The notes under the pieces are model-generated. The model saw only the letters and a program-made list of their open reading frames with translations, did not search any database and was not told the DNA's origin. A DNA stretch of 62,582 nt, filler included. It is 7 parts of 7 records of this genome, joined end to end, with 100 filler letters (N's around TTAATTAATTAA, not from the genome) between each part and the next. Parts side by side here need not be neighbours in the genome. Positions count along the whole stretch, not along the records: positions 1 to 6,494 come from SRR31156797_11613; 6 more parts are not named here. One strand, 5' to 3'. Position 1 is the stretch's first letter. Every line of letters starts with the position of its first letter. This document shows, in pieces, positions 1 to 62,582 of this stretch. The translations under genes and the position numbers were made by a program.

Positions 1-343
1 TGCCTGCCGCGCTAGCGGCTTCGTCCAACTTTTGTTTTTGTTAGAATAGGGAAGGATGGAGAATATGTTTATTTGTTGTAGAAAGAGAGACAGAAATTTC
101 CAAGTCCTATGGAGGATGATTCACGCCGCGTAAAATTGTTTCGTATCTTCATTTTCTGATGGATATTAAAAAAATTCTTGAATCTCTGAATCCATACATA
201 CTATTATCTCTCCGTCCGAAAAAATTATGTTGCTGAAATCCGTATAAAATAACCTCAACAGAGGCTGAAAATGGATATCAACCATCACAACCCTATATTC
301 TTGAATCAGGATATGGGGTTTTTTGTTTTATCCGGAGGGTGAT

Positions 344-616
344 TTGTCAAAGGAAGTGGATACCACGGCCATATTAGAACACATCGCGACATTGGAAGAC
401 GCCAATGAACGCCTGGTCAAAAATCTTCTGGAACACATTTCGACCTTGGAAGGCGTAAACGATCGGTTGGTAACGACCCTGAGATTCTGCATCAAGCTCC
501 TGACGGAATTCAAGGCCCAGGTCCCCAACCCCGAGCAGTGGCAAGAGATGTTGAACGTATTCGAATTAACCTTGCATGAGGCAGAGACGGCCCGTGAAAG
601 GAAGACGTTTCATTGA
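344..616 (+). CDS. Hypothetical coiled-coil protein with an 18-aa internal tandem duplication
   Basis: GGAGG at 334-338 precedes an in-frame TTG at 344. The translation repeats ILEHIATLEDANERLVKN / LLEHISTLEGVNDRLVTT. Confidence 0.6.
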   Translation: MSKEVDTTAILEHIATLEDANERLVKNLLEHISTLEGVNDRLVTTLRFCIKLLTEFKAQVPNPEQWQEMLNVFELTLHEAETARERKTFH

Positions 617-760
617 GGATGGGGCTTCTATGGAAACCAATTGCCAAACGCTCATTTCTCAGGGTCGCCCTGTTGTCGGTATTCCTTTCCGGAGTGGGTT
701 GTTTCGTTTTTCAAGTCCAAAATCGTTCACTGTAAACGGACACCTGGAAGCCAATTTTTC

Positions 761-781
761 TTGACAAAATGGTTTTTGTCA
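761..781 (+). promoter_or_regulatory. -35 TTGACA overlapped by a palindromic operator TGACAAAA-N4-TTTTGTCA
   Basis: Perfect 8-bp dyad at 762-781. The downstream AGGAGG plus ATG at 844 opens only an 11-codon ORF, consistent with a decayed gene. Confidence 0.4.
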
Positions 782-1338
782 TTACTTTTAACTGAATGTA
801 GGTATCCCTGCCAACCATCCAACCTCTATTCAGGAGGTTCCCTATGAAAAACATCAAAATGTATATGCCTTGCTCCTAATAGGTATAGTTCGCCTGTTGG
901 GAGCTCAAATTTTCTTCTATACAAAGCCAAATCCATCGTGAGATGAGGACGAAAAACCACGGGTATTGTTCCCTTTGACCCTCAGAGATTAAACCATGGA
1001 AAATCCTAACGCATTGTTTGTTCTGTTGACAATGACATGCTGGGGTTCCTAACCACGAACTTATACAGAACCTGACCCAGTAACACACAGAAGGAGATGT
1101 ATTATGTAGGGTAAAGTTTGATTGTATTTAATCGTGGGATCTTGGGTAGTTTTTGCCTACTGTAACTCACGCGGAGGATGCGGTTATATTTGAAAATTAT
1201 CAAGCATTTTCTATTGAATCATTCAATGTAATCAGCACCAACGCTTTTTCTGTTTAATTACCCTCTGTAAATAAAGGATTTCTGGAATTCTCTAACTCCC
1301 TCATACCTGGTTAAATTGCGGTCCGCCATTGAAGTAAT

Positions 1339-1630
1339 AAGTTATGCGGCATACCAAGAAAAAAGAAAGGAGGAGAGCCATGTTAGAAAACGTTAATTAC
1401 AATCTCATAGAGACTATCACGATAATATCAAGAAGTCTTTACCGGTATGACACATATATGAAGGACGCATCTCAATGCCCGTCTTGCGAAAATATTTGGC
1501 AAAAATTAAAGGAGGATCGCGAAAAAGAATTGTTGATGCTCCTCAAGGAATTAAAAGTCCACATCGATCTAGGCGAATTAATTTTAGAATAAATCAAGAT
1601 TCACCAGAAGTTGCGTATGCCGCATAACTT
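1339..1630. repeat. Perfect 16-bp inverted repeats flanking a small gene
   Basis: AAGTTATGCGGCATAC (1339-1354) and its reverse complement GTATGCCGCATAACTT (1615-1630). Confidence 0.8.
1380..1592 (+). CDS. Small helical protein with CxxC (possibly ferritin-like half-bundle)
   Basis: Strong AAGGAGG RBS before ATG 1380; 70 aa, NYNLIETITIISRSLYRYDTYMKDASQCPSCENIW. Confidence 0.7.
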   Translation: MLENVNYNLIETITIISRSLYRYDTYMKDASQCPSCENIWQKLKEDREKELLMLLKELKVHIDLGELILE

Positions 1631-1684
1631 CAAAGATTGCATACGGAAGACAAAACTCCCACTTTTAAAAGTAACGACAACTGC

Positions 1685-1822
1685 TATTATGTTGTGAGTT
1701 GGCTTAACCCGCCGAAAGTAATGACGAATTCGGATCGTCCTTTGGATATCCCAATTTCGATTTCAAATCAATGGGTTGCCTGAATTCTTGATTGCTCTCA
1801 AGAAAAATCTCACAACATAATA
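1685..1822. repeat. Perfect 14-bp inverted repeats
   Basis: TATTATGTTGTGAG (1685-1698) and CTCACAACATAATA (1809-1822). Confidence 0.7.
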
Positions 1823-2071
1823 ATGCCCCCCCGGAAACACCCCTCCTTGATGTGAAGCGGTCGAAGATTTTTTTAAACATTTTGATTCTCCGACGAAAAA
1901 ATAGTTGAAAATCAAATTGTTCAGAGAATTGAAGATTGATACGAAAAAGGATTGTTTAGAAATGTCAAAATATAATAAAATTCTCCCAAAGGAAAATTCT
2001 ATTTTATCTGGTGGGAATTATCGACTGAAGGTGGCTATCTTTAGTGGATTTATGAAAAACGCAGCAGGAAT

Positions 2072-2143
2072 AAAAAAGGTTCACCTTTCTGATGAAAGAT
2101 GAACCCTCTTTATGTTTATATTAGGGTAATAAAAATTTGTCAA
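2072..2143 (-). promoter_or_regulatory. Sigma70-like promoter immediately followed by a terminator-like hairpin and U-tract
   Basis: Minus strand: TTGACA (2143-2138), 17 bp, TATAAA (2120-2115), then GGTTCATCTTTC-ATCA-GAAAGGTGAACC-T6 (2105-2072). Confidence 0.5.
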
Positions 2144-2187
2144 TAAGTTTTTACGGTAGATGTTTTAATAAAAATAAATGAGCTTGC

Positions 2188-2268
2188 TTGGGCACATCTC
2201 CGTTTATTGATATCAGCCTCTCAAGAAAGTAATAATAGCGCCCAAGCCACTGTGCCCAAATTGTGCCC
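2188..2268. repeat. TGTGCCC repeats resembling integrase arm-type sites
   Basis: Direct copies at 2251-2257 and 2262-2268 and an inverted TTGGGCACA at 2188-2196, near the AT-rich to GC-richer transition. Confidence 0.35.
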
Positions 2269-2417
2269 GTCAAGGTCAAAAAATACAAACATTTCCAAAC
2301 AAAACCAAAAGTAAAAAATAAAATTCAATCTTACAATATGTTAAAATTATTGAAAATTTCTATTTTGGACTGATATCCCCTGGGCCTCTCTTTTTGATTT
2401 GCCGGGCTTTCGGATTT

Positions 2418-2936
2418 CTAAATTTCCACTTCCGAAGCCATTTTCCAATCTTTTTTGGCTAGGGCCGTCCAAAAATCCGTTTTATCGTCTTTCCAGCCCT
2501 CGCCAAACCGTTCATCGTAGTACTCGCCGACCCGTTCCATCCATGTGTTCCAGTAGTTCTGTTTTTCCCGGACCGCCAGCAGAACGTCGTTTAGATAAAC
2601 GGCGATATCCGTCATTTTTTCCTTGGGAATGAAGTAGGCCGCTCCCATCTTGTAGCTCTTGATGGTGTTTTCAGGCGTCAGCGCATGGGCTGTCAGCATA
2701 ACGGCCAATATCCCTTTTCCATACGCCATATCCAGAAGGGCGAAGCCATCCACCCCCATAATATCCAGAACCGCCATATCAAAGGGCCGGCTTTGAATCA
2801 ACTCTTTTGCTTCCTTGAAGGAACCGGCGCGCGTCAATTGACACATCCCCAAAAATTCTTCCAACGTATCCAGGACATCCGGCTCATCGTCTACAATGAG
2901 TATGGTTTTACCGTCCAGCAGGTTTTTTTCCGTCAT
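2418..2936 (-). CDS. Response regulator receiver-domain protein with a short C-terminal extension
   Basis: ILIVDDE...AVLDIMG...MLTAHA...FIPK receiver motifs. GGAGG RBS before ATG 2936. No HTH or ANTAR domain recognised. Confidence 0.85.
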   Translation of the reverse strand: MTEKNLLDGKTILIVDDEPDVLDTLEEFLGMCQLTRAGSFKEAKELIQSRPFDMAVLDIMGVDGFALLDMAYGKGILAVMLTAHALTPENTIKSYKMGAAYFIPKEKMTDIAVYLNDVLLAVREKQNYWNTWMERVGEYYDERFGEGWKDDKTDFWTALAKKDWKMASEVEI

Positions 2937-2977
2937 ATCAACCTCCCCATATGAATATCTTTTGTGGTTGCCGGCCT

Positions 2978-4186
2978 TCAGTAAATCGAATAATCGTAGT
3001 AACCGTTGGCAATACGGTACTTGGAGATCTGCTGACCGCCCAGCCATATCTGGGTGATCTTGGAATCCCTGAGATATTTTTCCAGGTGGTATTCGGGAGA
3101 AAGGCCGTTGGATCCCATGAGTTCAACGGCTTTGTTGGCAATCCACACACAGCTGTCGGCGGCATAGGAGCGAACAATGCTGGCTTTGGCAACCATCTCC
3201 TTGGTAAATGGAGGACCGTATACTTCGGGATGCTCCATCATATAGGCATAGTTGTACACGGCGCCGCGGGTCATTTCCAGTCGAACGGCCATGTCCGCCA
3301 GAATGCCGGCCACCAGGCTCCATTGCCGGACCGGTTTTCCGCCGCTTTCCCTCCCTTGGGTATAGTCCAGGATGATCTCAAATACGGCCCGGGCAATCCC
3401 TAGTGAAATAACCGATGAATGCCATTGGGTTCCGGCCATGGTGGCGTAATAAAAATGGGCATCGGGGCCCGGACCCGCCAACCGATATTCCTTGGGTACG
3501 CGCACGTTGTCATAGAAAATGCTGGCATTGACGGAGGTTTTGAATCCCATTTTGTCTTCGGGTTTCCCGAAACTGAGTCCCGGCGTATCGCTCGGCACAA
3601 AGATGAGCGCGATGCCGTCCTCACCCTGCTCATAATCGGTGTTGCATACGGTAAAATAGACACTTGCAATACCGGCGTGGGTGGGCCACGATTTGCTGCC
3701 GTTGATGACCCATTCGTCTCCATCCAGCACCGCTCTTGTTTTAATGCCCCTCCCTTTTAACAAAGGATTTTCCGTGTCCGCGCCGCCGGTGGAATCGGTC
3801 ATGGAGAGGCAGGCATAATTGATCTTGTCGCCGCAAAAGGGAGGGATGAACTTGTCCAGGACCGCCTTATTGTCGGCTACCATGGCCGCCTGAAGCACAA
3901 ATCCCGCATTGATGCCGCAACTGACGCTGATGCCGGCGTCTCCTCGGGCCAGCTCTTCACAGACGATTCCCAGGGTGGTGGGCGAACCGGGTCCGGTTCC
4001 GCCATATTCAGGGGGATATCCGGCCTTTTGAATGCCCAGGTCCACCAGTTTCTGGAAAACGGATTCAACCAGCTTCGGATCTTTTTCCAGTTCCCGTCGT
4101 ATGGGCATGATTTCGTTGTCCACAAACTTCCGCATCATATCGCGAATTGCATTCTGTTCTTCCGTAAAAGTGTCTTTTCGCAGCAT
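2978..4186 (-). CDS. Acyl-CoA dehydrogenase
   Basis: EELARGD, INGSKSWPT, KPEDKMG, AVELMGSNG and EKYLRDSKITQIW motifs. GGAGGT RBS before ATG 4186; the longer ORF start lies inside the leader terminator. Confidence 0.92.
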   Translation of the reverse strand: MLRKDTFTEEQNAIRDMMRKFVDNEIMPIRRELEKDPKLVESVFQKLVDLGIQKAGYPPEYGGTGPGSPTTLGIVCEELARGDAGISVSCGINAGFVLQAAMVADNKAVLDKFIPPFCGDKINYACLSMTDSTGGADTENPLLKGRGIKTRAVLDGDEWVINGSKSWPTHAGIASVYFTVCNTDYEQGEDGIALIFVPSDTPGLSFGKPEDKMGFKTSVNASIFYDNVRVPKEYRLAGPGPDAHFYYATMAGTQWHSSVISLGIARAVFEIILDYTQGRESGGKPVRQWSLVAGILADMAVRLEMTRGAVYNYAYMMEHPEVYGPPFTKEMVAKASIVRSYAADSCVWIANKAVELMGSNGLSPEYHLEKYLRDSKITQIWLGGQQISKYRIANGYYDYSIY

Positions 4187-4203
4187 GCCGACCTCCTGTC
4201 TCG

Positions 4204-4270
4204 AAAAAAAGCCCCTTTTCCCCATCGGAGAAAAGAGGCCCCATTACCTCATGAGTCCGTCGTCAGACTC
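4204..4270 (-). promoter_or_regulatory. ANTAR-type dual-hairpin antiterminator / intrinsic terminator (copy 1)
   Basis: P1 GAGTCT-GACGAC-GGACTC and P2 GAGGT-AATGGG-GCCTC. P2's 3' arm begins the terminator GCCTCTTTTCTCC-GAT-GGGGAAAAGGGGC-T7. Confidence 0.8.
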
Positions 4271-4293
4271 CCATTGTCATGTCAAAAATGTTT

Positions 4294-4605
4294 TCAGCCG
4301 CCGAAAACCTCTTCCCCCATGAGAATATGGAAATCGGCCACCTTGGGAACCCATTCCTGCAGAAACTGCTGAAATCCTTCGGATTGGGTGTCTTTCATCC
4401 AGGCCTCCTGGCTGGTTGTGTCTACGATCCCAACGTATTTATAGGGGATTTCCCCTTTCTTGGATGCGGTGATTTTCACCAGGGTGAATTTCTTGCAGGA
4501 AGGGAGTCCATCCAGGAAGGGCCCTTTCTTCTCTTCGCAGTATTGCTTGTATTCTTCATCGGTCACGCTCTCTTTCAGATTGTACAAAATGATTTCCTTG
4601 GCCAT
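4294..4605 (-). CDS. EthD / REDY-like (HapK-type) dimeric alpha-beta barrel protein
   Basis: 103 aa starting MAKEIILYNLKESVTDEEY; AAGGAGG RBS before ATG 4605. Family assignment is by eye. Confidence 0.65.
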   Translation of the reverse strand: MAKEIILYNLKESVTDEEYKQYCEEKKGPFLDGLPSCKKFTLVKITASKKGEIPYKYVGIVDTTSQEAWMKDTQSEGFQQFLQEWVPKVADFHILMGEEVFGG

Positions 4606-4649
4606 TTTCTCCTCCTTTGTTGGTTCCCTGGTTTCATGGGGATGGGCAC

Positions 4650-4720
4650 AAAAAAAGCCCCCACTTCCCAAATCGGGAAATGGAGGCTTCATTACCTCAT
4701 GAGTCCGCCATTAGACTCAT
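4650..4720 (-). promoter_or_regulatory. ANTAR-type dual-hairpin antiterminator / intrinsic terminator (copy 2)
   Basis: P1 GAGTCT-AATGGC-GGACTC, P2 GAGGT-AATGAA-GCCTC, terminator GCCTCCATTTCCC-GATTT-GGGAAGTGGGGGC-T7. Upstream TTGACA at 4768-4763. Confidence 0.88.
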
Positions 4721-4876
4721 TATTCACTTTTACATTAAACCTTTATTAAAAGCAGTGTTGGTTGTCAAGAAAAAATTTTGTTGTGGGTTCGGAAACCTTG
4801 TTTGAGCGAGTTAAAACAGGGCCGTGGACGACATGTTCGGAAAAATAACCCGGTTCATCCGGCAATTGATTTTTCC

Positions 4877-4905
4877 TTGACATGGGAAAAGCAAACAATT
4901 ATACA
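4877..4905 (+). promoter_or_regulatory. Sigma70-like promoter for the aldehyde dehydrogenase leader
   Basis: TTGACA (4877-4882), 17 bp, TATACA (4900-4905). Confidence 0.65.
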
Positions 4906-4919
4906 AAAAAGAAAACAAT

Positions 4920-4987
4920 ACGTAAGGATGCGTTTTGGAGGTAATGGAGCCTCCTTTGCCGGAAATGGGCAAAGGGGGCTTTTTTTT
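4920..4987 (+). promoter_or_regulatory. ANTAR-type dual-hairpin antiterminator / intrinsic terminator (copy 3)
   Basis: P1 ACGT-AAGGAT-GCGT, P2 GGAGGT-AATGGA-GCCTCC, terminator GCCTCCTTTGCC-GGAAATG-GGCAAAGGGGGC-T8. Confidence 0.88.
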
Positions 4988-5079
4988 ATGGACGGCAAAC
5001 CGGGGTAACGGCTTAAGCCGGGATGGTGTAACTATCCGGTATTTATCTAAAATTATACATTCATTAAAGGGGGTAGGTA

Positions 5080-6494
5080 ATGGCAAAACATTCCATGTAC
5101 ATTAATGGCGAGTGGGTGGATTCAGTTTCCGGAGAGACCTTTCAGGATCTGAACCCTGCTGACGGCACATTGTTCGCCGAAGTGCCCAAGGCAAATTTGG
5201 AGGATGCGGATCGGGCGCTGGAAGCGGCTTTTAACGCAAGATCCCTTTGGGCCGATACGGATCCCGGCGACAGGGCCCGTGTGTTGTATAAAGCGTCGGC
5301 CCTGTTGCTGGAACGTCAAAAGGAGATCGCCAATGTGTTGATCAATGAGAGCGGCGCCATGTTCGGAAAAGCCATGTTTGAAACCGGTTATGTGGCTGAT
5401 CTGCTGCACACCGCCGGTGAAGACTGCCGAAGGATCCTGGGCGAGACCTTTCCATCGTCCCACGGCAAGATCGGCATGACCCTCTATCGTCCACTGGGTA
5501 CGGTGGTGGCCATTTCGCCATGGAATTTTCCGCTGCTGTTGTCCTGCAATAAAGTAGCTTATGCATTGGCAGCGGGCAACACGGTGATTCTGAAACCGGC
5601 CAGTGAAACCCCGGTTGTGGGAATGAAAATCGCCGAACTGTTCGAAGCCGCCGGGTTGCCGGCAGGCGTTCTCAACGTCATCACGGGACCGGGTGGCCTG
5701 TTGGGGGACAAACTCATCGAAGATCCGCGTTCATCCTTGATTTCTTTCACGGGTGAAACCCTCACGGGCCGGAAAATCGGTGCAAAAGCCGGGGAAAACC
5801 TGAAGAAATTCACCCTTGAACTGGGCGGTAAAGATCCCATGATCATTTTGGGCGACGCGGATGTGGACTATGCCGTAAACGCCGCCGCCTTCGGCGCCTT
5901 CATGCATCAGGGCCAGATCTGTATGTCGGTGGAGCGGATTATCGTGGCCGAATCCATTGTGGAGGAATTTGCGGCCAAGCTGGCTGAAAAAGCCAAGACG
6001 CTTACCGTGGGCGATCCGACGCAGCCCACGACCATCATCGGCCCCTTGATCAATGACGCGCAGGTCCAGACGGTCCATGCGCACGTTCAGGAGGCGGCTG
6101 CCAAAGGTGCCTCCATTTTGTCGGGCGGCAAATATGATGGGCGCTTCTATGAGCCAACGGTCCTTTCCGGCGTCACCCGGGATATGCGCATATTCAAGGA
6201 GGAGACCTTTGGACCGGTGGCCCCCGTCATTGCCGTTAAGGATGAGAAGGAAGCGCTGGAGGTGGCCAACGACACCGAGTACGGCCTTTCCTCCGGAGTC
6301 ATCACCAATGACCTTCAGAAAGCGCTGTTTCTGGCGGAAAACCTGGAATCCGGCATGGTGCACATCAACGATTCCAGCCTGTACGATGATCCCTACTGTC
6401 CTTTCGGGGGTTGCAAGAACAGCGGAATCGGACGGGAAGGGGGACGTCGTTCCATGGAGGAGATGAGCGAGTTGAAGTGGGTCACCATCCATAA
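5080..6494 (+). CDS. Aldehyde dehydrogenase, benzaldehyde/vanillin-dehydrogenase-like (last codons cut by contig end)
   Basis: ISPWNFP, LKPASETP, FTGE, LELGGKDP (catalytic Glu), FMHQGQICMS (catalytic Cys) and EETFGPV motifs. Confidence 0.93.
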
Positions 6495-6594
6495 NNNNNN
6501 NNNNNNNNNNNNNNNNNNNNNNNNNNNNNNNNNNNNNNTTAATTAATTAANNNNNNNNNNNNNNNNNNNNNNNNNNNNNNNNNNNNNNNNNNNN
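6495..6594. other. Artificial contig linker
   Basis: N-run with a central TTAATTAATTAA (stops in all frames). Confidence 0.99.
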
Positions 6595-8143
6595 CATCAT
6601 CGACCAGTGCGTGGCCCAGGGCATTCCTTTTGCCAGGGACTACGGGGGACTGCTGGCCAATCGCTCCTTCGGCGGCGCCCAGGTATCCCGTACCTTTTAC
6701 GCCCGGGGTCAGACCGGCCAGCAACTGCTTCTGGGGGCTTACAGTGCTATGATGCGTCAAGTCGCCGCCGGCAAAGTGGAGATGTTCCCACGGCGCGAAA
6801 TGTTGGATGTCGTATTGGTAAACGGACACGCCAAAGGCGTCGTGGTCCGCAACATGATCGACGGGAAGATAGAACGCCACAGTGCAGATGCGGTTGTCAT
6901 GTGTACGGGCGGCTACGGCAATGTCTTCTTTCTTTCTACAAACGCGATGGCTTCCAACGTAACAGCAGCCTATCGGGCCTATAAGAAAGGTGCTTTATTT
7001 GCCAATCCCTGTTTTACCCAAATCCACCCCACCTGCATCCCGGTTCACGGCAGTTTCCAGAGCAAGCTGACGCTGATGAGCGAAAGTTTGCGCAACGACG
7101 GTCGCGTGTGGGTACCGAAAAATCCGGGCGAAACGCGAAAAGCAAACCAAATACCCGAGTCTGAAAGGGATTATTACCTGGAGAACAAGTACCCCAGCTT
7201 CGGCAACCTGGTTCCAAGGGACGTCGCATCAAGAAACGCCAAAGAGCAATGCGATCAGGGCAAAGGCGTGGGTGAAACCGGTCAGGCCGTTTACCTCGAT
7301 TTTGCCGATGCCATTCAACGGGACGGCAAGGATGTCATTGAAAAGAAATACGGCAACCTGTTTCAGATGTATGAAAAAATCACGGCGGACGATCCGTATC
7401 AAACCCCGATGATGATCTACCCGGCCATTCACTACACCATGGGCGGCCTGTGGGTGGATTACAACCTCATGAGCAACATTCCGGGTCTCTTTGTACTGGG
7501 CGAAGCCAACTTCTCCGACCACGGCGCCAACCGATTGGGAGCCAGCGCCCTCATGCAGGGTCTGGCGGACGGTTACTTCGTACTTCCCTATACCATCGGC
7601 GGCTACCTGACCGGCACAGAAAAAGCGGACGTCACGACCAACCATAAAGCGTTTGACGAATCGGAGAACCAGGTCACCGGTCGCATCGACAAACTGATGT
7701 CCATCGACGGGAAGAGGACCGTGGACGATTTCCACAAAACGCTCGGACGCATTATGTGGGAATACTGCGGCATGGCCAGGACCAACGAAGGGCTGGAGAT
7801 GGCCCGAAAGATGATCCAGGAATTGAGGGCCGAGTTCTGGGAAAATGTCCGCGTGCCGGGGGCCAAGGGCGATTTCAATCAAAGCCTGGAGCGCGCCGGA
7901 CGAGTGGCCGACTTCCTTGAATTCGGAGAACTCATGGTCATCGACGCCCTTGCACGTCAAGAATCGTGCGGCGGCCATTTCAATGAACGCTTTGAAACCG
8001 AAGAGCATGAAGCCCTCAGAGATGATGACAACTTCTGCCATGTCGCGGCATGGGAACACAAAGGGGACGGCCAGGAACCGGGTTTTCACAAAGAGCCCCT
8101 TGAATTTGAAAATGTTAAACTTACGCAAAGGAGCTACAAGTGA
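6595..8143 (+). CDS. sdhA: Succinate dehydrogenase/fumarate reductase flavoprotein subunit (5' partial)
   Basis: [32 protein letters not shown] and [11 protein letters not shown] motifs. Confidence 0.95.
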
Positions 8144-8904
8144 CAAAGACAATTAATTTGACACTGAAAGTGTGGCGCCAGAACGGCCCCAGCCACAAAG
8201 GCCGGTTCGAAACCTATCATGCCGAAAATATAACCACTGACATGTCGTTTCTGGAGATGTTGGACGTCGTGAACGAGCAATTGACCATTGACGGCAAGGA
8301 ACCCATCGCATTCGATCATGATTGTCGCGAAGGCATCTGCGGAATGTGCGGATGTGTGGTGGATGGCCGGGCCCACGGCGCCGAAAAGGGAACGACGCTT
8401 TGCCAATTGCACATGCGCCATTTTGAAAATGGCGATACCATTGCCATCGAACCGTTCAGAGCCATGGCCTTCAAAGTCATCAAGGATCTTGCCGTTGATC
8501 GAAGTGCACTGGACAAAATCATCCAGGCAGGCGGCTATGTATCCGCGAGCACCGGGGGCGCCCAGGATGCAAACGCCATCCTCGTACCACAAGAAGCGGC
8601 GGACCTGGCCATGGATGCGGCAGCGTGCATTGGCTGCGGCGCATGCGTTGCATCGTGCCCCAACGCCTCGGCCATGCTCTTTACCAGTGCAAAAATTTCA
8701 CAATTGGCCCTGTTGCCCCAAGGAAAACCCGAGGCAAAAACACGCGCTTTGAATATGGTTAAGACAATGGACCAACTGGGATTCGGCAACTGCACCAATG
8801 AAAGAGAGTGCGAAGCCGAATGCCCCAAAGAGATCTCCATCACCAACATTGCAAGGCTGAATCGAGAATTCCTTAAAGCCGGATTGGCCGACAAAGCCCT
8901 CTAA
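8140..8904 (+). CDS. sdhB: Succinate dehydrogenase/fumarate reductase Fe-S subunit
   Basis: [22 protein letters not shown] and [13 protein letters not shown] Cys motifs; GTGA overlap with sdhA. Confidence 0.95.
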
Positions 8905-9168
8905 CCCGGCTCGCCACCAATGCGAAACCACACCTTTGTGGCCGGAGGGAAGGCAATGGCAAAATGCCGTTACCCTGTTCCCTCCGGCCATTGTTATTCC
9001 CCGCCTCTCCAGAACCGATCATTAGAATCGTAAATTTTATTCATACCCCCACAAGTGAAAACAAAAGATTTTTCTACAAACTAAAGTTTCCTATTTACCT
9101 GCGGATATACCTTCCAGCAAATCATTTACATTTATTCACAACCATCTTTTAGGTAAAAGGAGAAGGCC

Positions 9169-12100
9169 ATGACGATCCAAGATGACGAGACTTTGCAGAT
9201 GTATATAGAGGAGTCGGTCGAGCATCTGGCGGATATCGAATCCGATCTGCTGGCCATAGAAGAGGGCGGGGCCGATATCGACGAAGATATCGTCAACAAG
9301 GTCTATCGTGCTGCCCATTCCATCAAGGGAGGGGCCGGCTTCATGGGGTTGACGACGATCAAAGATTTAACCCATGAAATGGAAAATATTTTAGGCAAAA
9401 TCAGAAGCCGTGACATCGTACCCACGCCTGAAATTGTCAATATCCTTCTTCTCGCCGCAGACGCACTTAAAGCCTTAATGGACGACGTTCTTTCCAGCAA
9501 TGAAGTGGATATAGACCAACACATAAAATCCATGCGTAGGATTGCTGAAGACGATTACAAGGCTGTTGATTCTTCCGTAACCGAACAGGAGAGCACCCCT
9601 GAAAAAATGGCAGCGAGCATGTCCGAAACAACGGCACCCGTAGATGCCGAACCGATAGAGGAAACAGCAAACGTAACGATCACAACCGCGAACTCGGATA
9701 TTTCCATCGATGCGAATTCAAACGTCATTGAATCGTTGATGAAGGAAGGAAAATTTGTTTACCTCGTTCAGATTGATATTTTAAAGGATTTGGTCCATCA
9801 AGACAGATCGCCGGCAGTATTGGTCAATGAAATGGAGCAAACCGGGACACTGATCGCAAGCAGTATCCCCGCCACAACGCTAAAAGCAGAGGGCTTCGAA
9901 GAAAAAACAGCAGCGCCACCTTTCGTCGTTCTTTTTGCGTCCATTTTAAAACCTGAAGATATCAATGTTCTGTTTGATATTCCCAACCAACAAATCCACC
10001 GGGTTGCTGAAGATTTAACAACTCGCTGTATAGCTCCCGATCAGCCCGAACCTTCTAGTGTGGAGCCACCGAAACAAAAGAAAAATTCCAATGCACCGAT
10101 ACAACTACCGGATCAGGAAGAAAAATCTGCAAAGAGTGAAGTCTCAATGGGAAAAAAGGTCCTCACCCAACAGGAAAAGAAGCCTAAAAAAAGCGAAACG
10201 GAGACCAGTCTCCGCGTTCATGTGAGCCTGCTGGACCAGTTGATGACCCTCGCCGGGGAATTGGTTTTGGGCCGCAATCAACTGCTCCAATCCATGGGGT
10301 CGGAAGATCAAAGGGCAGCAGAGATCGCAGGACAGCGAATCGATTTGATCACTTCCGAATTGCAGGAAGCGATCATGCTGACCCGTATGCAGTCCATTGG
10401 AAATGTATTTAATAAATTTCCCCGCGTGGTTCGAGACCTCTCTCGATCGCTGGGAAAAAAGGTGGAATTAAACCTTGAAGGCAAAGATGTCGAGCTCGAT
10501 AAAACCATTATCGAAGCCATCGGGGATCCGCTGACACACCTGGTTCGCAACGCCGTGGATCATGGAATTGAAATGCCCGATACCCGGCGAAAGGCGAATA
10601 AGAACCCGACAGGAAAAATTTTCCTCAAAGCCTATCATGAGGCCGGTCAAGTAAACATCGAAATTTCTGACAATGGCAAAGGGCTTGACGGTCAGACGCT
10701 GACTCGCAAGGCCCTGGAAAAAGGTCTGATCACAGAGGATCAGGCAAAAGTCATGTCGGAAAAGGATAAAATCAATCTGATTTTTCTTCCCGGTTTCTCC
10801 ACCGCGGAAAAAGTAACGGACGTGTCGGGACGTGGCGTTGGCATGGACGTCGTAAAAACGAATCTGGATAAGCTTGGCGGCATTATCGATATCGATTCCG
10901 AACTCGGCAAAGGTTCCACCATACGAATCAAACTTCCGCTGACACTGGCCATTATCCCTTGTCAAGTGGTGGTCACCGGCGGGGAACGGTATGCCATCCC
11001 ACAGGTGAACCTGGAAGAACTGCTGCGCATTCCGGCTGATCAGGTGAAAGAACGGATTGAAAGAGTGGGCGATGCAGACGTGGTTCGTCTCCGCGGCAAT
11101 CTGTTGCCCTTGATCAAACTTTCCGAGGTAATTGACACAGAAACGTTTTTTGTCGATCCGGAAACCGGAGAAAAACAGTTGGATCGAAGAAAATCCCTGT
11201 CTGACAGAAGAGGCAAAAAAAGCCCATTGGTTACCGGTGAAAAGACCGAAGGAGCCGAAAATGAATGTGCTCCAGACGGAAGAAACTTAGTAAAGCGAAA
11301 AAAGGAAGATCGGCGCTTTCATGCTGACAGTGCACTAAATATCGTTGTCGTCACAACCGGAGCAATGAAGTACGGATTGGTTGTCGACGAGCTCAATGAT
11401 TCGGAAGAAATTGTCGTTAAGCCTTTGGGAAGAGACCTCAAAAGTTGCAAAGGATATGCGGGTGCCACCATCATGGGAGATGGCCGAGTTGCACTGATTC
11501 TTGACGTGGGCAATCTGGCCCAGATGGCCGGATTGGCCTCCATCGATGCATCGTCTCGAGCGACTGAAGTAGCAGCGGACAACGTTCAGAATCTTAGACA
11601 ACAAAAAGACCGCCAGTCTCTCCTTGTATTTCGCAGTGCCGAAAACGAACAATTTGCAGCACCACTGAACATGGTGGAGCGCATTGAAAAAATAAAGACG
11701 ACCGACATTGAACAGGTGGGCGGAAAAAGGGTCATGCGATATCGGGGAGGCAGCCTCCCACTGTTTTCCGTGAATGAAGTCGCCAACGTGGAGCCGATTG
11801 CCCAGGTAGAAGATTTACTGGTGATTGTCTTTACCGTTGCAGGAAGAGAGATCGGTCTTTTGGCAATAGGTCCGGTAGATGCGATAGAGTTCTCACTGGA
11901 AGTTGACGGCCAGACACTGAAACAATGCGGTATCATGGGATCGGCGATCATTGACGATCACACAACGCTGATGATCGATGTCTATGAAATGGTGCAGACA
12001 TTGAACCCGCATTGGTTCGAAACAATAGAAACGGTCACCGGAAACAATGGAGACGCCGCGAAAATCCTTTTTGCCGAAGACTCAAATTTTTTCCGTAGCC

Positions 12101-12429
12101 AGGTAAAAGGGTTTATAGAGGAGGAAGGGTACACGGTCTTTGAAGCTGAAGACGGGGCCGTTGCCTGGAATCTGCTGCAAGAGCATGCCGATGAAATTTC
12201 TCTGGTTGTGACTGACATCGAAATGCCCGAAATGGATGGTTTTGAATTAACCCGTCGCATCAAGACGAGCAACGCCTATTCCCACCTCCCTGTCATTGCT
12301 CTTACCACCCTGGCCGGTGAAGATGATATTGAAAAAGGGCGCCAGGCGGGAATCAGTGATTACCAAATCAAATTGGATCGTGAAAATTTGGTCAACAGCA
12401 TTTATGGGTTTTTATCCGGAAATCAATAG
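9169..12429 (+). CDS. cheA: Hybrid chemotaxis histidine kinase (Hpt, dimerisation, HATPase, two CheW domains, C-terminal receiver)
   Basis: RAAHSIKG, HLVRNAVDHG, SGRGVGMDVVK, and a terminal FAEDS...VTDIEMPEMDG receiver. Confidence 0.95.
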   Translation: MTIQDDETLQMYIEESVEHLADIESDLLAIEEGGADIDEDIVNKVYRAAHSIKGGAGFMGLTTIKDLTHEMENILGKIRSRDIVPTPEIVNILLLAADALKALMDDVLSSNEVDIDQHIKSMRRIAEDDYKAVDSSVTEQESTPEKMAASMSETTAPVDAEPIEETANVTITTANSDISIDANSNVIESLMKEGKFVYLVQIDILKDLVHQDRSPAVLVNEMEQTGTLIASSIPATTLKAEGFEEKTAAPPFVVLFASILKPEDINVLFDIPNQQIHRVAEDLTTRCIAPDQPEPSSVEPPKQKKNSNAPIQLPDQEEKSAKSEVSMGKKVLTQQEKKPKKSETETSLRVHVSLLDQLMTLAGELVLGRNQLLQSMGSEDQRAAEIAGQRIDLITSELQEAIMLTRMQSIGNVFNKFPRVVRDLSRSLGKKVELNLEGKDVELDKTIIEAIGDPLTHLVRNAVDHGIEMPDTRRKANKNPTGKIFLKAYHEAGQVNIEISDNGKGLDGQTLTRKALEKGLITEDQAKVMSEKDKINLIFLPGFSTAEKVTDVSGRGVGMDVVKTNLDKLGGIIDIDSELGKGSTIRIKLPLTLAIIPCQVVVTGGERYAIPQVNLEELLRIPADQVKERIERVGDADVVRLRGNLLPLIKLSEVIDTETFFVDPETGEKQLDRRKSLSDRRGKKSPLVTGEKTEGAENECAPDGRNLVKRKKEDRRFHADSALNIVVVTTGAMKYGLVVDELNDSEEIVVKPLGRDLKSCKGYAGATIMGDGRVALILDVGNLAQMAGLASIDASSRATEVAADNVQNLRQQKDRQSLLVFRSAENEQFAAPLNMVERIEKIKTTDIEQVGGKRVMRYRGGSLPLFSVNEVANVEPIAQVEDLLVIVFTVAGREIGLLAIGPVDAIEFSLEVDGQTLKQCGIMGSAIIDDHTTLMIDVYEMVQTLNPHWFETIETVTGNNGDAAKILFAEDSNFFRSQVKGFIEEEGYTVFEAEDGAVAWNLLQEHADEISLVVTDIEMPEMDGFELTRRIKTSNAYSHLPVIALTTLAGEDDIEKGRQAGISDYQIKLDRENLVNSIYGFLSGNQ

Positions 12430-12492
12430 TGCCGCCCATGGATGGTAAAGCAGCTTCTTTCGGGAAGATGAACGGTACACAAGGAGAGCAAA

Positions 12493-12927
12493 ATGACAAG
12501 TCAAACAGCCGAAATGGCAACTTTTTATCTGGGTGAAGCCATTTGCGGGATGGATATCCTCAAAGTCCAGGAAATTAACAAATTGATGGAGATGACCACA
12601 GTTCCTCAAGCGCCAGACTATGTGATGGGCATACTGAACTTACGGGGTCAGATTGTAACCATCATCGATTTAGGGAAAAAGCTTCATCTGGGAAAAACGG
12701 CAGTGAGCGATACGAGTCGAAACATCATCGTCAATGCCGCCGGTGAATATGTCGGCCTGCTCGTCAATCGAATCAGTGATGTGGTGGAAGTTAATTGGGA
12801 CAAGGTCGAACCACCTCCGGCAAATATCGGAGGCGTCCAAGGAAACTATTTTAAGGGCGTGTTTAAAACCAAAGATCGACTCATTGGTATTCTGGATGTT
12901 GAAAAAGTATTTGAGAACGTAAGTTAA
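12493..12927 (+). CDS. cheW: Chemotaxis adaptor protein
   Basis: VQEI...VPQAPDYVMGILNLRGQIVTIIDL. Confidence 0.95.
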   Translation: MTSQTAEMATFYLGEAICGMDILKVQEINKLMEMTTVPQAPDYVMGILNLRGQIVTIIDLGKKLHLGKTAVSDTSRNIIVNAAGEYVGLLVNRISDVVEVNWDKVEPPPANIGGVQGNYFKGVFKTKDRLIGILDVEKVFENVS

Positions 12928-12945
12928 AATGGAGATTGAAATTTC

Positions 12946-14061
12946 ATGCTAAACCGCAGACCGCTCCGTGTGATGGTGGTTGACGACACCGTCTTATACC
13001 GTAAAATCGTCAGCGACGCGCTGGCCAACATCTCGGATGTGGAAGTGGTTGGAGGCGCGCACAATGGCAAAGCCGCAGTCTCCAAGCTGGCATCTTTGCA
13101 ACCGGATCTTCTGACACTTGACATTGAAATGCCTGAAATGAGCGGTCTCCAGGTCCTCGAACACATCAGGCGGAATTCGCTGCCTACAGGTGCGATTATG
13201 CTCAGCACCCTCACCCAGGAGGGGGGTGCGATGACCATGAAAGCCCTGGAGTTGGGGGCTTTCGATTTCATCCCAAAACCCCAATCGGGAACGTTAGCTG
13301 AAAACCGAATGAAAATCGAGTCTTCCCTCACGCCGATGATTCGCGAATTTCACAAAAGGATTATTCGCATCGGCAGACGTGCCCCGCTTCAGCGGTCGAC
13401 CAACAGGGTCGCTGCCCCGGTGAACCGTCCAGCATCGGCAGCGAAAAAACACCCGCAGAAAACGCTTTCGATCAGATCCAAGTCTGAAATCGTCGCCATC
13501 GGAATTTCCACAGGTGGCCCGAATGCATTGGCAAAAATGCTGCCGATGATCCCTCGCGATATCGGCGTTCCGATCGTCATTGTTCAACACATGCCGCCCA
13601 TGTTCACCCAATCGCTTGCCAAAAGCCTTGGCATTAAATGTTCCATTCAAGTGAGGGAGGCGAAGCACGGTGAACCTCTTGTGCCCAACACGGCCTATAT
13701 AGCACCGGGTGGCAAACAGATGAAAATCGTCGCAGCGTCCGATGGTAAAAACAGAATCGTCAAGATCACCGACGACCCACCGGAAAACAGTTGTAAACCC
13801 AGCGTCGATTACCTTTTTCGATCCGTGGCCCAGCACTATTTGGGCAGAGCAACCGGTGTGATTATGACAGGAATGGGGTCGGATGGGAACCAAGGATTGA
13901 AACTCATGAAACAAAATGGTGCCACGATTATTGCCCAGGATGAGGCGACCTGTGTTGTCTATGGAATGCCGAAAGCACCGGTGGATAATGGTTTGGCGGA
14001 TGTGGTCCTTCCGCTAGACGGTATTGCTGATAAAATTGTACAAACCGTAAGAAGACCCTAA
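12946..14061 (+). CDS. cheB: Chemotaxis response regulator methylesterase
   Basis: Receiver domain plus GISTGGP, VQHMP, KPSVD and IMTGMGSDG. Confidence 0.95.
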   Translation: MLNRRPLRVMVVDDTVLYRKIVSDALANISDVEVVGGAHNGKAAVSKLASLQPDLLTLDIEMPEMSGLQVLEHIRRNSLPTGAIMLSTLTQEGGAMTMKALELGAFDFIPKPQSGTLAENRMKIESSLTPMIREFHKRIIRIGRRAPLQRSTNRVAAPVNRPASAAKKHPQKTLSIRSKSEIVAIGISTGGPNALAKMLPMIPRDIGVPIVIVQHMPPMFTQSLAKSLGIKCSIQVREAKHGEPLVPNTAYIAPGGKQMKIVAASDGKNRIVKITDDPPENSCKPSVDYLFRSVAQHYLGRATGVIMTGMGSDGNQGLKLMKQNGATIIAQDEATCVVYGMPKAPVDNGLADVVLPLDGIADKIVQTVRRP

Positions 14062-14111
14062 CATCTTTTAATTAGCCTGTATGCGCCCCCATTTTTGTTT
14101 CAGGAAAAATA

Positions 14112-14951
14112 ATGGTAAAAATAAATTCCGAAGAGATCAAACTTCTTTCCGCATATATTCATAAAGTATCGGGAATCAGCATCGATGCCTCAAAGGCATA
14201 TCTTCTTGAGACCCGTCTTGGAAAACTGCTGAAGGAAGAGAACTGCAGCGGCTATTCCGAATTTTACCGTAAAATCCAATTGGATAAACACAACCATTTG
14301 GAAAAAAAAGTCATCGATGCCATCACCACGAATGAAACGCTATTCTTCCGTGATACGAGCCCCTTTGAGTTGTTGAAACATAAACTTATCCCGGAACTCA
14401 TCGACAATCGTTCCAATACCGGAGCCACTTCCATGATCCCGGCTCTTAGAATCTGGAGCAGCGCTTGCTCAACCGGGCAGGAAATATACAGTATCGCCAT
14501 TGTCCTAAAAGAGCTTTTGGGAGAAAAGGCTGCCCAAAAAATAAAGCTCATGGGTACGGATCTATCCGATGCCGCCATCGCTCAGGCCAGTTCCGGCACT
14601 TACAATCAGTTCGAAATTGATCGGGGGCTTTCCCGGGAAAAACTTCAGCGATATTTCACACCGGCTGGCACGAAATGGAAGATTAAAGATGAAATTCGTG
14701 CCATGGCCACGTTCCAGCATAGAAACCTGATGAACCCGTTCACGGGTTTGGGAAAATTCGATATTATTTTTTGCAGAAACGTGGCCATCTATTTCACACC
14801 CGAAGTTCGGCAAAAGCTGTACTATAAAATTGCCGACAGCCTTCAGCCCGATGGATATCTGATTATCGGTTCGACAGAATCGTTAACCGGCGTGTGCCCA
14901 CGATTTATCCCGAAACGCCATTTGCGTTCGGTTTACTACCAATTGAATTAA
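14112..14951 (+). CDS. cheR: Chemotaxis protein-glutamate methyltransferase
   Basis: TTNETLFFRD, IWSSACSTGQE and FDIIFCRNV. Confidence 0.95.
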   Translation: MVKINSEEIKLLSAYIHKVSGISIDASKAYLLETRLGKLLKEENCSGYSEFYRKIQLDKHNHLEKKVIDAITTNETLFFRDTSPFELLKHKLIPELIDNRSNTGATSMIPALRIWSSACSTGQEIYSIAIVLKELLGEKAAQKIKLMGTDLSDAAIAQASSGTYNQFEIDRGLSREKLQRYFTPAGTKWKIKDEIRAMATFQHRNLMNPFTGLGKFDIIFCRNVAIYFTPEVRQKLYYKIADSLQPDGYLIIGSTESLTGVCPRFIPKRHLRSVYYQLN

Positions 14952-14963
14952 AACGAGTCTCTC

Positions 14964-16097
14964 ATGCACCTTTTCACCGACCTGATAAACACTTGTGTAC
15001 AGTTTTTCCATGGCGCCCCTTCCCTGTCTAAAAACCTGGTCTACGCTCTCTTGGCTCTGACGGCGGGCTACGCCCTTTGGGCAGTCAACAATCGCGTACT
15101 GAAAACCATCGAAAACAAGGTCGTGGGTTTAAGATTTCTCCAGGTACGCAGCGAGTTATTCGTCATCGCAAAAAAGGTGTCTTGCCTTCTGATCGTCTGG
15201 CTTGTGGGGGTCGTCTGGATTCGATTGTTCGGCCTGTCAATGATTGAAAAGGTATTTCACGCTCTCTTCATTGTGCTTTCTGCCTCACCGCTCAACACCT
15301 TTTTACAGGTTCTATTAGGATTATTGGAAAATCGGTTGGCCGAAAAAACCGAAACAAACATGGACAACATCATCATCGAACTGCTCAACAAATTTTCCGG
15401 AGCCATTGTCTATGCAACAGCGATCATAATGGGTCTGGATGTTATCGGTGTGAATGTGATGCCCTTTATTGCCGGAGCCGGCGTGATGGGGGTTGCCGTG
15501 GGTTTTGCCGCAAAAGACACCCTGTCCAATCTTATTGCGGGGATACTGCTCATCATCGACAGGCCTTTTGAAATCGGTGACCGCATCGAGGTCTGGAGTG
15601 CACCTGCCGGCAGTGCCTCATGGGGAGACGTAGTCGACATCGGACTCCGGGCCACACGTATCAAGACCACGGACAACATTGTGGTCATCATACCGAACAA
15701 TGAAATCATGACGCGGGATATTGTCAACTATACCATCCTCTCCACATCCATCCGCGTTCGTGTCAATATCGGCATCGCCTATGACGCGGACATTGACAAG
15801 GCCAAGGCACTCACGATTCAAGCGGCCGAATCGGCCGAATGGATCTTATCAGATCCGGCACCCAAAGTCGTTGTCAAAGATTTTGGGGAGTCTTCCGTTG
15901 ATCTTCAGCTTCGCGTGTGGATCAATGATGCGCGAAAACGAATGGATACGATTTCTTACATCACCGACACGGTAAAAAATCTTTTCGATAAAAACGGTAT
16001 CGAGATCCCCTTTCCCAGACGCGATATCACCATCGTCAGCCAGGACGGAGAGATGCTCCTTCCAAAGTCGAATCGCTTCGCCACATTGAAAAATTAA
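14964..16097 (+). CDS. mscS: Small-conductance mechanosensitive channel family protein
   Basis: GVAVGFAAKDTLSNLIAG, DRPFEIGD, IPN and IEIPFPRR. Confidence 0.9.
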   Translation: MHLFTDLINTCVQFFHGAPSLSKNLVYALLALTAGYALWAVNNRVLKTIENKVVGLRFLQVRSELFVIAKKVSCLLIVWLVGVVWIRLFGLSMIEKVFHALFIVLSASPLNTFLQVLLGLLENRLAEKTETNMDNIIIELLNKFSGAIVYATAIIMGLDVIGVNVMPFIAGAGVMGVAVGFAAKDTLSNLIAGILLIIDRPFEIGDRIEVWSAPAGSASWGDVVDIGLRATRIKTTDNIVVIIPNNEIMTRDIVNYTILSTSIRVRVNIGIAYDADIDKAKALTIQAAESAEWILSDPAPKVVVKDFGESSVDLQLRVWINDARKRMDTISYITDTVKNLFDKNGIEIPFPRRDITIVSQDGEMLLPKSNRFATLKN

Positions 16098-16224
16098 ATC
16101 CCTCCATCTTTTCTTGATTATTGTCTGAAATCAGGGTATATTCATCGGTTTGAATATAAACTTCTTATGAAGCCCCTATCCAATGAGCGGGGAGCCTCTG
16201 AGAATTCATTTGCTGGACAGTCTG

Positions 16225-16558
16225 ATGAGATTATCACTCAAAATCTTGGCCAATGCGCTGGACTTGCCGTTGACAACAGTGGAACGCTGGGTCCGACAGG
16301 GAAGAATACCCATTCAGCGCAGGGGCAATGATGCGGTTTTTTCGCGTGCAACCCTGAGCAGATGGGCATCCTCCCATCAATTGCCCTTTGATCTTGACCA
16401 TGAACCCATTGGCAACGCTACTTCTGAAACCTTCGACTCTCTGGTTTCCGTGATGCGACGGGGAAACGTCTTTCACGGGATAAAAGGATCCGATAAAAAA
16501 GAGGCTCTGCAATCAGCGGTCGCTTGCATCGATTTTCTCTCCCCGGCGAGCCAGACCG
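16225..16558 (+). CDS. Excisionase-type HTH fused to a PTS IIA (nitrogen-regulatory-like) domain, 3' partial
   Basis: LANALDLPLTTVERWVRQGRIP HTH, then the start of a IIA-like region (GSDKKEALQSAV). Confidence 0.7.
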
Positions 16559-16658
16559 NNNNNNNNNNNNNNNNNNNNNNNNNNNNNNNNNNNNNNNNNN
16601 NNTTAATTAATTAANNNNNNNNNNNNNNNNNNNNNNNNNNNNNNNNNNNNNNNNNNNN
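16559..16658. other. Artificial contig linker
   Basis: N-run with TTAATTAATTAA. Confidence 0.99.
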
Positions 16659-17971
16659 TGATCGGTCATGACAAGACCGAAATCGCCACCAAGAACGCGG
16701 TTCGCGCCTTGTGGATGAACAGCCTCGGCGGCGTTGCCCTGATGGCGTCGATCGTCTGGTTCTACACCGCACTGGGTACCTTCGACATTCAGAAGATCAT
16801 CGCCGCCAGCCCGGAAATGGCGATCATGATGGTGCCGCTGGCGCTGTTGTGCTTCGGCGCCTTCACCAAGGCCGCCCAGGTGCCGTTCCAAAGCTGGCTG
16901 TTGGGCGCCATGGTCGCGCCGACCCCGGTCTCCGCCATGCTGCACTCGTCGACCATGGTCAAGGCCGGCGTCTACGCGGTGGTTCGTTTCGCACCCGCCT
17001 TCACCGACACCTATCTCGGTTATGCGGTCGCCCTGGTCGGAGCGTTTACCTTCCTGGCGACGGCGGCCCTGGCGGTCGGTCAAAGCAACGGCAAGAAGAT
17101 CCTGGCCTATTCGACCATCAGCAATCTCGGCCTGATCGTCGCCTGTGCCGGCATCGGCACGCCGGCGGCGGCGGCGGCGGCGATGATGATCATCGTCTTC
17201 CACGCGGTTTCCAAGGGCCTGCTCTTCCTCTGCGTCGGCACCATCGAACAGCGCATCGGCAGCCGCGACATCGAAGATATGCGCGGTGTCTATGCGCAGA
17301 TGCCGGTAACGGCGTTAATCACGGTGATCGCGGTGATCACCATGATCCTGCCGCCCTTCGGCATGCTGCTCGGCAAATGGATGGCGATCGAATCGGCCGC
17401 CTCCGATCTGGCCCTGATCATCATGCTGGCGATCGGCAGCGCGTTGACGGTTCTGTACTGGGCCCGCTGGGCCGGCGGCGTCATGAGCGCCCCGTTCCAA
17501 GGTAAGGTCACGGTAGAGGACCAACCGGTCCTGACCCGCTGGCCGCTGCTCGGTCTGTGCATCGGTGCCGTCGTCGTCAGCTTCGGCGCCCCCTGGCTCT
17601 ATACCGAACTGGTTGCCCCGGCCCTTGCCGCCTTCGGCAGCTCGCCGTTCGAGATCAGCCAGGGCGTCTTCGGCAATCCGGCCGGTGCCTTCGCCGTCGT
17701 TCCGTTGTTCATCGTTGTCATCGTCGGCTTCTTCTTCGCCATCAAGGCGATGCGCAAGACCGAGGTCACGGCCGCCGCCGTTCCTTACTTCGGCGGTCTG
17801 CAGAACGAAGACGGTTCGGCCTATATCGGCCCGATGAACCAGGAAATCCCGGTCGAAGCCGGTCACTATTACATGTCTGCACTTTTCGGTGAGGAGAAGC
17901 TCTCGCGCTGGGTCAACGGCGCTGCGCTTGCCCTCCTGGCACTGATGTTCGTGATGGGAGGAATGCAGTGA
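16659..17971 (+). CDS. echA: Ech hydrogenase membrane subunit A (NuoL-like), 5' partial
   Basis: KAAQVPFQSWLLGAMVAPTPVSAMLHSSTMVKAG, LAYSTISNLG and FHAVSKGLLF; operon context. Confidence 0.9.
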
Positions 17972-18822
17972 CCAACACAATCATACTTGCCCTTTGTGGG
18001 CTGATCGTGGCGCCTCTTTTCGGCGGGCTTATCGGCGGCATCGACCGCAGGCTGACGGCACGGGTGCAGGGTCGCGTCGGCCCCCCGATCGTCCAGTCCT
18101 TCTACGACGTGGCGAAACTGTGGGGCAAAGTAACGACGGTTGCCAATCCCTGGCTGACCTTCTGCTCCTGGGTTTATCTCGGTGCCGCGGCGACGTCGGT
18201 CGTGCTCTTCTTCATGATGGGCGATTTGCTGTTGATCTTCTTCGTGCAGGCCATCGGCGCCGTCTTCCTGGTTATCGGCGCGCTTTCGGTACGCTCGCCC
18301 TACAGCCAGATCGGCGGCCAGCGTGAACTGCTTCAGATCCTGGCCTACGAGCCGCTTCTGATCCTGGTCATCGCCGGCATCTACGTCGCCACCGGCAGCT
18401 TCAAGGTCGAGGCTGTGGTCAACCACGACGTACCGCTTCTGCTCAACATGTGGCCGCTGTATATCGTTCTCGGTTACGCGTTGACCATCAAGCTGCGCAA
18501 GTCGCCGTTCGATATTTCGGGTTCGCACCACGCCCACCAGGAACTGGTCAAGGGTGTCTATACCGAATATACCGGCCGCAACCTGGCGCTGGTCGAAATC
18601 GCGCACTGGTTCGAAACCATCCTGATCCTCGGTTTCTGCGCGCTTTTCTGGGCCACCGACTGGGTCGGTCTGACCATCCTTCTGGTCGCGACCTATGCGC
18701 TCGAGATCATCATCGACAACATTTCAGCCCGCCTGACCTGGCGGTGGATGCTGGGCTCCGTCTGGATTGTCGGACTGGTCCTTTCCACGGCCAATCTCGC
18801 CTGGCTGTATTACATTGCTTAA
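17968..18822 (+). CDS. echB: Ech hydrogenase membrane subunit B (NuoH-like)
   Basis: DRRLTARVQGRVGPP and KSPFDISGSHHAHQELVKG. Confidence 0.92.
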   Translation: MTNTIILALCGLIVAPLFGGLIGGIDRRLTARVQGRVGPPIVQSFYDVAKLWGKVTTVANPWLTFCSWVYLGAAATSVVLFFMMGDLLLIFFVQAIGAVFLVIGALSVRSPYSQIGGQRELLQILAYEPLLILVIAGIYVATGSFKVEAVVNHDVPLLLNMWPLYIVLGYALTIKLRKSPFDISGSHHAHQELVKGVYTEYTGRNLALVEIAHWFETILILGFCALFWATDWVGLTILLVATYALEIIIDNISARLTWRWMLGSVWIVGLVLSTANLAWLYYIA

Positions 18823-18834
18823 GGGGTCGCCGTG

Positions 18835-19290
18835 ATGCTTGACGGATTCATCAAGAAGTCCCAACTCAAATCGCCCTGGCTGATCCATTTCGACTGTGGA
18901 AGCTGCAATGGCTGCGATATCGAGGTGCTGGCCTGCCTGACGCCGCTTTACGACATCGAGCGTTTCGGCATCATCAATGTCGGCAATCCCAAGCACGCCG
19001 ACGTGCTGCTGGTGACCGGCACCGTGAACCATCGCAACAAGAAGGTTCTCAAGAAAATCTACGACCAGATGCCCGAACCCAAGATCGTCGTGGCGTGCGG
19101 GGCGTGCGGCCTTTCCGGCGGCGTCTTCCGCGACAGCTTCAACGTCGTCGGCGGCGTCGACAAGGTCATTCCGGTCGATGTTTACGTGCCGGGATGCCCG
19201 TCCAAGCCCGAAGCCATCATCGATGGCGTCGTTACCGGGCTGGGGCTCTTGGCCGAACGGCAGAAAGCAGCCGAAAAGGCGGCCGCCTAG
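18835..19290 (+). CDS. echC: Ech hydrogenase small subunit
   Basis: CGSCNGCDIE, NPKHAD, GACG and VPGCP. Confidence 0.93.
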   Translation: MLDGFIKKSQLKSPWLIHFDCGSCNGCDIEVLACLTPLYDIERFGIINVGNPKHADVLLVTGTVNHRNKKVLKKIYDQMPEPKIVVACGACGLSGGVFRDSFNVVGGVDKVIPVDVYVPGCPSKPEAIIDGVVTGLGLLAERQKAAEKAAA

Positions 19291-19317
19291 GCCATTAGGG
19301 AACAAGGAACCCGACCG

Positions 19318-19707
19318 ATGGAAGACATGTTCATCCCCGTCACCCCGGACAAAATCGTCGCGGAAGTGACCAAGATCAAGGAAGAGGGTTATCGGCTGCT
19401 TACAATGACGGCCGTCGATCTGGATGAAGAGAACCTCGACCTCCTCTACCATTTCGACAAGGACCTGGAGGAACGGCACCTGCGCATGACCGTTTCCAAG
19501 AAGGATTCGGTGCCCAGCATCAGCGGGGTCTATTTCGCTGCGTTCCTGATCGAAAACGAAACCCAGGACCACTTCGGCACCAAGTTCGACGGGTTGGTCC
19601 TCGATTTCGGCGGCACCCTCTATTTGGATGAGGAAGTGATGCGTACGCCGTTCTGCAAATACGGTATCGTCCGCAAGGACGCCGAAGTGGAACCGGCCAC
19701 GGAATAA
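19318..19707 (+). CDS. echD: Ech hydrogenase subunit D (NuoC-like)
   Basis: LLYHFDK...VPSISGVYFAAFLIENE; operon position. Confidence 0.9.
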   Translation: MEDMFIPVTPDKIVAEVTKIKEEGYRLLTMTAVDLDEENLDLLYHFDKDLEERHLRMTVSKKDSVPSISGVYFAAFLIENETQDHFGTKFDGLVLDFGGTLYLDEEVMRTPFCKYGIVRKDAEVEPATE

Positions 19708-19762
19708 ACCGCGTAAAAGCGCGGGAGGAAACGCGCGAACTAGGGCGTTTAAAGGAAGCACC

Positions 19763-20839
19763 ATGGCAAAAACGATCGTACCTTTCGGACCGCAACATCC
19801 GGTTTTACCGGAACCGATCCACGTGTCCGTGACGGTGGAAGACGAAATCGTCACCAACGCCGTTCCGGCGCTGGGCTACGTCCACCGGGGATTGGAAACG
19901 CTGGCCGACATCCGCGACCACGTTCAGATGATTCAGGTCGTTGAACGCGTTTGCGGGATCTGCTCGATGATCCACGCCGCCTGTTACGTGCAGGGTATCG
20001 AAGAGATGATGAAAGTCGAGGTTCCGCGCCGCGCCGAATACCTTCGGGTGATCTGGTCGGAACTTCACCGGATGCATAGCCATCTTCTGTGGCTGGGCCT
20101 CTATGCCGATGCCTTCGGGTTCGAATCGCTGTTCATGCAGTTCTGGCGCATCCGCGAACGCGTCATGGACATCAACGAAGCCACCGCCGGCAACCGCGTG
20201 ATCATTTCGGTCAACGTCATCGGCGGTACCCGGCGCGATCTCGATGCCGATCAGTGCAAGTGGATCCTGAGCGAACTCAACGAGATCGAGAAGGAAATCC
20301 GGCAGCTGCAAAGCACCATGCTGAGCGACTACACGGTGAAAAAACGCACCGTCGGCGTCGGCGTCATCACCAAGGAGCAGGCGCTCGAACTGGGTGCGGC
20401 CGGACCGACCCTTCGCGGCAGCGGCGTCGCCCAGGACATGCGCATGCTCGGATACGGCGCCTATGACGACATGGGCTTCGAACCGATCGTCGAGAACGAC
20501 GGCGATTGCTACGCCCGCGGCGCCGTCCGCTTCCGCGAGACCCTGCAGGCGGTCGAACTGGTCCGCAAGGCCATCCAGGGCCTGCCGGAAGGCGAGATCG
20601 CCGTCAAGGTCCGCGGCCGGCCGAATGGCGAGGTGATGTCGCGGGTCGAACAGCCGCGCGGCGAACTGTTCTATTACATCAAGGCGAACGGGTCGAAGAA
20701 CCTGGACCGGCTGCGCATCCGCACGCCGACATTCGCCAACATCCCGCCGCTGACGGCCATGCTCCCGGGTATGGAACTGGCCGACGTGCCGGTGATCATT
20801 TTGTCCATCGACCCGTGCATCAGTTGCACCGAGCGATAA
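19763..20839 (+). CDS. echE: Ech [NiFe] hydrogenase large subunit
   Basis: PFGPQHP, ERVCGIC (L1) and DPCISCTER (L2, no C-terminal cleavage extension). Confidence 0.95.
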   Translation: MAKTIVPFGPQHPVLPEPIHVSVTVEDEIVTNAVPALGYVHRGLETLADIRDHVQMIQVVERVCGICSMIHAACYVQGIEEMMKVEVPRRAEYLRVIWSELHRMHSHLLWLGLYADAFGFESLFMQFWRIRERVMDINEATAGNRVIISVNVIGGTRRDLDADQCKWILSELNEIEKEIRQLQSTMLSDYTVKKRTVGVGVITKEQALELGAAGPTLRGSGVAQDMRMLGYGAYDDMGFEPIVENDGDCYARGAVRFRETLQAVELVRKAIQGLPEGEIAVKVRGRPNGEVMSRVEQPRGELFYYIKANGSKNLDRLRIRTPTFANIPPLTAMLPGMELADVPVIILSIDPCISCTER

Positions 20840-20855
20840 GAAGGGGCACAAAAAT

Positions 20856-21242
20856 ATGCCATTCATGACCCCGACCATCGTCAAGAACTTCTTCGGAAAA
20901 CGCGCCACGCGGATGTATCCGATCACCACGCGCGAACCTTTCGAGGACGCCCGTGGCGAGCTCTATATCGATATCAAGGAATGCAATTTCTGCACGCTGT
21001 GCGCGCGCGCCTGTCCGGCCCAGTGCATCACTGTCGACCGCGTCGAGGGAACCTGGGAATGCGATCCCTTCGAATGCGTCTATTGCGGTGTCTGTTCCGA
21101 CGTGTGCTCCCGCAACTGTTTGAACCAGCACGACAAATACCGGGCGCCGGTAACCGACAAATTCCTTATGCACGAACAGGGCGAAGTGAAGAAGAAACCG
21201 AAAAAAGCAAAAACGGAAGAAAAACCAACGCCGACTTCGTAG
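20856..21242 (+). CDS. echF: Ech hydrogenase 2x[4Fe-4S] subunit
   Basis: CNFCTLCARACP and CVYCGVCSDVC motifs. Confidence 0.92.
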   Translation: MPFMTPTIVKNFFGKRATRMYPITTREPFEDARGELYIDIKECNFCTLCARACPAQCITVDRVEGTWECDPFECVYCGVCSDVCSRNCLNQHDKYRAPVTDKFLMHEQGEVKKKPKKAKTEEKPTPTS

Positions 21243-21311
21243 GTCCCGTTCGTACTGGCCAGGGCGGCCGCCCAAGAAGCCGTCCGGCAAACAAAAGACC
21301 GTCAAGAATTG

Positions 21312-21339
21312 ACCCCGCCCATGCTTGGGCGGGGTTTTT
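21312..21339 (+). terminator. Intrinsic terminator of the ech operon
   Basis: ACCCCGCCCA-TGCT-TGGGCGGGGT followed by a T-tract. Confidence 0.8.
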
Positions 21340-21371
21340 CCACGGAAACGGGATCTACCACCGTCGCGCGG

Positions 21372-22499
21372 TCAAGGGATTCCCTGCCGGTCAGGTGTCT
21401 CGATGGATGCCGGATGGTCGACGCTCCTTTCGATGACCCGCGCGCCGTCTTGAGGCAACGCGACCGAAACCTTCTGATCCAGGGAAAAGATCTGTTTCCG
21501 TGAGGTCTGAACACGCAGTTCGAGGGACGCGGCGCCGTCAAGAACGACCACATAGTCGTTCCTCTCGCCAAGATATGTGACCTTCGTGATCGCGCCGACC
21601 GGTCGGCCGTTCGCCGCACCGCCGTTGGCCGGCGCCAGAACCAGGTCGTTGGGCCGGACGAAAACCAACACCTCGGTGCCGGGGGATGGCGCCGCCGTGG
21701 CGCTGATCGGCAGGCGTTCGGCTCCCATGCCCGCGATCTCGACCTCCACCGCCGAATCGGACACATCCGAGCGTGTGCGTGCCGGCAGGAAATTGGCGAG
21801 ACCGACGAAACCGGCGACGAAGCGGGTATCCGGCCGGTCGTAGATGTCGGACGGGCCTCCGACCTGTTCGATCCGCCCCGCATTCATCACGGCAATCCGG
21901 TCGGAGAGTGCAAGGGCCTCGCCCTGGTCATGGGTTACATACATCGTCGTGATTCCGAGCGCCTTTTGCAGCTCCTTGATCTCGAAGCGCATTTGCTCGC
22001 GCAGATTGGCGTCGAGATTCGACAGCGGTTCGTCCATCAGCAACACGGTCGGACGATAGACGATCGCCCGCGCAAGTCCGACCCGCTGTTGCTGGCCGCC
22101 GGAAAGCTGTCGCGGCAGCCGGTCGGCGAAATCGCTGAGGCGGACGGTCTCCAGCGCGCGGCTGACCCGCTGGTCGCGTTCCGCCCGGCCGATCCTGCGG
22201 ACCTTGAAGGGGAAGGCGACATTCTGGGCGACGGTCATGTGCGGCATGAGCGCGAAGCTTTGAAACACCATGCCGATGTTGCGCCGGTGCACCGGCCAAC
22301 CGGTCACGTCCTCGCCGCCGATCCGGATGCGGCCGTTTTCGGGTTTCAGCGAACCGGACACGCATCTCAACAGCGTCGTCTTTCCGCATCCCGAAGGGCC
22401 GAGAAGCGTCAACAGCTCGCCCTGGGCGACGGACAGCGAGATGCCGTCGACGGCGACGGTTCCGCCGAAGCGTTTTAAAATCTGGTCACAAGCGATCAT
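21372..22499 (-). CDS. ABC transporter ATP-binding protein (PotA/FbpC-like, TOBE domain)
   Basis: GPSGCGKT, LSGGQQQRV and DEPLSNLD. Confidence 0.93.
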   Translation of the reverse strand: MIACDQILKRFGGTVAVDGISLSVAQGELLTLLGPSGCGKTTLLRCVSGSLKPENGRIRIGGEDVTGWPVHRRNIGMVFQSFALMPHMTVAQNVAFPFKVRRIGRAERDQRVSRALETVRLSDFADRLPRQLSGGQQQRVGLARAIVYRPTVLLMDEPLSNLDANLREQMRFEIKELQKALGITTMYVTHDQGEALALSDRIAVMNAGRIEQVGGPSDIYDRPDTRFVAGFVGLANFLPARTRSDVSDSAVEVEIAGMGAERLPISATAAPSPGTEVLVFVRPNDLVLAPANGGAANGRPVGAITKVTYLGERNDYVVVLDGAASLELRVQTSRKQIFSLDQKVSVALPQDGARVIERSVDHPASIETPDRQGIP

Positions 22500-22710
22500 G
22501 GTTTGATTGCCTCGAAGTTACCGGGCAGCGCGGTCGAATTCGAACGCGCCGGGACGTAACCCAGACCACGGCGTGACTGCCCGAACCTGCACAATACCGG
22601 CCCGCGTCCTGGGCGCGGCGCCCGGCGACGGTAAACCGCCGCCGCCGGGTCTTCCGATGTCACAAGGGGTGCTCATCTCTTGCCGGCTCTCGAGACCGAC
22701 CAAGGGCTGC

Positions 22711-23829
22711 TTACTTGGTGAACTGCATGCCGTTTTCGCGGATCCAGGCATAGCCTTCCGCGTTGTCGACCATGGTGGACTTGATATTCTCCATCCGCGG
22801 AACCTTGGCCCAGGTCTCGCTCGGCACTTTGTCCCAGACGCTCTCGACGGCAGGATACTGGTACTGCTCCGTGAACATCTTGAGCTGGATGGGATCGGAG
22901 ATCACGTAGTTGACGAACTGCGCCGCGGCCTTCTTGCGCTCATCCGGGATGTTGCCCGGTACGAAGTAATAGAAGGGCAGGCCGTTGGCCCCCTCCTTGA
23001 GGTAGGTGGAGGCGAAAGTCTCCGGCACGCGACCGCGTTCCTGGGACCACATGGTGTAGTCGATCACGTAGTTGGTGATCCACACGTCGCCCTTCATCAT
23101 CTGTTCGAACAGCACCGGACCGCCACTGGCGGCGGGCTGGTGGAAGCACGCCGAGAACTCCTTGAATTTGGCGCCGGCGTCGGCCCAGGCCTGGCTCTTC
23201 TGTATTTGGTCGAAGGGTTGACCCCAATCGACTCCGAAGGCGCGCATGAAATCGTACATCATCGTCCGGCCGCCGGAGGATCCGGCATCGGTCGCGATAA
23301 ACCCGATATGGCCGCAATATTCGTCGCGGCGGTCCACCCACTCGGCAAAGCTGGTCGGCGGATTGGGGATTTTTTCTTTGTCGTAGAACAGCACGTACTG
23401 GGCGCGCCAGAACGGGATCAGCTTGCCCTTGGGATCGATGCCCTGCACGTTACCGAGCATCTCCTGCGTAATATTGCTGGCGTTCGGCACCAACTTGTTG
23501 GGATGGAGCGTTTCCATCGGAAAACCGTCGTCCAACGCCCGTAGTGCGAATTCGGGCCGGATGAAGACCACGTCGAAATCGATCTCGCCGCCGGCCTGTG
23601 CCTTCAAACGCTCGGATACGATCACATCCTTGCTGGTGACGTAGTCGACCTTGAAGGGAAGTTTCAGGTTGGCTTCGTCGAGCACTTCCTTCCAGAACGT
23701 GGCGTAGTTGGCGCCGGCGCCGGTGTTCAGGAACGTGATTTTGGGTTTATCCTGGGCGCCCGCGGCGCCCGACCAGACTACGAGAGGTACTGCGGCAATG
23801 GTGAGCAAATGCTTGGCATATTTCCACAT
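22711..23829 (-). CDS. ABC transporter extracellular solute-binding protein
   Basis: Signal peptide MWKYAKHLL...AGAQD; GGAG RBS; polyamine/iron-type SBP features. Confidence 0.85.
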   Translation of the reverse strand: MWKYAKHLLTIAAVPLVVWSGAAGAQDKPKITFLNTGAGANYATFWKEVLDEANLKLPFKVDYVTSKDVIVSERLKAQAGGEIDFDVVFIRPEFALRALDDGFPMETLHPNKLVPNASNITQEMLGNVQGIDPKGKLIPFWRAQYVLFYDKEKIPNPPTSFAEWVDRRDEYCGHIGFIATDAGSSGGRTMMYDFMRAFGVDWGQPFDQIQKSQAWADAGAKFKEFSACFHQPAASGGPVLFEQMMKGDVWITNYVIDYTMWSQERGRVPETFASTYLKEGANGLPFYYFVPGNIPDERKKAAAQFVNYVISDPIQLKMFTEQYQYPAVESVWDKVPSETWAKVPRMENIKSTMVDNAEGYAWIRENGMQFTK

Positions 23830-24033
23830 GGTACTTCTCCCCATATCGAGGCTGTGACTGTTGAGACAACTCCCAAAAGCCATGAAACCCGATGCCGGTT
23901 ACCGGCGTGTGATACGTCCGTGAAGCTTCTTTAATTTTTGCCGCGCACCGCCGCGATCGGCGCCACGCCAAGCCCGGCCGTCGCCGGGCGGACAGGCCGC
24001 GACGGTTCAACGGCGAGGCGAAATGATCAACGA

Positions 24034-24891
24034 CTAGGCGGCCTCGATGACGGGCGGGTCCAACGGCATGTCGACCGTCCGTTCGTAGCCGCCGGCCTTG
24101 ATGTCGTTGAAATCCATGCGCTCGAGCTCGAGCGGATAGATGGCATTCACCTGAACCGCATCGCCGTCGAACCGCCATTCGAGGTATCCGGGATGGGCGT
24201 TCAGGCCGGTGCAGCCGTCCTCGACCGCGGAGGTGGCCGGCGCCCAGTAGATGTCGCGTCCCAGCCATTTGTCCTTCTTGTGGACATGGCTGTGGCCGCA
24301 CGACAGGAAACGGACCGACGACGCTTCCAACAGCGAGGCGTACCGGGCCCGCGCCGCGGCGGTCATGCAGCGGAATCCGTCGTGCAGGCTGTCGGGGTCC
24401 TCCCGAAACGGCGGCTTGTGCTGGAAAATCCCGACCGGGCGGTCGCCGGCCTCGGAAAGCTCGCGCGCCAGCCACTCCCATTGCGGCTCCTCGGCATCGA
24501 TGCCGCTGCCCATGAGCTGGCTGTTGACTCCGATCAGGCGCCAGTTCCCCATGCTGATTGCCCAGTAGTCCGGGCCGAAATAGCGATGCCAGCGGGCCCG
24601 TCGCACCTCGTCGATGTATTCCTTCCTCGGTTGGCCGGGGGGTTCTTCGCCGATATCGTGATTGCCCGGCGTCGTCAGCAGCGGCGCCGCGATACGGGCG
24701 TGCTCCCTCGACGCGAATTTGAGCTCTTCGTCGCTGTTCGGGCCGTCGACGGATATATCGCCGGTGTTGATGACGAGATGCGGCGAGATTCGGTTGATCG
24801 CGTCGACCACCTTGCGGAAGTTTTGGTAGAAAATGCCGTGTGTCGGACTCAGATGGGTGTCCGAAATCTGGACGATATGAAGTTCGGCCAT
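24034..24891 (-). CDS. Calcineurin-like metallophosphoesterase (CpdA/Icc-like)
   Basis: SDTH, TGD, PGNHD, QHKP and GHSH metal-binding motifs. Confidence 0.9.
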   Translation of the reverse strand: MAELHIVQISDTHLSPTHGIFYQNFRKVVDAINRISPHLVINTGDISVDGPNSDEELKFASREHARIAAPLLTTPGNHDIGEEPPGQPRKEYIDEVRRARWHRYFGPDYWAISMGNWRLIGVNSQLMGSGIDAEEPQWEWLARELSEAGDRPVGIFQHKPPFREDPDSLHDGFRCMTAAARARYASLLEASSVRFLSCGHSHVHKKDKWLGRDIYWAPATSAVEDGCTGLNAHPGYLEWRFDGDAVQVNAIYPLELERMDFNDIKAGGYERTVDMPLDPPVIEAA

Positions 24892-24945
24892 GATGACGCT
24901 CCCTGCAATTCGGACGGATAACGATGGGTGCCTGATTGCTCTTGC

Positions 24946-25158
24946 CTAGGTCGTTGTCCTGGACACGCCGGTGACAACCCGGTTGAACATGTCCGCCATG
25001 GTATCGGCGGCGTGCCGGTCGTCCGAAACCAGGGCGAAGCGCACGCGTTCGGATGGCTGTTCCGTGGCGGCCGGCGGAACGTCGAAGATCACGTCATAGG
25101 TGCCGGCCGTATTTTCATCGACATGGAAGATCGATGAGGATTGGCGTTCGATTTTCAT
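24946..25158 (-). CDS. Small hypothetical protein (70 aa) inside the transporter operon
   Basis: GGAG upstream of ATG 25158; fills the gap between the permease and the phosphoesterase. Confidence 0.5.
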   Translation of the reverse strand: MKIERQSSSIFHVDENTAGTYDVIFDVPPAATEQPSERVRFALVSDDRHAADTMADMFNRVVTGVSRTTT

Positions 25159-25235
25159 CCTGCACACTCCAGAAATCTGCCGTTTGCGCCCGACCCGAAG
25201 GCGCAACCGATACAAGTGGTAGGGACGGCCATTGC

Positions 25236-26102
25236 TCAGGTTCCCTTGAATCCGCCCGTCAGTCGCTCAGGCTGAATCCAGCTTTGGAGCAGCAGAAGGA
25301 TCAGGACGGACGGGATGGAAAGAATCACCGAGACGGCCGCGGCGACGTCGAGGAAACCCTCCGAAATGTTGTTGAACGTCTCGACCGTGAGGGTTTGCGT
25401 GTTCGGCCCATAGGTCAGCATCGACAGCTCGAGCTCGTTGTAGGAAAAGGCAAAGGCGAAGACCATGGAAGCCAGGATCCCCGGCGCGGCGAGCGGCAGC
25501 ACGATGTGATAGAAAAGGCGCAGGCCGCTGGCACCGCAAACGCGGCCGGCCTCCAGCAACCTGTCGTCGATTCCGGCGAAGGCCGCGGTAATCAAGAGAA
25601 TGCTGTACGGCGCCAGCACCGTGACATGGGCCAGGGCGACGCCGATATGCGTGTCGATCAGGTCGAGCGAATAAAACAACCGGGCGGTGCCGACCGCAAA
25701 GGACAACGGCGGCATCAGCCGCGGCAGAAGCAGCAGTATCAGCACCAGCACGCGGACCCGCATCGGACGTTTCGCCAGCGCCCAGGCCGTCGGCAGCGCG
25801 ATCGCCGTGCTGATCGCGGTCGCCAGGAGCGCGATGATGATGCTGTTGGCCAGCACCGTCGGTACGTCGGTCAGCACCCAGGCGAACTCGTAGCCCTGAA
25901 ACCCTGTCTTTTCGGGCCACCAGGTGTCCCGCCAGATGGTAGCGAAGGATTTCACCGCAATGATGAGATACGGGGCAGGGATGATCACCGCGAAAGCGAT
26001 CAGGAAAGCTGCCGCCAGCAAAACCCGCCCTTCGAAAAGCGCGCGCCCGGCGGTGTCGAACATCTCGTAACGTCGTCCCAAGCGGAGAGCGGCTGTCGAC
26101 AT
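25236..26102 (-). CDS. ABC transporter permease
   Basis: Hydrophobic segments and EAA loop (LLEAGRVCGA). Confidence 0.9.
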   Translation of the reverse strand: MSTAALRLGRRYEMFDTAGRALFEGRVLLAAAFLIAFAVIIPAPYLIIAVKSFATIWRDTWWPEKTGFQGYEFAWVLTDVPTVLANSIIIALLATAISTAIALPTAWALAKRPMRVRVLVLILLLLPRLMPPLSFAVGTARLFYSLDLIDTHIGVALAHVTVLAPYSILLITAAFAGIDDRLLEAGRVCGASGLRLFYHIVLPLAAPGILASMVFAFAFSYNELELSMLTYGPNTQTLTVETFNNISEGFLDVAAAVSVILSIPSVLILLLLQSWIQPERLTGGFKGT

Positions 26103-26106
26103 CTTG

Positions 26107-27033
26107 TCAGCCCCGCTTCCTGCGCCGCGCCACGTTGCGGGCGAGATTTCCCTGGGTGAAGGCAAGGTAGACTCCGATCGCCGCGAGTTGAAGCACGCCC
26201 ATGGTGACGGCAACGGCGCTCGCCGCCTCCCACTTCCCGAACACCACCGCGTTCAGGTAGATCTCGAAGGACAGGATGCGCCGGGCGAGATCTCCGCCGA
26301 GGATGAGGGGGATGCTGAGGGCGCCGAAACACATCACGAAGGTGATGATGGAACCCGCAATGATGCCGCGCGCCGCGCCCGGCAGGATCACCGAGCGAAA
26401 GCGCAACCACGGTCCGGCACCGCAGACGGCCGCCGCCTCCTCCAGGTTCGGATCGATCGCCTCCATCGCCGCAAGCGCATTGATCGCGGTGAAGGGGAAG
26501 AGGACGAGCGCGTAGAAGAGGACAAGCCCCGGTGTCGTGTAGTTGATTCCCAGGGGTTCGCTGACAAAGGGCACGACGTCGATGAAAAAGCGATTGAACC
26601 ACCCCCAGCTCTCGAAAAACAGGAACAGACCGAAGGCGTTGACGATTCCGGGCAGAAGAAGCGGGGTAATGATCATTAGCCGGAAAAACCGATTGCCGGG
26701 CGGTTTGTGCCGTAGGATTTCGGCGAGCGGCAGGCTGATGATCGCCGCCACGACGGTCGCCGCAACGGCCAGGCCCAGGGTGTAGCCGAGTATGTCCCAT
26801 CCTTTGGCGGAACCGAGAAAGGCCTGGTAGTTCACCAGCCCGAACGCCTTGGTCGACGGATCCGTGAAGCTGCGGATAACCGCCGTGCTGGCGGGCAGGA
26901 CGAACAGCACCGCAAAGCCGATCAGGCCCGGCGCAAGCAGGAGGGCGGTCAAGGCCCCGCGCGGCAAGCTGTCCGACACGGTGTTCCTGGTCGCCGAGGC
27001 GCCTTGCAGCGCGGCAGTCGAGGACACGTCCAT
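26107..27033 (-). CDS. ABC transporter permease (start uncertain)
   Basis: Hydrophobic segments and EAA loop (LEEAAAVCGA). Confidence 0.88.
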   Translation of the reverse strand: MDVSSTAALQGASATRNTVSDSLPRGALTALLLAPGLIGFAVLFVLPASTAVIRSFTDPSTKAFGLVNYQAFLGSAKGWDILGYTLGLAVAATVVAAIISLPLAEILRHKPPGNRFFRLMIITPLLLPGIVNAFGLFLFFESWGWFNRFFIDVVPFVSEPLGINYTTPGLVLFYALVLFPFTAINALAAMEAIDPNLEEAAAVCGAGPWLRFRSVILPGAARGIIAGSIITFVMCFGALSIPLILGGDLARRILSFEIYLNAVVFGKWEAASAVAVTMGVLQLAAIGVYLAFTQGNLARNVARRRKRG

Positions 27034-27034
27034 C

Positions 27035-27118
27035 TCAGGCCTTTGCCGATGCGGCATGCCGCGCATCGGGGCACGCCGGCGGGACCGGCAGTGCGGCGAC
27101 GAAATAACGAGATGCCAT
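27035..27118 (-). CDS. Putative 27-aa leader peptide coupled to the first permease
   Basis: GGGGAGG 5 nt before ATG 27118; MASRYFVAALPVPPACPDARHAASAKA; TGA-G-ATG junction with 27033. Confidence 0.35.
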   Translation of the reverse strand: MASRYFVAALPVPPACPDARHAASAKA

Positions 27119-27378
27119 GTCATCCTCCCCTGGTCGATGCATGGACAATATGCGTTGAACGATAGCGTCGGTGTATGGTGCGACGATTACGTGCGTGTGA
27201 TGGAATGATGAACTTGCGGCTTGGCCGTGGTCCCCCGGTGGATGATCCGCCGTTGCGGGGAGGCCGCGGCGTCGGCTTCGGCATGGAAATAAACATCCGA
27301 TCCCGGGTGGGCGGGGTTTTTCCATGGGCATTTTCCGGCCGTCCGTCGAAAAACCCTCAAAATACAACAATAAAGTGT

Positions 27379-27397
27379 GAGAACGATTATCATTATC
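27379..27397. promoter_or_regulatory. Fur box
   Basis: Minus strand GATAATGATAATCGTTCTC matches the classical GATAATGATAATCATTATC at 17/19, in an AT-rich patch of a GC-rich contig. Confidence 0.75.
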
Positions 27398-27574
27398 ACA
27401 TAAAAATGGTGACTCCCGGGTATAAAAACCGGACAATGACCGAAAGAAGGCGCGGGGGAAACAAACCACCAGAAAAGTCGCGCCTTGAGGGATTCCCGTG
27501 CCCGGCCACTGGGGCAGACCAATTGTTCTTGGCCGCCCGGTATGGTTAGGATTTGATGGCGTTGTGGAAGCCCT

Positions 27575-28247
27575 ATGAACGACGACCCGACTGAAATTCC
27601 CGGTACAGACGAACCCGTTTCGGGCGGCCATCGGGCTGAGGCCTCCGATCCCGAAGGCGCGGTCCAGATCGCGCAGGCCGGACCCGTCGCCGCCGGCGAA
27701 GCGATCGGCCAGGTTGAAACGGTCGAGGGCACGGTAACGGTCCGTCATGCCGACGGCACCGAAGAAACCCTTCAGGCCGGGGATTCCGTCTACCAGGGCG
27801 ACGCGCTGGAAACCGGCGCCGACGGCGCCATCGGCATCGTCTTTATCGACGACACGACGTTTTCGCTGGCCGAAGACGCCGAGATGACCCTGGACGAGAT
27901 GGTCTACGATCCGGTCACTCAGGACGGATCATTCAAGGCGAGCCTGACCCAGGGTGTTTTCTCGTTCATCAGCGGACAGATTTCAAAAACCGACCCCGAC
28001 GCCATGACGATCGAAACGCCGGTGGCGACGATCGGTATCCGTGGCACCACCGGCGCCATCAATCTGCCGCCGGACGCGACGTTGACGGTGGTTCTGACCG
28101 CCGACGCCAACGGCGGTGTCGGTGAGATGACGGTCTTCAACGACGCCGGCGTGCAGGTTCTGAACGCGCCGTTCCAGGCAACCCAGGTTGCCGGTCTCGG
28201 CCTGTCGCCTTCGGGCACCTTCACCATGTCGGTCGAGCAGTTCAACA
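27575..28247 (+). CDS. FecR-domain protein, probable N-terminus of a large secreted protein (3' partial)
   Basis: IGQVETVEG...GDSVYQGD...FIDDTTFSL...TPVATIGIRGT. Confidence 0.85.
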
Positions 28248-28347
28248 NNNNNNNNNNNNNNNNNNNNNNNNNNNNNNNNNNNNNNNNNNNNTTAATTAAT
28301 TAANNNNNNNNNNNNNNNNNNNNNNNNNNNNNNNNNNNNNNNNNNNN
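28248..28347. other. Artificial contig linker
   Basis: N-run with TTAATTAATTAA. Confidence 0.99.
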
Positions 28348-28359
28348 ATTGTAAACTTG

Positions 28360-28376
28360 TGGTAGCGACGCAGGGA
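28360..28376 (-). other. att-like duplicate of a tRNA 3' end (tRNA-Met-like)
   Basis: Minus strand TCCCTGCGTCGCTACCA ends in CCA; the rest of a tRNA is absent. Confidence 0.55.
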
Positions 28377-28848
28377 ACCGCCCCAATGCTGCGTATACCA
28401 AGGTTTTCGGTGTTTCGCTATTGCCGAATTGGGAAAATATGTACCAAAGAAATGGACACGAAGTCAAGGGTAAAAAAGGGGATAAAATGAAGTTCCTACG
28501 CTCCTACTTTTTCAAAATTAAGGGTGGCAGTATTCACGTAGGAACGCTAAATGGGGCTGTAAAATTCCCCTACAAAAATTTGAGATAACGTCATCGTTCT
28601 GTCTTTGAGCAAATGCACGAAAACTATTATAAGTTTGTTGGATGGAATCCTGTGGTTGATTGAGATTAAAGGCAAGAAAAATAGACTCTTTTATACTTAT
28701 GAGACAATGTATTAAGCTTCTTAAATGTCGTTGTAAGGCTAACCCTATGCTTGCCTATGCGTTAAAGGTGAATCTCAATTTAAGGGGGTATTATATTAGT
28801 ATTTGCTATGGAAAATTATGACAGAGCCAGGCTTTTTATTTTTCCGTA

Positions 28849-29565
28849 TTATTTACGCCCAAAATCGGCAGGGATTTCGCCCCATGCCTTCGTTTCCCAT
28901 TTCAAGATTTTATTGTTGTATGAATTTTCTTTGAGCCATTTTTCAGCCCTGCCTATTAATTCAAACAGGTGTTCGGTTGATTCATCATTTTTGAATTTTG
29001 TTTTACAATGCTTCTTTTGAACCCAACCAATAGCAATCGTTGAATCTGAATAGATAGGCTTTGAAATCCCTTTATTTTTAAGCCATGCTAAACCATGAAC
29101 AAGAGCCAGAAATTCACCGATATTATTAGTGCCGTTTTTAAATGGACCTTGTTTAAAAATTCTCTCTTTTGTTTTGTTATATACGCCTTGATATTCCAAC
29201 GGTCCAGGGTTTCCAGAACAGGCCGCATCAACACAATATGAATCTTCAATAGGATGATCGCCTATTATAGGTATCTTTTCTTTAACTTTAACGTTCTTCG
29301 GTTTTGGTGGTTTAGTTTGCTTTGGTGATTCTTTTTGGGTGGTTGTAGTATGGGATTTTTCTGTATCTACCTGCTTTTTGAGCTTAGTTTTCTTGGATGA
29401 CTTTTTCTGGCCGTAGGCTTTTTTAGCTTCTTCTAAGGTTTTAAAAGACTTGAATTTCGCCTTAGAAAATCCATTTGTTTGGGCTTTGCATTCTTCCCAA
29501 GTCAAATAAATTCCGGGTTTATAGCCTTTCCAAACAACATAAAATTTTTGCTTTTTATTTGGCAT
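28849..29565 (-). CDS. rnhA: Ribonuclease H1 with an N-terminal viroplasmin (hybrid-binding) domain
   Basis: KFYVVWKGYKPGIYLTWEEC N-domain; VDAACSGNPG, TNNIGEF, IYSDS and WGEIPADFGRK. Confidence 0.9.
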   Translation of the reverse strand: MPNKKQKFYVVWKGYKPGIYLTWEECKAQTNGFSKAKFKSFKTLEEAKKAYGQKKSSKKTKLKKQVDTEKSHTTTTQKESPKQTKPPKPKNVKVKEKIPIIGDHPIEDSYCVDAACSGNPGPLEYQGVYNKTKERIFKQGPFKNGTNNIGEFLALVHGLAWLKNKGISKPIYSDSTIAIGWVQKKHCKTKFKNDESTEHLFELIGRAEKWLKENSYNNKILKWETKAWGEIPADFGRK

Positions 29566-29645
29566 AGAGTTTGTCAAAAATAATTAACAAGAATTTTTAA
29601 CCGTTCATTAAGTCCTGAAATCGTGCAGTTGGCTTAATAAAGCCT

Positions 29646-29864
29646 TTAGTGCTTGAAAAGAGATACGAAATAACCCACTGCAAACAGAGCAAATATTATC
29701 GCTATAACTCTTATGCACCCTCTTGCATTTTCCATTGGGTCAAAAAGCTTTGTTCCTTTGGTTGTTTGCACTGTCTGTTCTTTGATGATTCTACCACAAT
29801 TAGGGCAAGTAGGCGCTTGATCAGAAACTTCTTTTTCACAATCTGGACATTTTATTAGAGCCAT
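29646..29864 (-). CDS. Zinc-ribbon membrane protein
   Basis: MALIKCPDC...CPNCG plus a C-terminal hydrophobic helix; AAGGA RBS. Confidence 0.8.
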   Translation of the reverse strand: MALIKCPDCEKEVSDQAPTCPNCGRIIKEQTVQTTKGTKLFDPMENARGCIRVIAIIFALFAVGYFVSLFKH

Positions 29865-29899
29865 GGCTTTTATATCCTTCTTAAATCAGGAATCCGATT

Positions 29900-30577
29900 T
29901 TAATTCATAGATTTATAAATAACATTCTTTAACGTTGTAAGTGTAAAGGGTTTACCTGAAGCTGTGGTAAAACCTGATTCATTTAAAGACTCCATTGTTT
30001 TTTGCAAAGAGAGCCTTTTTCCATTCTTTGGTTTTCTTCTAAGGCGCTTAATTTCTGCTATCAGTTCAGGATTTAATTCTTGATATGATTTCCTGCCTTC
30101 GCATTTACCTTGATCTTCTTTTTTTCTGGTCCTGGCCTGTTTTAGTTTCTTAACAAGCAGGTTCTTTTCAAGCTCAGAGAAAACACCCTGAATCTGAACA
30201 AGGGCTTTCTGCATTGGATCTTCCATAACAGCCTTAGTAATGTCCTGGTCAGTCCGGGCAGATATCAAAGTTATTTCTTTACTGGCTAAATATGTAATCA
30301 AGGCAGTTTGAATCTGTAAATCTCTTGCAAGTCTGTCCATCCCTTCTATTATTATCGTTCTAACTCCATTTTTAAGAATGGCAGATACCATTTCCTGAAA
30401 GGCAGGACGCTTAGTTTCATCTAAAGTACCTGATACGGCTTCTTCCTTAAAAATGCGTTCAATCTGATAGCCTGAAGCCTTGGCATATTCTCGGATCTCT
30501 TTTTCCTGTCTTTGAAAACCGTCACCATTAATCTGACTTTTTCCTGAAACTCTGACATATGCGTATGCTTTTACCAT
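29900..30577 (-). CDS. Serine recombinase (resolvase/invertase family)
   Basis: YAYVRVS (catalytic Ser), SG...RPAF and DRLARD; GGAGG RBS. Confidence 0.92.
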   Translation of the reverse strand: MVKAYAYVRVSGKSQINGDGFQRQEKEIREYAKASGYQIERIFKEEAVSGTLDETKRPAFQEMVSAILKNGVRTIIIEGMDRLARDLQIQTALITYLASKEITLISARTDQDITKAVMEDPMQKALVQIQGVFSELEKNLLVKKLKQARTRKKEDQGKCEGRKSYQELNPELIAEIKRLRRKPKNGKRLSLQKTMESLNESGFTTASGKPFTLTTLKNVIYKSMN

Positions 30578-30756
30578 GGTCTGCCCTCCCTGATTGATTT
30601 AAAAATATTCTATCGAATCAGAAAGAAAGAATCAAGAAAAAGTTTCTTTTTCTACAGATAAAAACACTAAGATGTTATAACAATACCTATGTTTAGTCTT
30701 TTCATGAGTTATAACTATCCTGCCAAAGCGCCAAACAACCCCATGACAAAAAAAAA

Positions 30757-32118
30757 TCAATAGAGCTCTAAGATATAGTCTTCTGCTTCTTCCAAATTAA
30801 AATCATCACTTGCCGCAAGACTTATGATATCGGTTGCCCAGTCCATAAAATTTTCATTGGCAGTAAAAGACCTGCCAATTTCAGAATTAGCAAAATAAGC
30901 ACCAATTTCGGTCTTTTTCGCTAACATTAAGGCATCTTCAAGACCTCCGGTTGGGGCCTTTGCGCCATTAATAATAGCTATAATCGCCTGGTCACGCCTT
31001 ACCTCTCCACTGTTCAGTGCGGCCACCCAATAAGCCAAGCCCATGTCATCCGGAGCACGGTTCAGTGCATTATAATAGATGGTGCTAATGAACTCTGAAT
31101 TACTTAATCCTTCTGGGAATTTTTCTTTTGTTTCTGGTTGATCAAAAAAGGACTGTGCTACCTGCTCAATTGTCAGAACGCCAGTCACAACGACATTGGC
31201 CCAGTAATCTAAACCAGCACAGTCAGGTGCCCTTCCAAAGGTTGCAACATAAATTTCTGTTATGCGTTGTTGGGTTGTCTGATCACTTCCATCGCAGTTT
31301 TGATCTATCCCGTCACCACCGATTTCGGTTGCACCTGGGTGAACGCTGCTGTCATAGTCATTGCAATCTGTGTTGTCTGAGACATAGCCAGCAATCTGTT
31401 GGACTGATTCATATGGAAAATTTGGGTCGCCGTAACCATCTCCGTCATCGTCTCGATAATAAGTAAAGAGTGCGCCCGAGCCTTCACTAAGATGCCACTT
31501 GTCTGCATAGCTTTTATATAGAGCTTCAGGATAGTCATTGCTGTCTCGATTGCCATTCATATATAAAATGTTATTGTTAATTTGAAATATAGCAGAGCTA
31601 ATCACACCAACGTCTCTATCTGATGGAATATTACACTGAGATTCATGTATAATATCTCCAAGTGAAGGCACAAACCCACAGAACCTTTCGTAATTGTGTG
31701 CGTAATCGTTGATTTCTTGTTGATTAAACGGCTGCCAATAATAATCGATAGTTTCCCACCTTATTCTTTGGACAGGCTCCCCGTCTGATGAAATTATATT
31801 TTCGCCAAGAGTTGCTTTGTATACCCAAGTAGAGATCTCATAAATACCACCAGAACAATCAGGTCCCCAATAAATTGTTTCCTGATAAGTCACGATATCA
31901 CCATCTATCGTGAGGGTTTCAGTTCCACTGCCGTTATTTATATATGCATCTTGAAAGCTTGCAGTGCCCCTGTTGTACGGCATCCATATAGTTTGAATGT
32001 CATTCGGGAGAAATAAGAAATTATCATTCGAGGCAAAAAGCGGAGTGTTGAATGGCGAGAAGATAATAAGAAATGTGAATAATAAAAATAAACTAATTCC
32101 ATGAGCTATCCGTTTCAA
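30757..32118 (-). CDS. Secreted protein with a MopE-related/putative metal-binding repeat and a C-terminal DUF4214-like domain
   Basis: Signal peptide; DDDGDGYGD...DCND...[21 protein letters not shown]...GLDYW and ALNRAPD...GLAYW. Confidence 0.8.
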
Positions 32119-32211
32119 ATTAACCTCTAATATAACAAAATGGATGTTAGTAAAAAGTATGCTATTCTTGCTGAAATAATCATAACCTGACTTGGATTTC
32201 CATATGAATTT

Positions 32212-32286
32212 AGGAACATCAGCCTTATAAATATCTGCCAGTTAGCCAAAGCGCTTGATGTTGATATCAAGAATCTCTTTGACTAA
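32212..32286 (+). pseudogene. C-terminal remnant of an XRE-family HTH regulator
   Basis: Reads [24 protein letters not shown], with an in-frame TGA at 32188 and no start codon. Confidence 0.6.
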
Positions 32287-32829
32287 ATCTATATAACTTC
32301 CCTGTCTTTATTTCTCAAAGCGAACAAACTCCCATATCAAACTAAATTAGCTTTGTAAATCGGGGAAACCCTTAGAAATAGAATTATTCTATGGATATAG
32401 AATAGATGAAATAATATGGCCCTGTGGGCTTGTTTTGGGCTTATATGAGGTTGTTTAGGTCTATTTGATAGTGGGGTATCAATTCAATCAAACAGGCTTA
32501 TATTAGGCCATATAAGCACCTAAGATATTTTACATAAACCACTGTTTTTATTATGTATTTTAACGCACTGCTTAACCCTGCTCTGTCTCCATGTGATATT
32601 TTCAGATATTTTGTTATAGCATCAAGATGAACCTTTAACAGCTCCTTGATTAATTTCCAAATTTTGCTGTATTTTTATAGGACTTAGCACATAAGAAATT
32701 AAGGTTTAGCGTTTCCGAATGTTCCCTATGCACCAAAGCCATATCGCTTATTTTATACGGATAAACAACGGCTTATGAGTCTTAAGCCACAAGATGTTTT
32801 TATGCCTGGCAGACAAATTACACGATTTG

Positions 32830-33750
32830 CTATGTGGTAACTAAAAGCTGATTATATTTCTCTGGAAGCAAGGCAAACTCCCCCCAAGCTAAATTTTCAA
32901 AGCATAGTCCCCATCCATTTATAGTGACTTTTCCATAAAGAATGACGTACCTACCAACAGAATCACCTCCAATTCCGTGTTCCTGCTGATCAATAGCAGT
33001 CGCTTTTAAGCAAAAGTCTGCGATTCCGTCTTGATTATATTTAAAGTAGGTCATGCGTATATTGTCTGGTCGCTTATGGTCTCCCATATGATGCGTTGAT
33101 GTTATTTTGCCAAAGTACAACTTTGGATTACCATCTATTTCTGTAACAGACTCAACATTATGCAATAGATCAATTAAGCGTTTCGCACATTGGTTTCCTG
33201 GGATATGGAAGTATTTGTATAGATTTTGATCAAAATTCCGACACAATCCTTTGACTGTTTTTATACGACTTGGAAGTCGATATGTATCTCCTTTATGTCT
33301 TCCAATCGGAATATCGCTAAGCGGTCCTTCCTGGCTTTCAATAGTAAGGGGATTTTGACTTTTGCTTTCAGTATCAATCTTTGGCTTTTCTTTCATAAAG
33401 CTATGAATGATAACCAATTCCTCTTCATCTATAGCTTGTTTAGCCTCTTCATAAGTGTCGTATCTCTCACCTTGAACTATTTTTGCTCTTAAATCACAGG
33501 TTACGTCTTTGTATTTTTGCATATGACTAAAATATGCTTCTCTGCCATCAGAACAGAAGTCTTTATCTTTTGGGATTCGGGTGAGATTTGTAAAACAAAC
33601 AGGGCAAAAAATATGACCTTCCATTGCTGGAATATATTCAGATGGAACAATCCTACGCCCATCAGTTTGCAACGTAGATGCATTACCATTTTCATAACAC
33701 CAATTTTCGAGATAATACGCAAAAGCAATTCGTTTTGATGAAGAATTCAT
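32830..33750 (-). CDS. Hypothetical protein with an N-terminal CxxC...H...C zinc-finger-like motif
   Basis: Long ORF with FCPVC...YFSH...C; AGGAGG upstream of ATG 33750. Confidence 0.75.
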   Translation of the reverse strand: MNSSSKRIAFAYYLENWCYENGNASTLQTDGRRIVPSEYIPAMEGHIFCPVCFTNLTRIPKDKDFCSDGREAYFSHMQKYKDVTCDLRAKIVQGERYDTYEEAKQAIDEEELVIIHSFMKEKPKIDTESKSQNPLTIESQEGPLSDIPIGRHKGDTYRLPSRIKTVKGLCRNFDQNLYKYFHIPGNQCAKRLIDLLHNVESVTEIDGNPKLYFGKITSTHHMGDHKRPDNIRMTYFKYNQDGIADFCLKATAIDQQEHGIGGDSVGRYVILYGKVTINGWGLCFENLAWGEFALLPEKYNQLLVTT

Positions 33751-34427
33751 GATACGTTGGGTTTCCTCCTTTCTGAATAATTCCTTTTTAGACAAAGATT
33801 ATTGCAATCTAACCTTGCTCTGTCAGAAATTTCAAGAGATAAAGAACTCTATGTATGGGTTGAGCTTAATTAACACAATAAAATCAAGTATATATATATA
33901 TGTTATATCCATATCAAAAATTAATACTCTCTGGCACTCTCTGGATTCTAAATACCCAAAGCCTTGCCCAGGAATACTCTTAGGCCTATGTACAAACTTT
34001 TATATTAATGTGTGGGGATAAAATTATGGGAAGGGGTTAAGATCAGAGCTGTCTTCCTGATAGTGTATTTTAGGGGGGAACGCAGCTTTGTGATAATATT
34101 TTCTTTAATGCATTTAATGCATTCCAAACAAACAAAAAACAACATCTTTATACTTACCTTCTTCAAGTAAGACCAACTTTGTTGGTTGTTTAACCTTCTT
34201 TTTTTTATTTAATTTATTTAGTTTTTCTTTTTAACTACTTACAAGCTCTGGACGTCGTGGTGACGCAGTCAACATGATGTTCTTAGAGATTGTTGTAGTA
34301 TGTAAGATTATGTTCTTATAAGTCTTTTAGAGCTGCGACTCGAATGCACTGCCTGTAGGGGGGCTTCATTTTTTTATGTGTAAATTTACTAAAAATCTTT
34401 ACACATGTTGTAAATCTTAATTATAAT

Positions 34428-35843
34428 ATGATATGGTATTTGGTGTCAATAGAAAAATTAAAAGAAGGGAGAGTGCTGGCTTTGAATAAGATTCAGGTAA
34501 TAGACCAGATAATGGGAAGTGGAAAGACTGAGAGCATTATCGATGAGATGGATACAAATAGAGGCACCAAGTACCTCTATGTTGGGCCTTTGCTAACTGA
34601 GGTAGAGCGTGTTCTGGATGCTGTTGTCGATATGTCTGAACCTGATTTGCAACATAAACCCGAAGGAGAAGATACAGCCAGTAAACTGTCTAACCTAAAG
34701 GATTTATTGAGAAAAGGAAGGAGAATCTGTACAACTCATGCATTGTTTCAGCTCTTTGATCAAGAGACTGTGGTATTATTAAAGGGCTACACCCTGATTC
34801 TTGACGAAACCATGGAATGCATCAGGATCGAGAGACAATATACAGATCTTGATTATCAGTTGTTTATTGGTAGTGGTGTTTGTTCTGTGAGTCCAGAAAC
34901 ACAAAGGGTTCAATGGGAGAGTAAGTATTCTGTCTCTGGAATGATAAGACCAAAAGAACTCAGGGAATTTAAGAATCACTGTGATATGGGGTCATTGTAC
35001 TATAAAGGGTATTCAGATTTTCTATTGGAGGATTCCCAGGAGGTGGCAGAAAAAGAATCAAACAAAAAACACTGGCTATGGGTCTATCCTCCTCAAGTTT
35101 TCAGGGCTTTTGATGCTGTAAAAATATTGACATACAATTTCGAGAATACACCCACCCACAGTTATTTCAAGATCCATGACTTCGAAGTGGAGATAGAGAA
35201 GAAAGACGACACCGAAGAGAAAGAGAAGATCAGGGACTTGATTTATCTGGTTGATGACTCCCGATACAATTGTATTGGAAAATTCAAGCTTTCTTGGTCT
35301 GGTTACAAAAATATGCAACAAGAGGGGAATATAGAACAAGCAGAAGCAATCGGAAGTGCCATAGAGAACATGTTCCGCACCTATGGAAACAAAAAATATT
35401 ACAACATGTGGACTTGCTACAAAGATCAAATGAAATATATCGCCAAAAATGGGAAGGAAAATAAATATAGATCGTTTGATTGTGTTGATCAGTCAAAGGT
35501 ATATGGGGAAAAATCAAAAAAACCAGGGAAGCATTACGGCACTTTCATTTATCACAGCGCCAAAGCCGTTAATCAATATGGGCATAAAAAAATAGTAGCT
35601 TACCCAGTTGACAAAAATATCAATCCTAACTTGAATAATATTCTTTCCTGGTGGGGATATCCGGCTGATGCGGAGAAATACGCCCTTAATGAGATGATAC
35701 AATGGGTTTGGAGAAGCGCCATCAGGAATAAGAAGGAAATTGTTTTATTTATTCCAAAAGAAAGGATGAGGAACATGTTTTTGAAGTGGTTGGGGGAATG
35801 TAAAACCACAAGCAAGAATTTTGAAGAATTCTGGTCTTATTAA
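34428..35843 (+). CDS. SF2-helicase-like putative replication protein (true start probably 34473 or 34482)
   Basis: MGSGKT Walker A, TTHALF, ILDE Walker B and C-terminal QWVWRSAIR. Confidence 0.75.
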   Translation: MIWYLVSIEKLKEGRVLALNKIQVIDQIMGSGKTESIIDEMDTNRGTKYLYVGPLLTEVERVLDAVVDMSEPDLQHKPEGEDTASKLSNLKDLLRKGRRICTTHALFQLFDQETVVLLKGYTLILDETMECIRIERQYTDLDYQLFIGSGVCSVSPETQRVQWESKYSVSGMIRPKELREFKNHCDMGSLYYKGYSDFLLEDSQEVAEKESNKKHWLWVYPPQVFRAFDAVKILTYNFENTPTHSYFKIHDFEVEIEKKDDTEEKEKIRDLIYLVDDSRYNCIGKFKLSWSGYKNMQQEGNIEQAEAIGSAIENMFRTYGNKKYYNMWTCYKDQMKYIAKNGKENKYRSFDCVDQSKVYGEKSKKPGKHYGTFIYHSAKAVNQYGHKKIVAYPVDKNINPNLNNILSWWGYPADAEKYALNEMIQWVWRSAIRNKKEIVLFIPKERMRNMFLKWLGECKTTSKNFEEFWSY

Positions 35844-36049
35844 AAAGGGCATAAGCCTGTAAGGTATGCCCAATGGGGTTATAGCAGAGCAGAAGGCATA
35901 CCTATAGAAAAATGGACTGGAAATATTGGGAGTGCTTAAATTAATATAAGGCTGTCAAAAATCAGAACACCTCATCAGCAACATTGGCGGCCTTTCGTAA
36001 AGCCCCATTAATCGGTCATGGGCGAGTAGTGTGAGATTTATACTCTATG

Positions 36050-37654
36050 TTATTTTATCACCCATCTGGAATTCTTTAGATGTCCTAGGTCAATAGCGTA
36101 ATCCAGCTTTAACACTGCTTCCTTGTATAACACATCCACGTTATATCGTTTACCATATCGGCCCATGGTTTCGCCCTGGAGGGCATGACCTGTGAGTTCG
36201 TCAATAAGCGTTTCGGTAATAAGTTGTTGTTTGAGATTGTCCGTCAGGGTGTGCCGAAAACTGTGGAATACCAACTGTTTTGACGTCAGGCCAAGTCTGG
36301 TTTTGTAAGCCCCAAACCACTTGGTTGACTTGTGGCCGTAGTTGTTATTTTGATATGGTAGCTCTGGGAATAGTCGGACCTCTCCCCTGTCTCTCATCGA
36401 CTGAACATATCCCATGAAATTCAGTTCTTCAGCAATAAAAGGATGTAAAGGAATCGTTCGCAGTGATGCGGCATTTTTAATGCTGATGGTTGGATCATCG
36501 GGGTCTTCCTGGAAAATCAGGGACGGGACATTGTCCACCACCTGGATATCTTTGAGGCGGAGTTGTGCAAGCTCATTCATTCTGGCGCCAGTATACAAAG
36601 CAAGGATGGGAAGCCAAAAATGGTACGACTCTTTGAATTTATCTTCCCGGTAGTCTGGAGACCCAAACAGGACCATTAAATCGGCTTTTGAAAATGCTTT
36701 CCTGATTTCATCGGGTCTCTTGGTTTTCCTGGTTTTGATCTTGGCACCTTCAGCATAATTCTGAAGCATATGGCCTTGCCCTACACACCATTTAAAAAAG
36801 GCACCTACGTGGGTGAGGTAACCGTTGACGGTGTTCACGCTTAGAGTAGGATAGCCTTTGGATTCGTTAATCTCAATAATCTCAGCCATGGTCTTTCCCT
36901 GGAATTCAGTTTTTTTGTTCATTCCTGAAGGGAGTTTTAAGAGCGTTTCTTTGAGATGGCGCACCGTTTCATGGTTGATGGCAAGAATTGGAGTATCAGC
37001 ACCTATTACCTGAAGCATGATAGTCTGGTAGCCTGTGTATCGGTCGAGAGTCCTGCCTTTCCATAGATTTGCCGTTATGTTCTCTGTTTTCCATGCGTTG
37101 ATCAAATTTGCGATTTTGGGAGATTTCGATTGAGGTGCTGGTTCGGGTATCACTGGCACCAGTGCGTCCTGTATTATTTTAGGAGAGTTGTGACAAATCT
37201 GCCGATATTTGTTGGAATCTCTTTCGGTCTCAATGTCTCGTTGAATAAGGAAACCGTCTGTTGAAGCACATACGATTCTATGGTTGAAAGTGAACAAATT
37301 GTGAAAGACCATTGAGCGGACATTCTCTGCGTCTTCAATCCTATTGTCGATGGACTCAGAAGAAGGAGAACGTTTGTGCAGGAGTTCGTCCTCTATGCTG
37401 CTCAGACCTTCTTGTATGTATTGCTCAATGATGTTTTCAGTCTGTTCTGGTGTAAGCTTCAAATTCTGTCTCCGTATAGCACGAAAGAATTTTTTAAGCC
37501 TCCCAGATATTAAAAAAGCCCTCTCTTTTGCAAGGCACAATGATCCTGTTTGAAGACTGCGTCTGATTTCTTTAAGTTGAAAGGTTGATCTGAGGTCTAA
37601 AGGGATTTTAATCCTGAAATAATATCCTGATGATCTCTGAAAAATGTAGTTCAT
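36050..37654 (-). CDS. Tyrosine recombinase/integrase with an N-terminal DUF6538-like arm-binding domain
   Basis: YYFRIKIPLDL N-terminus; catalytic YTGAR, FHSFRHT, TGH and RY motifs. Confidence 0.92.
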   Translation of the reverse strand: MNYIFQRSSGYYFRIKIPLDLRSTFQLKEIRRSLQTGSLCLAKERAFLISGRLKKFFRAIRRQNLKLTPEQTENIIEQYIQEGLSSIEDELLHKRSPSSESIDNRIEDAENVRSMVFHNLFTFNHRIVCASTDGFLIQRDIETERDSNKYRQICHNSPKIIQDALVPVIPEPAPQSKSPKIANLINAWKTENITANLWKGRTLDRYTGYQTIMLQVIGADTPILAINHETVRHLKETLLKLPSGMNKKTEFQGKTMAEIIEINESKGYPTLSVNTVNGYLTHVGAFFKWCVGQGHMLQNYAEGAKIKTRKTKRPDEIRKAFSKADLMVLFGSPDYREDKFKESYHFWLPILALYTGARMNELAQLRLKDIQVVDNVPSLIFQEDPDDPTISIKNAASLRTIPLHPFIAEELNFMGYVQSMRDRGEVRLFPELPYQNNNYGHKSTKWFGAYKTRLGLTSKQLVFHSFRHTLTDNLKQQLITETLIDELTGHALQGETMGRYGKRYNVDVLYKEAVLKLDYAIDLGHLKNSRWVIK

Positions 37655-37667
37655 TTTGCCGTCCTGG

Positions 37668-37697
37668 TGTACCAATAAAGTGTACCAAAGTGTACCA
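37668..37697 (+). repeat. Three TGTACCA direct repeats (arm-type integrase sites)
   Basis: Copies at 37668, 37681 and 37691, directly upstream of the integrase start. Confidence 0.7.
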
Positions 37698-37778
37698 GAA
37701 ACGACCGAAAACCCTTTCCCCAAAATCGACAAAGACTCTGAAAACAATCTCATCGGGGGATGCTGCCATACAACGCCG

Positions 37779-37878
37779 NNNNNNNNNNNNNNNNNNNNNN
37801 NNNNNNNNNNNNNNNNNNNNNNTTAATTAATTAANNNNNNNNNNNNNNNNNNNNNNNNNNNNNNNNNNNNNNNNNNNN
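37779..37878. other. Artificial contig linker
   Basis: N-run with TTAATTAATTAA. Confidence 0.99.
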
Positions 37879-39414
37879 CAGACCATGCTTGATCTCCATG
37901 GGGGAGCCGGGGAAGAGAGGCCTGATCACCTGGACAATATGCACTGGTATTATGGCCAGCAGATTCTGCTGGCAGCCGAAGCCGTCAGGGAAAACCCCGA
38001 TATCTACCCGGTGTTTCTCACCTGCTTCAGGTGCAGTCCGGACGCCTACCTGATCAACTATTTCAAAGATTTCATGGAAAAAATCGACAAACCCTACCTC
38101 ATCCTCCAGCTGGATGAACACAGCTCGGATGTGGGCTATATGACAAGGATCGAGGCGGCGGTGGATACTTTTATCAATGATTTCCATACCCGGAAAACCC
38201 AAACCGCCCCGATTCCCGTGAAGCGCCGCAACTATGCGCCGGACACCCTGCAGCCGGGGGATACCGTTCTGATTCCCATGACGGACAGAAAAATCAACCA
38301 GCTCCAGAAAGCCCTGTTCGAAGTATCGGGATTCCATGCCCATGTGGTCCCCCTGGACCGGGAAATGCTGAACCAGGGGTACCGCTATGCCACCGGCGGC
38401 GAATGCCTTCCCAATGTGGCCATTGCAGGGTCTCTTATCGCCACCCTTGAAAAAAAAAGGATCAATCCTGAAAAGGCGGTGCTCTATCTGCCCAACCTCT
38501 GCCTGTCCTGCAACTTCAACCAGTATGCCAACCTGGTCAAGCTGGCATGTGAAAAAGCCGGCATGGGCCATGTCCGGGTGATGAATTACAACGGGCTTAC
38601 CCCCCTCCCGGGTCTCCCGGCGCGATCCAATGCCCTGCTTATTTCCGTGACCATTTTAAGCTCCATTCTCAATAAGCTCAGATACCGGTTCCAGCCCTAT
38701 GAAACAGAGCCGGGCGCCACCCGGAAAGCCGTGGACAAGGCTGAAGCAATCATCCGGTGGCATGTGCTCAACAAAAAATCCCTTCTCAATGGGGCCAAAC
38801 AGATCCGGGAACTCTTTGACGCCCTCCCCCTTCCTGAAAAAAGAAAACCAAGGATCGGCATTCTCGGGGATATGTATGCCAAGTACAATGACGTGCTGAA
38901 CGATGCCATCTGTGACTATGCGGAAGACCTGGGCGGAGAAATCCTGATTCCCTCATACAATGAACTGCTTCTCCACACCATGCACGCGGATGTGGTTGAA
39001 CACAATGCCGATCCAAGGCTCCTGAACACCATGACCGGATACGAGCACAAGTTCGAGCGGATTTTCCAGGGTCTCCTGGATGATGTATTCGAGCCTTCCC
39101 TGGAAGACTGCCGGGTGCTGATGGAAGAATTCGGCCTCGACAACTTTATTGCCGGGGAAACCGCTGTCAGCCTCGGCCGGACCCTCTACTATATCAAACA
39201 CAACCTGGTGGATGCGGTGATCCATGTGAACCCGGTGTTATGCTGTCCCGGGGTTATCTCGTCCTCTATTTTCCGGAAGATCCAGGAACGGTTCAACATA
39301 CCGATTATCGATCTGTTCTACGACGGCACAAACAAACCCAACAGGATGATCGATCCCCATATGTTTTACCTGACAAGGCGATCCTATTTCCCAAATTCCA
39401 GGGAGCGCTGGTGA
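37879..39414 (+). CDS. CoA-substrate-specific enzyme activase / 2-hydroxyacyl-CoA dehydratase-like protein (5' partial)
   Basis: TCFRCSPD, LQLDEHSSDVGYMTRIEA, GGECLP and NPVLCCPG. Confidence 0.8.
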   Translation, partial: QTMLDLHGGAGEERPDHLDNMHWYYGQQILLAAEAVRENPDIYPVFLTCFRCSPDAYLINYFKDFMEKIDKPYLILQLDEHSSDVGYMTRIEAAVDTFINDFHTRKTQTAPIPVKRRNYAPDTLQPGDTVLIPMTDRKINQLQKALFEVSGFHAHVVPLDREMLNQGYRYATGGECLPNVAIAGSLIATLEKKRINPEKAVLYLPNLCLSCNFNQYANLVKLACEKAGMGHVRVMNYNGLTPLPGLPARSNALLISVTILSSILNKLRYRFQPYETEPGATRKAVDKAEAIIRWHVLNKKSLLNGAKQIRELFDALPLPEKRKPRIGILGDMYAKYNDVLNDAICDYAEDLGGEILIPSYNELLLHTMHADVVEHNADPRLLNTMTGYEHKFERIFQGLLDDVFEPSLEDCRVLMEEFGLDNFIAGETAVSLGRTLYYIKHNLVDAVIHVNPVLCCPGVISSSIFRKIQERFNIPIIDLFYDGTNKPNRMIDPHMFYLTRRSYFPNSRERW

Positions 39415-41765
39415 AACCTTTCGAGTTTTTTCTGGACAAGGCCGAATACGGTGTTTTCAGGATAATTGAATTTTGAATCCGCCTTTCCCGCACAGAGGCC
39501 CATGAGCACCTCTATGCCCTGTTCAATGGTGGCAACGGCGTAAATGTGGAATTTGCCTTTTTCAACGGCCTGGATCACATCCTGCCTGAGCATGAGATTT
39601 TTTACATTGGCTGTGGGGATCATCACCCCCTGGTCCCCGGTCAGCCCTTTTTTAAGGCAGACGTCATAAAACCCTTCTATCTTCTCGTTGACGCCGCCAA
39701 TGGCCTGGATCTGTCCCTTTTGGTTCACCGATCCCGTCACCGCAATTCCCTGTCGGATCGGGACGCCGGAAAGGCTTGACAGCACGGCATAGAGCTCGGT
39801 TGAAGAGGCACTGTCTCCGTCTATGCCCTCATAGCTCTGTTCAAAGGTGATACTGATGCTGACGCTCAAGGGATAATTCTGGGCAAACATGCGCCCCAGA
39901 TACCCCGAAACAATCATCACACCTTTGTCATGGGTCTGTCCCGACATATCCGCCTCATGCTCCACATTGATGATGCCCGGCTCGCCCATATAGGATTCCG
40001 CAGTGAGTCTTGTGGGCCTGCCAAAGGCGATATCCCCCATGCTGTAAACGGCCAGGGCATTGATCTGGCCGGTCATGCGCCCCTGGACATCCATGAGGAT
40101 GGAGTGGTCTTCAAACTCCTGCTGCACCTTTTCCTCGTAAAGATTATGGCGGAACCTTTGCTCGTTGGCCGCTTTCATGACATGGGCCCGGGACACCAGT
40201 TTTGCATTGCCTTTCCTGGCCCAATAATCCGCTTCCTTGAGAATGCCTGTGATTTTTCCAAACCTCAGGGTCAGCTTTTCTTTGTCTTCAGCCAGGCGGC
40301 TGCCATATTCTATGATGCCCCCTACCCCGCAGGGAGTAAAGGGCAGCAGGTGTTCATCCCTGCATATCCTTGCGATGAAACCCGCATATTTGAGTTCATT
40401 CTCCCTTGTCATATCCGCCTCATAGTCAAAATCGGCCCGGACTTTGAATATCTTATTGAATTTCTCGTCGGTCCGCTGCAGTATCCTGAAGGGTTCATAG
40501 CTGCCCAGAAGAATAACTTTCACATCCACCGGGATGGGAAGGGGTTTCAAAAGGGTGGTGCCCATTCCCGACTGATCCGGAAGATCTTCGATATTCAGGG
40601 TCCTGTTCTGCAGGGTATTCTTTAATGTTTCCCAGGCATAGGGATTCTTCAGCAGGGGTTCGATCTCAAGAATGAGATATCCGTTGTTGGCCTTTAAGAT
40701 GGATCCGGCCCGGACCTTGGAAAAGTCGGTGGGCGAGGCTCCCCCGGCCGCATTCGTTTCAATCTTTCCAAAAAGGTTCTGAAAGCTGGGGCTGGTTTCA
40801 AATATGACCGGCGCGCCGGTCTCGTTTTTCCGGTCGCAAAGTACATTGACCTTGTAATGTTCCATCAGGGAATCGGTCATCACCGGAAATTCCTGTTCCG
40901 GCTGGGCGTTCCCGGACCCCAAAAACAATGCCACATTTTCCACAATATCCGCCTGTACGGCTTTCAGGTATTTTTTGATATCAGGGTTGCGGGCAAAGGA
41001 ATCCTCCATGGTTTTGATATGTCTGGATATGATCATGCGGGTCTGTGTTGAAACTATTTTTTTTGTTTCCCTCTCCATTTCCTGTTCCAGCTTTCCCATG
41101 TCCCGGAGAGCCGAATTCAGTTTTTCCATGGCCTGGTCCAGGTTTTCCTGAATCCCTGCCTTTGTTTTTTCATCATAGGCCTGATAGGTTTCAGGCGAAA
41201 TCGGCTGTCCATTGCTGAGCGGGAGGGTCTGGTATCCGTCCTCTATCTCAACGATGCCCACACCGAGGTCCTTGGCCTGACTTTCTACAGCCTTAAAGAT
41301 TGAATTATGTTTGTCTGTATATTTTCGTTCAATCTGTGTGATTTTTTCCTGGAACTTATCCGACTCAAGGGATCGGGGAATTCTGGTCTTCAGGATTTCG
41401 ATGAACCTTGCCATGCGCCGGGCGAACAAACCCGCTGTCCCGGATTTCATCTCCAGGGCAACCGGGCAATATTCATCATCAAAATTATAAACCAGGCACA
41501 AATCGGGAGGGGTGTCGAACTGCCTGGCATGCCGGCTGAGGATCTCCTTGACAATGGTCGATTTCCCGGTCCCCTCGAGCCCGGTGACAAATATATTGTA
41601 TCCGGGAGTGGTCATGTTCAGTCCGAATTCAATGGCCCCCTCCGCCCTTTTCTGACCGATGACCCTGTCAAGGGGGGCCAGCTCCTCTGTGGTTTCAATC
41701 GAAAAAAGGGAGGCGTCACACCGTCTTGTCAGCTCTTTTACCGGTACCAAAAATTGTTTCGTCAT
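39384..41765 (-). CDS. Lon-family (LonB/LonC-type) ATP-dependent protease
   Basis: IGQKRA, GTGKST, DGDSAS (catalytic Ser) and IGGVNEKIEG (catalytic Lys). Confidence 0.9.
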   Translation of the reverse strand: MTKQFLVPVKELTRRCDASLFSIETTEELAPLDRVIGQKRAEGAIEFGLNMTTPGYNIFVTGLEGTGKSTIVKEILSRHARQFDTPPDLCLVYNFDDEYCPVALEMKSGTAGLFARRMARFIEILKTRIPRSLESDKFQEKITQIERKYTDKHNSIFKAVESQAKDLGVGIVEIEDGYQTLPLSNGQPISPETYQAYDEKTKAGIQENLDQAMEKLNSALRDMGKLEQEMERETKKIVSTQTRMIISRHIKTMEDSFARNPDIKKYLKAVQADIVENVALFLGSGNAQPEQEFPVMTDSLMEHYKVNVLCDRKNETGAPVIFETSPSFQNLFGKIETNAAGGASPTDFSKVRAGSILKANNGYLILEIEPLLKNPYAWETLKNTLQNRTLNIEDLPDQSGMGTTLLKPLPIPVDVKVILLGSYEPFRILQRTDEKFNKIFKVRADFDYEADMTRENELKYAGFIARICRDEHLLPFTPCGVGGIIEYGSRLAEDKEKLTLRFGKITGILKEADYWARKGNAKLVSRAHVMKAANEQRFRHNLYEEKVQQEFEDHSILMDVQGRMTGQINALAVYSMGDIAFGRPTRLTAESYMGEPGIINVEHEADMSGQTHDKGVMIVSGYLGRMFAQNYPLSVSISITFEQSYEGIDGDSASSTELYAVLSSLSGVPIRQGIAVTGSVNQKGQIQAIGGVNEKIEGFYDVCLKKGLTGDQGVMIPTANVKNLMLRQDVIQAVEKGKFHIYAVATIEQGIEVLMGLCAGKADSKFNYPENTVFGLVQKKLERFHQRSLEFGK

Positions 41766-41925
41766 GGCTCTCTCCTCTGTGCTCTTTCGAACCGAAATGG
41801 GCTTTTGATACATATATCATACATCAACGGGATCGGGGTACATCCATGATAAGTTTTGTCAAGGGAAAAATGGAGAGTTCCCTTGACGTTTTTTGGGAAC
41901 AAGAGCCTGTCATATTAAAATGTGC

Positions 41926-41956
41926 TTGACCCGACTATCGCTTCATAGTTTAGAGT
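41926..41956 (+). promoter_or_regulatory. MerR-type promoter with a 19-bp spacer and dyad operator
   Basis: TTGACC (41926-41931), 19 bp containing ACTAT-N6-ATAGT, TAGAGT (41951-41956); ATG follows 7 nt later (leaderless). Confidence 0.75.
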
Positions 41957-41963
41957 CGGATTT

Positions 41964-42047
41964 ATGAAAACGTATCGAATAACCGAACTTGGACGGCGCT
42001 TTGGCCTTTCGCGCTCAACGTTAGGGCACCTATTTCTGTTGAAATAA
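41964..42047 (+). pseudogene. Truncated MerR-family regulator
   Basis: MKTYRITELGRRFGLSRSTL matches a MerR HTH start, then diverges at GTTAGGG (42020-42026) and stops at 42047. Confidence 0.75.
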
Positions 42048-42112
42048 AAAAAAAGCAGCTAATATCCGTAAATAACGTTGGACTTTTCATCACGAATTGA
42101 GACCATGTAATC

Positions 42113-42616
42113 ATGAAGAAAAAAATCAAACTCAAACCCGCACAAAAGATTGCAATCAGGCGAGAGCACATCACTAATTTATTGGCCGCAGGAATCACCT
42201 TTGACAAGGAAAAAGACATCCAGGATGTGGCTGAAAAATTTGGATGCACAAAGGAAACAATAAAAAAAGATATTGTTTTACAACGTGCTGAATTTGATGT
42301 AACAGCATTAGAAAAAATCGTAAAACTCAAATGGAATGGCTGTAGGAAACGTTCAGAACAGTATGGGGTATTGAACGATTTAGAATATAATGAATTGCTG
42401 AACTTATATTTAGAATCATCAGGAGATTGCCATTATTGTAATAAAAAATTAAAAAACAAAGCTCATCTGGTTATTGACCACGTAATTCCCATCTCCAAAG
42501 GAGGGGGGAATACACTAAACAACATCGTTCTTTCTTGTTGGCTGTGCAATTTAAGAAAAGGCGACAGTTTAATAAATGAGAGCAGACTCGCAAATCAATG
42601 GATTTGCGGCCAATAA
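42113..42616 (+). CDS. HNH endonuclease with an N-terminal HTH-like segment
   Basis: CHYC...DHVIPISKGGGN...NIVLSCWLCN. Confidence 0.88.
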   Translation: MKKKIKLKPAQKIAIRREHITNLLAAGITFDKEKDIQDVAEKFGCTKETIKKDIVLQRAEFDVTALEKIVKLKWNGCRKRSEQYGVLNDLEYNELLNLYLESSGDCHYCNKKLKNKAHLVIDHVIPISKGGGNTLNNIVLSCWLCNLRKGDSLINESRLANQWICGQ

Positions 42617-42736
42617 AAATGATGGGCCAAAACATCGTTATCGAATAATTCGGCGTGTAAAGGCCAGATCAGGAACCTCCTTGTCCGGTACCTTTCTGGC
42701 AACGCTTTTTCGTTCAGCATGCGTCAGGAACATTTT

Positions 42737-43192
42737 ATGAAATATCAATTTTTCCCGTTAAATAAAGATGATCTTGTTGAGTGTTCTCACCTTTATGTAA
42801 ATATTTTCAAACATGAACCATGGAACGAGAATTGGGATATAGATGATGCATTCAATCGGTTAAATAATTTCCTGTCACCGTCATATTCAATTGGCATCAA
42901 GCTCGTAATCAATAATGGGATTCAAGGCTTTCTCGTTGGTGAAATTGAACAATGGAGTGGATCTAAAAGTTTTTACTTGAAAGAAATGTGTGTTTCAAAA
43001 AAAATGCAGAGATCAGGTCTTGGAAAAGAACTGATGCATGCCCTTCAAAATGAACTTGTAAAAAAGGGGATTTCAAGGATTTACCTGATAACCCAAAGGG
43101 AAACGGTTCCGGAACTGTTTTATAAATCTTTGGGGTTTACGGCAAATGAAGGACTTTTAATAATGGGTAAGTCGATAGAAACAACCAGCTGA
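42737..43192 (+). CDS. GNAT-family N-acetyltransferase
   Basis: EPWNENW, QRSGLGKELM (motif A) and FYKSLGF. Confidence 0.9.
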   Translation: MKYQFFPLNKDDLVECSHLYVNIFKHEPWNENWDIDDAFNRLNNFLSPSYSIGIKLVINNGIQGFLVGEIEQWSGSKSFYLKEMCVSKKMQRSGLGKELMHALQNELVKKGISRIYLITQRETVPELFYKSLGFTANEGLLIMGKSIETTS

Positions 43193-43245
43193 CAGAACGG
43201 ATTACGGTCTTACTGTGCATTCTGGATGACAGTGAAATGGCAAAC

Positions 43246-43366
43246 GCCTAAACCGGCCATGCAATCTGACTTAAACCGCACTTGATCTTTAGCTGCATTA
43301 AGGTATAAAAATAGGATTTTATTATACAGGTTACCACTGTTTCAGCCGCTGATGGCAGTGATGAAC
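43246..43366 (+). other. Degenerate attC-like site
   Basis: GCCTAAAC-cgGCCATGCAatctGAC ... GCTGATGGC-agt-GATGAAC; complementary L-box-like arms with decayed R boxes. Confidence 0.35.
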
Positions 43367-43409
43367 AGATTGCTAAGGATTTATTAACGCTTTTTACAGG
43401 AGTTCAGTC

Positions 43410-44822
43410 ATGACTCAACGACCGTTATGTTTCGTTATCATGCCCTTTCAGAAAAAAACAGATCCAGCCGGCGGCCCCGACATCGACTTCGACCGCATTT
43501 ACAAAAACGCCCTCGAACCGGCCATTAACGATGCAGGCATGGACCCCATTCGCGCCGACGAAGAGCGGACGGGCGGAATCATCCACAAGCCGATGTTCGA
43601 ACGTCTGTTACTATGCGATTACGCTGTCGCGGACCTGACTACCGCGAATGCCAACGTCTTTTACGAGCTGGGCGTCCGCCATACAGCACGTCCCAGAACA
43701 ACGCTGACGATCTTTGCCAGGCACCAACCCATCCCGTTCGACGTCAACTATCTACGGTCCTTACCGTACGACCTGGGAAAAAACAACATTTTTGAAGATG
43801 AAGAGGCCGGCAGGCTGCGTGAGAAAGTGGCTGAAAAGCTACGAGAACTACGCGACCTGACCGTGAACCAGGCACCGGTTGACAGTCCCGTCTTCACACT
43901 ACTTTCCGACTGGCAGCCCAGTGATATTTCCCGCCTCAAGACCGATGTCTTCCGCGATCGCGCACAAGCTAACGAGGAATTCAAACGTCGCCTGGCCGAC
44001 ATTCGGGAGAAGAACAAGAAAGAGCAAACCAGCCCAGAGGCACACACCGAACTGAAAGATTTCCGAGACGAACTTGGACCGATCGACGCAGTCGATGCGG
44101 TCACGGTAGTCGACTTGATGCTTTCGTACCGCGCGCTGGGGGACTGGGATGGAATGATTGCACTTTTCAACGACATGCCGGAAACGCTCAAACGCCAGAT
44201 CCTCGTGCGAGAGCAGCTCGGGTTTGCCTACAACCGGCGGGCGGGTAAGAACCAAGACCTTTCCGATCGCGCCGAAGCGCTTCGAATCCTCACGGATGTG
44301 GCGGAACAACAGGGGCCGAGTTCGGAAACATTGGGACTGATCGGTCGAATTCACAAGGACCAATGGAAGGAGGCGATCGAGGCGGACGACACAATTGCCG
44401 CCATCGGTCACCTGGACGAGGCAATTAACGCATATCGCCGCGGCTTCATGGCCGATCAACGAGACGCCTACCCGGGCATCAACCTGCTGACCCTTCTGGA
44501 CATCCAAGGTGAAAAGGATTCGATTGCAGAGAAGGATCGCCTGTTGCCGGTTGTCCGTTTCGCCGTCGAACAGCGCCTCACAGGCGCAACGCCGGATTAC
44601 TGGGATCACGCGACGATGCTCGAGCTGGCCGTACTGGAAAATGAGCCCCGAGAAGCGATGAAACATCTGGCCAAGGCGATAGTGGTCATCCGAGAAAAGT
44701 GGGAACCTGAAACTACTGCCAATAATCTAAAGATGATCGAACAGTCACGTAAGGGGCGCGGGGAAGACACTTCCTGGCTGAATCAGATTATTACCGAACT
44801 GGAGAAACGAGCCGAATCATAG
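43410..44822 (+). CDS. ASK1/MAP3K5-like bacterial protein: N-terminal deoxyribohydrolase-like (DUF4071-associated) domain plus TPR (TRAF-binding-like) region
   Basis: CFVIMPF...RADEE...ADLTTANANVFYELGVRH, then LSYRA..DWD and SSETLGLIGRIHKD...YPGIN...DYWDHAT. Confidence 0.8.
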   Translation: MTQRPLCFVIMPFQKKTDPAGGPDIDFDRIYKNALEPAINDAGMDPIRADEERTGGIIHKPMFERLLLCDYAVADLTTANANVFYELGVRHTARPRTTLTIFARHQPIPFDVNYLRSLPYDLGKNNIFEDEEAGRLREKVAEKLRELRDLTVNQAPVDSPVFTLLSDWQPSDISRLKTDVFRDRAQANEEFKRRLADIREKNKKEQTSPEAHTELKDFRDELGPIDAVDAVTVVDLMLSYRALGDWDGMIALFNDMPETLKRQILVREQLGFAYNRRAGKNQDLSDRAEALRILTDVAEQQGPSSETLGLIGRIHKDQWKEAIEADDTIAAIGHLDEAINAYRRGFMADQRDAYPGINLLTLLDIQGEKDSIAEKDRLLPVVRFAVEQRLTGATPDYWDHATMLELAVLENEPREAMKHLAKAIVVIREKWEPETTANNLKMIEQSRKGRGEDTSWLNQIITELEKRAES

Positions 44823-45002
44823 TCGTGTGCCAAGACGTTGAAACCAACGTACCAACGATGCCGCCAAGGAACAGGTGATGCTATACTTCATCTGCAACCT
44901 CTTGACGCGCAAGTTGATATGTATTCACCCAAAAGGAAACGGTTCCGGAAATTCCCTATAAATCTTTGGGTTTTACGGCAAATGAAGAACTTTTGATATT
45001 GC

Positions 45003-45071
45003 CGGGGTCAGATTCTGGTTGTTGGCGCAGGAACCGGGGTACATGCGCTTGAACTTGAAAAACAAGGCTAA
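45003..45071 (+). pseudogene. Fragment of a class I SAM methyltransferase (motif I)
   Basis: Reads RGQILVVGAGTGVHALELEKQG* with no start, and runs into the attC. Confidence 0.5.
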
Positions 45072-45115
45072 TCAGCCGACGCAAAAAGCGGCGCAGCGGA
45101 TTAGCTGCGTTCTGC
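45057..45115 (+). other. attC site (59-base element)
   Basis: AAC-aag-GCTAATC-AGCCGACGCAAAAAGCGGCGCAGCG-GATTAGC-tgc-GTT; AAC/GTT core with complementary inner arms, 59 bp. Confidence 0.7.
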
Positions 45116-45161
45116 TGATAGAAGTAAATATGTGAATTTACAATTTGAGAAAGGATTAAAG

Positions 45162-45974
45162 ATGGATAGAAACATATCTGACATTCTGTTAGCTCCATGG
45201 AAGATCGGAGTAATAACATCAGCTATTCGTTTAAACATTTTTACAATTCTATCTGATCAGGAACTATCGGTTGACGGGATCGCTTCAAAATGTGCCGCTA
45301 ACCCGGATCGCCTTAAACCTCTACTTGACGCTTGTGTCAGCCTGGGATATTTGGAATTAAAAAATAACAGATATAGAAACGCGCATTTTAGCCTTGTTTA
45401 TTTTGTAGAGGGAAAACGTTTATATGTTGGAGATTTTCTCAAATTAATTAATAGTGAATCACTACAATGGTTCCAACTCCCGGACTTAATTCATGGAAAA
45501 GAGAAAAACAACCTTGAGTTTCCAGACTTAAAGTTGACATACAAAACATTCATATCCGCCATGAACAGTTTCGGCCACCTGGGAGAAGCTGAAGCATTAA
45601 AAAACATTGTGGATCTTTCAGGATGCAAGAAAATGACAGATGCAGGAGGTGGTTCCGGCATATACTCCATCGCTCTATGTCAGAAATATCCTGATTTAAT
45701 TTCTACAATCTTAGATGTAAATGACACCCTGGCAGTGACTCGAGAGCTGATTGCGGACCGCCAGGAAAAAAAGCAAATTGTATTAAAGGAAGGAGACTTT
45801 CTAAAATGTCCCCTGGGAGACAATGTGGATGCAGTTCTTTTATCGGATGTCATGTATGGAGAGTCTGACGCCAAAATTCTTTTGCAGAATGCCTGGAATA
45901 GTCTCGCTCATAATGGATCCTTAATTGTACGTGGTTATTATGCTGATCCTGAACGATCAGGCCCTTTATTCGGC
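45162..45974 (+). CDS. O-methyltransferase with dimerisation domain (3' partial)
   Basis: AIRLNIF dimerisation region, DAGGGSG and GDF; AAGGA RBS. Confidence 0.88.
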
Positions 45975-46074
45975 NNNNNNNNNNNNNNNNNNNNNNNNNN
46001 NNNNNNNNNNNNNNNNNNTTAATTAATTAANNNNNNNNNNNNNNNNNNNNNNNNNNNNNNNNNNNNNNNNNNNN
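45975..46074. other. Artificial contig linker
   Basis: N-run with TTAATTAATTAA. Confidence 0.99.
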
Positions 46075-46098
46075 GGGGTAATCCCCCGTGATTACCCG
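46075..46098. repeat. REP-like palindrome at the contig edge
   Basis: GGGTAATC-CCCCGT-GATTACCC, a GC-rich hairpin in an AT-rich contig. Confidence 0.4.
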
Positions 46099-46283
46099 GT
46101 TTTAAAGTTGGATATCTTCTTAAATTTACAGCGATGCTCTTGTGGGTACCCGATTTATTATTAAACAGGCATGCTAGGAGAGTATCGATATACGCCCATT
46201 ATCAGACATTCATCAACAAATTATATTAAATTATATTAACGAATTGCCTAACAGCAATTCAAATAAGAGGAGGATGAAAAAAA

Positions 46284-47573
46284 ATGGTAAGTTTATTAAT
46301 CATCGCAGCAATCATTGCTGCAATTATGTTAGGTTACAAAACAAAAATCAATATCGGCCTATTCGCTATGGGATTCGCATATTTAATCGGATGTTTCGTT
46401 ATGGGGATGAAAGGAAAACAGGTAATCGCAACTTGGCCGGTTAAAATATTCTTTATCGTATTCTCAGTATCACTATTCTATAACTTCGCAATACTTAATG
46501 GTACTCTTGAGAAACTATCACAACAATTACTTTATAGAACACGAAAAGTTCCATATTTACTACCCTTAGCTATATTCCTATGTGCAACTATTATTGCTGC
46601 ATTAGGTGCAGGATACTATTCAGTATTAGCATTCTTCGGTCCAATCACTCTAATTTTATGTGAGAAAACCGGGCTTAGTAAATTAACCGGAGCTCTCGCC
46701 GTTAACTATGGTTGTCTGGCCGGCTCAAACTTTATGACCAGTGCCAGTGGTATTATATTCAAAGGTTTAATTGAAAAAGCTGGTTATGGAGATCAGGTTT
46801 TCCAATATACAACAACTATTTTCGTTACTTCTTTTATTCTTCCAATTATTGTATTAAGTACTTTAATTATACTTAATAAAAAACAAGTTGAAGCTAAAAT
46901 TATTGATATCCAGGAACCAGAAGCATTTAATGCAAAACAAAAAACTACACTTAAATTAATCCTAACAATGGTAGCAGTAGTTCTAATATTCCCTATTTTA
47001 AAAATATTAATTCCCGGAAATGCAACTATTGCATTTTTAAACTCAAAAGTTGATATAGCTTTAATATCTATATTATTCTCTATAATTGCATTATTACTTA
47101 AACTTGGGAATCAAAAAGATGTTGTTGCAAAAGTACCTTGGAATACCATTCTTATGATTTGTGGAGTTGGAATGTTAATCTCTATCGCTATTAAAGCAGG
47201 GACTATTACTCTGTTATCAAATGCAATCTCTAACTCAATACCTACACCATTAGTACCTGTAGTTTTATGTATCGTTGGAGGTTCTATGTCATTCTTCGCC
47301 AGTACACTGGGAGTTGTTACACCGGCACTATTCCCGACAATACCTGCAATTGCAGCAGCTACAGGTTTAAATCCTGCTATCCTGTTTGCAGCTATCGTTG
47401 TTGGAGCACAGGCTACATCTGTTTCTCCATTCTCTTCAGGAGGAAGTTTACTTCTAGGTGCTGAGAGAGAGGAGCATAAGGATGTTCTGTTTAATCAGTT
47501 ATTATTTAAAGGTGCACCTTTATCATTAGTTGTAGCTATAGTATTCGGAGCAATATTTAGCGCAATTATGTAA
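46284..47573 (+). CDS. Dicarboxylate carrier (MatC/SLC13-like) membrane transporter
   Basis: Multi-pass hydrophobic protein with KINIGLFA, NGTLEKL and SPFSSGG. Confidence 0.8.
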   Translation: MVSLLIIAAIIAAIMLGYKTKINIGLFAMGFAYLIGCFVMGMKGKQVIATWPVKIFFIVFSVSLFYNFAILNGTLEKLSQQLLYRTRKVPYLLPLAIFLCATIIAALGAGYYSVLAFFGPITLILCEKTGLSKLTGALAVNYGCLAGSNFMTSASGIIFKGLIEKAGYGDQVFQYTTTIFVTSFILPIIVLSTLIILNKKQVEAKIIDIQEPEAFNAKQKTTLKLILTMVAVVLIFPILKILIPGNATIAFLNSKVDIALISILFSIIALLLKLGNQKDVVAKVPWNTILMICGVGMLISIAIKAGTITLLSNAISNSIPTPLVPVVLCIVGGSMSFFASTLGVVTPALFPTIPAIAAATGLNPAILFAAIVVGAQATSVSPFSSGGSLLLGAEREEHKDVLFNQLLFKGAPLSLVVAIVFGAIFSAIM

Positions 47574-47600
47574 GTTTTATTATAAGTTCTAATTATATTT

Positions 47601-47628
47601 AAGTCGCTTGTTTACAAGCGGCTTTTTT
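47601..47628 (+). terminator. Intrinsic terminator
   Basis: AAGTCGCTTG-TTTA-CAAGCGGCTT plus a T-tract. Confidence 0.75.
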
Positions 47629-47931
47629 ATATTTTATTTAAAAAGTGTATACATAAACACATTTTTTCATAACTTTCACAGACAGCTATACTCTCTCAAA
47701 CTCTTTAAAAACATGTAGTTTGTTAATTTTTATAAATTAATAATATAAATCATAAAATTAACTATTTGCAATAATTGTTTTTTCGTATATAATGTGATAT
47801 AAGTTATTTAAAACATTTATATAGATAATAAAATTGGTTGTAAAAATTTTTATATAGATACTCAGCCTTAATACATTCTTCTGATTAACCTTAATCAGAT
47901 AGGGGAGTACTCAAGGAGGGAAAGACCAAGA

Positions 47932-48585
47932 ATGATAAAAACAAGAGTAAATATCAGTGACAATATTTACGAAGCTATTAAAGAGGATATCTTATCTGGT
48001 GATCTAAAATTCGGAGCTAAAATTGTCGAGCAAAGATATGCAGAAAAACTAAGTGTTAGTAGAACACCGCTTAGAGAAGCTATCAAAAAACTTGAAATGG
48101 AGGGAATCGTAGAGAGATTACCAAACGGAAGAGTTAGGGTAATGGAGATCTCCATTCCTAAAATTAAAGAGATCTTCAAAATAAGAATTGCTCTTGAAGA
48201 GATTCTATTTGAATCAATAGCTGAAAATGAAGAAGTTATTGAGCTTTTAGAGGAAAATGTGAATTTAACAAAACAGTATATTGATATGGAAAATTGGAGT
48301 GAAGCAAGAAAACTATTCCTAGACTTCAACAAACTTCTATATGAGAAATCTAAACTTGAATTCACTATTAGAATCCTTAAACAGTATGATTTAGTTATAT
48401 CAAAGCTAAGAAGAGGATCACTTAAAAACTTTGACAGAATAAAAGATGCTTGCGATGAACATCTTATGATTATTAAGTATCTAAAGAGTAAACAGCTTGA
48501 TCTTGCTAAAACAGTCAATGTACATCATCTACTTAATTCAGAGAAGTCAATAATTGATTCATTTGAATTCGAAAGTGAAGAATAA
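47932..48585 (+). CDS. GntR-family regulator (FCD domain)
   Basis: VSRTPLREAIKKLE; C-terminal EH...H motif. Confidence 0.9.
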   Translation: MIKTRVNISDNIYEAIKEDILSGDLKFGAKIVEQRYAEKLSVSRTPLREAIKKLEMEGIVERLPNGRVRVMEISIPKIKEIFKIRIALEEILFESIAENEEVIELLEENVNLTKQYIDMENWSEARKLFLDFNKLLYEKSKLEFTIRILKQYDLVISKLRRGSLKNFDRIKDACDEHLMIIKYLKSKQLDLAKTVNVHHLLNSEKSIIDSFEFESEE

Positions 48586-48685
48586 TTTTTTTAAGCAGAC
48601 TGCATAAGTAGTCTGCTTATTTTTTGCCTTTCTATGATATAATTGGTATATACAAAGAATATTCGAATTTGGAGGGTACAATTTA

Positions 48686-49480
48686 ATGACAACAAATAAA
48701 AAATTATTAGCTTCTGACTATGATTGGACATTTTGGAGACGTGATGAAAAAGATTTAAAAGATAACTTAGACTCAGTAAATAGATGGAGAGAGAACGGAA
48801 ATATCTTTGCAATAAGTACAGGAAGAGATGTTGCAAGTATGCTATTCGAAAAGAGCGAGCGAAACGTAGATTGGGATTATATGATTGCTCTTAACGGTTC
48901 ATTTATAACAGATAGAGAGAATAATATCTTATTCAAGAAATCACTTGATAATGATCTTGCAAGAAAACTTATCAAATTAATGAAAGATAAATTTGGAGAT
49001 GAATTAATAGTTTCAAGTGGTTTTGAGGGTTGTAATTATTCCAACAAAGCTAAAAGTGAAACTTGTGAGAAAGCAAAAGAGGTATTTGAGAGAAACTCTA
49101 AAATATACTCTAAAACTGTAGAGGAAGCTCTGGAAGATGAAGTACTATTAGTTGGATGCTTAAGTGATAATTTAGAAAAAGCTCAGGCTTTTAGGGAGGA
49201 AATATTAGCAGAATATTCAGATCAGGTTGATGTTTTTATTAATCTGCTTTATATTAATATAGTTCCGAAGGGAATAAGTAAAGCCAGCGCATTAGATTTT
49301 ATTATTAAGCGTACACAAATTAACGAAGATAATGTTTCTGTTATCGGCGATGACTTTAATGATATCCCAATGATTAAAAAATTCAATGGTTACTCTGTAC
49401 CAGATGCAAAAGATGAAGTAAAAGAAATTTCTTCTAAAATTTATGATAGCGTAACAGCACTAATTAATGATAAAATATAA
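48686..49480 (+). CDS. Cof-type HAD-IIB hydrolase
   Basis: SDYDWT, STGR, SKASAL and GDDFND. Confidence 0.88.
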   Translation: MTTNKKLLASDYDWTFWRRDEKDLKDNLDSVNRWRENGNIFAISTGRDVASMLFEKSERNVDWDYMIALNGSFITDRENNILFKKSLDNDLARKLIKLMKDKFGDELIVSSGFEGCNYSNKAKSETCEKAKEVFERNSKIYSKTVEEALEDEVLLVGCLSDNLEKAQAFREEILAEYSDQVDVFINLLYINIVPKGISKASALDFIIKRTQINEDNVSVIGDDFNDIPMIKKFNGYSVPDAKDEVKEISSKIYDSVTALINDKI

Positions 49481-49510
49481 AAAATATATTTTTAATTGGA
49501 GTGAGCTAAA

Positions 49511-50812
49511 ATAATAGACGTAATAAAAACTAATGAAAAAAGAAAAGCACTTATTGCTGGTCTTGATGTATTTGATAGAAATAATACAATCTCTATTGAT
49601 GATTCTCTTAATGAGCTTAGTGAACTTGCAGAAGCTGCTGGTTATACTATCGTTGGAGTTATCAAACAGAATAAATCTAGAATTGAAAGTGCCACATACT
49701 TAGGTACAGGAAAACTTCAAGAGATAAACTCTGTTGTTGAAGCTATGGATATTGATATAGTTATATTTGATGATGAGCTCTCTGGTATACAGATAAGAAA
49801 CCTGGAGGGAATAGTTAGTACTGATATCATTGATCGAACAGGACTGATTCTAAATATCTTCGCTGACAGAGCAAAATCAAAAGATGGTAAATTACAAATT
49901 GAACTGGCTAAACTAAGATATCAACTACCGAGATTAATCGGATGGGGAAAAACTCTATCGAGAACCGGAGCAGGTATCGGTACCAGAGGTCTTGGAGAGT
50001 CAAAACTTGAACTGGATAGAAGATATATATCTAAAAAAATCTCTGATCTGGAAAAATCATTAAAAGAAGTAAAAAAACATAGAGAAGTTCAAAGAAAACA
50101 GCGTCAAAAAAATTCTGTTCCTACAGTTGCACTTGTCGGATATACCAATTCAGGTAAATCAACTCTTATGAACTATCTAATGAGTATAGATAATGAGCAT
50201 CTTCATATAGAAAGAAATGAATCTTATGCAGAAGATATGCTATTTGCAACACTTGACCCGTTTCATAAATTAATTAAACTTCGTAAAAATTTAGAGTTTC
50301 TTTTAATTGATACTGTTGGTTTTGTCAGTAAACTTCCGCATTTTCTGGTAGAGGCATTCAAATCAACTCTTGAAGAGATTACAGAAGCTGATCTATTGAT
50401 TTATGTAGTTGATATCTCAAGAGATGATTTTGATCATCAACTAAAGGTTACCCGTGAAGTTGTGGCTGAACTGGATGCAGGTGAAAAACCTCATATTACA
50501 GTGTTTAATAAAATTGACAAACTTAACGATGAAGAGCTGACTAAAGTTTATGATATCACAGAAAACTCTATTGATATCTCTGCTCTAAAGGGTACCGGAG
50601 TAGATAAACTAATCAATATGATCGAAGAAAGATTATTCGAAGAGGATAAACTTGCTCATTTGATAATTCCATTTACAGATGGTAATATATCTTCACTTAT
50701 TCTAGAGAATACCAGAGTTATAAAACATGAATATGTTGAAAGCGGTCTTTATGTTGAGACATATTTAAATGAAAAAGAGTATAATAAATACAAAAAATAT
50801 TTAGCTAAATAA
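49511..50812 (+). CDS. hflX: Ribosome-associated GTPase HflX (apparent ATA start)
   Basis: DRTGLILNIF, GYTNSGKST, DTVG and NKID. The conserved N-domain continues 78 codons upstream of ATG 49745. Confidence 0.92.
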   Translation: MIDVIKTNEKRKALIAGLDVFDRNNTISIDDSLNELSELAEAAGYTIVGVIKQNKSRIESATYLGTGKLQEINSVVEAMDIDIVIFDDELSGIQIRNLEGIVSTDIIDRTGLILNIFADRAKSKDGKLQIELAKLRYQLPRLIGWGKTLSRTGAGIGTRGLGESKLELDRRYISKKISDLEKSLKEVKKHREVQRKQRQKNSVPTVALVGYTNSGKSTLMNYLMSIDNEHLHIERNESYAEDMLFATLDPFHKLIKLRKNLEFLLIDTVGFVSKLPHFLVEAFKSTLEEITEADLLIYVVDISRDDFDHQLKVTREVVAELDAGEKPHITVFNKIDKLNDEELTKVYDITENSIDISALKGTGVDKLINMIEERLFEEDKLAHLIIPFTDGNISSLILENTRVIKHEYVESGLYVETYLNEKEYNKYKKYLAK

Positions 50813-50828
50813 AAAATATAAAGAATAA

Positions 50829-50855
50829 ACTCTCCTTTATTAGGGGAGTTTTTTT
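50829..50855 (+). terminator. Intrinsic terminator after hflX
   Basis: ACTCTCCT-TTATT-AGGGGAGT plus a T-tract. Confidence 0.75.
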
Positions 50856-50924
50856 ACTTTATTTGCATAATTTTTCTTATTAATAAATAAAAACATATTA
50901 TAACAATATAGTTAAAACAATCTA

Positions 50925-50979
50925 TTGACAGAATAAATCTAACATGATAACATTAGTGCACATTTTGGGAATGTTCCCA
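50925..50979 (+). promoter_or_regulatory. Sigma70 promoter plus LacI-family-type operator
   Basis: TTGACA (50925-50930), 17 bp, TAACAT (50948-50953, preceded by TGA); palindrome TGGGAATGTTCCCA at 50966-50979. Confidence 0.65.
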
Positions 50980-51026
50980 TTTTTGTCTGTTGATGTTATC
51001 GTTATTTAATTTAGGGAGGAAAGTAA

Positions 51027-53138
51027 ATGAAAAAAAGAAAGACTAGTATTTCAAAAAAACTAATGTTTATTTTAGGCTTAACTTCGTTTTTAACAATTAT
51101 TAGTATTGGTCTGGTTAGTAATTTTATTGGTGAACTTATTATTAAAGAAATGGTTGATAGTGAATTAAAGCAAATAACGAGCTTAACTGTTAGTAATATT
51201 CAAACTGCTAAATTTAATTCTATTAAGAACTATTTAAGAGGAATCGCTGAAAAAAATCGCGATATAGTTGAACAGTTCTATCATCTGGAAAGAAGTACCC
51301 TTACTTCTAAGGAAGAAACACATAAAAACATTAATGAGGTTTTATTAAGTCAAAAAATTGGTAAATTTGGATATATCTATGCTGTTGACTCAAATGGAGT
51401 AATAAAAATTCATCCAAAAAACTCTTTAATAGAAAACAGTTTAATCAAATATGATTTTATTAAAAAACAAACTAAAATAAAAGAGGGATATATTGAATAT
51501 GATTGGAAAAATCCCAATGAAACTGAAGCAAGAAAAAAATCTCTATATATGAGCTACTTTGAACCTTTGGATTATATAATTTCTGTGTCAGCTTATAAAG
51601 AGGAATTTTCTAATCTTATAAAAAAAGATAATTTTAGAGAACTTATATCTTCTATCAAATTGGGAAAAACAGGATATGCTTTCATTATGAATTCAAAAGG
51701 TGACTTAATCATCCATCCAACTATGGAGGGACAAAACATTTATGATTATAAAGATGATAATGGAAACTACTTCATAAAAGAAGTCTGCGAAAATAAAAAC
51801 GGAATTATCTTATATCCATGGAAAAATCCTAATGATAAAAAGGCCAGAATGAAAATTAATTATTATAACTATATAGAGGACATGGACTGGATAGTTGTTG
51901 CAGGTACATTCGTTGATGAAGTATATGCTCCAATCTATAAACTTAGAAATATTATATTAGGAGTTGGTATTTTAATTGTTATTATAGTGATAATTGCTTC
52001 TATGATTATTGGAAAATCTTTTGCGGCTCCTATTATGAGCATAAAAACTCTGTTAACCAAAACTGAATCAGGTGATTTGACAAATCAGGTAAATATAAAT
52101 ACCGGCGATGAAATAGAAGATATGTCTGTCAGTTTAAATCTTTTCATAAATAAACTTAATGAGATGATCACTTCCGTAAAATCTTTATCCTATACTGTTT
52201 CACAAGAAAGTAAAGATATTGAGGAAATAATGAACGAAATCATTCAAAGCAGTAATAATGAAAAAAATATTATTTCATTAAAAAACTATATAGAGCGAGT
52301 TCTTGATAATGTAAGACAACAAACTACTTCTACTGAAGAATCACTTGCTAGTTTACAAGAGATTAGCGCTACAAGTAAAAATATAGATAGTATGGCAAAT
52401 GAAATTATTGATTACTCTAAAGAAGGAGTACATTTTGGAAAAAATAGTTCAATAGCTACAAAAGAGGTAAATAGTGATATTCAAGAAATAGATAAAAGTG
52501 TTAAAAAAACTAATGCCCAAATTAGCAATTTAAGTAAACTTTCTGATAATATCGGAGGAATTGTTGGTTCTATTAACGGTATAGCCGAACAAACTAATCT
52601 ACTTGCACTTAACGCTTCTATCGAAGCTGCACGTGCAGGAGAAGCAGGAAGAGGATTTGCTGTAGTTGCAGGAGAAATCAGAAAACTTGCCGAGCAAACT
52701 AATGATGAAACTGATAAAATAGAAAAGATAATCAGAAATATCGGCGAAGAGGTTCAAAAAGTAGAAAAAGCTAATGAAAATGTTGAAACAAAAGTTGCTT
52801 CAGGACTGGAAAATATGAATACTCTTAATAATAATATTTCTGAAATGCTTGATATTACTAATAAAACAGACAATAAAATTAATGAAATTGTTAAATATCT
52901 TTATGAACAGTCATTAGGAATTGAAGAAATTATGAAAGCAGTTTCAAATATAACAGAGAGTGCAAGTGATATCGAAGATCTTGGAATAAAAACCGATGAA
53001 ATCGGTGAATTTATAAAAGAAACTCTTGTTATTAAACTTGAAAGCATCAAAAAACTCTCAGATGTATCTGAAAAACTAAAAAATAATACTGATTACTTCA
53101 AAACACAAGAGGAAAATATCATAAGTTCAAAACTATAA
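51027..53138 (+). CDS. Methyl-accepting chemotaxis protein with tandem Cache domains and HAMP
   Basis: Two TM helices, two GY...HP...Y.WKNP Cache repeats, and [30 protein letters not shown]. Confidence 0.93.
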
Positions 53139-53381
53139 TTTTAGTTTTTTAAGAATTTCAAATTAATGCTTTCACAACACAAAAAAGAGTAAAGTCACTT
53201 TACTCTTTTTTTGCTTTTTAAACTGTTTTTTAGACTTTAAGAATACTTTTTTATTAATTTTCATAACTTTCTCTGTTTTTTTAACACTATAGCACTTTTT
53301 TTATTTTTTTTAAGTAATTTACTAAAAAATAACTCTCAATTGTTATTATATATTACAATATTAAGAATCTATGGAGGCAAT

Positions 53382-54302
53382 ATGAAGTTATTTAAATATT
53401 TATTAGTTTTTATCTGTTTGTTTTGTTTTGCTAATGCAGAATCTTACCCTACTCTTCCGGAGGATTTAGATAAATATCTATACGAACAAGAGAGTCAATT
53501 TACCGATATTATTCCAAATACTGAGAAAAAAATAGTTTGGGATAACGAAGATACTAAAAAGAAAACAGAATATTCTGTTGTTTATCTACATGGTTTCTCT
53601 GCCAGCAGGCAAGAGATTGCACCTGTATGCGATGATATCGCTGATAATATTGATGCTAATCTGTTTTATACCAGATTTACAGGACATGGTAGAACAGGTG
53701 ATGCAATGGGACAAGCAACACTTGATGAGTGGAAAGAAGATGTAATGGAAGCTGTTGCTATAGGGAAATCTATAGGAGAAAATGTAATTGTCATCGGTAC
53801 ATCTACCGGTGCTACACTGGCTACATGGTTTGCTGACAAACATCCTGAAGAAAAAAACATTACTTATATTTTAATCTCACCAAACTTTGGAGTTAGAAAC
53901 AGAGGAGCTAAATTATTAGGAACACCTCTTATTGGAAGACTTATCGCAAATACTTTTATTAAAGACTATTCAAGAGAAGTTGAAACAGAAGAGGAAGCTA
54001 AGTACTGGACTATTGAATATCCTACTAAAGCAATAATTCCTATGATGCAGGCTGTCAAAGAGAGTAAAAAAATCAAATACTCTAATCTTCAACAAAAAAT
54101 GATGGTTCTACATACTGATATTGATAATGTAGTTGATTCTGAAGAAACTGATAAAATATTCGTAAAATTAAAAGGTGGTAATAAGGAGTTAGTTATTATT
54201 GATAACGCAACTCAAAAAGGACATCACGTTTTAGCTGGAGATATCATGTCTCCGGAAACAACTGATGAAGTTGAAGAAAAAATATTAAATTTTATAAAGT
54301 AA
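53382..54302 (+). CDS. Secreted alpha/beta hydrolase (esterase/lysophospholipase-like)
   Basis: Signal peptide, YLHGFS, GTSTG nucleophile elbow, D.VV and HHVLAG. Confidence 0.85.
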   Translation: MKLFKYLLVFICLFCFANAESYPTLPEDLDKYLYEQESQFTDIIPNTEKKIVWDNEDTKKKTEYSVVYLHGFSASRQEIAPVCDDIADNIDANLFYTRFTGHGRTGDAMGQATLDEWKEDVMEAVAIGKSIGENVIVIGTSTGATLATWFADKHPEEKNITYILISPNFGVRNRGAKLLGTPLIGRLIANTFIKDYSREVETEEEAKYWTIEYPTKAIIPMMQAVKESKKIKYSNLQQKMMVLHTDIDNVVDSEETDKIFVKLKGGNKELVIIDNATQKGHHVLAGDIMSPETTDEVEEKILNFIK

Positions 54303-54321
54303 CAACATCTCTCTCGAAAAA

Positions 54322-54354
54322 GAAGCTCTTAAAACAACTAGTTTTAAGAGCTTC
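54322..54354. terminator. Bidirectional terminator between convergent genes
   Basis: GAAGCTCTTAAAAC-AACTA-GTTTTAAGAGCTTC inverted repeat. Confidence 0.75.
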
Positions 54355-54377
54355 TTTATTTTCTAATCTATAATTTA

Positions 54378-55334
54378 TTATATTTTAAACTCCAGTCCTA
54401 AATTAATCATATATTGCTCATGATCTATCCCTGCTGAGTCTTCTCCGGAATAAGTAACAGCTCCCGTGTCTAAATCTGTAGTTTTTATAGTTCCTTTCAT
54501 CAGTGAATAATCTGTATATTCTACTTGCGCCTTAAAAGCTAAACTAGCAGATATCATATATTTAGCATTAAAAATTAAAGCTAACATTGTTCCACCTTCA
54601 AATGTTTCTTCAAAGAACAGGTCTCTCAAATGATGTGTATCCTCATCATTTGCACTGACACTGCTACTATAGATTATTTTAGTACTAAGACTCAATATCT
54701 CATTATTCTGCATAAATCCTACTCCAACATAGGGCGCATGGAAATATCTCTTATATGTTATCCCTTTCCCTGTATAACTTCCTTCCAGATCTCTAAAACC
54801 ACTAGAGGAATCGCCACCTTGTGCCACTCCGCCGCCTCCGGAAGCTACAGAGTTATAAGCACTTGAATAAGTTAAAGTTGCTTCATAATCTTCAGAATCA
54901 ACAGAATCATATTTATAACCTGCTGTTAAAAACATTTCTCCAAACAATAATGGAAATGACATAAACTCAATATTAAAATCCATAAGTAATGCGTTACTAT
55001 TTGTTGAATGATTTGACCAATGTGTCCAATCATCTATGCTGTAATCCAGCCAGTCATAATCATCCATCTCTCCTTCGCCTTCAGTATAACTTACATAGAT
55101 ATCTCCATTAAGCCTAAAGAAGCTTTCGGCATCATAGGTAGCTCCAACTCCAACTAAATTTATAGTATCTTTCCAGATGAGTTCACTTAATTTATTACTT
55201 GAACCTGCAGTTCTATAAACTATCTCATTTGTAGTATCCTGATATACTCCTGTACTTATTCTGTAAGTCATATTTTCAATAGCGAAACTCTCTAATATAA
55301 TTATTAAAAATATAAAAAAAATTAATTTTTTCAT
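54378..55334 (-). CDS. Omptin-family outer-membrane protease
   Basis: Signal peptide; KLSELIW, MDDYDW (Asp-x-Asp), THWSNH and DEDTHHLR (Asp-x-His); beta-barrel-type C-terminus. Confidence 0.85.
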   Translation of the reverse strand: MKKLIFFIFLIIILESFAIENMTYRISTGVYQDTTNEIVYRTAGSSNKLSELIWKDTINLVGVGATYDAESFFRLNGDIYVSYTEGEGEMDDYDWLDYSIDDWTHWSNHSTNSNALLMDFNIEFMSFPLLFGEMFLTAGYKYDSVDSEDYEATLTYSSAYNSVASGGGGVAQGGDSSSGFRDLEGSYTGKGITYKRYFHAPYVGVGFMQNNEILSLSTKIIYSSSVSANDEDTHHLRDLFFEETFEGGTMLALIFNAKYMISASLAFKAQVEYTDYSLMKGTIKTTDLDTGAVTYSGEDSAGIDHEQYMINLGLEFKI

Positions 55335-55498
55335 AACATCACCTCAATTTTTTTAAGTTATATAAATTTTCTTAGAAAAATAATAAATATTTACTCTCTA
55401 TATTTAATAACGTAATTTATAAGAAAAAACTTAAGAAATAAGAAAAAGAGCTTCTTGGCAAGCCAAGAAACTCCTTTAAGGTATATTATTACGAAGTT

Positions 55499-56275
55499 TT
55501 ATTTTAACATTCCGATATCAGATAAGATCTCTTTGTATTCTTCGTTTGTTTGATCTAAGAAAGTTGAGAACTCTTCTGAGTTTGCCCATGATTTAGACCA
55601 TCCGTTTTTCTCAACAGCTGCATCCCATTCAGGAGTTTCAACCATTTTTTGTAATGTTTCTTCCCAGAATTTTAAAGCATATTCAGGCATATCAGGTGCT
55701 CCGAATAAACCTCTCCAGTTAAAGAATGTAGCGTCGATTCCAGATTCGATACAAGTAGGTATTTTAGCTAATTCTCCAGTTCCTGCTCTTTTGTCTGAAG
55801 TTTGAGCTAATCCAACTAAATCTCCAGATTGAAGTAATGCAGATACATCTCCAAGTCCAGTTGAGAATAAGTCAATATGTCCACCTAATAATTGAGCTGG
55901 TCCCTCTCCACCTTGGAATGAGATATAGTCAATTTTATCAATGTTTTTAACACCGGCAGCTTTAGCAATCATTAAGAATTGGATGTGATCCATTGATCCT
56001 GTAGCAGAACCTCCACCAATTTTGATTGATTTAGGATCTTTTTTAAGAGCGTCCATTACCTCTTTGATTGATTTGTATTTAGAACCTTTTTTAACAACGA
56101 ATGCACCGTAATCAGTGATTAATCTAGCAATTGGTGTAACATCTTTATAACTGTGTTTAGATGATCCGTTTAAGTTGATTAATAATAAAGGTGGCGAGTA
56201 AACAGATACGATTTTTTCATTTCCTTCTTGTTCTTGAAGGTAAGCAAGAGTAACTCCTCCTCCTCCTCCAGGTTT
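55499..56275 (-). CDS. tctC: Tripartite tricarboxylate transporter substrate-binding protein (5' partial)
   Basis: PGGGG near the contig edge, GGGSATGSMDH, QLLGGHID and NWRGLFG. Confidence 0.85.
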   Translation of the reverse strand, partial: KPGGGGGVTLAYLQEQEGNEKIVSVYSPPLLLINLNGSSKHSYKDVTPIARLITDYGAFVVKKGSKYKSIKEVMDALKKDPKSIKIGGGSATGSMDHIQFLMIAKAAGVKNIDKIDYISFQGGEGPAQLLGGHIDLFSTGLGDVSALLQSGDLVGLAQTSDKRAGTGELAKIPTCIESGIDATFFNWRGLFGAPDMPEYALKFWEETLQKMVETPEWDAAVEKNGWSKSWANSEEFSTFLDQTNEEYKEILSDIGMLK

Positions 56276-56375
56276 NNNNNNNNNNNNNNNNNNNNNNNNN
56301 NNNNNNNNNNNNNNNNNNNTTAATTAATTAANNNNNNNNNNNNNNNNNNNNNNNNNNNNNNNNNNNNNNNNNNNN
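56276..56375. other. Artificial contig linker
   Basis: N-run with TTAATTAATTAA. Confidence 0.99.
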
Positions 56376-56582
56376 ACTCATGCTTCGAATCCCGGATTTT
56401 ATGAAGGGCGGGAGAAAGCGGAACGAGTAGAGCAAAGTTATGTTAAGAGTATCAAAAGTGAAAATACTAAAGAAGTTAAAAATGAAATGGTAGAGAAGAT
56501 GCTTGCTAAAGGAATGGATGTTGAGATTATTTCTGAGATAAGCGGATTGAGTGTAGAAGAAGTTGAGAAATTGAAAAGTTAA
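56376..56582 (+). CDS. C-terminus of a protein with an Rpn/PD-(D/E)XK-transposase-like tail (5' partial)
   Basis: ...EMVEKMLAKGMDVEIISEISGLSVEEVEKLKS*. Confidence 0.55.
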   Translation, partial: THASNPGFYEGREKAERVEQSYVKSIKSENTKEVKNEMVEKMLAKGMDVEIISEISGLSVEEVEKLKS

Positions 56583-56590
56583 TTTATATG

Positions 56591-56616
56591 ATCTCCCTTA
56601 TAAGGGGAGATTTTTT
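56591..56616 (+). terminator. Intrinsic terminator
   Basis: ATCTCCCTT...AAGGGGAGAT plus a T-tract. Confidence 0.7.
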
Positions 56617-56754
56617 GTTTTTTAAATTCACTCGAGGAAATTATAAAAGTGTTTTGTCAAGTGATTGAAATGTAACTTATAATAGAGTTGAAATCACTTC
56701 ATATTATGGTATAATTGTTGATAGAATCAAAAAAATAACAAAGGTGGAATTGAT

Positions 56755-57042
56755 ATGGAAGTAGTTGACTTATTAGAGGAAGTTAATGATAAAAAATCAT
56801 TTTTAATATTCGTTAAATCCCTATATGCGGAAAGATTGGATGATATCGAACTAGAAAAACAGAATCCAAGCAGTCCATATGAACCGACAATTAAAGGTTG
56901 GGAAAATACAACATTGGAAGCTTTTTTAGAAAGTGCAATAGCTTGGGCAGATGATTCAAACTTTGGTGAGATAAAGGAATTAGAAGAGAATTTATGGTAT
57001 CAGTTTGCAACTTTTCTATATTGTGGGAAAATTTATGAGTGA
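56755..57042 (+). CDS. Small acidic hypothetical protein (immunity-protein-like)
   Basis: WENTTLEAFLESAIAWA...W..FA.FLY.GKIYE; AAGG RBS. Confidence 0.75.
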   Translation: MEVVDLLEEVNDKKSFLIFVKSLYAERLDDIELEKQNPSSPYEPTIKGWENTTLEAFLESAIAWADDSNFGEIKELEENLWYQFATFLYCGKIYE

Positions 57043-57069
57043 AAAAGCAAAATATTATTTGGAGGAATA

Positions 57070-57483
57070 ATGAATAAAGACAATTTGATTGTACATATTG
57101 AAGAGCAGTATAAAGAGCAAAATGATGTATTAGTTACTCTAAAGGAGTTTTTTAATGAAAGAAAAGAAAGTTGGTGTTTTGCTGCAAATTGTTGTACTGA
57201 AAACTTTACAGCAACTGAGTTTTACAAAATGTTTAAAAAATTAGAAAGCAAAAAAGAAGTGCAAGATATTTTGATTGAAATATATGATTATGACGACCCA
57301 GAGGAAGGACCTTATAGTGAGATGGCAATAGTTATTACTTCATTAACCAAACTTGATATAAATATTTTTTTTGGAGAGCAACAACCAAGTGAAATCGTAG
57401 AACTTGATCAAAATGATACAAGAGTTAATTTATTGCCAAAACCAGAGGAGAATATGAAAGTTTTTTCGCTTTGGTGGGATTAA
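57070..57483 (+). CDS. Acidic hypothetical protein ending in WWD (immunity-protein-like)
   Basis: GGAGG RBS; 137 aa with an acidic composition. Confidence 0.75.
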   Translation: MNKDNLIVHIEEQYKEQNDVLVTLKEFFNERKESWCFAANCCTENFTATEFYKMFKKLESKKEVQDILIEIYDYDDPEEGPYSEMAIVITSLTKLDINIFFGEQQPSEIVELDQNDTRVNLLPKPEENMKVFSLWWD

Positions 57484-57580
57484 TATTTTACAACTGAAAC
57501 ACAAGTCAGGATTTGGTTGTTGGAAAAAGTAAAAATGAATGGAAAACACTTATTCCGTTAAATTAAAGAAGGTGAAGAAA

Positions 57581-59194
57581 ATGTTTAGATTTCTTTTTAG
57601 TAAACTAAAGAAAAAGGTAAAGAGTGAACTAAAAACTGAGATAGATACTGAGCAAAAATTAGATTTTCTAGATGAAAAAGAATTATGTGATCTAATAAAT
57701 GAAATACAAAATCAGAATAGGTTTGAATTAATACCTCGTTTATTTGAGTATATCAATTTTCCTAATTTTATTGGAAAAAGAAGTAATATTTTTAATGTAA
57801 TTATTTCAGTAGCAAGTAAATTGAATCCTAAGCAACTATTAGTGTTAGATAAATCATTTAGAGTTCGAGATTTTTCGTATTATTCTGATCAGTGGAAAGT
57901 TAAAGATCCGTTAAAATTATTTCCAGAAAATTTAGGAGAAAAAGAAAGAGTAATTTTACTTGGAGTTGCTTCATTTCATTCAAATGGATATTTTAGAGAA
58001 AAATGTCTTGATGAGATAAGTAAATATAAAAATGGAGATGAAATTCCTTTCTTAATTATTAGGTTAAATGATTGGGTTGATCCAATTCATAGAAAAAGTA
58101 AGAGCTATCTTCTGGAAAGAATAAATGAAGCTAATATTGAAAATGTCTTCAGGTATATTACTTTATTTAATAAAATAAATGATTGGGCTAGAACTGATAA
58201 TACTGAAGTAAATGAAAAAATTAATAACCTTTTATTAAAAACAAAAAATAAAAATATACTAATATCGGAATTAGAAAATGAAAATTCTGAAATTAGAAGA
58301 ATTTGTTATCACTATTTATTAAAAAAAGCTGTTTCACCAGATTTGATAATTAATAAAATCATAAAAGATAAAAATCCGTTTATTCGATTATTTGTTATCA
58401 ATGAACTTGAAAAACTTCTATCAAACGAAGAATTTTATGTTGCATGCAACAATATATTTATAAAAGATAAATATTATAAAATTAGATTAAAATCATTGGA
58501 AATAATTTATGAATATGACACTAAAGCAAGTTATGATATAATGCATAGTTTTCTATTAGATTCAAGAAGTGAAATTAGAGAATTTACGCGAGAAAAACTG
58601 AATCAGAATAGTGAAATAGACTTTAGAAAATATTATATTGAGCAAATGTCGGATAATTTATACCTAGCTTTATTAGGACTTGGGGATATCGCTTTAGAAG
58701 AAGACTTAGAAATAATTAAAAAATATGCTTTTAGCGAAAAAACAAAACTAGTTAAAAGTTGTTTAAAATCAATTGTTAAATTAAATTTATCAGATAATAT
58801 AGAAATATTCTATCATAATTTACTATACGGAAAAGCTTCGCTCTCAAATTACTCTCGAAATATAATAATAGAAAATATATCTGAATTTAACACTACTAAA
58901 ATTTATGAATTGTATAAAAATACAGAAAATGAGTTTTATAAATTAAATTGTTTTAAAATTCTGAGATACTCTGGGAAATGGAAGTCATTAATTTATATAC
59001 TGGAAGCATTAAATGAAAACTATTTGGAGCTGAGTGAATTAGCAAAAGTGTATTATTTAGATTGGTTAGAGAAGAGTAATAGGCGTTATGCAAAATTAAA
59101 TGAAAATGACAAAAAACTGATATTTGAATTAATCGCTAATCATAAAAAATTAACTGATAAACAAAAGAAAGAATTAAGATTTCTGATAAGGTAA
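57581..59194 (+). CDS. HEAT-repeat-like protein
   Basis: SFHSNGYFREKC...RLNDWV and repeated D....IR motifs; AAGGTGA RBS before ATG 57581. Confidence 0.75.
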   Translation: MFRFLFSKLKKKVKSELKTEIDTEQKLDFLDEKELCDLINEIQNQNRFELIPRLFEYINFPNFIGKRSNIFNVIISVASKLNPKQLLVLDKSFRVRDFSYYSDQWKVKDPLKLFPENLGEKERVILLGVASFHSNGYFREKCLDEISKYKNGDEIPFLIIRLNDWVDPIHRKSKSYLLERINEANIENVFRYITLFNKINDWARTDNTEVNEKINNLLLKTKNKNILISELENENSEIRRICYHYLLKKAVSPDLIINKIIKDKNPFIRLFVINELEKLLSNEEFYVACNNIFIKDKYYKIRLKSLEIIYEYDTKASYDIMHSFLLDSRSEIREFTREKLNQNSEIDFRKYYIEQMSDNLYLALLGLGDIALEEDLEIIKKYAFSEKTKLVKSCLKSIVKLNLSDNIEIFYHNLLYGKASLSNYSRNIIIENISEFNTTKIYELYKNTENEFYKLNCFKILRYSGKWKSLIYILEALNENYLELSELAKVYYLDWLEKSNRRYAKLNENDKKLIFELIANHKKLTDKQKKELRFLIR

Positions 59195-59218
59195 TTTTAT
59201 TATACATTAAGGAGATTT

Positions 59219-60007
59219 ATGAACGAATATAATATTTATGGAAAAGGAGATATCGACTTGGTTCTTGTTCACGGTGGACCAGGTGCAAGAGGTAGTTTAG
59301 AGGATTTAGCTAAGTTGCTATCAAACGATTTAGGAATTCTTGAAATTAATCAATCTAAATTTAGCATATCAGAATTAATAGAGGATATGAATGAGTATAT
59401 TAACAAAACTTGTAAAAAAAGAGTTACTCTTCTTGGGCATTCATGGGGAGCATGGCTAGTGTGTATGTTTGCATATAAATATTCAGAGAAAGTGGAAAAA
59501 CTTATTCTGGTAGGTAGTGGAAGCTTTGAATTAAAATATGTTAAGAAGTTTAACGATAGAAGGCTTAACCGCTTAAACGAATCAAATAAGAAGGAGTATG
59601 ATATTTTGCTGAGGGGTTTTATGTCAAATGAAACTTCTAATAAAGATGAAATAATGAGTAAATTTGGAAAATTAATGGAAAGCCTAGATACTTATGAACC
59701 TATTTTTAATAATTGTGATTTAATTGGTGAGGCTAATTATCAGATGTTTAATAGTATTTGGTTTGAAGCGTCTAAGCTTAGAAAAACTGGTGAATTACTA
59801 GAGATTATGAAAGAAATCAAAGTCCCTATTCATATAGTTCAAGGTGATTACGATTCTCATGAAATTAAAGGGGTTATAGAACCATTTGACGAAAACGAAG
59901 TAGAATATTCGTATGATATTATTGAAAAATGCGGACATTATCCGTGGAGAGAAAAATATGGAAAAGATGAGTTTTTAAATATTATAGTTTCACAAGTTAA
60001 AAATTAA
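59219..60007 (+). CDS. Alpha/beta hydrolase
   Basis: HGGPG, GHSWG, GDYD and CGHYPW. Confidence 0.9.
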   Translation: MNEYNIYGKGDIDLVLVHGGPGARGSLEDLAKLLSNDLGILEINQSKFSISELIEDMNEYINKTCKKRVTLLGHSWGAWLVCMFAYKYSEKVEKLILVGSGSFELKYVKKFNDRRLNRLNESNKKEYDILLRGFMSNETSNKDEIMSKFGKLMESLDTYEPIFNNCDLIGEANYQMFNSIWFEASKLRKTGELLEIMKEIKVPIHIVQGDYDSHEIKGVIEPFDENEVEYSYDIIEKCGHYPWREKYGKDEFLNIIVSQVKN

Positions 60008-60305
60008 TTAGTGTTCTTTATTAACGGAATAATTTATCTGTTACGTTATATTATTTGAACAAATGTTGTTATAAATTTTTTAAGATAAACTATCCATGAT
60101 AAAAAAGGCTTATTGTTAAAGTAAATTTTCTAGAATTTTTACTTATTAGAGATATTGAGTTTAATAAAGTTATTTCTTAAAAAATAGTCTTAAAAATGTA
60201 AAAATACGAAACTTGAATAAAAAATTATAAAAATACAGTTCTCTGTAGAGTTGAGGATAGTTAGTATAGATTATTATAAAAAAATAAAATATAGATGGAG
60301 GAGTT

Positions 60306-61319
60306 ATGGAGTTTTTTACCGACAAAGGTACTTTACTAAAGAAACTATATGATATTTCAAATCCTATTATTAAATACAGAATTGATAAAGAATTTTATCA
60401 AAAAGACAATATCACACTTAATCAGTATTTGGAACTTGAGAATCCTAATTTGAATTATTGGTTAAATGTTTTTCAAACTAATAAATTCCACGGGAGAAAT
60501 GATTATTTTTTTGAAAATTCAATTGCTAAATTATTAGAATTTGGTCTAACAAAAGACGATGAAATATTTAATAAAAAGTTTTCTTTTTTATTAAAAGCTG
60601 ATTATTGGAAAAGTGATAATTCTTTCGAGGAAAATTTAAACTGCGAGATTTTGTATCCTTTCCTCATTCGCGCTGGCTATTGGAATAACGAAAATGTTAA
60701 AAATGAATTTAATAGAAGGCTTGAAAAAATTGAAAAAACAATAAAAAAATACAATTATGATTTTAAATCTGATTTAAATAAAGGTCCTAAAAAATTTAGA
60801 GATGAATTTATTTTTAAAATCAATAGTAAAACAGAATTATTGCCTACTATATATGATTTATATGCCTTTGCATTTTACCCCAAAACTGATCTGAGATTTT
60901 TTAAACGAATTGAAAAAGTTGTTTCATATATTTTGGATGAAAGATATCAAAGCATTCCTACAAAAGCATATATTAATGATTTGGTCAAAAAAAGATACTA
61001 CGCTGCTGGAAATGTTTATCATGCATGTATGATAGAAGAAAGAAAACTACTAACTCTTTTCTTATTATCACATTTTAAAGTAGCTGTAAATAACCCTATA
61101 TTTAATAATGAATTAAATCAATTACTTTCTAGTCAAAGAGCTGATGGCTTTTATGAACTGGATAAAGCTTTAATTAAGGAACAAAAAAATAAATATTACA
61201 TTTACTCTGGCGGTCATATGGGGTTAGGCGAGAAAAGAGTAGGAAAAAAATGGAGAAAAATCGAGTCAACATTTTGGATACTTAAAATTTTACATAATAT
61301 AGATAAAAATAAAGGTTAA
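60306..61319 (+). CDS. Hypothetical protein
   Basis: 337-aa ORF with a GGAGG RBS. Confidence 0.75.
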   Translation: MEFFTDKGTLLKKLYDISNPIIKYRIDKEFYQKDNITLNQYLELENPNLNYWLNVFQTNKFHGRNDYFFENSIAKLLEFGLTKDDEIFNKKFSFLLKADYWKSDNSFEENLNCEILYPFLIRAGYWNNENVKNEFNRRLEKIEKTIKKYNYDFKSDLNKGPKKFRDEFIFKINSKTELLPTIYDLYAFAFYPKTDLRFFKRIEKVVSYILDERYQSIPTKAYINDLVKKRYYAAGNVYHACMIEERKLLTLFLLSHFKVAVNNPIFNNELNQLLSSQRADGFYELDKALIKEQKNKYYIYSGGHMGLGEKRVGKKWRKIESTFWILKILHNIDKNKG

Positions 61320-61325
61320 GACAAA

Positions 61326-61415
61326 TCAAGTTGAAAAAATAATGATAAACAAATAAAACACCTCACTCACATTTAGTTGTATCAATATTATAGTACAAAC
61401 GTGTGCGCAAAGCAA
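61326..61415 (-). promoter_or_regulatory. Orphan consensus promoter plus RBS leading to an 8-codon ORF
   Basis: TTGCTT (61415-61410), 17 bp, TATAAT (61392-61387); GAGGTG (61364-61359); TTG at 61352 and TGA ending at 61326. Confidence 0.45.
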
Positions 61416-61534
61416 GAAGAGATTGAATTATTCAACTAGTTGATTGTTGAAATATATATAAGTTGTGCTATAATTACTAAGAAGCGAACAGATTAATTTA
61501 CAAAATAACTAAAACATAAAAGGAGAAATCAAAA

Positions 61535-61933
61535 ATGAAATTACATCACTTATGCATTCAAACAGATAAATATAAAGAATCATTAGAGTTTTATACGAAG
61601 ATTATGGGCTTTAAGCTTGTCAAAGAGACTGAAAATTTTCATTCCAGATATTATAATACATGGCTTGAATTAGACGGATTAATGATAGAGCTGCAAACTA
61701 ATAAAGTAGATCAGGATTTGAAAGAGTTCTCTAATTCCAGTAAGGGAATTGTTCATTTTTGCTTTCAAGTAGATGATCTTGAAAATGAGTATAATAGAAT
61801 CAAAACTCTTGGCTACAATAAATTTAAATCAAAAAATGGAACTGATATCTATATTGTAGAGGGTGGAAAACTATTCAAATTAATTGCACCGGAAGGAACA
61901 ATTATTGAATTTAGAGATAATCCTGGTATTTAA
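61535..61933 (+). CDS. VOC/glyoxalase family protein
   Basis: HHLCIQT...FY...IEL...HFCF...PEGTIIE. Confidence 0.9.
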   Translation: MKLHHLCIQTDKYKESLEFYTKIMGFKLVKETENFHSRYYNTWLELDGLMIELQTNKVDQDLKEFSNSSKGIVHFCFQVDDLENEYNRIKTLGYNKFKSKNGTDIYIVEGGKLFKLIAPEGTIIEFRDNPGI

Positions 61934-61977
61934 TTACAAGTTTACTTGAAAAGTATAGAATGTGAGGTTAGTATATT

Positions 61978-62505
61978 ATGAAGAGAAAGAATGAAATAGT
62001 TGATTATGTAAAACCATATTACGAAGAAAAAGATACAATGCATAACATGTCTCATATTAACAGAGTTATTAACAAAGCGAAAGAGTTAAGTGGAAATTAT
62101 AAAATAGATTTTGATGTAATAGAATTGGGAGCATACTTTCATGGAATAATTAATACTCAGGAAAATGAGATTATAGAATTTTTAAATAAATTAGAATTAA
62201 ACAATGATAAAATAAACAGCATAATTGAGATAGCAAAAGCTTCACATAAAGACAGAATTCCTCATAGTATAGAGGGGAAAATTCTACATGATGCGCATAT
62301 ACTTGAAGGAGGAAAATACTTCCAAATAGTTAAATCATTAGTAACAGGGAGTGCAAGGCAGCAATCACTTGAGGAAACGATTAATTATTTCAGTGAGAAT
62401 ATAATTGGTAAATTTAATTGTTATTTACCTGAGAGTAAAAAAGAGTTAGAGGAGAAAGAGAAGTATTCCAGAGAGATTTTAGTGGATATTCAACAGAGTT
62501 TATAA
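61978..62505 (+). CDS. HD-domain-like protein
   Basis: HNMSHINRV, AYFHG and ILHDAH. Confidence 0.75.
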   Translation: MKRKNEIVDYVKPYYEEKDTMHNMSHINRVINKAKELSGNYKIDFDVIELGAYFHGIINTQENEIIEFLNKLELNNDKINSIIEIAKASHKDRIPHSIEGKILHDAHILEGGKYFQIVKSLVTGSARQQSLEETINYFSENIIGKFNCYLPESKKELEEKEKYSREILVDIQQSL

Positions 62506-62582
62506 AAATAGAAATACTTTTTTTGAGAAAAGAGTATTTAGAAAAATTGCTTGAAATTATAATGATTGTCTAAATCTAAAGC

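Follow-up and report, generated by a model that had tools for sequence, protein, structure and literature searches.

Three leaders of one architecture lie on a 6.5 kb contig piece of the window (the whole 62.6 kb stretch of DNA analysed here), and they raise the question of which factor chooses between their alternative folds and which genes it would control by doing so. The original prediction took them for the RNA substrate of ANTAR proteins, with an ANTAR regulon governing the neighbouring genes for an aldehyde dehydrogenase (ALDH), an acyl-CoA dehydrogenase (ACAD) and an EthD-like protein, the last referred to below as the dimeric alpha/beta-barrel (DABB) protein. In our judgement the leaders are very probably ANTAR-type transcription attenuators, and it is comparison with relatives, not the window itself, that supports this reading.

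Three leaders and their alternative folds

W1 (4204..4270, minus strand) is placed as an internal attenuator, downstream of the DABB gene and ahead of the ACAD gene, W2 (4650..4720, minus) lies ahead of the DABB gene, and W3 (4920..4987, plus) ahead of the ALDH gene. In W1, read on the minus strand, P1 is GAGUCU-GACGAC-GGACUC (4270-4253, loop GACGAC) and P2 GAGGU-AAUGGG-GCCUC (4250-4235, loop AAUGGG), followed by a terminator (4239-4211) whose 5′ arm starts at G4239 and which ends in a U7 tract (4210-4204). On the same strand, W2 has an 8 bp P1, AUGAGUCU-AAUGGC-GGACUCAU (4720-4699, loop AAUGGC), a P2 of GAGGU-AAUGAA-GCCUC (4698-4683, loop AAUGAA) and a terminator (4687-4657) with a U7 tract at 4656-4650. 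On the plus strand, W3 opens with a P1 of 4 bp including one G-U pair, ACGU-AAGGAU-GCGU (4920-4933, loop AAGGAU), continues with P2 GGAGGU-AAUGGA-GCCUCC (4937-4954, loop AAUGGA) and closes with a terminator (4949-4979) and a U8 tract (4980-4987). P1 and P2 stem-loops are thus present in all three, with stems of 6/5, 8/5 and 4/6 bp and linkers of 2, 0 and 3 nt in W1, W2 and W3; the terminators are of 12-13 bp, and in each leader the 3′ arm of P2 doubles as the start of the terminator 5′ arm. The layout first proposed for the three (P1, a P2 of the form GAGGU-AAUGRR-GCCUC and an overlapping terminator) is therefore borne out by both sequence and folding, and so, on reading the sequence, is the earlier count of loop nucleotides: A1 in 5 of the 6 loops, the exception being the G1 of W1 P1, and G4 in all 6.

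The full-length leaders fold as P1 plus terminator, at −31.6, −41.5 and −32.7 kcal/mol for W1, W2 and W3, with z-scores of −3.8, −7.2 and −5.6. Shortened to just before the terminator 3′ arm, all three form P2 alongside P1, and P2 then has its hexaloop. P1 itself is a hexaloop hairpin in the minimum-energy fold of W2; in those of W1 and W3 it closes one extra pair and leaves a loop of 4 nt, so that the P1 hexaloop of these two leaders is allowed but not preferred.

Such an arrangement is hardly a product of chance in the window. The sequence GGTAATGRRGCC occurs exactly three times in the 62.6 kb, each time at W1, W2 or W3, and allowing up to one mismatch gives four matches in the whole window against 0.77 expected. 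Scanning both strands of the whole window for ANTAR dual sites (a P1 of at least 4 bp with a hexaloop [A/G]NNGNN, a linker of at most 15 nt, a P2 of at least 4 bp with a hexaloop ANNGNN, and an overlapping hairpin that reaches at least −12 kcal/mol in stability and has T5 after it) returned exactly three, which are W1, W2 and W3, and 40 block shuffles of the window returned none. A terminator scan called W2 and W3 outright, and at W1 reported only the P2 hairpin. Rfam 15, scanned over the whole window at gathering score, gave no match; a permissive scan of 4100-5100 gave only sub-threshold matches at chance level, the best of them PyrR with 30 bits against 54, an identity which we rejected because the match reflects the generic shape of a hairpin plus terminator. 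W1 scores 63.2 bits with our own covariance model, R1, which was built partly from W1 and matches it by construction.

The architecture agrees with the definition of ANTAR substrates in the accessible part of Ramesh 2012 (PMC3369931), i.e., two hairpins whose stems have 3 bp or more, with A1/G4 hexaloops and a P2 overlapping the terminator. This agreement, together with the REC-ANTAR genes that adjoin the leaders of relatives, supports the substrate identity originally proposed.

Regulator genes in the window and in relatives

No ANTAR domain was found in the 57 window ORFs scanned, which were chosen by eye among 111 of at least 100 aa, the other 54 being omitted as overlapping shadows. The sole regulator gene on the contig (2418..2936, minus) probably closes the ACAD operon. 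Its 172-aa product consists of a receiver domain and a C-terminal tail of 45 aa; Pfam finds Response_reg only, and no ANTAR domain even at E values up to 10.

The picture is different in relatives, where a REC-ANTAR gene or its operon adjoins a leader in all five reference genomes found with true copies. In G003 the REC-ANTAR gene ends 110 nt ahead of the leader, which is followed by ALDH and ACAD genes; in G001 it is divergent, 140 nt from a leader ahead of an AOR gene; in G002 an operon of a FIST-GAF kinase and a REC-ANTAR gene is divergent from a leader ahead of ThiS-like, AOR and PaaK-like genes; and G367 and G368 each have a single ANTAR gene, which ends some 100-120 nt ahead of the leader. 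In the metagenome, 7 of the 15 true leaders are directly 3′ of a REC-ANTAR gene. A FIST-GAF histidine kinase gene is usually found upstream of the REC-ANTAR gene in relatives, and a FIST-type kinase gene precedes it in all 6 metagenome loci that reach that far, L151 ending at the regulator.

The proteins of these relatives are of the REC-ANTAR class, having a receiver and a C-terminal ANTAR domain, and the latter scores 72-82 bits, against a Pfam cut-off of 27.3, in ten loci (L004, L080, L143, L146, L148, L149, L151, L153, L159 and L175). The L143 regulator is a full-length homologue of Rv1626 (PdtaR; E 4.5e-54), the closest solved homologue, and of EutV (E 3.2e-38). Like EutV, it has all seven residues taken as RNA contacts from the accessible part of Walshe 2022 (R142, K143, K147, K149, E160, Y164 and M172), by our own count in the printed alignment with an inferred numbering offset of two residues. 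Searching 151 genomes of the order with this regulator, with 22 candidates scored per genome, gave 2 matches at E ≤ 1e-30; the second, at L161, has no leader downstream.

Could the attenuators be acted on by another factor, such as the neighbouring receiver protein or some other RNA-binding protein, a small RNA or a ligand? That the receiver gene is the contig's only regulator gene and ends the ACAD operon speaks for this, as does the unusual constancy, for an ANTAR site, of the P2 stem sequence. Moreover, the FIST kinase of L008 carries a fused module of the receiver family: one match lies within a 1142-aa open frame (G001:C63:32947-33405) that we take to be this kinase. The family is nevertheless a large one, with 20, 11 and 8 matches in G001, G002 and G003 among the 39 listed at E ≤ 1e-5, about 22 of these 39 being at E ≤ 1e-30 (some 7-13 close matches per genome), and none of its members turned up in the operons that leaders control in relatives; the 169-aa protein encoded at the same place in L008, considered as a counterpart of the window protein, proved unrelated on comparison. 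As for a ligand, leaders of about 65 nt have neither the length nor the complexity of the known ligand-binding riboswitch classes, and the Rfam scans assigned them to no family. With REC-ANTAR genes adjoining leaders in five genomes out of five, we regard another factor as unlikely, and an ANTAR regulator remains the preferred reading.

Related leaders, their variants and their targets

Terminator stems were originally said to vary in sequence yet stay paired, which is what 26 related leaders exhibit: 98.5% of the cells of the terminator helix are paired and 8 of its 13 pairs have changed on both sides, a covariation reached by none of 500 shuffles, slid controls being 51-71% paired. The 11 nt 5′ of the terminator, which complete P2, are kept across genomes while the terminator stems change. 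In the relatives' loops, position 3 is U, C, A or G, and A1 and G4 are constant; P2 conservation among relatives is in part a matter of construction, since the P2 core and its A1 and G4 were preset in the search patterns. In the related contig L139 the P1 of W2 is identical and that of the W3 counterpart is ACGU-AACGAU-GCGU, with its stem kept, and so the loops are conserved in orthologous leaders, a point on which the prediction had been made to depend beforehand. A G002 leader has the P1 UUUUCC-AAAGAC-GGAAAA.

The P2 loops of G002 leaders also bear on attenuation by a leader peptide, with GGAGG in the P2 5′ arm as ribosome-binding site, the AUG of the P2 loop as start, and translation choosing between P2 and the terminator. 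It is true that P2 reads GAGGUAAUG in all three window leaders and that ORF callers start frames at this AUG. However, the spacing from GGAGG to AUG is merely 3 nt, the frames that follow vary in length and content, and true G002 leaders with the P2 loops AACGAA and AAAGAC carry no AUG while keeping A1 and G4. Since this explanation would in addition leave unexplained why the P1 hairpins share A1/G4 loops, we hold it to be very improbable.

P1 is far from universal. About two thirds of the related leaders are without a canonical P1, including nearly all of those just 3′ of the regulator gene, where it was found in 0 of 10 (or 1 of 10, counting one unconserved case), against 10 of 20 leaders distant from that gene. 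An upstream A1/G4 hexaloop hairpin of at least 4 bp is present in 8 of 28 leaders, the shuffles averaging 2.0 and never exceeding 6. This scarcity is what one would expect if the elements were ordinary terminators, or a repeated intergenic element, without any switching and with incidental upstream hairpins; so is the position of W1 3′ of a gene, and of many related copies just 3′ of the regulator gene, where a terminator is expected. Within the divergent promoter region, however, W2 and W3 are in the sense orientation ahead of genes, which a constitutive terminator would switch off. The 11 nt completing P2 have outlasted changes in the terminator stems, and the element goes with a single regulator family and a single set of target genes. 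Plain termination is hence very unlikely, and we continue with ANTAR-type attenuation.

The pattern scan of genome contigs gave at least 120 loci, and 115 of the 120 listed are chance matches, so that closer relatives may exist beyond those listed; metagenome matches L136, L147 and L152 lie within coding sequence and were dropped as chance, and L137 and L140 (a weak hairpin, of −14 kcal/mol, 3′ of a YdjM gene) were treated as doubtful and excluded from the alignment. Model R1 matched strongly only in G001 among 151 genomes of the order, where there were also six weak matches of 30-36 bits that we took for plain terminators; among 151 genomes of the family it matched in G001 and G002 only. The P1 sequence of W2 gave 13 matches with up to two mismatches in 401 genomes of the order; the 10 inspected were all in unrelated contexts, and a control pattern matched about as often.

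The genes behind the leaders are related too. Identity to leader-controlled counterparts in relatives is 71% for the window ALDH (in L004, where the counterpart follows the REC-ANTAR gene), 61% for the window ACAD (in L008) and 46-57% for the DABB protein (in L015, L148 and L151); orthologous targets thus support an ANTAR regulon over these three genes, as was predicted. Their precise functions are another matter. The ALDH gene (5080..6494, plus) is truncated by the edge of the contig piece and its product is a clear Pfam Aldedh member (E 1e-168), which reaches no NCBIfam equivalog cut-off (best, lactaldehyde dehydrogenase, 452 bits against 650); its 'aromatic-type' label is not sustained, StyD giving 373 bits against a cut-off of 850. 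The 402-aa product of the gene at 2978..4186 (minus) has the Pfam Acyl-CoA_dh N, M and C domains and is an acyl-CoA dehydrogenase as originally said, its best NCBIfam matches, acryloyl-CoA reductase and cyclohexane-1-carbonyl-CoA dehydrogenase, being both far under cut-off. As every NCBIfam match of the ALDH, ACAD, AOR and CoA ligase is under cut-off, no specific function can be assigned to any of them. The 103-aa protein (4294..4605, minus; HapK/EthD-like fold) had been called EthD-like, which is right for the predicted fold and not for sequence membership: its structural model (pLDDT 82) matches many structures, with TM scores of 0.79-0.88 for At3g17210, olivetolic acid cyclase, HapK and EthD and of 0.78-0.88 over several DABB families, while Pfam gives HapK 22.2 bits, under a cut-off of 25, and no EthD match. 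It would thus be a dimeric alpha/beta-barrel protein by modelled fold only.

The proposed switch and its known counterparts

How might such a switch work? In the default state, which folding shows to be P1 together with a strong intrinsic terminator, transcription would stop ahead of the gene. On induction, a phosphorylated REC-ANTAR response regulator, which would be encoded elsewhere in this genome and which in relatives is paired with a FIST-GAF-HisKA_2 histidine kinase, would bind the A1/G4 hexaloops of both P1, as recruitment hairpin, and P2, as antiterminator; P2 would then hold the terminator 5′ arm, so that the polymerase would read through. W2 would open a unit made of the leader, the DABB gene, W1, the ACAD gene and the receiver-domain gene, within which W1 may serve as a second, internal checkpoint, and W3 would open the divergent ALDH unit. 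To judge by the relatives' targets, the regulon probably takes an aldehyde, itself probably derived from imported amino acids or related compounds, oxidises it to the acid and goes on to process the acyl-CoA.

The attenuator type is already known. As in the ethanolamine system EutV/EutW of Enterococcus faecalis, a REC-ANTAR regulator is paired with a histidine kinase, and, as far as the accessible parts of Ramesh 2012 (PMC3369931) and Walshe 2022 describe that system, a gene cluster has several attenuators, internal ones included, with A1/G4 hexaloops in P1 and P2 and the 3′ arm of P2 shared with the terminator. The relatives' sensor, however, unlike EutW, is a cytoplasmic-looking FIST-GAF-HisKA_2 kinase; the targets are not eut genes but ALDH or AOR, ACAD, the DABB protein, SDR, Liv-type ABC transporters and a PaaK-like ligase; P2 stems hardly vary in sequence; and many related leaders are without P1. 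With Rv1626 and actinobacterial ANTAR-target RNAs these leaders share, going by the accessible parts of the literature, a connection with lipid and redox genes instead of nitrogen genes, although in actinobacteria most of the sites coincide with ribosome-binding sites and control translation, whereas W1-W3 overlap intrinsic terminators. NasR, AmiR and the predicted Pelobacter and Desulfotomaculum sites follow, in the same partial accounts, the same antitermination logic, with several operons per regulon; in contrast to nitrogen-linked ANTAR regulons, the targets found here showed no gene for nitrogen assimilation.

Most known cases of ANTAR antitermination belong to nitrogen-linked pathways (eut, nas, ami, nif), and ANTAR translational control is known, in the accessible accounts, from actinobacterial lipid genes; in the sulfate-reducer relatives the switch appears to run a carbon-catabolic regulon, in which ALDH or a tungsten-type AOR would oxidise aldehydes, acyl-CoA would be dehydrogenated and Liv-type systems would serve uptake. 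This combination was originally not known to have been described, and indeed neither the ALDH/ACAD/DABB regulon nor the FIST sensor was found in any paper searched; a term search of the supplementary tables of Ramesh 2012 (PMC3369931) returned no ALDH or ACAD targets. Control of lipid and redox genes by ANTAR proteins is, as far as the accessible texts go, already known in mycobacteria.

Related leaders with and without P1 form a natural series bearing on antitermination by a single hexaloop, and it is tempting to go one step further. In the present Desulfobacterota group of FIST-kinase/ANTAR systems, a single, sequence-conserved GGAGGU-AAUGRR-GCCUCC hexaloop hairpin over the terminator might suffice, P1 being optional, and FIST might sense an aldehyde- or amino-acid-derived carbon source. 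This is a tentative and rather doubtful proposal; if true, the P1-less leaders would be natural single-hexaloop ANTAR antiterminators, a case which the accessible part of Walshe 2022 leaves open. The coupling of the regulator to FIST-domain kinases also makes the regulon a concrete start for finding a FIST ligand. To our knowledge, the ligands of FIST domains are largely unknown.

Because a strict consensus scan found no promoter in 4100-5100, the sigma-70-type element read by eye ahead of W3 (TTGACA, 17 nt, TATACA; 4877..4905, plus) is weakly put forward as its putative promoter. A TTGACA hexamer upstream of W2 (4763..4768, minus) may be a −35 element, for which no convincing −10 was found; W1, with a TTGACA just 15 nt upstream of its P1, has no plausible promoter of its own that we could see. 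TTGACA at a distance comparable to that seen ahead of W3 recurs in most of the related leaders.

Structure and class of the three leaders

The leaders W1 (4204-4270, minus strand), W2 (4650-4720, minus) and W3 (4920-4987, plus) each consist of an upstream hairpin (P1), a downstream hairpin (P2, GAGGU-AAUGRR-GCCUC) and a GC-rich stem of 12-13 bp followed by a U7-8 tract, the 5′ arm of this stem starting in all three with the 3′ arm of P2, and their hexaloops show A1 in five cases out of six and G4 in all six. This architecture, including the overlapping 12-13-bp terminator and the loop counts, had been described originally and came out the same in all three leaders on re-reading. Folding of the full W1, W2 and W3 gives P1 and the terminator (z = -3.8, -7.2 and -5.6, respectively), and folding of leaders ended before the terminator's 3′ arm gives P1 and P2; the minimum-energy P1 of W1 and W3 closes one extra pair, leaving a 4-nt loop.

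The ANTAR substrate, as defined by Ramesh et al. (2012, PMC3369931), consists of two hairpins, each stem having at least 3 bp, joined by a variable linker; the hexaloops carry A1 and G4, and P2 overlaps a terminator. Scanning both strands of the window for this rule plus an overlapping terminator returned exactly W1-W3, and no site in forty shuffles; the 12-mer GGTAATGRRGCC has three copies in the window, all at these leaders. W1-W3 are very probably new members of this known attenuator class, candidate regulator genes beside such leaders being seen in relatives only.

Across 26 leaders, 98.5% of the terminator helix is paired, with both-side changes at 8 of its 13 pairs, a result equalled by no shuffle, and slid controls reach 51-71% pairing. 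The P2 core, fixed by the search pattern, is invariant among the aligned leaders, and the two outer pairs, the sole free positions of P2, covary weakly. An AUG in the P2 loop would also suit a leader peptide; a search with loop position 3 left free, however, found true leaders with the loops AACGAA and AAAGAC, which argues against that reading since both keep A1 and G4 and lack the AUG.

ANTAR regulators and leaders in relatives

Scanning the species-genome collection for P2 gave at least 120 matches, most of them by chance, and among those listed at least five loci combine P2 with a terminator and a T run: L004 in genome G003, L008, L015 and L080 in G001 (Desulfobacula sp.) and L018 in G002 (uncultured Desulfobacula). 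Each of these three genomes encodes ANTAR proteins. The gene order in G003 is FIST kinase, receiver-ANTAR regulator (REC-ANTAR), leader, aldehyde dehydrogenase (ALDH), acyl-CoA dehydrogenase (ACAD) and Liv-type binding protein. In G001 one leader lies ahead of an aldehyde:ferredoxin oxidoreductase (AOR) gene, with a REC-ANTAR gene divergent from it, and close to a FIST-GAF kinase there are ACAD operons preceded by leaders with two or three hexaloops; the G002 leader precedes ThiS-like, AOR and PaaK-like CoA ligase genes, with a divergent FIST-GAF kinase and REC-ANTAR operon. G367 and G368, from the family of G003, have a leader ahead of an ALDH gene, and the sole ANTAR gene of each genome ends about 100-120 nt upstream of it. 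The spread of the motif is narrow, with true copies in 2 of 161 genomes (family of G001), 3 of 70 (family of G003) and 1 of 151 (order-wide sample).

A stricter pattern applied to metagenomes hit 24 loci, with 20 distinct matches, of which 15 are true leaders, three are chance matches within coding sequence and two are ambiguous. REC-ANTAR directly precedes the leader in seven of the 15, itself preceded by a FIST-type kinase gene in all six loci reaching that far (L151 ends at the regulator gene). The regulator of metagenome locus L143 aligns end to end with Rv1626 (E 4.5e-54) and EutV (E 3.2e-38), and keeps seven of the seven EutV residues taken as RNA contacts (our own count in the alignment, with an inferred two-residue numbering offset).

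The window itself encodes a 172-aa receiver protein (2418-2936, minus) that ends in a conserved tail of about 45 aa. It belongs to an extensive family of paralogues in these bacteria, G001 having 20 matches at E <= 1e-5, G002 11 and G003 8, with about 22 of the 39 listed at E <= 1e-30, and it may serve the ANTAR system as a phosphorelay or phosphate-sink partner. One match (G001:C63:32947-33405, 45% identical) lies inside an open frame of 1142 aa on the same contig as the L008 leader, and is taken to be the C-terminal module of the L008 FIST-GAF kinase.

Distribution of the upstream hairpin

In the accessible text of Walshe et al. (2022, PMC8934654), P1 is the recruitment hairpin and P2 the antitermination hairpin, an ANTAR dimer touches one hexaloop at a time, and the extent to which single-hexaloop sites are used is left open. 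An upstream A1/G4 hexaloop hairpin of at least 4 bp occurs in 8 of 28 leaders (shuffles: mean 2.0, maximum 6). With G1 variants included, P1 is present in 10 of the 20 leaders not adjoining a regulator gene and conserved in none of the ten directly after REC-ANTAR (L004, L143, L146, L148, L149, L151, L153, L159, L196 and L197, the last two judged by eye), counts that are not independent because several of the leaders are near-duplicates. L143 has one P1 candidate, which its orthologue L146 lacks. Several of the regulator-following leaders have instead, 4-10 nt upstream of P2, a small hairpin whose loop has 3-4 nt (e.g., AGAAU-CAA-AUUCU), and in regulator-adjacent leaders a TTGACA hexamer, read by eye, stands so near P2 as to leave hardly any room for a P1 in the transcript. 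Stacked arrangements in relatives are three hexaloop hairpins ahead of one terminator (L015:5949-6051), two complete attenuators in tandem ahead of an ALDH gene (L141:7263-7444) and two ALDH genes with a second attenuator between them (L018:5999-6048 and 7691-7745).

Target genes and their neighbourhood

The leaders lie on the first piece (1-6494) of a 62.6-kb window in which about seven contigs are chained by N44-TTAATTAATTAA-N44 spacers (6495-6594, 16559-16658, 28248-28347, 37779-37878, 45975-46074 and 56276-56375). Genes are cut at these artificial joints (ALDH at 6494; a fumarate-reductase-type flavoprotein at 6611, starting at profile position 96), so that neighbourhood across a spacer is meaningless. 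Besides the receiver gene, this piece holds genes for an ACAD (2978-4186, minus) and a 103-aa protein (4294-4605, minus) and, divergent from the minus-strand genes, ALDH (plus, starting at 5080 and cut off at 6494). They are 61% (ACAD), 46-57% (103-aa protein) and 71% (ALDH) identical to leader-controlled genes of relatives; the closest locus, L139, has the same divergent leader pair, an identical W2 P1, and the W3 P1 stem with the loop AACGAU.

Over all loci, leader targets are ALDH, AOR with a ThiS-like protein, ACAD, homologues of the 103-aa protein, short-chain dehydrogenases, Liv-type ABC transporters, a PaaK-like ligase, a class-I fumarate-hydratase-like gene, saccharopine-dehydrogenase-like genes with a TRAP transporter, M14 carboxypeptidases, and a corrinoid protein with an MtaA-like methyltransferase. 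Such a set fits a regulon, inferred from gene content, that would take up amino acids or related compounds, then oxidize the derived aldehyde to the acid, which would be activated to its CoA ester and then dehydrogenated. Canonical dual-hexaloop leaders also precede M14 zinc carboxypeptidase genes (L150:1208-1257, minus; L157:655-706, plus), a hint that the regulon is supplied with amino acids from peptides. In G001 a leader-controlled ACAD operon runs on into genes for a B12-binding protein and a URO-D/MtaA-like methyltransferase (L008:8033-9846), which suggests a methyl-transfer or demethylation step in this branch.

No NCBIfam model reaches its cut-off for ALDH, ACAD, AOR or ligase, and the description of the ALDH as aromatic-type is therefore unsupported. 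The 103-aa protein, predicted to be EthD-like, is modelled (pLDDT 82) with a dimeric alpha/beta-barrel fold that matches At3g17210, olivetolic acid cyclase, HapK and EthD (TM 0.78-0.88), and it scores under the Pfam HapK cut-off.

Predicted targets are chiefly nitrogen genes in Ramesh et al. (2012, PMC3369931), and a term search of its seven supplementary files gave no aldehyde or acyl-CoA dehydrogenase target; a 2025 review (PMC12591593) and Mehta 2021 (PMC8164766) give nitrogen, ethanolamine and mycobacterial lipid/redox targets. At the level of search listings, no paper on this system was found for ANTAR with FIST, Desulfobacula, Desulfobacterota, AOR or ACAD, nor for aldehyde dehydrogenase with antitermination. 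We could thus find no description of this regulon and its sensor kinase in the literature searched, in line with the original remark that the combination was not known to be described.

Some minor features of the first piece may be added. Its first 2.4 kb or so (1-2400) have 38.7% G+C, against 52% in 2401-6494, and hold neither an open frame longer than 97 aa nor a match to Rfam at gathering score. Directly upstream of W1, the 103-aa gene overlaps at its end with a weak hairpin resembling a terminator (4290-4308, minus; 8 bp with three G-C pairs, followed by AUUUUU). The stretch with the ribosome-binding site and start of ALDH (5066-5085, GGUAGGUAAUGGC) closely resembles the 5′ half of P2 (GGAGGUAAUGGA), which may be coincidence.
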